27,705 bases of DNA from Candidatus Bathyarchaeota archaeon. GTDB taxonomy: Archaea; Thermoproteota; Bathyarchaeia; TCS64. A program made the position numbers and the translations under genes. The notes under the pieces were generated by a model. That model saw only the letters and a program-made list of their open reading frames with translations, was not told the origin of the DNA and ran no database searches. This document shows, piece after piece, positions 1-27,705 of the stretch. The stretch lies in the NCBI GenBank assembly GCA_003662205.1, contig QMXQ01000001.1, positions 1-27,705 on the forward strand, given 5' to 3'. Every line of letters starts with the position of its first letter. Position 1 is the first letter of the stretch.

Positions 1-1
1 C

Positions 2-784
2 TCCGACATCGTGCTCCTCGACGTGACCCCCCTCTCCCTCGGGGTCGAGACCCTCGGCGGCGTCTTCACCAAGGTCATAGAGCGGAACACGACAATCCCC
101 GTGAAGCGGAGCCAGATCTTCACGACGGCCGCCGACTTCCAGACCGCTGTCACCATCCACATCCTCCAGGGGGAGAGGGCGATGGCCAAGGACAACATCA
201 GCCTCGGCCGCTTCGACCTCACCGGCATCCCCCCGGCGCCCCGGGGCGTCCCCCAGATCGAGGTCACCTTCGACATCAATGCCGACGGCGTCCTCAACGT
301 CTCGGCGAAGGACCTCGGCACGGGCAAGGAGATGGGCATCACCATAACCGCCTCGACGAAGCTGACCCCGGAGGAGAAGGAGCGGATGATCAGGGAGGCG
401 GAGCAGTTCGCGGAGCAGGACCGCCGGGCCAGGGAGGAGGCGGAGGCCCGGAACACGGCGGACTCCCTCATCTACACGACGGAGAAGACCCTCAGCGAGA
501 TCGGAGATAAGCTCACCAAGGAGCAGAAATCCAAGGTCCAGAAGGGATTAGAGGCGCTGAAGGAGGCGCTGAAATCAGGAGGCGTCGCGGAGATCAACGC
601 CAAGATCGAGGAGCTGAGGAAGGCGGTGCAGGAGGCCGGCGCCGCGGTCTACCAGCAGGCGGCGGCCCAGCATGCCCAGCAGCAGGCCTCCCAGCAGACG
701 CCGCCCCCGGGCGGGGAGCAACAGGGGAAGAAGACCGTGGACGCGGAGTATAAGGTCGTAGACGAAGAAGAGAAAAAGAAGTAA
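2..784 (+). CDS. dnaK: Hsp70 chaperone DnaK, C-terminal part (runs off the left edge)
   Basis: Open frame from base 2 ([20 protein letters not shown]). Substrate-binding domain motifs [31 protein letters not shown]. Ends in a Q-rich tail and DAEYKVVD. Confidence 0.98.
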
Positions 785-800
785 CAGAAACCGACGAGTT

Positions 801-2015
801 TTATTCCAACCATTCTTCTCGCAGGGTGCCTCTTGAATGAGGCGGTTCTTTTCCCATCGTCGTGTAGATCAGGGCGGTAGCCACCAGCACCGTTGCGGAG
901 ACGGCTAGCAGGGCCGTGTTGTAGCCCTGGGTGTCTATGAGGAACCCGACGGTGAATGTGGAGAGGACGCCCACTATGTTCCCGGTCATGGTGACGACCC
1001 CCAGCCCCACCGACCTCAGGTGGAAGGGCAGCGCAGCCGTGACGGAGGCGTATATGATGGGCGAGAAAGAGTATAGGACTAGGCCTATCAGCATGAAGAC
1101 GAGGGAGAGCTCGTACGCTCCCCTGAAGTGGGTGAGGGACATTATGAACACTCCGCTGAGGGCGGCGGCTGCGCATATCGCGTTCCTCCTGCCCAGCTTC
1201 TCCGCGGCGAACCCGCTTGAGATTTTGGCGAAGAACCCCGCCGCGGGCAGGATCATGGAGATGAACCCCGCCGTCGCGAGGCTCAGGCCGCGGAACTCGA
1301 CGAGGTAGATGGGGGCGAAGTTGAAGAGGGTCCGCAGGCACAGGTTATAGACGGCGTGGGCCAGCGCCAGCGGCACGAGGAAACGGCTGAAGCTCCGCAG
1401 CCCCAAGCCTCTGTCCGGATTCATCTCAACGGGGTGGGAAGAGTCCATCTCGTCCTCGTCGCCTCTCAACAGAATCGCTGTGGCAACCGCCAGGGCGAAG
1501 GCCGGAAGAGACAGGAGGAAGAAGGCCCACCTCCAGCCCCACGATGAGGCGATGGCCACGGCGAGGGGCAGCGCAATCGCGTTCCCGACGTTGGGCCCCG
1601 ACTCGTGGAATCCTATGATCCTCCCCTGCCTGCTCCCGAACCTCTCCGAGAGGAGGGTGTTCGCCAGGGGGAGGTGTATCCCCTGGAAGAGGCCGACAAG
1701 GAACCTGAGGATGAGGAAGTGGACAAAGCTAGCCGCGGCCAAGTTCAACATGGTGGCGAAGCCGTAGCCGACCATCCCGAGGATGAGGGCTCTCTTGATG
1801 CCGATCCTCCTCGCCATCAGCCCCGCCGGTATCTTGATCAGGATGTACCCCATCAGGTAGACAGTTCCAAACATCCCCGCCTGGGCGTGGGTAATCCCCA
1901 GCTCCTCCACCAGGATCGGGAGGACGGGTGGCAGCGCCGATCTGCAGAGGTATATCGATATCCACCCGAACCAGCACAGCAGCAGAACCGTGTAGCCGTA
2001 GCTCCAACGCCTCAA
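801..2015 (-). CDS. MFS transporter, substrate unknown
   Basis: 404 aa with about 12 hydrophobic segments. Motif-A-like loops (GLMARRIGIKR, GFAAEKLGRRN) and two-fold 6+6 organisation. TTG start. Confidence 0.9.
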   Translation of the reverse strand: MRRWSYGYTVLLLCWFGWISIYLCRSALPPVLPILVEELGITHAQAGMFGTVYLMGYILIKIPAGLMARRIGIKRALILGMVGYGFATMLNLAAASFVHFLILRFLVGLFQGIHLPLANTLLSERFGSRQGRIIGFHESGPNVGNAIALPLAVAIASSWGWRWAFFLLSLPAFALAVATAILLRGDEDEMDSSHPVEMNPDRGLGLRSFSRFLVPLALAHAVYNLCLRTLFNFAPIYLVEFRGLSLATAGFISMILPAAGFFAKISSGFAAEKLGRRNAICAAAALSGVFIMSLTHFRGAYELSLVFMLIGLVLYSFSPIIYASVTAALPFHLRSVGLGVVTMTGNIVGVLSTFTVGFLIDTQGYNTALLAVSATVLVATALIYTTMGKEPPHSRGTLREEWLE

Positions 2016-2079
2016 ATCCGTCCACTCTACTCAACTCCCCGCTTACTAGATATTATCCTTAGCATCTCACCCGGCTCCG

Positions 2080-2094
2080 TAAACTGTTATAAAG
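2080..2094 (+). promoter_or_regulatory. Putative archaeal TATA box for the M28 peptidase
   Basis: TTATAAAG at 2087-2094, about 30 nt upstream of ATG 2125, which implies a very short or absent leader. Confidence 0.55.
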
Positions 2095-2124
2095 AACCCA
2101 AACTCACTACCTTAGATCGCAACC

Positions 2125-3537
2125 ATGTTGGATGAAGAACTTCTCACAGTCGAGCGCGAAGTCATCGGCGACATCTGGCAGAGCGGCGAGATCTACCGGA
2201 ACATGCTCTACATGGCCGACGAGCTCGGCAGCAGGTTCCCGGGGACCGAGAGCGAGAGGAAGGCCCAGGAGTACCTGCTGAAGAAGCTCAGAGAGTACGG
2301 CTACGAGAACGCCCACGCGGACGAGTTCACCTACTACGGGTGGAAGCGCGGCCCCGTCACCCTGGAGATGGTCGAGCCCTACCAGAGGGAGTTCGAGGCC
2401 ATCGCCCTGGCCATGTCTCCCGGGGGCGAGGTCGAGGGGGAGGTCGTCAACCTCGGAACCGGCAGCCCCGAGGAGTTCGAGGCCATCGACCCCGAGACCG
2501 TGAAGGGCAAGATCGTTCTCTGCTCCAGCGCGACGAGCCCCTCGGGGAAGCGCGTCCACAGGCGGACGAAGTACGGCTACGCCGTGGAGTACGGCGCCGT
2601 CGGCTTCATCTTCATGAACCACAACCCCGGGCAGCTGCCGCCGACGGGGAGCCTCAGGCCCGCGTACAAGATGGGCGGCGAGATCCCGGGCATCGGCGTC
2701 AGCCTGGAGACCGGGTCGCTGATGCTCCGCCTCGCCAAGGGCAGGGCCCTCAAGGTCAGGTTCCGCGACGAGAGCAGGGTCATCCCGAACGCCGTCTCCG
2801 CCAACATCGTCGCCGAACTCCCGGGAACCTCGAAGAAGGACGAGTGGATCGTGGTCGGCGGTCACTACGACGGCCACGACATCTCCCAGGGGGCCATGGA
2901 CAACCTCTCCGGGACCGCCGTCACCCTGGAGCTGGCGAGGGCCCTGAAGAGGTACGAGGGCAGGTTCAAGCGGAGCATCCGGTTCATCTGCTTCGCCTGC
3001 GAGGAGATAGGCGTCACCGGGGCCACCTGCTACGTGGACAAACACAAGGACGAGATGAAGGACGTCGCCGTCATGGTCAACCTCGAACTCGGGGGCCTGG
3101 CCTACAAGGACGGCACCAAGCACGCGGCCTTCACCGTCTACCAGCCGCCGGAGCTGAAGGAGAAGCTGAAGGCCTTCATCGACGAGATCGGGTATCCCAC
3201 ATCCATCCATGGGGGGACGTCCGCCGCATCCGACCACTGGCCCTTCTACATGCAGGGGGTGCCAACCCTCTACATGCACGCGGAGCTCTCACCCCAGCTC
3301 CTCATCGTCGGCAGGGGGTGGGGCCACACCTCCGCTGACATGATGGACAAAGTGGACCCCCGGAACCTACAGGAGGGCGCCATGGTGCTGGTCAGGCTGC
3401 TGCTGAGGCTCGCCAACCAGGAGGAGAAGATCGCGAAACACACCCCCCTCGACGAGATCATAAGGCACCTCGAAGAGACGGGGATGAAGAAGACCCTGGA
3501 GATCCAGAAGAAGTGGCACCCCCACAGCGTCAGGTAG
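2125..3537 (+). CDS. M28-family zinc aminopeptidase with PA domain, no signal peptide
   Basis: Metal-ligand motifs GGHYD, GAMDNLSG, FACEEIG, SDH and GHTSAD. PA-domain insert around VKGKIVL. Confidence 0.9.
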   Translation: MLDEELLTVEREVIGDIWQSGEIYRNMLYMADELGSRFPGTESERKAQEYLLKKLREYGYENAHADEFTYYGWKRGPVTLEMVEPYQREFEAIALAMSPGGEVEGEVVNLGTGSPEEFEAIDPETVKGKIVLCSSATSPSGKRVHRRTKYGYAVEYGAVGFIFMNHNPGQLPPTGSLRPAYKMGGEIPGIGVSLETGSLMLRLAKGRALKVRFRDESRVIPNAVSANIVAELPGTSKKDEWIVVGGHYDGHDISQGAMDNLSGTAVTLELARALKRYEGRFKRSIRFICFACEEIGVTGATCYVDKHKDEMKDVAVMVNLELGGLAYKDGTKHAAFTVYQPPELKEKLKAFIDEIGYPTSIHGGTSAASDHWPFYMQGVPTLYMHAELSPQLLIVGRGWGHTSADMMDKVDPRNLQEGAMVLVRLLLRLANQEEKIAKHTPLDEIIRHLEETGMKKTLEIQKKWHPHSVR

Positions 3538-3569
3538 GCTGCGGACGAGTTCAGTACGCGCCCACACCC

Positions 3570-3575
3570 TTTTTT
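3570..3575 (+). terminator. Putative oligo-T terminator after the M28 gene
   Basis: T6 run 33 nt after the stop codon, within a pyrimidine-rich tract. Confidence 0.4.
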
Positions 3576-3593
3576 CTGTCAAGTCCCTTCACA

Positions 3594-3605
3594 CAAGCTT
3601 AATAT
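3594..3605 (+). promoter_or_regulatory. Putative BRE/TATA (AAGCTTAATAT) for the 3634 gene pair
   Basis: About 28 nt upstream of ATG 3634. The same AAGCTTAA core recurs upstream of purA and the M20 gene. Confidence 0.55.
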
Positions 3606-3633
3606 GAGGAGCCCTTGAAAGAACTCGACAAGT

Positions 3634-3918
3634 ATGAAAAAATTAACGATCATTTACAGCCCCCAGTGCCCATGGAACACCCACTTTATGGGCGAGATCA
3701 CGAATTGGGCTTCGTCCCATGATGTTGAGATAGAAGAAATAGACGTTTTTGAGGCGTACGAGACTGCTAAAACCTATCTGGAGAAGACAACGATCGGCTT
3801 CACCAGGCACATGTTCATCACCGTTTTCGTCGATGGAGAATGGGTCCCCGGACACCCCGGCAACCCCGAATTTAAAACCCATCTTCTGAAGGCCCTAGGA
3901 GAAGCCACCGATGATTGA
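3634..3918 (+). CDS. Small thioredoxin-fold protein resembling the C-terminal YoaP domain
   Basis: IIYSPQCPW motif with a single Cys, and C-terminal TVFVDGEWV. Codon usage is more AT-rich than the neighbours. It overlaps the next gene by 8 nt (ATGATTGA). Confidence 0.65.
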   Translation: MKKLTIIYSPQCPWNTHFMGEITNWASSHDVEIEEIDVFEAYETAKTYLEKTTIGFTRHMFITVFVDGEWVPGHPGNPEFKTHLLKALGEATDD

Positions 3919-4429
3919 GATGCTGCCTCTCAACGAGGAGACCATGGACCTTGAGATAGACCTATGTCTTAGATTCCACCCCTCCGGCATCGTCCCGGAT
4001 GGGAAGAACGCGGAGAGGGGGAGGGCTTTGAAGAAGCGTTTTCTGCGGAGGGTTTTTGATAAGGTCAGCCCAGCCGGCTTTGTTGCGGTAAGGGGCGGGA
4101 AACCCGTCGGCCTGTTAGAGCTGATGCCGCGGGCGTACGCGCGTGTGAGCGGCTACATCACGGGGAGGAGAGGGCACGACGACCACACTCTGACCATCGC
4201 CTGCCTTGAGGTCGCCGTAGGCGAGAATAGGAAGGAGGTGATGGAGAAACTGGTTAACCATTTAACGGGTAACCTACGGGTGTTCCGCCCGTACCGACAG
4301 ATAGAGGTGGGCGCATTCCCCGGGGACGTCGAGTTCCACCCGGCATGGGTATATGAAAGGAGCGGCTTCAGCGTGGTTGAGGATCGAGGGGCGGCGAGGC
4401 TGTTAGCTGTTTTGATACCTCAAAAATGA
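3911..4429 (+). CDS. GNAT-fold protein resembling the N-terminal part of YoaP-like proteins
   Basis: Pattern LKKRFL...GKPVGLLELMP...LTIACLEV...FHPAWVYERSGFSVV matches the GNAT strand/helix order as seen in YoaP-type proteins (recalled, not searched). Confidence 0.6.
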   Translation: MIEMLPLNEETMDLEIDLCLRFHPSGIVPDGKNAERGRALKKRFLRRVFDKVSPAGFVAVRGGKPVGLLELMPRAYARVSGYITGRRGHDDHTLTIACLEVAVGENRKEVMEKLVNHLTGNLRVFRPYRQIEVGAFPGDVEFHPAWVYERSGFSVVEDRGAARLLAVLIPQK

Positions 4430-4553
4430 AGCCGCTGAACGCCCTTGGAGCCGGAGCCTATTGATGGCTCTGGTTTGACTCGTCGTCTTTTGTAAACATT
4501 TTTCAGGTAGGTCGAATGTTTCATTGCTGGATTGCGGTCGCGGGTGGTGCTTG

Positions 4554-5684
4554 TTGGCGGGCAAGCGGGATTACTACGAGGTTCTCGGCGTCGATCGCAA
4601 CGCTTCTCAGGACGAGATCAAGCGGGCGTTCCGCAAGCTCGCCTTCAAGTACCACCCCGACCGGAACAAGAGCCCTGACGCGGAGGAGAAGTTCAAGGAG
4701 ATATCGGAGGCGTACGCCGTCCTCTCCGACCCCGAGAAGCGGCGGCAGTACGACGCCTTCGGCTTCGACGGCATCCGCGGCCGCTACACGGCGGAGGACA
4801 TCTTCAACCAGACCCGGTTCCGGGACATCTTCACGGAGTTCGGCTTCAACTTCGACGACCTCTTCAGCCGCATCTTCGGCGGCGGCTTCGGGGGCTTCAA
4901 CTTCCAGCAGGTCCGCACGGGACCCCGGCGCGGCCGCGACCTGAAGACCCAGATCGAGGTGACGCTGGAGCAGGCGGCCTTCGGCACCGAGGTTGAGATC
5001 ACCCTGCCCCGGCTGAGAAAATGCAGCCGGTGCGGCGGCACGGGGGCCGAGCCCGGTAGTAGCGTGGTGACCTGCCCCAAATGCGGCGGCACGGGGCGGA
5101 TCGAGCACCGAACCGTCTCGGGGTTCGCCCAGATGATCCGCGTCGTCCCCTGCGACCGATGCGGCGGCAGAGGGAGGGTCGCCGAGAAGCCCTGCAGGAC
5201 GTGCGGGGGCGACGGCCTGGAGGAGCGGAGGACCCGGCTCCAGGTCAAGGTGCCGCCTGGCATCGAGGACGGCGCCTACCTGGTCCTGAGGGGGCAGGGG
5301 GAGGACGGCCCCTACGGCGGACCGCCCGGGGATCTCTACGTCACGGTCAGGATCAAGCCCCACCCGTACCTCCTCAGGCGGGGGCGGGATATCATCTACG
5401 AGGCCGAGATCAACTTTCCCCAGGCCGCCCTCGGGGCGGAGATCAAGGTCCCGACGCTGACGGGCGAGACGACGCTCAGGGTGCCCCCGGGGACGCAGAG
5501 CGGCACCATACTCCGGCTGAAGGGGAAGGGCATCCGCGGCCGCTTCGGCAGGGGGGACCAGCTCGTCCACATCAACGTCCGGGTTCCGAAGAGGCTGACC
5601 CTGAGGCAGCGAGAGCTGATCGAGAAGCTCGCGAAGGAGTTCGGATCGGAGGAGCCCAGAAGGCGCTCGTGGTGGCGGAGGTAG
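4554..5684 (+). CDS. dnaJ: Class A J-domain co-chaperone DnaJ
   Basis: J domain with HPD, G/F-rich region and four CxxCxGxG repeats ([32 protein letters not shown]). Likely start is TTG 4554 (MAGKRDYY), behind GGGTGG. The ORF is open from 4524. Confidence 0.97.
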
Positions 5685-5687
5685 CCC

Positions 5688-6686
5688 CTACCGCCTGTCT
5701 ATGACCTCCTTCAGGCCGGGGCCCGTCCCGATGAGGGTCACGGGCAGCCCGATCTCCTCCTCGATTCTGCCGACGAAGCTCTTCGCCTCGGGGCCGAGTT
5801 CCTCGAAGCTGGTGAGGCCCTTGCACTCGGGGTAGAGGATGTCGAGCTTCGTGACCGCGATCTGGGTCGCCCCGTTGATCATCGCCGCCCTCCTCGCCAG
5901 ATCGAAGTTGAAGGGGGCGGCCCTCCTCTGCCTCCCCGTCACCGTCCCATACTCGTCCCAGCCCCGCCTCTTCGCCTCCTCGTGGCTTATCTCGCCGGGG
6001 AGGTCGCCGGCGCCCACCCTGGTGACGTAGGCCTTGAAGACGAGCACCACCTCGTCGACCCTGGTGGGGCCGACGCCGACGTCGGAGCAGGCGGCGGAGG
6101 CGCAGACGTCCTTCGACGTCACGTAGGGGTAGGTGCCGTGGTAGAGGCTGATGTAGGTGCCCTGGGTCCCCTCGATGATGACGGCCCCGCCCTCGTCGAG
6201 GACCCTGTTCAGCTCCGCGGGGACATCGGTCAGATAGGGCCTCAGCTCGGGGACCTCCCTCGCCATCTTCGCCGTCCTCATCGCCCTGTCGGCGTTGCAC
6301 GGCCCGGTCCCCGTCCCCGTGGTCTGGATCTTCCCCTTCAGGTGTCCCCTCCTGTCGATCTCGATGTGCCTGGGCTCGATGACGGCGCACTGGGGGTCCA
6401 GGCCGAACCGATCCTCGACGCCGAGCTCTCCGACCTCCTTGAGGACGATGTCGGGGTTGACGACGACCCCCGGCCCTATAAGCAGCCTCGTCCCTGGGTT
6501 GACGAAGGCACAGGGGACCATCCTGAGCTTATAGGTCCTCCCGTCCCTGACGACGGTGTGACCGGCGTTCGGCCCCACCCCCGCCCTCGCGCAGACGGCG
6601 GCGCCGTCGGCGACGGCGAGGTACGAGACGATCTTACCCTTCCCGGTGTCCCCGAAGAACCCGTCCACTACGACCGTGCACCCCAT
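5688..6686 (-). CDS. purA: Adenylosuccinate synthetase, short archaeal type
   Basis: GDTGKGK P-loop, NAGHT, EGTQG, YPYVTS, GTVTGRQRR and TKLD motifs; 332 aa. Confidence 0.96.
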   Translation of the reverse strand: MGCTVVVDGFFGDTGKGKIVSYLAVADGAAVCARAGVGPNAGHTVVRDGRTYKLRMVPCAFVNPGTRLLIGPGVVVNPDIVLKEVGELGVEDRFGLDPQCAVIEPRHIEIDRRGHLKGKIQTTGTGTGPCNADRAMRTAKMAREVPELRPYLTDVPAELNRVLDEGGAVIIEGTQGTYISLYHGTYPYVTSKDVCASAACSDVGVGPTRVDEVVLVFKAYVTRVGAGDLPGEISHEEAKRRGWDEYGTVTGRQRRAAPFNFDLARRAAMINGATQIAVTKLDILYPECKGLTSFEELGPEAKSFVGRIEEEIGLPVTLIGTGPGLKEVIDRR

Positions 6687-6722
6687 ACAAATCCGACCTG
6701 AGACGCATTCAACACGACCTTG

Positions 6723-6737
6723 AAAAATTTAAGCTTT
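6723..6737 (-). promoter_or_regulatory. Putative BRE/TATA for purA
   Basis: The minus strand reads AAAGCTTAAATTTTT, about 36-50 nt upstream of the purA start. Confidence 0.5.
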
Positions 6738-6856
6738 CCGTAATGATGACGCCGAGACCATCAGTAAATTAACATTTCCACGTCAAAACACGGGAGGGGC
6801 TAACCCTAAATACCGGAGGCTATCATGGAACCCTCAGGACCGGGAGGCGAACTCGA

Positions 6857-7318
6857 TTGGTTCAGTTCAAGGAGCACCTCAGCTATCAGGTGAACGTCGA
6901 TTGGGATGGAGCGAGCGGCGGGCTGGTCGAATGCGAGAACTGCGGCGATCTGAAGCTGGACATGCCCTGCGAGTTCTCCGGCCTCGAGCGCAGCCCTTGC
7001 CCCGACCAGCTGTTCCTGGCCGCCATCGGCGGCTGCCTCCTCACAACCTTTCTGCACTTCAAGAATCGGCTCAACCTGGACGTCGAAGACGTAAGGATCA
7101 CAGTTTCGGCGGAGATAGATCTCAAACCGTCCGAGGGGTATCGCATCGGGTCGGTTACCGCCGTCATGCGGATCAGGGCCGACGCGGAGGACGCGGAGCT
7201 GGCGAGGAGGTGCGCCGAGCTGGCGAGGGACTACTGCCACATAACGCGGTCCATCGAGCCCTCCCTCCCGGTGGATGTCGCCATCGAGGTCACGGCGCCG
7301 CAGCCTCAAGGTGAGTAA
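6857..7318 (+). CDS. OsmC/Ohr-family protein, unusually Cys-rich
   Basis: PDQLFLAAIGGC and RDYCHITRS carry the two family Cys. TTG start with GGAGG 9 nt upstream. Confidence 0.85.
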   Translation: MVQFKEHLSYQVNVDWDGASGGLVECENCGDLKLDMPCEFSGLERSPCPDQLFLAAIGGCLLTTFLHFKNRLNLDVEDVRITVSAEIDLKPSEGYRIGSVTAVMRIRADAEDAELARRCAELARDYCHITRSIEPSLPVDVAIEVTAPQPQGE

Positions 7319-7348
7319 ATGTTTTGTGGGGTTGAGGCTCTCCTATAG

Positions 7349-8158
7349 GTGGTGGCCCCCTTGACGACCCAGATCGGCATACTTGTGGTGGGGAACGAGA
7401 TCCTCGACGGCATAGTGTTGGACACGAACAGCCACTGGATCATAAATCAGCTGAAGGCCCTGAACCTGCACGTGAAGGAGAAGGTGACGGTCAGGGACGA
7501 GGTGCCCGAGATCGCGAAGGCGCTGAGGCGGCTCATCGCCGACGGCTGCACCCTCGTCTTCACCACCGGGGGCTTGGGGCCGACCCACGACGACAAGACC
7601 CTGAGCGGCGTCGCCGAGGCCTTCGGTCTCCCTCTTGAGCTGAACGAGGAGGCGTTGAGTATCGTCACCCGTCAGTACAGGGATCTCCACGAGCGGGGCG
7701 TCATCGAGACGGCTGAGATGACGGAGGCCCGGCGGAAGATGGCCGTGCTGCCCAAGGGCGCCAAGCCCCTTGACAACAGGGTGGGGGGCGCGCCCGGGGT
7801 GCTGCTCGACGTCGAGGGGGCGCAGATCGTCTGCCTCCCGGGCGTCCCGGGGGAGTTGATGTGGATATTCGACAACCAGCTGCTCGCCCTGCTGAAGCAG
7901 AGGGTGGAGGGGGCCTTCGCGGAGAAGATCATCTACCTGCCCCTCAGGGACGAGTCGACCCTCGCCCCCATCATCGACGAGGTGATGAAAGACGTCCCCG
8001 ACGTCTACATCAAGTCGATGGTCAAGCCCTACGGCGAGTCCGGCATCAGGCTCTGGATCTCCGCCAGGGGCAACTCCCAGGCCAAGGTCGAGGAGCGGGT
8101 GAGCCGGGTCGCCAACCTCCTGATACAGCTCTGCGAGGAGCAGCTCCCCAACGGCTAG
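7349..8158 (+). CDS. CinA-like (COG1058) molybdopterin-binding-fold nucleotide pyrophosphatase, lacking a PncC domain
   Basis: VGNEILDG...DTN, TTGGLGPTHDDKT and LPGVPGEL motifs, followed by a short C-terminal alpha/beta domain. GTG start. Confidence 0.88.
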   Translation: MVAPLTTQIGILVVGNEILDGIVLDTNSHWIINQLKALNLHVKEKVTVRDEVPEIAKALRRLIADGCTLVFTTGGLGPTHDDKTLSGVAEAFGLPLELNEEALSIVTRQYRDLHERGVIETAEMTEARRKMAVLPKGAKPLDNRVGGAPGVLLDVEGAQIVCLPGVPGELMWIFDNQLLALLKQRVEGAFAEKIIYLPLRDESTLAPIIDEVMKDVPDVYIKSMVKPYGESGIRLWISARGNSQAKVEERVSRVANLLIQLCEEQLPNG

Positions 8159-8229
8159 CCCCGTTGACGCCGCCTCTCCTCGAAGGGTAAGTGAAATAAA
8201 CGTGTTGAAGGTTAACGTGATCGATCATT

Positions 8230-9468
8230 ATGGTCGAGTGCTGGCTGCCCTACGGGCGGACTGAGGTCCACCTCAGCATCCCCCTCCGAGACCTCCTCGG
8301 GGTGGCGGAGCCCGACCTCGGGCAGCCGGCGCCGAACCCGCACGAGGTGATCAGGGAGGCCCTGCTGAACCCCAGAGGCGCGAGCCCCCTCGGCGACCTC
8401 GTGAAGCCCGGCGTCTCCATCGCCGTCGCCATCGATGGGATCATCACCCCCTACCTGGCGGCTGCCGCCGCATCGTCCATCGTGAAGGAGCTCAGCCTCG
8501 CCGGCGCGTCCAAGGATGACGTCGTCATCGTGGTCGGGAACGGATGCCGGGAGCAGAGCGCCCCGGAGCTGCTGGAGGCGCTCAGGGGCGACAAGACCCT
8601 GAAGGGCGTGAGGGTGGCCGAACACACGCGCGGCTCCGTGAACCTCGTCAATCTGGGAGCCACCTCGAGGAAAACCGAGGTCGAGATCGACGGCCACTTC
8701 GCCGGCGCCGATGTCCGCATCGTCGTCGGAGAGGTGGTCCTCGACGCCTTTGCGGGGTTCAGGGGCGCCCCCAGCACCGTCCTGCCCGCCCTCTCCGGGA
8801 TGAGGACCATAGAGATGAACCGGCGCCACGCCTTCGAGAAGAACGCCGCCCCCGGCGTCATCGAGGGGAACCCGGTTCTGGCTGACGTGCTGGAGTCGGC
8901 GCGCCTAGCAGGCGTCGACCTCGCGGTCAACCTCGTCGAGAACCCCCAGGGGCGGCTCCTGGGGGCTTACGCCGGCGGACTGGATGAAGCGTGGAGACAG
9001 GCGGTCTCCGAGCTGGGCGACTCCTTCAGGGTGAAGGCTGAGGCGAACGCCGACATCGTCGTCGTCAGCGCCGGCGGCATCAAGTTCGACTTCGACCTCT
9101 ACCACGGGGTCTGGGCCCTCCAGGGCGCGTCCCGGATCGCCAAGAAGGGGGCCACCATCATCCTCCTCGCCGAGTGCTCCGAGGGGCTGGGCGCCGACGG
9201 CCTCACGAAGCTCTCCCACATCGACAGGCTCAGCGAGCTGAGGAGGCGGTTCATGCTGGGCGGGGAGGCCGTCCACCTCATCAAGGCGACCCTCCGGAGG
9301 AACGAGGTCGTCCTGGTCTCGGCCCTGCCCACCTACCTCGCGGAGCCCCTCGGCTTCTCCATCGCGAGGACGGCTAACGACGCCCTGAAATCCGTTGTCA
9401 AGAGGCGGCGCGGCAGGCGCACCGTGGTGGTGACGCACGGCTGCTCGACCCTGCCGTTTGTCGCCTAG
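8230..9468 (+). CDS. LarA (lactate racemase, DUF2088) superfamily homologue with degenerate active site
   Basis: Scaffold motifs LPYG, ALLNPRG, LGATSRKT, ADVRIVVG, GNPV, DIVVVSAGG and AECSEGLG are colinear with LarA, but catalytic positions are substituted (see findings). Confidence 0.85.
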   Translation: MVECWLPYGRTEVHLSIPLRDLLGVAEPDLGQPAPNPHEVIREALLNPRGASPLGDLVKPGVSIAVAIDGIITPYLAAAAASSIVKELSLAGASKDDVVIVVGNGCREQSAPELLEALRGDKTLKGVRVAEHTRGSVNLVNLGATSRKTEVEIDGHFAGADVRIVVGEVVLDAFAGFRGAPSTVLPALSGMRTIEMNRRHAFEKNAAPGVIEGNPVLADVLESARLAGVDLAVNLVENPQGRLLGAYAGGLDEAWRQAVSELGDSFRVKAEANADIVVVSAGGIKFDFDLYHGVWALQGASRIAKKGATIILLAECSEGLGADGLTKLSHIDRLSELRRRFMLGGEAVHLIKATLRRNEVVLVSALPTYLAEPLGFSIARTANDALKSVVKRRRGRRTVVVTHGCSTLPFVA

Positions 9469-10631
9469 AACGGGAAGAGGGCGACGAGGGTCAGGACGAT
9501 CATCGCTAGGTAGACCAGGACGAGGAGCTTCCTGGAGGGGCTGAGGGGTGAGATGTCGTCCAGGGGCGCGCCCGTCTCGCCGCCGGTGCGCATCATGAAG
9601 AACGCGAGCATGATGGCCATGATGAAGTAGCCGGAGAGGAGCATGAGGACGATGCCGGCCACGGACATGATCTTGTGGTTCGCCTCGCCCAGCAGCGCCC
9701 GGCTGATGTGGCCGCCGTCCAGCTGCCACGAGGGTATGAGGTTGATGAAGGTGACGATGCAGCCGACCCAGGCGGCGAAGCCGACGGGATGGAGCAGAAG
9801 GGTCATCCCCTCCGGGGTCGGCTTCAGCACCGAGGCGAGGGCGTCGATGAGGAGGGGGAAGGAGATCGACTGAAACCGGACCTCGGGGAACAGGGCCATC
9901 CAGGCCACCACCTCCTCGGCGGGGACGACGAAGGAGAGCTTTAGCCCTATGATCGTCACTAAAACGGTGATGGCGAATCCGACGAGGGGGCCGCTTATGC
10001 CGAGGTCGAAGAGGGCGTCCCGGTTCGTCGGCGGCTCTTTCTGTGTGATGACTGCGCCGAAGGTTCCGCCCATCCCCGGGGGCGCCGGGATGAAGTAGGG
10101 CATGGATGCCTCTATCCCCTCGATGTGAGCCACCACCTTGTGGCCGAGCTCATGGAGCCCGAAGACCCCGAGGATGGCGAGGGTGAACATGAGGGCGTTG
10201 ACGAAGACCGGCGTCCCCGGCATCAGCACGCGCGTGAAGATGGGGTTGTTGCTCCTCAGGAAGCCGTCGAGGAAGACGGTCCCCGCGGTCGCGGCGAAGA
10301 GGAGCACATTCCGCGTATACCGCTGAGGGCTAGGGGGCGGCCTCCGGGTGACCGAGATGTAGTAGCGGTCGATGACCCGTCTCAGCCTCGGGAGGTAGCC
10401 GAGGGGCCGCAGCTCCAGCACGAGCTTTTTGAAGCTGTTCTTCAACAGCTGCCTCTGGTCTCCCACACCCCGGGGCGAGACGATGTACGTCGGCGTGTCC
10501 ATGTCGAAGTACCTGTCCTCGACGTGGAACAGCCCCTCGACGGCGTCCTCAACGGCTGGGTCGAATATGCGGTAGGCGGTCAAAAAGCCCCTTTCAGCCT
10601 CCGGGTCCTCCTGGACTCTATTCTTAAACAC
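9465..10631 (-). CDS. Site-2 protease family (M50) intramembrane metalloprotease
   Basis: HELGH (HExxH), GTFGAVI, ISGPLVG and NLIPSWQLDGG motifs, with a soluble N-terminal domain. It overlaps the converging LarA-like stop by 4 nt. Confidence 0.93.
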   Translation of the reverse strand: MFKNRVQEDPEAERGFLTAYRIFDPAVEDAVEGLFHVEDRYFDMDTPTYIVSPRGVGDQRQLLKNSFKKLVLELRPLGYLPRLRRVIDRYYISVTRRPPPSPQRYTRNVLLFAATAGTVFLDGFLRSNNPIFTRVLMPGTPVFVNALMFTLAILGVFGLHELGHKVVAHIEGIEASMPYFIPAPPGMGGTFGAVITQKEPPTNRDALFDLGISGPLVGFAITVLVTIIGLKLSFVVPAEEVVAWMALFPEVRFQSISFPLLIDALASVLKPTPEGMTLLLHPVGFAAWVGCIVTFINLIPSWQLDGGHISRALLGEANHKIMSVAGIVLMLLSGYFIMAIMLAFFMMRTGGETGAPLDDISPLSPSRKLLVLVYLAMIVLTLVALFPF

Positions 10632-10671
10632 GTCGGAAGGCTAAAAACCTACCTGAGGAGACGCGCGAACG

Positions 10672-10684
10672 CAGTATTTAAATC
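10672..10684. promoter_or_regulatory. AT-rich TATA element shared by the divergent M50 protease and acetyltransferase genes
   Basis: TATTTAAAT at 10675-10683 is about 32 nt from TTG 10716 and about 44 nt from the M50 start. Confidence 0.5.
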
Positions 10685-10715
10685 CCCGATGGAGAGACGT
10701 TAAGGGCGTTAAGGA

Positions 10716-11210
10716 TTGGGCTCCGAGGGTTTCAGGATCAGGGGGTTCAGGTCCGACGATCTGAACCGGGTGATGACGATAAACTTCGAGTGTCTGCCCG
10801 AGAACTACAGCTCCTACTTCTACCGTGACCTGTACCGGCGGTTCCCGAAGACGTTTCTCGTGGCGGAGGTGGACGGCGACGTCCAGGGCTACATCATGTG
10901 CCGTATCGAGCGCGGCCTCTCGAAGCTCCACAGCTTCCGGCCCACCCGCCTGTGCCATGTGGTCTCCATCGCCGTGAGGGAGCCGTACCGGCGGCGGGGC
11001 ATCGCCTCGGCCCTCCTGAGGGAGGCGATGAGGAACGGCAGCGCCGAGTACCGGGCGACGGAGTGCTTCCTCGAGGTGCGGGTGAGCAACGAGCCGGCCA
11101 TCAGGCTCTACGAGAAGCTCGGGTTCTCGAAGGTGAGGCGGAGCCCCGGCTACTACATGGACGGGGAGGACGCGTGGGTGATGGCCGTCCCCATCGTCGA
11201 GAAGGCGTGA
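10716..11210 (+). CDS. Archaeal protein N-terminal acetyltransferase (Ard1/RimI-like GNAT)
   Basis: LPENYS, GYIMCRIE, HVVSIAVREPYRRRGIA (RxxGxA), LEVRVSNEPAIRLYEKLGF and YYMDGEDA. Confidence 0.92.
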   Translation: MGSEGFRIRGFRSDDLNRVMTINFECLPENYSSYFYRDLYRRFPKTFLVAEVDGDVQGYIMCRIERGLSKLHSFRPTRLCHVVSIAVREPYRRRGIASALLREAMRNGSAEYRATECFLEVRVSNEPAIRLYEKLGFSKVRRSPGYYMDGEDAWVMAVPIVEKA

Positions 11211-11278
11211 AATCGGTCTCCGACCGGGGAACAAGTATTTAGGAGAGAGCATGCTTCAGTTTTTAGTGAGGGGCGTCC

Positions 11279-11434
11279 TTGAACTCGGTGACGCTGATGA
11301 CCCTGGGTATCTTCGTCTTCTCGCTGGCCGTATTCTATGTTTTCGCCCGCTTCACGGCCAAGCTGATAAGGCAGCACCGCGACATCTATGGCCTCCTCTA
11401 CGCCTTGGAGGAAGAGGAGAAGAAGCGACGGTAG
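11279..11434 (+). CDS. 51-aa single-pass membrane protein, not in the ORF track
   Basis: TTG...TAG gives MNSVTLMTLGIFVFSLAVFYVFARFTAKLIRQHRDIYGLLYALEEEEKKRR. SD-like GTGAGGGG lies just upstream and a TATTTA element is at ~11236. Confidence 0.7.
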   Translation: MNSVTLMTLGIFVFSLAVFYVFARFTAKLIRQHRDIYGLLYALEEEEKKRR

Positions 11435-11609
11435 CGCTTCGCGGTATCTATTCAGGTCTGAGATGTGATCCTGAGTCATCCGCCTTGTCACGCCGTCTTC
11501 AGACGGTTCTCGGCGCGCTGGGTGAGCGTCCCTATGCCGCTGTGGGGGCTGGTTTTGGTCTCTTGACAATAGATATTTACGCCTCGGCTCTCTATGGGTT
11601 TGGAGGGTC

Positions 11610-12113
11610 ATGGGGGACGCGAGTCTCATCCCTTGGAGCGAGGTTCACTCTTGGGCGTGCACGGCGTGCGGCCGCTGCTGCGTAGGCTACAGGGTCCCCC
11701 TCAAGATGGACGAGTACGTGCGCGTCGCCAGGCGGTACGGCCACGGCGTCGTCGAGTTCGGCCTCGGGAAGGTCTACCTCAAGCACGGCGTCGGCGACCG
11801 GTGCATCTTCCAGCACCCCTCCCAGGGGCGATGGGTGTGCGCGCTCCAGGCGATCAAACCCCTCGCCTGCAAGCTCTTCCCCTTCCGCGTCTACTCCCAG
11901 CCCGTCTACAAACGGGGCGACGGGAGCGAGTACCGGTTCCGCGGCAGAACCTTCTACGTCTACCTCGATCCCAACTGCCCTGGCATCGTGCCCGGGAGGC
12001 CGGGCGAGCGGTTCCTGAACCAGACGCTGCCGGAGATCGTGGAGATCGGCATGGGCCTAAGGTGGAAGCAGAAGTATACCACGTCGAAGTATATCTCGTG
12101 GACGCCGCCGTGA
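11610..12113 (+). CDS. YkgJ/UPF0153 (CxxCxxCC) cysteine-cluster protein, putative Fe-S or Zn binding
   Basis: CTACGRCC, CIF, CALQAIKPLACKLFPF and a final NCPG. GGAGG upstream. Confidence 0.88.
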   Translation: MGDASLIPWSEVHSWACTACGRCCVGYRVPLKMDEYVRVARRYGHGVVEFGLGKVYLKHGVGDRCIFQHPSQGRWVCALQAIKPLACKLFPFRVYSQPVYKRGDGSEYRFRGRTFYVYLDPNCPGIVPGRPGERFLNQTLPEIVEIGMGLRWKQKYTTSKYISWTPP

Positions 12114-12198
12114 AAAAAGGCTGCCGAGCCGCTTCTGGCGTGTGGTATCCGACGCCCCTCTGGGAAGATTTATTTAACCATCCTGTTCACCAAAACTC

Positions 12199-13329
12199 AT
12201 GGGGGCGTCGAAGGCTAACCTTGTTCTCATTTCGGTGATCGTCATCGTCCTTGTGGCGGGCGCCTTTTTCCTCTATGATGCCTTCTATCTCTCCCGGAGT
12301 GAGGAGGCGCCTTCATCGCCTCCCTCAGCTGGCGAAGGTGAGGAAACAGAAGAGGAGGAACCCTCGCCGCCACAGAGTGCTATCATCATCAAGCCGCCGA
12401 ACACAACTATCACGAAGTACAAGGGGTTGTGGCTGCCCTTTTTAGAGGAGGTGAGGGCCTCTTTGGGTGACCTCGATAACATAAAGCTGGACGGTGTAAA
12501 CATAGTTGCAATTGGAGTGAAGATATGTGTGGATGGGAATGTCACCGAATGCGAGAGCGAGGATGAAATTAAGGATGCGATAAGCGAGTTCCACAAGCAT
12601 GGCCTCAAAACGTTTCTACTTTTGAACCCCGCCCACCCCGATTTCGGCGTGGATCCCTATTCAACCGAGGCGACGGGGAAGCCCCTGCTGGACAAGCTCA
12701 CGCCCCTGGTGTTGAAGTGGGCGGAAATCTCTGAGGAGTATGGTGTCGAGGTCTTCGCCCCTGTGAACGAGCCCCAGCTGCTGTCTTACCAGGATGCGGA
12801 CGCCGTCTCTGATTGGGCTCAGGAGCTCCTGCCGAAGCTGAGGAAGGTATATCATGGAAAGGTGGCTTTCAGGGTCCACAAAGACCCTGAGGGTTTCGCG
12901 GTCTATAATCTGACGGGGTACGACCTTCTGGTTTTCTCCGGCATGGCGTGCACGAAGGACATCGAGGAGCATCCTGAGTGGATAGCCCGGCTGATCAACG
13001 AGACGCTCTCTGGCTTGAGGGCGTCTTATCCGGGTTGTAGCTATGTTCTCTTTGACATGGGCGCCTTCACGGGTCCTGACCACTACTGGTGGGAGCCCAT
13101 CGCGCCGGCGAACATGCCGGATTTTATGCCCGAGCTGCCCCCGGATTTCTTCACGGTTTCCAACGAGTCTCAGGCAGAGTTTTACGATCTCTTCTTCAAC
13201 CTGACGTGGAACGATGTCGAGGGCTTCTTCCTCCCCGTTTATAGGGGGTGGGGGTATAGGGGTAAGCCCGCCGAGCAGGTCATCAGGGAGTGGTTCCATG
13301 CCGAAGCTGATGTCAGCGAGGGAAAATGA
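12199..13329 (+). CDS. Membrane-anchored GH113-like (clan GH-A) TIM-barrel glycoside hydrolase homologue
   Basis: N-terminal TM anchor and an S/P/E-rich linker, then NEP (acid/base) in EEYGVEVFAPVNEP, YHGKV and C-terminal GKPAEQVIREWF. GC is lower than in flanking genes. Confidence 0.6.
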   Translation: MGASKANLVLISVIVIVLVAGAFFLYDAFYLSRSEEAPSSPPSAGEGEETEEEEPSPPQSAIIIKPPNTTITKYKGLWLPFLEEVRASLGDLDNIKLDGVNIVAIGVKICVDGNVTECESEDEIKDAISEFHKHGLKTFLLLNPAHPDFGVDPYSTEATGKPLLDKLTPLVLKWAEISEEYGVEVFAPVNEPQLLSYQDADAVSDWAQELLPKLRKVYHGKVAFRVHKDPEGFAVYNLTGYDLLVFSGMACTKDIEEHPEWIARLINETLSGLRASYPGCSYVLFDMGAFTGPDHYWWEPIAPANMPDFMPELPPDFFTVSNESQAEFYDLFFNLTWNDVEGFFLPVYRGWGYRGKPAEQVIREWFHAEADVSEGK

Positions 13330-13413
13330 GGGCGGGGATCGGGAAAGCTGGGCGTCTTGAAACTCGGGAAGTTTCTTAAACTCCCGCATCCGAGAGAACT
13401 AACCGGTGTTCAT

Positions 13414-14436
13414 ATGGGTGAAATCGTCACGGTCGGCGGCTGCAGAGTTGAAGCTGAGGCGCGCGCCTGCGGGTACCTTACTCTCCCCGACTTCTTTGCC
13501 GACGGCCAGTCGGTTGAGATACCGTTCCTCGTTGTTAACGGGGCGAGGCCGGGTCCCCGCCTATACGTGCAGGTGGCCCAGCACGGCTCAGAGGTTCAGG
13601 GCCTGGAGGCCGTCAGGCGCCTGCTGGAGGAGATCGACGAGAAGGAGATGGCCGGCGCCCTCATCTACTGTCTGCCGAATCCCCTCGCCTTCCGGGAGCG
13701 CGTCCGCGCGACCATGTTCGACCCGAGGCCCGGCGGCATGAACCGGGTCTGGCCCGGCGACCCGGCGGGCTCCCCGACGGAGCGCATGGCGTACGCCGTC
13801 TGGACGGAGCTGGTGAAGGGGGCGGACGCCGTCGTTGACCTCCACACGGGGAACCGGCATGCCCCGGTCTGGGTCTTCTACGAGGCTCACGGCGTCTCTG
13901 AGAAGGCGTCGAGGGAGACCGCGGAGCGGTCGGAGGAGATGGCCCGTCTCTTCGGGGCGCCGCTCCTCTACGTGGAGACGGAGCCCTACGGCGGGCGGAA
14001 GACCTTGAGGGCGTGCTGCGTCGATGAGGGGATACCCGCCATCGTACCCGAGCTCGGCGGCGCGGGCTACTTCGACGAGGAGATCGTGGGGCTGGTGGTC
14101 CGCGGGCTCAGGAACATCATGATCGACATGGGCATGATCGACGGCGAGGTCGAGCTGCCTGAGAGGCAGACGGTGCTGAAGTGGACCGCCGACCCCAAGG
14201 CGGCGGGGGTCTTCGCGAACAAGGGCGGCGTCTTCCTCCCCAGCGTCAGGCTCGGCGACATCGTCCGGGAGGGCGAGGAGGTCGGCGTCATCTACAGCCC
14301 CCGCACCTTCCAGGTGGTGGAGAGGCTCGTGGCGCCCCAGGACGGCTACGTCTTCAGCGTGCGCGAGAACCCCGTGGTGAACGCCGGCGACAGGGTCCTG
14401 GCCGTGCCCGAGATCATGAGGGTCCTGGAAAACTAG
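13414..14436 (+). CDS. Succinylglutamate desuccinylase/aspartoacylase family (M14-like) hydrolase
   Basis: QHGSE (HxxE), MNRVWPG, DLHTG and PELGG motifs, plus a C-terminal biotinyl/lipoyl-like domain. Likely ATG is 13414; the ORF is open from 13357. Confidence 0.9.
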   Translation: MGEIVTVGGCRVEAEARACGYLTLPDFFADGQSVEIPFLVVNGARPGPRLYVQVAQHGSEVQGLEAVRRLLEEIDEKEMAGALIYCLPNPLAFRERVRATMFDPRPGGMNRVWPGDPAGSPTERMAYAVWTELVKGADAVVDLHTGNRHAPVWVFYEAHGVSEKASRETAERSEEMARLFGAPLLYVETEPYGGRKTLRACCVDEGIPAIVPELGGAGYFDEEIVGLVVRGLRNIMIDMGMIDGEVELPERQTVLKWTADPKAAGVFANKGGVFLPSVRLGDIVREGEEVGVIYSPRTFQVVERLVAPQDGYVFSVRENPVVNAGDRVLAVPEIMRVLEN

Positions 14437-14450
14437 GGCGAGCCGTGGCT

Positions 14451-14651
14451 TCATCCCCCTTTTATGATGGGGAATATGACCACCCTGTCGCCGGGCTTCA
14501 GCTTGGCGGAGGGCCACAGGCGCCTGTTGTTCACGAGGACGCCTATCGCCCTCATGTCGTAGGCGTAGAGATAGTCCTCGCCGAAGCCCTTTATGAACTC
14601 CCTCAGGGTGGTCGGCTCCTCGACGTGCTTGACCGTCAGATTCGGGTACAT
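14451..14651 (-). CDS. MoaD/ThiS/SAMP ubiquitin-like protein with C-terminal GG
   Basis: TTLREF helix, VLVNNR and LKPGDRVVIFPIIKGG-stop. The true 5' end is uncertain. Confidence 0.85.
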   Translation of the reverse strand: MYPNLTVKHVEEPTTLREFIKGFGEDYLYAYDMRAIGVLVNNRRLWPSAKLKPGDRVVIFPIIKGG

Positions 14652-14718
14652 CCATGGATCAATCTCCGGCTGGAGACTTATGGATTTCGAAACCCGGCTC
14701 GATGTCGATTAGAGTCAT

Positions 14719-14931
14719 CTAGGTTAAAACCATAGTATCCCCCAGTTGTTCAGAGTCCTTCGGGAATGGAACTTTCAGATACTTGACCGTCGGGGACTCG
14801 ACAGATCTAATGCTCGAAGCCGGAAGGAACACGATAAGGATCAGGATCGATGTGAACAGAATTGAACCGTTGGCGCTCTTGATCCCGACTGGGGCGACGA
14901 GCATAGGAACGAGCGATGTCATGTTTGACAA
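14719..14931 (-). pseudogene. Possible remnant of a secreted or membrane protein gene
   Basis: Signal-peptide-like stretch ILFTSILILIVFLPASS. The TAG is followed in frame by 19 more sense codons. GC is intermediate and it sits at the islet edge. Confidence 0.25.
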
Positions 14932-15032
14932 GGTTTATGCTCAGAATTTTTACGGAAGTTAGATATGCTTATGTAAACGATCCGAATCGATAGAAAAATA
15001 TTTTTAAATCGTTTAGGACCGTTCTCTAATTA

Positions 15033-15266
15033 ATGTCTTGTCCTAAATGTGGGAAAAAACTGATCGAAAGTGATTGGTTTTATTCAAATCCTAATCTTTC
15101 AATTAAAATCAAGTTATATACTTGTAATAATGATAATTGTGAATATAAAAATAATCCCTTTGGTAGGGATAGATTAACAGGAGAATTTTTGGAACCAGAA
15201 CAATTAAAATCAGTTTTATTTTCGCATGACTGGGAAAAAATTAAGAGATTAGAGCAATTAGATTGA
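15033..15266 (+). CDS. Small C4 zinc-finger protein (C-x2-C-x24-C-x4-C)
   Basis: MSCPKCG...YTCNNDNCEY. The spacing is close to Ogr/Delta-type and topoisomerase-type zinc ribbons. Confidence 0.7.
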   Translation: MSCPKCGKKLIESDWFYSNPNLSIKIKLYTCNNDNCEYKNNPFGRDRLTGEFLEPEQLKSVLFSHDWEKIKRLEQLD

Positions 15267-15319
15267 TTCTAATAAGATTTCTTACTATATAAAAATTAAA
15301 CATTTAAGGTTAGATCCGA

Positions 15320-16078
15320 TTATATTCTTTGTCTCAAATTCTGAAGTCCCATCTGACAAAATCTTCGAAATCTAATATGAGCATTTGGATCATAAACCCT
15401 GGCCATTTCTATAAAACCCTCTTTGAATTTATCCAGTAAATCATTTCTTTTAGTTGGATCATCAAAGTCCGAAATATAAATGTTAATTGCCTTACACAGA
15501 TCTAAAAATAATTGATGAGGGCTCAGATAAACATTAAATGGTTTTAATCCAACAGGACTGATGTTTAAATGTAAAACATCATCAAATGTTATTGTCCATC
15601 CTATATTTGTGTTTTTCACTTTTATAATCTTAGGCATTTGTGTGTGAACTAAACCATGACGATAAATATAATAAATTAAATCACCATATAATGTATATTC
15701 TCTTTTTACCTGGCCCAAGTAATCCCTCATAAAAAGATAAGCATTTCTTGAGCTATTACTACCTTTATATAATGCGCCCAAAAAGTCAATAACAGGAAAT
15801 ATTATTCTTGGCAAGGCAAAGAAACCAGACCCAGACTTAATATATGAGCAATAGGCCGGTAAAAAATCGTCAATTAAACTCTTTTTTAAATGTTCTTTTA
15901 GATATCTCTTTGCGCCCTTACAAGTAATCTCGTTTTTCCATTCATCAATAGTAGCATACTCTCTAAAATCTCCAGTATTCTGATCATAGCCCCACATTTC
16001 AAAACTGCCTTGAATTCTGGGTGCCATTTTTATAACACCTATTGTATGATGTTTCTCTGAAAATTTAAAGATTCTCAT
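15320..16078 (-). CDS. Putative HEPN-superfamily protein (RxxxxH ribonuclease motif)
   Basis: RHGLVH at 15644-15661, preceded by helical segments (LPRIIFPVIDFLGALY, FMRDYL, LIYYIY). An alternative start is ATG 16027. Confidence 0.6.
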   Translation of the reverse strand: MRIFKFSEKHHTIGVIKMAPRIQGSFEMWGYDQNTGDFREYATIDEWKNEITCKGAKRYLKEHLKKSLIDDFLPAYCSYIKSGSGFFALPRIIFPVIDFLGALYKGSNSSRNAYLFMRDYLGQVKREYTLYGDLIYYIYRHGLVHTQMPKIIKVKNTNIGWTITFDDVLHLNISPVGLKPFNVYLSPHQLFLDLCKAINIYISDFDDPTKRNDLLDKFKEGFIEMARVYDPNAHIRFRRFCQMGLQNLRQRI

Positions 16079-16220
16079 TCACCTGAACAAAGAGACACCA
16101 AGATCGAATATATCCAAAAATAGTCGGGCGGTGTGGAAAATTTTTAAAACCAGTCAATCGTTATTTTTTACAGAAAATAAGGAGTAAGGGTCTATATGAG
16201 AGTTGAAATGGGTGTGATCT

Positions 16221-16589
16221 GTGTTGGTTCAATATAGTGACTATCGAGTGTGTCCGAAATGTGGAGCGATTTATGACGCTACCTACAAAGATAGATTCTG
16301 TATATGTGGGGCTTTTTTGCTTCAACAAGACGAATCGCTTAGAGGAATGCCTCTCCGAGGTAGTGGCAAGTTTGGAGGAACATATGAGCAAATTCAATAT
16401 TTTATTAAAAAGAGATATGGTGTTTCAGTTAAACCCTGTTGGATAGCGCATGTTAAAGATGCTTATGGATTGACAAGAGGCCCGGCACCAAACCGAAACT
16501 TGTTTGGGAGAACTAATCCGTGTCCGGCTAAATATTGGCACAAAATAGTGGAAGCGCTTAAGTATTATGGTTTGATTCCCTCTGAATAG
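16221..16589 (+). CDS. Zinc-ribbon plus small helical (HTH-like) domain protein
   Basis: N-terminal CPKCG...FCICG, then TYEQIQYFIKKRYG...CWIAHVKDAYGL...NPCP...IVEALKYYGLI. GTG start behind GGGTGTGA. Confidence 0.75.
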   Translation: MLVQYSDYRVCPKCGAIYDATYKDRFCICGAFLLQQDESLRGMPLRGSGKFGGTYEQIQYFIKKRYGVSVKPCWIAHVKDAYGLTRGPAPNRNLFGRTNPCPAKYWHKIVEALKYYGLIPSE

Positions 16590-16611
16590 TAGCGGCGGCA
16601 TCTCGGGACGA

Positions 16612-17968
16612 TTAAGAAGGGAAAAATCGGCGATTTTTTGTGCCGAGTTTTCTCATAACTAACAGTGCAACGATTTTTGATAGTTCCACGATCTCGTCTA
16701 TCGCCACGTTCTCGTCTTGTTTGTGACCGTTGCTGTAGGGGCCTCCAACGCCCAGGTTGAAGCACGGCATCCCCCCGTCGTTCACCTGGTAGTTCATGTC
16801 CGTGCTCGCGAGGGTCCCTGTGAAGGGTAGCTCCCTGTCCAGGACCTCCTTGATGATGCCCCGCGCCCCCTGTATGTACGGGTGCTCGGGCGACATCACG
16901 TACCCCTCGCGGACGTTGATGACCTCCACCTCGTACTCCAGGTCCGCGTCCGTGGCCTTGACCCCCTCTATGACGGATATGAACTCGTCCCTCATGTCCT
17001 CGAAGGTCTCCCCGGGGATCATCCCCCTGAGGACCTCCTCCTCGCATCGGTCGGGGACCGTCGCGCCCTGGACGCCGCCCCTGATGGTCCCTATGTTCAG
17101 CATCGCCGTCAGCTTCTCTATCCCGACCTCCCTCAGCGCCGACGGGAGCTCTATGCCCGGGACCGCCCTCTGCCGCCTCAGCAGCACGTTCCTCCAGTAG
17201 TCGTTCAGCGCCACGTTGATCTTGGACATCTTCTCGATGGCGTTCACGCCGAGGATGGGCAGCTGCCCGTGATACGACCTCCCGAAGGTGCAGACCATGA
17301 ACCTGGTCCTCCCCTGCGCCGCCAAGCCTATCCCCGTCAACGACCCGTCCAGCTGGACGCCGTAGTCCGCCTTGACTATGCCCTCCCTGATCAGGTAGCC
17401 GAGCCCCGCCACGCCGCCGATCTCCTCGTCACAGTTCCCCGTGAGGATCAGGTCCCCCTCAAGCTCGACCCCCAGCTCGTGCAGCGCCTCCAGGGCGAAG
17501 ACCAGGGCGACGCACTCCCCCTTGTCGTCGCTGACGCCCCTACCCCAGATGTAGCCGCCGCCCCTATCGTAGGGGCTCACCCCGTAGGGGCTCTCCCTGG
17601 TCACCTCCCCGCCGAGGGGGTCCACCGTCCAACCCCCCTCCTGTATCGCCGCGGTGTCGATGTGAGCGCTGACGTGGAGAGTCGGCCTCCCCCGCTTCCC
17701 CCTGTACCGGGCCACGACGTTGCTTCTCGGCCCCTCAAGCCCCATCAACTCCCCCGCCCGAGAGCTTCAGATATCTCTCCGGCGCCTCGTGGACGCTCAC
17801 CTCGTAGCCGTACCTGCTGAGCCTGTCCGCCAGGATGTCGCAGAGCCTGTTGTAGTTCAGCCCCGGCGGCACCTGGGTGTCGACGCGCACGAGCCTCTGG
17901 AGGAACCGCACCATCTCATCCCGACGCTCCTCCAGATACGAGAACACGGCTCCCTTCAGATCCACCAT
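16612..17968 (-). pseudogene. M20-family (ArgE/DapE-like) metallopeptidase split by a +1 frameshift (error, pseudogene or slippage)
   Basis: ORF 17735-17968 gives the N-terminus and ORF 16612-17748 the remainder. Removing one G from the G5 run (+ strand CCCCC 17751-17755) gives LKLSGGELMGLEGPRSNVVAR and a 451-aa protein. The HIDT, GRGVSDDKG, DEEIGG and HKQDE motifs are intact. Confidence 0.88.
16622..16638. repeat. Interrupted palindrome AAAAATCG-G-CGATTTTT
   Basis: Perfect 8-bp arms with a 1-nt centre at the right islet junction. Confidence 0.8.
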
Positions 17969-17998
17969 TTAAACCAATTCTGCAGTCCCGCCCTTTTC

Positions 17999-18010
17999 TC
18001 TTAAGCTTTT
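17999..18010 (-). promoter_or_regulatory. Putative BRE/TATA for the M20 gene
   Basis: The minus strand reads AAAAGCTTAAG about 32-42 nt upstream of the M20 ATG. Confidence 0.5.
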
Positions 18011-18060
18011 CACAAAAGATTGCAGAATCGGTGAGGGCTGGACACAACCAGACAGGTGAA

Positions 18061-18136
18061 TGGTAGCCCGGGAGAGATTCGAACTCTCGTCAGGAGGTCC
18101 AGAGCCTCCCATCCTTGACCGCTAGACGACCGGGCT
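18061..18136 (-). tRNA. tRNA-Gln(CTG), intron-less, with genomically encoded CCA
   Basis: Reverse complement folds as acceptor AGCCCGG/CCGGGCT (A1-U72 typical of archaeal tRNA-Gln), anticodon arm GGAGG-CT-CTG-GA-CCTCC, T arm GAGAG-TTCGAAT-CTCTC and 3' A-CCA; 76 nt. Confidence 0.97.
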
Positions 18137-18162
18137 GCTACGGATCGTTTACACAGGGCGGA

Positions 18163-18171
18163 TTAATATAA
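18163..18171 (-). promoter_or_regulatory. TATA box of tRNA-Gln
   Basis: TTATATTAA on the minus strand, 27-35 nt upstream of the tRNA 5' end. Confidence 0.65.
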
Positions 18172-18185
18172 GTCTAACCGAGGCC

Positions 18186-19298
18186 TCAGCCCCTGCCGAC
18201 GAGGCCGTCTATCATCTCCCGCCTCTTCTTCCTGATGTAGGCGATGATGGATCGGGCGGACTCGATCTCCTGCCTGACCGCGTTCCTCTCCAGATTCCTC
18301 AGGTTGAATATCTCAGTGGCGCCGTCGTAGATGCCGGCGGGCCCCTCATAGAGGCTGATGGTCTTGAAGAGGGCGGTGTAGTCGAACTTGGCGCCCTGCT
18401 TCGCGGAGATGAGCCACGCGTAGTCCTGGAGCAGAGGCAGCAGCCAGCCCCGCATATAGTTGGCGGCCTCGATGAAGTTGTTCTCGTCGAGCATCTCCTC
18501 CACCCTGACGAAGACCCCCTTCAGCACCGTCGGGTCCGTGAGGTAGTTGATCTCGTCCCGGAGCATCTCGTGGAGCCCCTCGACCACCTCCCGGTTGTCC
18601 GCCATGTACTGGGATATCCTCCGCCACACGCTCTCGAACCGGTCGAGATAGGAGGAGACGTCCGCCTTCTCAAGCCCCCCGAGGCGGGTGTTGCTGAGGA
18701 TGACCTTGTAGATGCCTATCATGTCGATCTTCTGGCACGCCCTCCGCAGGTTCCAGACGAAGGCGCCCCGGGTTATGGGGATGCCCGCGATGTCCATGAT
18801 GATGTGGGCGATGGGAGTCAGGCTCATGTCAGAGAACAGGGAGGCGGTCTCAAGGTCGCCCCGAGTCATGGCCGCCGTCGCCCTGCTCAGGTAGGTATCG
18901 GCGCTCGAAAGATACTGCTCCGTCCTCACCTCCACCCTGCCGGGGGTCCTGTAGTTCCCCTCCACCCAGTCCCTGGCCCGCTTGAGCATGCCGCTCGGAT
19001 CGTAGAGTATGATGGTCTCATGGAGCATGTGATCGACGACGGGGCTGATCACCTCCGCCACCCACTTCCGGGGGATGCGACTGATGTCCATCAGCAACCC
19101 ATCATATTCAACCCTCTCATGGAGCTCGTAGTCGAACTCTCGCCTGTCGACCACCAGCACATCGTAGTCGCTCGCGGGGGACGCGTCGTACCTGCTCCAG
19201 CTGCCGAACAGCCCTATGGACGAGACGGTCGCCTGCTTCGCCAGGTCCTCGACGAACCTGTTGAAGGTGGAGCTGATCTCCCTGGGTAACGCCGCCAA
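18186..19298 (-). CDS. Pol-beta-superfamily nucleotidyltransferase with two tandem helical (HEPN-like) C-terminal repeats
   Basis: LFGSWSR...SDYDVLVV (GS...DxD) and a third acidic strand (LMDI), followed by an internally duplicated helical region. TTG start. Confidence 0.8.
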   Translation of the reverse strand: MAALPREISSTFNRFVEDLAKQATVSSIGLFGSWSRYDASPASDYDVLVVDRREFDYELHERVEYDGLLMDISRIPRKWVAEVISPVVDHMLHETIILYDPSGMLKRARDWVEGNYRTPGRVEVRTEQYLSSADTYLSRATAAMTRGDLETASLFSDMSLTPIAHIIMDIAGIPITRGAFVWNLRRACQKIDMIGIYKVILSNTRLGGLEKADVSSYLDRFESVWRRISQYMADNREVVEGLHEMLRDEINYLTDPTVLKGVFVRVEEMLDENNFIEAANYMRGWLLPLLQDYAWLISAKQGAKFDYTALFKTISLYEGPAGIYDGATEIFNLRNLERNAVRQEIESARSIIAYIRKKRREMIDGLVGRG

Positions 19299-19464
19299 TC
19301 CTACAACCCCGATACACTTAACACGACTATCAGGCTTTATCTTTTGCCTTCCCTTCCCCCGTCCTTGAAGCCTTCAGGAATCATAAACCCCTCTGGGTTC
19401 TCTATTCCCCTCCCGCCTCTTCTATATATTAACTCCAGATCTCTATAAAATATGGAAGAAAAAA

Positions 19465-19480
19465 ACGAAAAGTTTAAATA
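19465..19480 (+). promoter_or_regulatory. Canonical BRE + TATA upstream of tfb
   Basis: ACGAAAAG-TTTAAATA, the best consensus promoter in the window. Confidence 0.7.
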
Positions 19481-19585
19481 CTACAACCAGGGGGAGACTA
19501 ATGCTCCAGATGATCAGATTGTTCTGATTCTCACTGGGATGAGGAAGATTCTGTGATGGGTTGAATCGTCTCGGATCCCTATATA

Positions 19586-20521
19586 TTGGGGGAGAGTATG
19601 AAGCGGAGAGAGAAGCTCGGTAGCGAGGATGTATGTCCCGAGTGCGGGAGTAGCATGATCATTCATGACGAGGAGTCGGGGGAGATCATCTGCGGGAGCT
19701 GCGGCCTCGTCATCACGGAGTCCATCATCAATAAGGGTCCCGAGTGGAGGGCCTTCACCCAGAGCGAGAAGGAGTCGCGGAGCCGTGTGGGCGTCCCCAT
19801 CTCCTTCTCCGTCCATGATAAGGGCCTGACGACCATGATCGGCCGGGTCGGCAGGGATGCCTTCGGGAGGAAGATTCCGCTCAAGACGAAGCTCCAGATG
19901 CTCCGTCTGAGGAAGTGGCAGATCAGGTCTAGGGTCCATTCCTCCGTTGACAGGAACCTGGCCCAGGCCATGGCGGAGCTCGACAGGCTGACGGACAAGC
20001 TGCACATCCCTCCGCCCATCAAGGAGAAGGCTGCCATAACCTACCGGAAGGCCCTGGAGAAGGGCCTGGTCCGGGGGCGGTCCATCTCAGCCATCGCGGC
20101 GGCGTCGCTGTACGCGGCGTGCCGCGTCACCCAGACGCCGAGGACCCTGAGGGAGATCGCCAGGCACAGCCCCATAGAGAAGAAGGATATCGCCCGCTGC
20201 TACAGGCTCCTTCTGCGGGAGCTGCGGCTCCAGATGCCGATACCCGCGGCCCAGCTCAGGGTGCCGAAGATCGCGGCGAAGGTGGGCATCGGGGAGAAGA
20301 CGCAGCAGACCGCGGTCGAGATCCTGCGGAAGGCGGAGAAGCTGAGGACGACGGCGGGCAAGGACCCGATGGGCCTCGCGGCGGCCGCCCTCTACATAGC
20401 GTGCGTGCTGAACGACGAGAAGCGGACCCAGAAGATGATCGCGGACGCGGCGGGGGTCACGGAGGTCACCATCCGCAACCGCTACAAGGGGCTTAAGGAA
20501 GCCCTGAAGCTTGACATTTAA
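19586..20521 (+). CDS. tfb: Transcription initiation factor IIB (TFB)
   Basis: Zn ribbon CPECG...CGSCG, B-reader GPEWRAF, two cyclin repeats and C-terminal VTEVTIRNRY. Start is TTG 19586 or ATG 19598. Confidence 0.97.
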   Translation: MGESMKRREKLGSEDVCPECGSSMIIHDEESGEIICGSCGLVITESIINKGPEWRAFTQSEKESRSRVGVPISFSVHDKGLTTMIGRVGRDAFGRKIPLKTKLQMLRLRKWQIRSRVHSSVDRNLAQAMAELDRLTDKLHIPPPIKEKAAITYRKALEKGLVRGRSISAIAAASLYAACRVTQTPRTLREIARHSPIEKKDIARCYRLLLRELRLQMPIPAAQLRVPKIAAKVGIGEKTQQTAVEILRKAEKLRTTAGKDPMGLAAAALYIACVLNDEKRTQKMIADAAGVTEVTIRNRYKGLKEALKLDI

Positions 20522-20566
20522 CAACGGATAAATACCAATTGCCCCACCTTAAAGGGTTGGGGACAT

Positions 20567-21706
20567 ATGTCCGAGCCCGAGGGAGCACGCGACAGGACGC
20601 TTATCCTCTGCATAGATAGAGATGACGATATCGGACGGAAGGCCGACGTCGAGACGCCCATCCTTGGCAGGGAGGTGAACCTCAGGGCGGCCGCGGAGCT
20701 GGCCCTGGCCGACCCGGAGGAGGCGGACGCCAACGCCATGTTCGGCGCCGTCAAGCTCTACGACCAGCTCTCGAAGAACTCCGACAGGTCGTATCAGGTG
20801 GCGACGATAGCCGGCTCACCCATGGGCGGGGTCGCCGCCGACAGGAGGATCGTCGAGGAGCTTGAGGCGGTGCTCGAGTCCTACCCGGCGACGGACGTCA
20901 TCCTGGTGACCGACGGCTTCTCCGACGAGTCCATTCTTCCCATCATCCAGTCCCGGGTGCCCATCACCTCCATCCACCATGTGGTCGTCAAGCACAGCGA
21001 GCGGATCGAGGAGACCTGGGCGGTGATGCTCCGATACCTCAAGATGATGGTGAACGACCCCCACTACTCCCGGCTCAGCCTCGGCGTGCCCGGGATCATG
21101 CTCGTCATCCTCGGCGTCCTCCTCGTCTTCAACCAGCTTGAGAACGCGGGGATGGTGCTCACCTTCGTCATGGGGGTGGTGCTCCTCATCAAGGGGTTCG
21201 GCTGGGACGAGAAGCTCGCCATGATAAAGCTGAAGCTACCCCCGCCGGAGCGGCAGCTAGTGCTCGCCTCCCTCAGCGTGGGCGTCTTCCTCACCGTGGT
21301 GGGCTGCTTCCGAGGCGTCGTCGGCGCCTCGCGCTACGTGCCGAGCTACGCGCCGCGCCTATGGCAGGACTTCCGGTTCTGGCTTCAGCTCTCGCCGACG
21401 CTGGCGGGCGCCTTCCTGCTCGGCGCGATAGACTTCATCATCCTGGGGGCGATGGTCTCCCTCATCGGCGGCGTCGCCTCCTACTACATGCAGCGGGACT
21501 CCAAGATACTGTGGAACATCGTCGGGATGATCGTGACCTTCTGGCTCCGGTTCATCGCCATCGAGTCCGCCAAGGTGCTCATGGAGCCGGAGAAGGTGCT
21601 AACCCTCCAATCCCCCCTGGTCTTCATGGCCATAGCCGGGGTCGTGACGACCATCACCTCCGTCTTCGTCATCTACGGAACCCGGAAAAAGCTGCACTTC
21701 AAGTAG
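20567..21706 (+). CDS. DUF373-family archaeal membrane protein
   Basis: ILCIDRDDDIGRK, ADPEEADANAMF, TDGFSDE and VVVKHS motifs, then multiple TM helices. Confidence 0.9.
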   Translation: MSEPEGARDRTLILCIDRDDDIGRKADVETPILGREVNLRAAAELALADPEEADANAMFGAVKLYDQLSKNSDRSYQVATIAGSPMGGVAADRRIVEELEAVLESYPATDVILVTDGFSDESILPIIQSRVPITSIHHVVVKHSERIEETWAVMLRYLKMMVNDPHYSRLSLGVPGIMLVILGVLLVFNQLENAGMVLTFVMGVVLLIKGFGWDEKLAMIKLKLPPPERQLVLASLSVGVFLTVVGCFRGVVGASRYVPSYAPRLWQDFRFWLQLSPTLAGAFLLGAIDFIILGAMVSLIGGVASYYMQRDSKILWNIVGMIVTFWLRFIAIESAKVLMEPEKVLTLQSPLVFMAIAGVVTTITSVFVIYGTRKKLHFK

Positions 21707-21785
21707 GCTGTTCCTTTTCCTTATTCTCCTAGTAACGTCATAGTTTTATCTCCGGGACCCCATCGGTATATGAGGTCTGCCTGAG

Positions 21786-22568
21786 ATGCTCCGCCGCCTT
21801 CTATCCGCCTTGGGCGTCTACAAGGTCTATCGGCGGTGGCTTCGCATGCAGATCGACTCGAAGGTGAAGCCCGAGCACATCGGCGTCATCCTCGACGGGA
21901 ACCGGCGATGGGCGTCCGCTCGGCACATGATCCCCTGGGAAGGGCACAGGGAAGGTGCCGAGAAGGTGAAGCAGTTCCTGGAGTGGTGCATCGACCTCGG
22001 CATCAAGACCGTCACCCTGTACGGCTTCTCCACCGAGAACTTCCAGCGATCCAAGCGGGAGGTGGAGGAGCTGATGAAGCTGTACGAGGAGAACCTCAGG
22101 GAGGTTCTGAGGTCCGACGTCATCCACAAGAACAGGGTCTGCATCAAGGCCATCGGCAGGATCAACCTCCTCCCCGAGCGCATCCAGCAGCTTATCCGCG
22201 AGGTCGAGGAGGCGACGAAGGACTACGACAGGTTCTACCTGAACGTCGCCCTCGCCTACGGGGGCAGGGCCGAGATCGTGGACGCGGCGCGGGAGATCGC
22301 CTCGAAGGTGAAGGGTGGGGAGCTCAGCCCCGAGGAGATCGACGAAGCCGTCTTCGAGAAGCACCTGTACACCTCGCATCTCCCGCAGCAGGACCCCGAC
22401 CTGATCATCAGGACCTCGGGCGAGTCCAGGCTCAGCGGTATCCTCCACTGGCAGTCCGCCTACAGCGAGCTCTTCTTCGTCGATGTCTACTGGCCCGAGT
22501 TCAGGGAGATCGACCTGGAACGGGCGATCCGGAGCTTCCAGCAGAGGCAGCGGAGATTCGGGAAGTAG
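21786..22568 (+). CDS. uppS: cis-prenyltransferase (polyprenyl diphosphate synthase)
   Basis: HIGVILDGNRRWA, YGFSTENFQR, ALAYGGRAEI, DLIIRTSGESRLS and C-terminal RRFG. Confidence 0.96.
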   Translation: MLRRLLSALGVYKVYRRWLRMQIDSKVKPEHIGVILDGNRRWASARHMIPWEGHREGAEKVKQFLEWCIDLGIKTVTLYGFSTENFQRSKREVEELMKLYEENLREVLRSDVIHKNRVCIKAIGRINLLPERIQQLIREVEEATKDYDRFYLNVALAYGGRAEIVDAAREIASKVKGGELSPEEIDEAVFEKHLYTSHLPQQDPDLIIRTSGESRLSGILHWQSAYSELFFVDVYWPEFREIDLERAIRSFQQRQRRFGK

Positions 22569-22574
22569 ACGCCC

Positions 22575-23639
22575 TCAGACGCGCATCGCGTCGAGGTCCT
22601 TGTCAAACCTGGTCAGCCTCTCGGGGCCCGAGTCCGTGACTAGGACGGTGTCCTCGATCCTGACGCCGCCGAATCCGGGGATGTAGATGCCGGGCTCGTC
22701 CGTCACGACGTTCCCCGGCTCCAGCGTGTCCTCGCTGGTCCTGCTGAGGGAGGGGGGCTCGTGGACCTCCAGGCCGACGCCGTGGCCCAGGGAGTGGACG
22801 AAGTGCTCGCCGTAGCCCGCCTCCTCGATGATGGACCGCGCGACCTGATCGACCTCTCTCCCCCTGGCGCCGACCTTGATCTCCGGGAGAGCCGTCTGGT
22901 TTGCCCTGAGAACCGTCTCGTATATCTTGACCTGCTCCTCCGTCGGCTCCCCCATGATGAAGGTCCGGGTGATGTCGGATCTGTACCCCTTGTAGGTGGC
23001 GCCCAGGTCGATGGTGACGAAGTCGCCCCTCCGTATCCTCCGGTCGGTGACGCCGGCATGGGGGTAGGCGGACCGGGGGCCGGACGCGACGATGGTGGAG
23101 AAGGCGAGGTCCTCGGCGCCGCTCCGCATCATCGCGTAGGCTGCCTCGGCCGCGACCTCATACTCCCTCATCCCCTCCCGGAGGTGTTCTTGGATGGCGG
23201 CTATGCCGAGGTCGGCAAGCTCCCCCGCCTTCCTCATCAGCTCCTGCTCGCCCGCGTCTTTGACGCGCCTCATGCTCCACACCAGGTCGGCTGAGGCCTT
23301 CAGCTCGACGCCGTTGAGCCTCTCCCCAAGCTTGCGGTGCAGGTCCAAGGTGAGGCTGTCGAACCCTATGGTCTGCGGGTCCAGCGGCTTTAGCGCGTCG
23401 ACTAGCTCGCCGAGGAGGTTACTCCTGGTGTAGGGTTTGACTCTGCATCCCTGCGCCTGGGCCTGGGCGATGGCGAGGTTGAGCCTGGGCGCCAGCAGCA
23501 GCGGCTCGGCCCCGGGGGCCGCTACGAGCACCCCTCCGCTGATGGTGCCGGCGTAGTAGTAGATGTTCGGCTCTCTGGATACGATGTAGGCGTCGAGGTC
23601 GGTCCGCTCAAGGGACTCGATGAGGCGATTGACCCTCAT
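22575..23639 (-). CDS. M24B Xaa-Pro peptidase (aminopeptidase P/prolidase)
   Basis: Creatinase-like N-domain, then SAYPH, DLGATYKGYRSDITRT, HSLGHGVGLEVHE, TDEPGIY and GVRIED. Confidence 0.93.
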   Translation of the reverse strand: MRVNRLIESLERTDLDAYIVSREPNIYYYAGTISGGVLVAAPGAEPLLLAPRLNLAIAQAQAQGCRVKPYTRSNLLGELVDALKPLDPQTIGFDSLTLDLHRKLGERLNGVELKASADLVWSMRRVKDAGEQELMRKAGELADLGIAAIQEHLREGMREYEVAAEAAYAMMRSGAEDLAFSTIVASGPRSAYPHAGVTDRRIRRGDFVTIDLGATYKGYRSDITRTFIMGEPTEEQVKIYETVLRANQTALPEIKVGARGREVDQVARSIIEEAGYGEHFVHSLGHGVGLEVHEPPSLSRTSEDTLEPGNVVTDEPGIYIPGFGGVRIEDTVLVTDSGPERLTRFDKDLDAMRV

Positions 23640-23900
23640 GGCTCTCCATATCTTGGATGCGCGTCAGGATTTAAAACATGGACGATGATGCCGCGCCGTT
23701 TCCGGATGGGTTTAACGACCGAACCCCCTGTAATCCCCGTCTAATACGTAATAATACCCCCTCTCTGGGAGGTTTTTCGATCCTCAGGCTTGAATTGTTT
23801 AAAGAATAATGGAAATTGCAACGGGGCGCTCTCACCTGAGTTAATGGCATCGAGGGATCGTCGGTAGGCCCCCGTATCCAGGCGCTGGAGGATCACGGCG

Positions 23901-26900
23901 ATGGTGTACATCCAGAAGATAGTGATGAAGAACTTCAAATCGTTCGGCGGCTCGGTGAGGCTGAACCTCCAGCCGGGGTTCAACGTCATCACCGGGCCGA
24001 ACGGCAGCGGCAAGAGCAATGTCATAGACGCCGTTCAGTTCGTCTTCGGGGAGCTCGGCTCCAGGAGGATGCGGGTCCCCGACCTGTCGGGCCTGATCTT
24101 CGACGGCGCCGACGAGAGCGGCACCAAGAAGGCGAGGACGGCCCAGGTCACCATCTACTTCGACAACTCGGACCGGGGCCTCGCCGTAGACAAGAAGATC
24201 GTGAGCGTCAGCAGGAAGATCGACCAGCAGGGGAAGAGCAAGTACTTCCTCAACGGCAGGCGGACGTCGAGGCGCGCGGTGCTGGACCTCCTGGAGATGG
24301 CCGGCATCAGCCCCGGCGGGTACAACATCGTCCTCCAGGGGACCGCCACCAGGCTGAGCGACCTCACCCCATCCGAGCGGATGCGCGCCCTCGAGGACCT
24401 CATAGGCATCACCGAGTACGACGAGAAGAAGGCGGAGGCCAAAGTCCGGCTGGCGGAAGCCGAACGGAAGATCGAGATCGCCTCAGCCAGAATAGACGAG
24501 GTACGGAAGCGCGTCAACGAGCTGGAGCGCCAAAGGAACGACGCCATCCGCTACCGCCTCCTGCTGAAGGAGGAGCGGAAGCTCAACGCCCTCAAACTCT
24601 CAAGCCAGATCTCCCAGCTCGAGTCGAAGATCGAGGCGCTCGGAGAGCAGATCGCGGAGAACGAGGGGGCGGTCGCCAAGCTCGAGGAAGAGCGGGGCCG
24701 GCTCATCGAGGAGCGGAACGCGGCGAGGGCCCGATGGGAGGAGTTCAACAAGGAGGCCAACGAGAAGGGCAACACCCGCCTCCCCCTCCTCAAATCCGAC
24801 CTCGTGGGCAAGAGGACGCTCAAGGCCTCCCTCGAGGCGAGGCTGAAGGAGATCGAGTCCCGAAAGCAGTCCCTCCAGAAAGGGATCGAGCAGAAGCTCG
24901 CCGAGATCGAAAGGTCGCGGAAGGAGATCGAGGAGAAGCGGCTGGAGCTGCTGAACCTCACCAAGCTAGAGGCCCAGGTCGACGCCGAGATAGCGGAGAA
25001 GGAGGCCAAGCTCAGGGAGCTCAACGAGAAGATCAGCACCCTCAGGAAGTCCGCCGAAACCAACCAGAGACGGGCGGAGAGCCTGACCGAGTCCCTGGTC
25101 CCCATGCAGGAGAGCCTGAGCGGCCTCGAGATCGAGATCAACAGGCACCTGGTCAACCAGAGCAGCCTGAAGGCGAAGATCGAGGAGCTCGAGCAGAAAA
25201 AGATCGAGGTCTCAGAGAGAGGGGAAACCCTAAAGGAAAAGATCGAGCAGTTCGAGGCGCTGAAGGCCGCCGAGTTCCGGAAGCTCGAGGGCTTGCTCCA
25301 CACCATGGAGGAGCAGGTGAAGCGGCAGAAGAGCATCAGGAGCACCATCGAGGGCGCGAGCAAGCTGGCGAAGGAGGCCGAGACAACCATCACCCAGTTC
25401 TCCGCCAAGCGGGACCTGTGGAAGAAGATCGTGACGGAGGAGAAGGCCCAGGCGCGCATCAAGGAGATGGGGGAGGCAGGAGCCCTCCCCGGCTACCACG
25501 GCATCCTCCGATCCCTCGTGAAGATCGACCTCAAATACCAGCGCGCCGCCACCACGTCGTCCAACGGCTGGATAAAGGCCATCGTCGTCGACGACATCGA
25601 GACGGCGCTCGAGTGCGTGGAGCGGCTGAAGAAGACCAAGCTCGGCATGACGAGGTTCCTGCCGCTGAAGAATCTCCGGCCCCCGCGGGAACTCCCCGAG
25701 ATCGAGGAGGCGGGCGTCATCGGCCCCATACCCCGCCTGATCCGGTACGACCCCAGGTACGCGCCCGTCGTCAACCTGGTCTGGGGGGACACCTTCATCG
25801 TCGAGGACCGGTCCGCGGCGCTGAGGGTCGTCGGGGAGGGGTACAGGGCGGTCACCCTCTCGGGCGATGTCTACGAGCCGGACGGCGGCCTCATCGGCGG
25901 CTACTATCGGAGGCCCCCGGACTTCTCCAAGCTGATACCGAGCGAGGAGTCCGTCAAGGTGCTCTCCGAGACCATCAGGAAGCTGAGGGAGCGCCTGCGG
26001 AAGCGGATGAACGACCTGAAGCTCTCGGGGGAGAGCCTCCGTCGGTTCGACAGCTTCCTGGATCAGTCCAAGAAGACCGTCGAGGGCATCGACGAGCAGA
26101 TCAGGGAGACGGAGGAGAGCATCAAGAGGCTGGAGCGGAACATCGGCGCCATCGACGAAAAGATCGGGAAGCTCGCGGCGGAGATGGAGCGGGAGCAGGG
26201 TCTCATAGCCGCCCTCCGAGGACGCCGGGAGAAGACGCTCCAGGAGATCGAGCGGACCAAGGCCGAGATCGCCGAGCTGAAGGCGCTCAAGCCCTCCGAC
26301 GTGGCCGGCCTGGAGCTGGAGTCGAACAGCCTCAGCCGCGAGGTGGCGGCCCTACGGGAGAAGCGGGGCCAGCTGAGGTCGGACATCTCGGTTCAGACGA
26401 ACCTCATAGACCGGTACCTGGAGCTGAAGATCGCCGAGGCGGAGGGGCAGATCAGCAGGTGGCGCGAGGAGATAGCGTCCCTGGACGCCGAGCACGCCGA
26501 CATCCTGAAGCGGATCGGGGAGATCGCCTCCGACATCGAGGAGCTCCAGAAGATCCTGGACGAGGTGACCTCCGAGGTCGAGTCCACGAGCCGGGTCATG
26601 GAGCAGCACCAGCGGACCCTCAGGCAGATAGACCGGCAGATCGAGCAGATCGAGGCGAGGCGCGAGCGCCTCGTCCGGAGGAAGATGGAGCTCAGCGTCG
26701 AGGTGGAGAAGCTCCGGCTCCAGTGCGAGCAGAGGTACGGGGAGCTCGCGAGCCTGGGCTTCGAGGACAAGCTGAGCCTCGATGGCGTCGACCTCGACCG
26801 GGTGGAGCGCACCCTTCGGCTCATCAGGGCCGAGAAGGCCTCGCTGGGCGCGATCAACCAGCTCGCCGAGGAGCAGTACCGGGAGTACGTGGGCAACTAC

Positions 26901-27449
26901 AAGCAGATGAGCATCCGCATCAACGAGCTGGAGGAGGAGAAGGCCTCCATCCTCAGGTTCATCGACGAGGTGGAGCGGGAGAAGCAGGAGCACTTCATGA
27001 AGGCCTTCAACGAGGTCTGCGAGAACTTCTCCAACATCTTCGCGAAGCTCACCGGCGGCGGCGACGGGAGGCTGGAGCTCCAGAAGCCGGAGGACCCCTT
27101 CTCCGCCGGCGTGGACCTCTACATCCAGTTCCCGGGGAAGCCGATGAGGCTGGCGAGCGGGGCCAGCGGCGGGGAGCGGTCCGTCGCGGCCATCGCCTAC
27201 CTCCTCGCCATCCAGCGGTTCCTGAAGGCGCCCTTCTACCTGTTCGACGAGATCGACGCCCACCTCGACGACCTGAACGTTTCCAGGCTGGCGGACGTCC
27301 TCAGGGAGAACGCCCTGGAGTCCCAGTTCATCGTGGTGACGCTGAAGGACGTGATGGTCCACAACGCCGAGAGGATCTACGGCGTCTTCAACCAGGGCGG
27401 CCGCAGCCGGGTGCTGGCGCTGCCCATGAAGATGGAGGTGGCGCTGTAG
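23901..27449 (+). CDS. smc: Chromosome segregation protein SMC
   Basis: Walker A GPNGSGKSN, long coiled coils, hinge (GYHG...GGLIGG), signature SGGERS and Walker B/D-loop FYLFDEIDAHLD; 1182 aa. Confidence 0.98.
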   Translation: MVYIQKIVMKNFKSFGGSVRLNLQPGFNVITGPNGSGKSNVIDAVQFVFGELGSRRMRVPDLSGLIFDGADESGTKKARTAQVTIYFDNSDRGLAVDKKIVSVSRKIDQQGKSKYFLNGRRTSRRAVLDLLEMAGISPGGYNIVLQGTATRLSDLTPSERMRALEDLIGITEYDEKKAEAKVRLAEAERKIEIASARIDEVRKRVNELERQRNDAIRYRLLLKEERKLNALKLSSQISQLESKIEALGEQIAENEGAVAKLEEERGRLIEERNAARARWEEFNKEANEKGNTRLPLLKSDLVGKRTLKASLEARLKEIESRKQSLQKGIEQKLAEIERSRKEIEEKRLELLNLTKLEAQVDAEIAEKEAKLRELNEKISTLRKSAETNQRRAESLTESLVPMQESLSGLEIEINRHLVNQSSLKAKIEELEQKKIEVSERGETLKEKIEQFEALKAAEFRKLEGLLHTMEEQVKRQKSIRSTIEGASKLAKEAETTITQFSAKRDLWKKIVTEEKAQARIKEMGEAGALPGYHGILRSLVKIDLKYQRAATTSSNGWIKAIVVDDIETALECVERLKKTKLGMTRFLPLKNLRPPRELPEIEEAGVIGPIPRLIRYDPRYAPVVNLVWGDTFIVEDRSAALRVVGEGYRAVTLSGDVYEPDGGLIGGYYRRPPDFSKLIPSEESVKVLSETIRKLRERLRKRMNDLKLSGESLRRFDSFLDQSKKTVEGIDEQIRETEESIKRLERNIGAIDEKIGKLAAEMEREQGLIAALRGRREKTLQEIERTKAEIAELKALKPSDVAGLELESNSLSREVAALREKRGQLRSDISVQTNLIDRYLELKIAEAEGQISRWREEIASLDAEHADILKRIGEIASDIEELQKILDEVTSEVESTSRVMEQHQRTLRQIDRQIEQIEARRERLVRRKMELSVEVEKLRLQCEQRYGELASLGFEDKLSLDGVDLDRVERTLRLIRAEKASLGAINQLAEEQYREYVGNYKQMSIRINELEEEKASILRFIDEVEREKQEHFMKAFNEVCENFSNIFAKLTGGGDGRLELQKPEDPFSAGVDLYIQFPGKPMRLASGASGGERSVAAIAYLLAIQRFLKAPFYLFDEIDAHLDDLNVSRLADVLRENALESQFIVVTLKDVMVHNAERIYGVFNQGGRSRVLALPMKMEVAL

Positions 27450-27450
27450 G

Positions 27451-27705
27451 ATGGGCAAGAAGGAGAAGCCTTTCTACCTCCGCCCGCCGTGGGAGATCCT
27501 GTTTAAGGAGACGAAGCTGGACAAGGTGTCGCCGTGGAGCATTGACCTCGTCTACCTGCTCACCACGCTGCTGGAGGAGATGAGCCGGGTGGGCATCGAC
27601 TTCAGGATGGCCGGGACCGCCATCAACTCCTCCGTGCTCATCTACCTGAAGAAGGCGGAGATGCTCCTCAAGATGGAGGAGCCCCCGAAGGCCCCGCCCG
27701 AGAAG
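27451..27705 (+). CDS. scpA: Kleisin ScpA, N-terminal part (runs off the right edge)
   Basis: ATG 1 nt after the smc stop gives MGKKEKPFYLRPPWEILF...SPWSIDLVYLL...DFRMAGTAI...LKKAEMLL, the ScpA N-terminal pattern. Confidence 0.9.
   Translation, partial: MGKKEKPFYLRPPWEILFKETKLDKVSPWSIDLVYLLTTLLEEMSRVGIDFRMAGTAINSSVLIYLKKAEMLLKMEEPPKAPPEK

Follow-up and report, generated by a model that had tools for sequence, protein, structure and literature searches.

P0001, an archaeal member of the LarA superfamily, is a protein in which all five residues universal in known enzymes of the nickel-pincer (NPN) cofactor are replaced, and its gene is under purifying selection rather than decaying. Judged from its sequence, it very probably has another job than nickel-pincer racemization. 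The gene lies in the window, by which we mean the whole stretch of DNA that was analyzed (27,705 nt; contig QMXQ01000001.1 of assembly GCA_003662205.1, from a Candidatus Bathyarchaeota archaeon; Bathyarchaeia; TCS64). In window coordinates, the gene and its neighbors are as follows.

7349..8158, + strand: CinA-N/COG1058-type MoCF_biosynth protein ("NMN deamidase-related"), 72 bp upstream of the P0001 gene; gene callers put its start at 7361
8230..9468, + strand: LarA-fold protein P0001, 412 aa, with a GxRDxRW signature (Pfam, residue map, AF2, dN/dS and clade conservation)
9465..10631, - strand: metalloprotease of the M50 family, site-2-protease type; its gene converges on that of P0001, the 3' ends overlapping by 4 bp
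10716..11210, + strand: RimI-type GNAT N-acetyltransferase (TIGR01575, 87.7 bits against a cut-off of 86.4)

The P0001 frame opens with ATG, contains no internal stop and is host-like in codon usage (GC3 0.93; r = 0.93 against the neighboring genes), in agreement with an earlier note on this DNA that had described an intact frame of 412 aa with host-like codons encoding a full-length LarA homolog. The homology is likewise secure from end to end. Both domains of the superfamily (Lar_N + LarA_C; COG3875) score above their gathering cut-offs, Lar_N (PF09861) with E 1.2e-32 and 113.2 bits (cut-off 23.3) and LarA_C (PF21113) with E 1.7e-10 and 41.5 bits (cut-off 25), and the best PDB match, the malate racemase Mar2 (6d6z, 7.7e-52), covers residues 5-411. 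The AF2 model (pLDDT 94.5, pTM 0.92) superimposes in Foldseek on holo LarA (9eid/8ezf) with a TM score of 0.89 and on LarA structures overall with 0.84-0.89; the predicted structure thus indicates that P0001 retains the two-domain LarA fold, in the closed conformation seen in holo LarA. P0001 nonetheless falls below every NCBIfam cut-off for LarA-type equivalogs by a wide margin, with scores of around half the cut-offs: the top equivalog, NPN_racem_MAR, gives 260.9 bits against 500, and Ni_dep_LarA gives 175.9 against 460. Relatives longer than P0001 owe their length to an extended N terminus or to fusion with a GDSL lipase; as all of these are canonical LarAHs, domain fusions were rejected as a hint to the function of the clade.

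The former cofactor site was mapped by HMMER alignment to Lactiplantibacillus plantarum LarA (8ezf/5huq numbering) and by MAFFT alignment with 89 canonical LarAHs, and the codons were checked. Five residues are common to all structurally characterized NPN LarAHs: a catalytic His, the nickel-ligand His, a Lys, the ribose Asp and the phosphate Arg/Lys. In LarA, Asp72 serves the cofactor ribose, and Arg75/Lys serves both the cofactor phosphate and the substrate carboxylate (PMC12611868). The corresponding segments of P0001 are these.

8437..8448, + strand: G70-I71-I72-T73, aligned with LarA D72-x-T-R75; neither the Asp that binds ribose nor the Arg that binds phosphate remains
8548..8550, + strand: R107, in place of the catalytic His108; 89% conserved in the clade
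8743..8775, + strand: D172 (for the catalytic His174) through S182 (for the NPN-tethering Lys184), from alignment and clade conservation
8821..8823, + strand: R198, in place of the nickel-ligand His200 of LarA; 100% conserved in the clade
9100..9114, + strand: Y291 (LarA Y294, retained) through W295 (for the substrate-carboxylate Lys298), from alignment
9235..9252, + strand: E336-L-R-R339-R340-F341, an Arg-rich, conserved, clade-specific segment that aligns with the lid segment of Mar2 (335-358)

LarA Asp72 has become Gly70 (codon 8437; 96% of the clade), Arg75 has become Thr73 (codon 8446; variable within the clade), His174 has become Asp172 (codon 8743; 100%), Lys184 has become Ser182 (codon 8773; S/T/N/D/R in the clade), Gln295 has become His292, and Lys298 has become Trp295 (codon 9112; 83%). 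Arg107 aligns with an invariant Arg (W104-R105) of the Nitrososphaeria counterparts discussed below. The Arg-rich segment E336-F341 would be placed near the cleft, just ahead of a pocket-lining helix; the Mar2 lid itself is described in PMC7583248. P0001 has no equivalent of Lys184, of His200, of His108 or His174, of Asp72 or of Arg75. Because every residue that tethers or contacts NPN is gone, NPN-dependent racemization by P0001 appears very unlikely; with the site replaced, the protein very probably can neither tether nor ligate the nickel-pincer cofactor, nor racemize 2-hydroxy acids by hydride transfer. The loss of the nickel-pincer machinery proposed in the earlier note is in fact more complete than it had supposed, the ribose Asp being gone too. 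Alignment upheld its reading of Arg75 as lost and of His174, Lys184, His200 and Lys298 as replaced by Asp, Ser, Arg and Trp, and corrected it at two points: Asp72 is not kept, as Asp69 of P0001 pairs with LarA Ser71 and Gly70 occupies the Asp72 position, and the residue aligned with His108 is Arg107, the note's Cys106 being off by one. A new Cys/Asp/His site, which it had also suggested, is not supported, Cys106 and His200 of P0001 being variable within the clade; the conserved replacements are Arg107, Asp172, Arg198 and Trp295.

The replacements are properties of a lineage and not of a strain, as alignments of orthologs bear out. Gly70, Arg107, Asp172, Arg198 and Trp295 are 83-100% conserved in 47 clade members, at positions that are 99-100% Asp, His, His, His and Lys in the 89 canonical sequences, and a chance origin is implausible because identical substitutions recur in more than 100 ortholog clusters. 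Selection rather than decay had been anticipated, with a dN/dS below 1 as its mark, and the ratio is 0.08-0.25 across 13 ortholog pairs; the frame is intact in 404 relatives from genome contigs, and a length of about 412 aa is kept across the clade. A dead enzyme would likewise show all catalytic residues gone, but a decaying pseudogene or a strain-specific loss of function is refuted by these intact frames and the maintained length, by the dN/dS values, by the conservation of the replacement residues and by the codon usage, and its probability is close to nil.

The clade is monophyletic within Bathyarchaeia (SH-aLRT 100), in trees that come from "quick" IQ-TREE searches and in which the degenerate rows have long branches. 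In an 86-row tree it is nested in a lineage of LarAHs that is near-universal in Bathyarchaeia. The basal grade of this lineage consists of fully canonical proteins with the site D-R-H-H-K-H-K, and losses of the NPN signature within it number at least several (AU p = 4e-50). This nesting, the canonical base and the several losses are newly found here. Erosion of the site in the sister lineages has been repeated and non-convergent, and other degenerate sublineages hold conserved signatures of their own, such as K-x-G-H-Q-Y-E and D-x-F/L-H-E. The nearest canonical relatives are Bathyarchaeia LarAHs encoded at the equivalent locus (for example L059, L061, L063 and L066; 320-358 bits to the clade profile), which share GNAT and/or M50 neighbors with the P0001 locus but differ in their full D-R-H-H-K-H-K site, their short branches and the lack of CinA-N upstream. 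In many families, f10, f11, f12, f27 and f28 among them, such a canonical LarAH is the sole LarAH.

The earlier note had also pointed to canonical larA and to larB, larC and larE as genes worth seeking, and the latter three proved uninformative. The genome of P0001 encodes three canonical LarAH paralogs, and in the window's family all 33 genomes sampled contain a P0001-type protein and at least two LarAH matches, as compared with mostly one in family f11. The survey of larB, larC and larE covered this genome, 40 genomes of the family and 151 of the class. None of the three was found in the genome itself (79% complete), and only 3 of the 40 family genomes have all of them. We dropped their absence as an argument for NPN independence because canonical LarAHs, too, occur in genomes of the same class without larBCE, such as the single-contig genome G140, and are distributed alike; among genomes with a single LarAH, it is canonical in 18 of 22 LarC-negative and 11 of 18 LarC-positive cases. 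A heterodimer with a canonical paralog is possible for the P0001 clade itself. As a general role it is unlikely lineage-wide, since in genomes of the type of the near-complete G005 a degenerate sister form is the sole LarAH.

The gene order around P0001 is in part shared beyond the clade and in part specific to it. A locus of LarAH, convergent M50 gene and RimI-type GNAT gene is common to Bathyarchaeia and Nitrososphaeria (loci L107-L115). Of 36 clade loci, 32 have the M50 gene in this place, as do Nitrososphaeria, and the GNAT gene lies downstream in all 34 clade loci, beside canonical orthologs and again in Nitrososphaeria. Adjacency to the CinA-N gene is confined to the P0001 clade: it is seen in 17 of 35 clade loci, all from early-branching sublineages and including every early branch, always on the same strand and at a spacing of 32-116 bp. 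A 25-row subclade has lost this adjacency with its residue signature unaltered.

Taken together, these results are best read as describing an NPN-independent protein with an Arg/Asp/Trp cleft rebuilt for another anionic ligand, whether as a binder or as an enzyme, although we would put the odds of this reading, which draws on sequence, at roughly even. The starting point would be a near-universal Bathyarchaeia LarAH at one conserved locus, its ancestor equipped with the complete NPN site D-R-H-H-K-H-K. Additional canonical paralogs probably took over racemase duty, freeing the P0001 copy to change. At the stem of the clade, the closed two-domain fold would have been kept while the interdomain cleft was rebuilt: the nickel-ligand His giving way to Arg198, the two catalytic His to Arg107 and Asp172, the carboxylate-binding Lys to Trp295 and the ribose-binding Asp to Gly70, with variation permitted where the Lys that tethers NPN and the Arg that binds its phosphate had been. 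The cleft, with the Arg-rich lid segment (R339/R340) presumably beside the replacement residues, may then bind a different, non-covalent anionic small molecule (a carboxylate or phosphate, possibly a nucleotide) stacked on Trp295/Tyr291, a proposal that comes from residue chemistry and to which we assign about an even chance; P0001 would be a ligand-binding or regulatory module and not a redox enzyme. In favor of the rebuilt cleft we counted that each degenerate sublineage holds its own signature, which implies a pocket still under constraint, and that Arg107 is common to the clade and the Nitrososphaeria counterparts. Against it we counted the repeated and non-convergent erosion of the site in sister lineages, which might be a sign that whatever is under selection makes no use of the pocket, and the overall acidity of the protein. 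The clade proteins have a median pI of 5.75, on which ground general nucleic-acid binding through the conserved arginines was rejected.

Alternatives to this rebuilt anion-binding cleft differ in what they ask of the pocket. A cofactor-independent enzyme is a weaker candidate, though a tangible one: the cleft would run a new non-redox reaction (isomerization, hydrolysis or lyase) on an anionic metabolite. That Asp172 acts as acid/base, Arg107 and Arg198 hold a carboxylate or phosphate, and Trp295 and Tyr291 shape the site is an equally tentative assignment; in the early-branching sublineages P0001 may act with the upstream CinA-N/COG1058 pyrophosphatase-type protein. A strictly conserved polar and charged set at ex-catalytic positions, the closed, enzyme-like fold, dN/dS in a range typical of enzymes and the clade-specific CinA-N adjacency are what such an enzyme should leave behind, but the constellation is shared by no known enzyme family and includes no newly conserved metal-binding or nucleophilic residue, the subclade without CinA-N has the same signature, and sister lineages carry quite different residues at the equivalent positions. 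If the pocket were instead irrelevant and P0001 a structural, non-catalytic partner of the M50 protease and/or the RimI-type acetyltransferase, the repeated erosion of the NPN site would be accounted for, as would the order of LarAH, M50 and GNAT genes kept in Bathyarchaeia and Nitrososphaeria regardless of the state of the site (see also PMC7583248, Table S1). We consider this improbable: the ex-pocket positions rank with the most strongly conserved of the clade-specific residues, the M50 gene, being convergent, is not co-transcribed, and conserved gene order by itself is no proof of physical interaction. Clade-specific conserved positions also occur outside the presumed cleft and would be candidates for an interface. 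A related idea, to which we attach equally little weight, is that the locus is a functional module in which the LarA-fold protein is a small-molecule sensor partnering the protease or N-acetyltransferase; were it true, racemase chemistry would have been an ancestral, dispensable extra, explaining why the nickel-pincer site was repeatedly lost with the protein retained. It is harder still to believe that P0001 binds NPN or an NPN precursor non-covalently through unconventional residues, for example Arg side chains on the thiocarboxylates. The fold and closed conformation match holo LarA, and Arg107/Arg198 could conceivably pair with the anionic groups of a pyridinium-3,5-dicarboxylate-type nucleotide; however, P0001 lacks the nickel-ligand His and the tethering Lys as well as the Asp for ribose and the Arg for phosphate, and its Lar_N score of 115 bits is about half that of the canonical paralogs in its genome (177-211). 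The scarcity of larB/larC/larE (3 of 40 family genomes) would also speak against NPN binding, a point weakened by the like distribution of canonical LarAHs.

For the P0001 clade, the automatic label "nickel-dependent lactate racemase" (several JGI names) is very probably wrong, and it would mislead any reconstruction of Bathyarchaeia metabolism that reads lactate/malate racemization or nickel-pincer use from it. The lineage also offers a rare and well-resolved natural series in which one orthologous protein passes from a canonical organometallic-cofactor enzyme to several cofactor-less forms, under purifying selection throughout, and is a good system for asking how a complex cofactor scaffold gets reused.

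Among characterized proteins, Mar2/LarAH6 (6d6z, 7s91) and L. plantarum LarA (5huq) have the two-domain fold in common with P0001, and 38 scaffold positions are shared by the clade and canonical LarAHs, including the GNP loop, GG-x-x-x-D-x-x-LY and AEC-x-EG-x-G; in P0001, however, every NPN-, nickel- and substrate-carboxylate-binding residue is replaced. The single-histidine LarAHs of Streptococcus plurextorum and Blautia wexlerae (9q3k, 9q3j) depart from the two-His mechanism but contain NPN and retain the nickel-ligand His, the tethering Lys, the ribose Asp and one catalytic His (PMC12611868), all of which are missing from P0001.

The closest precedent is LarAH "group 12" (Desguin et al. 2020, Sci Rep 10:18123, PMC7583248), to which Nmar_0290 and other Nitrosopumilus proteins belong. 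These do not conserve the residues for catalysis and NPN binding, and the 2020 study set them aside as unlikely to use NPN. The novelty implied by the earlier note is thus forestalled: the idea of NPN-less LarA relatives is not new, having been flagged in 2020 and never studied since. A 2025 survey of the superfamily does not discuss NPN-less groups (PMC11770544), and a literature search on Nmar_0290, Bathyarchaeota lactate racemase and DUF2088 in Thaumarchaeota found nothing. Both group 12 and P0001 belong to the LarA superfamily, lack conservation of the NPN and catalytic residues and lie beside RimI-type GNAT and M50 genes; for group 12, a RimI-type acetyltransferase is a neighbor in 5 of 5 cases and a COG1994/M50 Zn protease in 4 of 5 (PMC7583248, Table S1). 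At the syntenic locus, the proteins of Nitrososphaeria have an N-terminal motif in common with the P0001 clade (VE-x-WL-x-YG-x-TE) and align with the clade in hhalign at 99.9% probability over 396 columns, with about 21% identity, but they are more eroded, many being of 330-370 aa and matching the C-terminal domain only. The clade, which is absent from the 2020 data set, differs from group 12 in its own signature G70/R107/D172/R198/W295 and, in part, in the CinA-N gene upstream. On these sequence comparisons, group 12 is best called the Nitrososphaeria counterpart at the locus of P0001, one locus rather than one sequence group. What had been an orphan group of ammonia-oxidizing archaea would thereby join a far larger family with a canonical ancestor, and would acquire a conserved set of residues open to testing, namely Arg107, Asp172, Arg198 and Trp295.

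The LarA-like protein P0001 and its neighbours are encoded in the window as follows:

7349-8158, forward strand: CinA-N/COG1058-type gene (226 bits against NCBIfam 'NMN deamidase-related', whose cut-off is 293)
8230-9468, forward strand: LarA-like gene with an ATG start, 412 codons and two LarA Pfam domains
9465-10631, reverse strand: M50 protease, convergent with the LarA-like gene and overlapping it by 4 bp
10716-11210, forward strand: RimI-type GNAT

The two domains of P0001 are Lar_N (1.2e-32) and LarA_C (1.7e-10), and its codon usage resembles that of neighbouring genes (GC3 0.93, r = 0.93). The malate racemase Mar2 (6d6z) is the top solved relative (E 7.7e-52, residues 5-411), with Lactobacillus plantarum LarA (5huq) at E 1.2e-19, and all NCBIfam equivalogs for enzymes using the nickel-pincer cofactor (NPN) score about half of their cut-offs (top 260.9 bits versus 500). 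An AlphaFold2 model built from 42 orthologues (pLDDT 94.5, pTM 0.92) superposes on closed-state holo LarA with a TM-score of 0.89 to both 9eid and 8ezf, and in this model the LarA fold is kept.

LarA homologues (LarAHs) that contain NPN, including the most divergent, have five residues in common: a catalytic His, the nickel-ligand His, the Lys that tethers the cofactor, the Asp that binds its ribose and an Arg/Lys that binds its phosphate (PMC12611868). P0001 keeps none of them. In HMMER alignment to L. plantarum LarA, Asp72, Arg75, His108, His174, Lys184, His200, Gln295 and Lys298 correspond to Gly70, Thr73, Arg107, Asp172, Ser182, Arg198, His292 and Trp295, and only Tyr294 (Tyr291) is unchanged; canonical LarAHs (n = 89) have Asp, Arg, His, His, Lys, His and Lys (DRHHKHK) at the equivalent columns in 99-100% of cases. 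As judged from this alignment, all NPN, nickel and catalytic contacts are substituted. The observation made in the earlier note is thereby confirmed with two corrections, five of its seven assignments being right and two off by one: Arg107, not Cys106, occupies the His108 column, and the Asp said to be retained, Asp69, aligns with Ser71 of LarA, so that Asp72 is lost as well. Despite the resemblance of the model to holo LarA, continued use of NPN is very unlikely for a protein with these replacements.

The distribution of larB, larC and larE is less informative. In the source genome (79% complete) larC was not found and larB and larE were represented only by sub-threshold look-alikes; the sole LarB-like match (G000:C41:8144-8524, reverse strand; L007) is weak (41.7 bits), comprises a 153-aa frame with one in-frame TGA and is probably a PurE-type or broken gene. 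The three genes occur together in just 3 of 40 genomes of the window's family, which at first sight favours NPN independence. However, larBCE was not detected in the single-contig 2.3-Mb genome G140 of the same family, which encodes three canonical LarAHs (L119, L122, L125), and among genomes with one LarAH the canonical form is found in 18 of 22 LarC-negative versus 11 of 18 LarC-positive cases. Absence of larBCE is thus ruled out as support for NPN independence, the case for which is therefore carried by the residues alone. Canonical LarAHs lacking detectable larB, larC or larE also occur in G008, G038 and G067 (estimated 100% complete). Within the class, genomes that have NPN-type enzymes but not the known NPN pathway seem common; such enzymes may scavenge the cofactor, obtain it by a pathway that has escaped recognition, or be inactive.

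The search for a canonical larA proposed in the earlier note yielded three further LarAHs in the source genome, all with the full canonical signature (L001:1474-2751, L002:781-2013, L003:1462-2724; D-R-H-H-K-H). These cluster with ordinary bacterial and archaeal LarAHs, apart from P0001, which sits in an 86-row Bathyarchaeia lineage; a 97* branch divides this lineage from general LarAHs. Of 151 genomes sampled from the class, 149 contain a relative. Basal members of the lineage are canonical, with short branches, and genomes of many families (f10, f11, f12, f14, f27, f28, f30) have one of these as their sole LarAH. Nested within them are degenerate forms, including the clade of P0001 orthologues (GxRDxRW) and its sister GPVDALM, a K-x-G-H-Q-Y-E group and a D-x-F/L-H-E group. 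Forcing the 54 degenerate rows into one clade lowers the log-likelihood by 402 units (p-AU 4e-50) and the states on the tree require at least seven changes, on trees that are quick searches with long degenerate branches and groups named post hoc. Within f11, young erosions (NYHHKNK, DGPHRHK, DCNHRSR, NDCHQGS) lie on short, well-supported branches nested among canonical orthologues. These are independent events (L157, L165, L166, L168, in genomes G090, G111, G084, G117); all four genomes have LarC, which presumably serves some non-LarA protein, because their sole LarAH has an eroded NPN signature. All 33 sampled genomes of the window's family, which are related and not independent samples, encode the GxRDxRW protein and at least two LarAH matches; f11 genomes mostly have one. 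These counts fit a history in which paralogues allowed the syntenic copy to diverge.

The clade is monophyletic (SH-aLRT 100) on a long stem (0.6-0.8). The protein clusters at 46-80% identity number more than 120, nearly all of about 412 aa and, where named, from Bathyarchaeia; genome contigs add 404 more relatives. Among 47 clade members the replacements are conserved (Gly70 96%, Arg107 89%, Asp172 100%, Arg198 100%, Trp295 83%), while the Arg75 and Lys184 equivalents vary freely. In 13 orthologue pairs whose dS is unsaturated (0.12-0.87), pairwise dN/dS is 0.08-0.25, showing purifying selection. The substitutions are thus clade-wide rather than strain-specific, a check the earlier note had called for, and its view that the gene is not decaying holds; despite the lost signature, decay has a negligible probability. 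The clade also has its own N-terminal motif (Trp5, Thr11, Glu12) and an Arg-rich set in its C-terminal domain (Glu336, Arg339, Arg340, Arg380, Arg393, Arg394). Arg339/340 align with Mar2 segment 335-358, which is disordered in apo-Mar2 and directly N-terminal of a pocket-lining helix (PMC7583248).

Where clade loci have sufficient flank, the GNAT is always present (34 of 34), the convergent M50 gene nearly always (32 of 36) and an upstream CinA-N gene in about half (17 of 35). CinA-N adjacency is restricted to this clade and occurs in every early branch. A single loss accounts for its absence from a 25-row subclade, in which locus L013 (3237-5956, forward strand) has two overlapping, co-directional ORFs (416 and 490 aa, without Pfam match) directly upstream of the LarA-like gene. 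GNAT and/or M50 genes adjoin canonical and other degenerate lineage members too. The three-gene arrangement recurs in Nitrososphaeria with a far more diverged LarA-like protein (N terminus VE-x-WL-K-YG-K-TE; hhalign probability 99.9% over 396 columns against the clade profile), in which the Arg107 column is an invariant Arg. The locus is therefore conserved across two classes. Elsewhere in the window, a tRNA-Gln (CTG anticodon; 18061-18136, reverse strand), the sole Rfam/ARAGORN match, and TFIIB (19586-20521) confirm an archaeal chromosomal context. A sharp low-GC island (14900-16600; 24-42% GC versus ~63% in its surroundings) contains an ORF at 15320-16078 (reverse strand; 252 aa, GC3 0.25, codon usage anticorrelated with host genes, r = -0.36) that had no Pfam or PHROG match, is probably foreign DNA and recurs on contig L008.

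Taken together, the replaced residues, their conservation and purifying selection support the main point of the earlier note, that P0001 is a selected, NPN-independent LarA-fold protein. Few positions in the clade are better conserved than the new cleft residues, so the interdomain cleft is probably still functional. An anionic ligand may be bound there non-covalently: Arg107, Arg198 and probably Arg339/340 would hold it, Asp172 would hydrogen-bond with it, and Trp295/Tyr291 would provide an aromatic platform. We regard a binding or regulatory module as about an even prospect. A new cofactor-independent enzyme is a lesser possibility. The Cys/Asp/His site once proposed for such chemistry is not supported; what the clade conserves is Gly70, Arg107, Asp172, Arg198 and Trp295. 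That P0001 serves its neighbours as a partner independent of the pocket is rather improbable, the persistent GNAT and M50 genes being set against the conservation of the cleft.

Desguin et al. left LarAH groups 12, 13 and 16 out of their 2020 analysis (PMC7583248). Nitrosopumilus proteins such as Nmar_0290 make up group 12, which that study judged unlikely to use NPN, with a RimI-type acetyltransferase (5/5) and a COG1994/SpoIVFB-type protease (4/5) in its context (PMC7583248), the same locus as that of the clade. For the sister class the core interpretation has thus already been published, and the novelty implied in the earlier note is not supported. A literature search found no publication on the function of any member. 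PMC7583248 covers neither the Bathyarchaeia clade nor its canonical ancestry, and reports neither the repeated losses nor the conserved replacement set. The value of the present work lies in the evolutionary series and in the correction of annotation: beside group 12, the GxRDxRW clade is a well-defined form of an already noted, uncharacterised kind, and is itself new.
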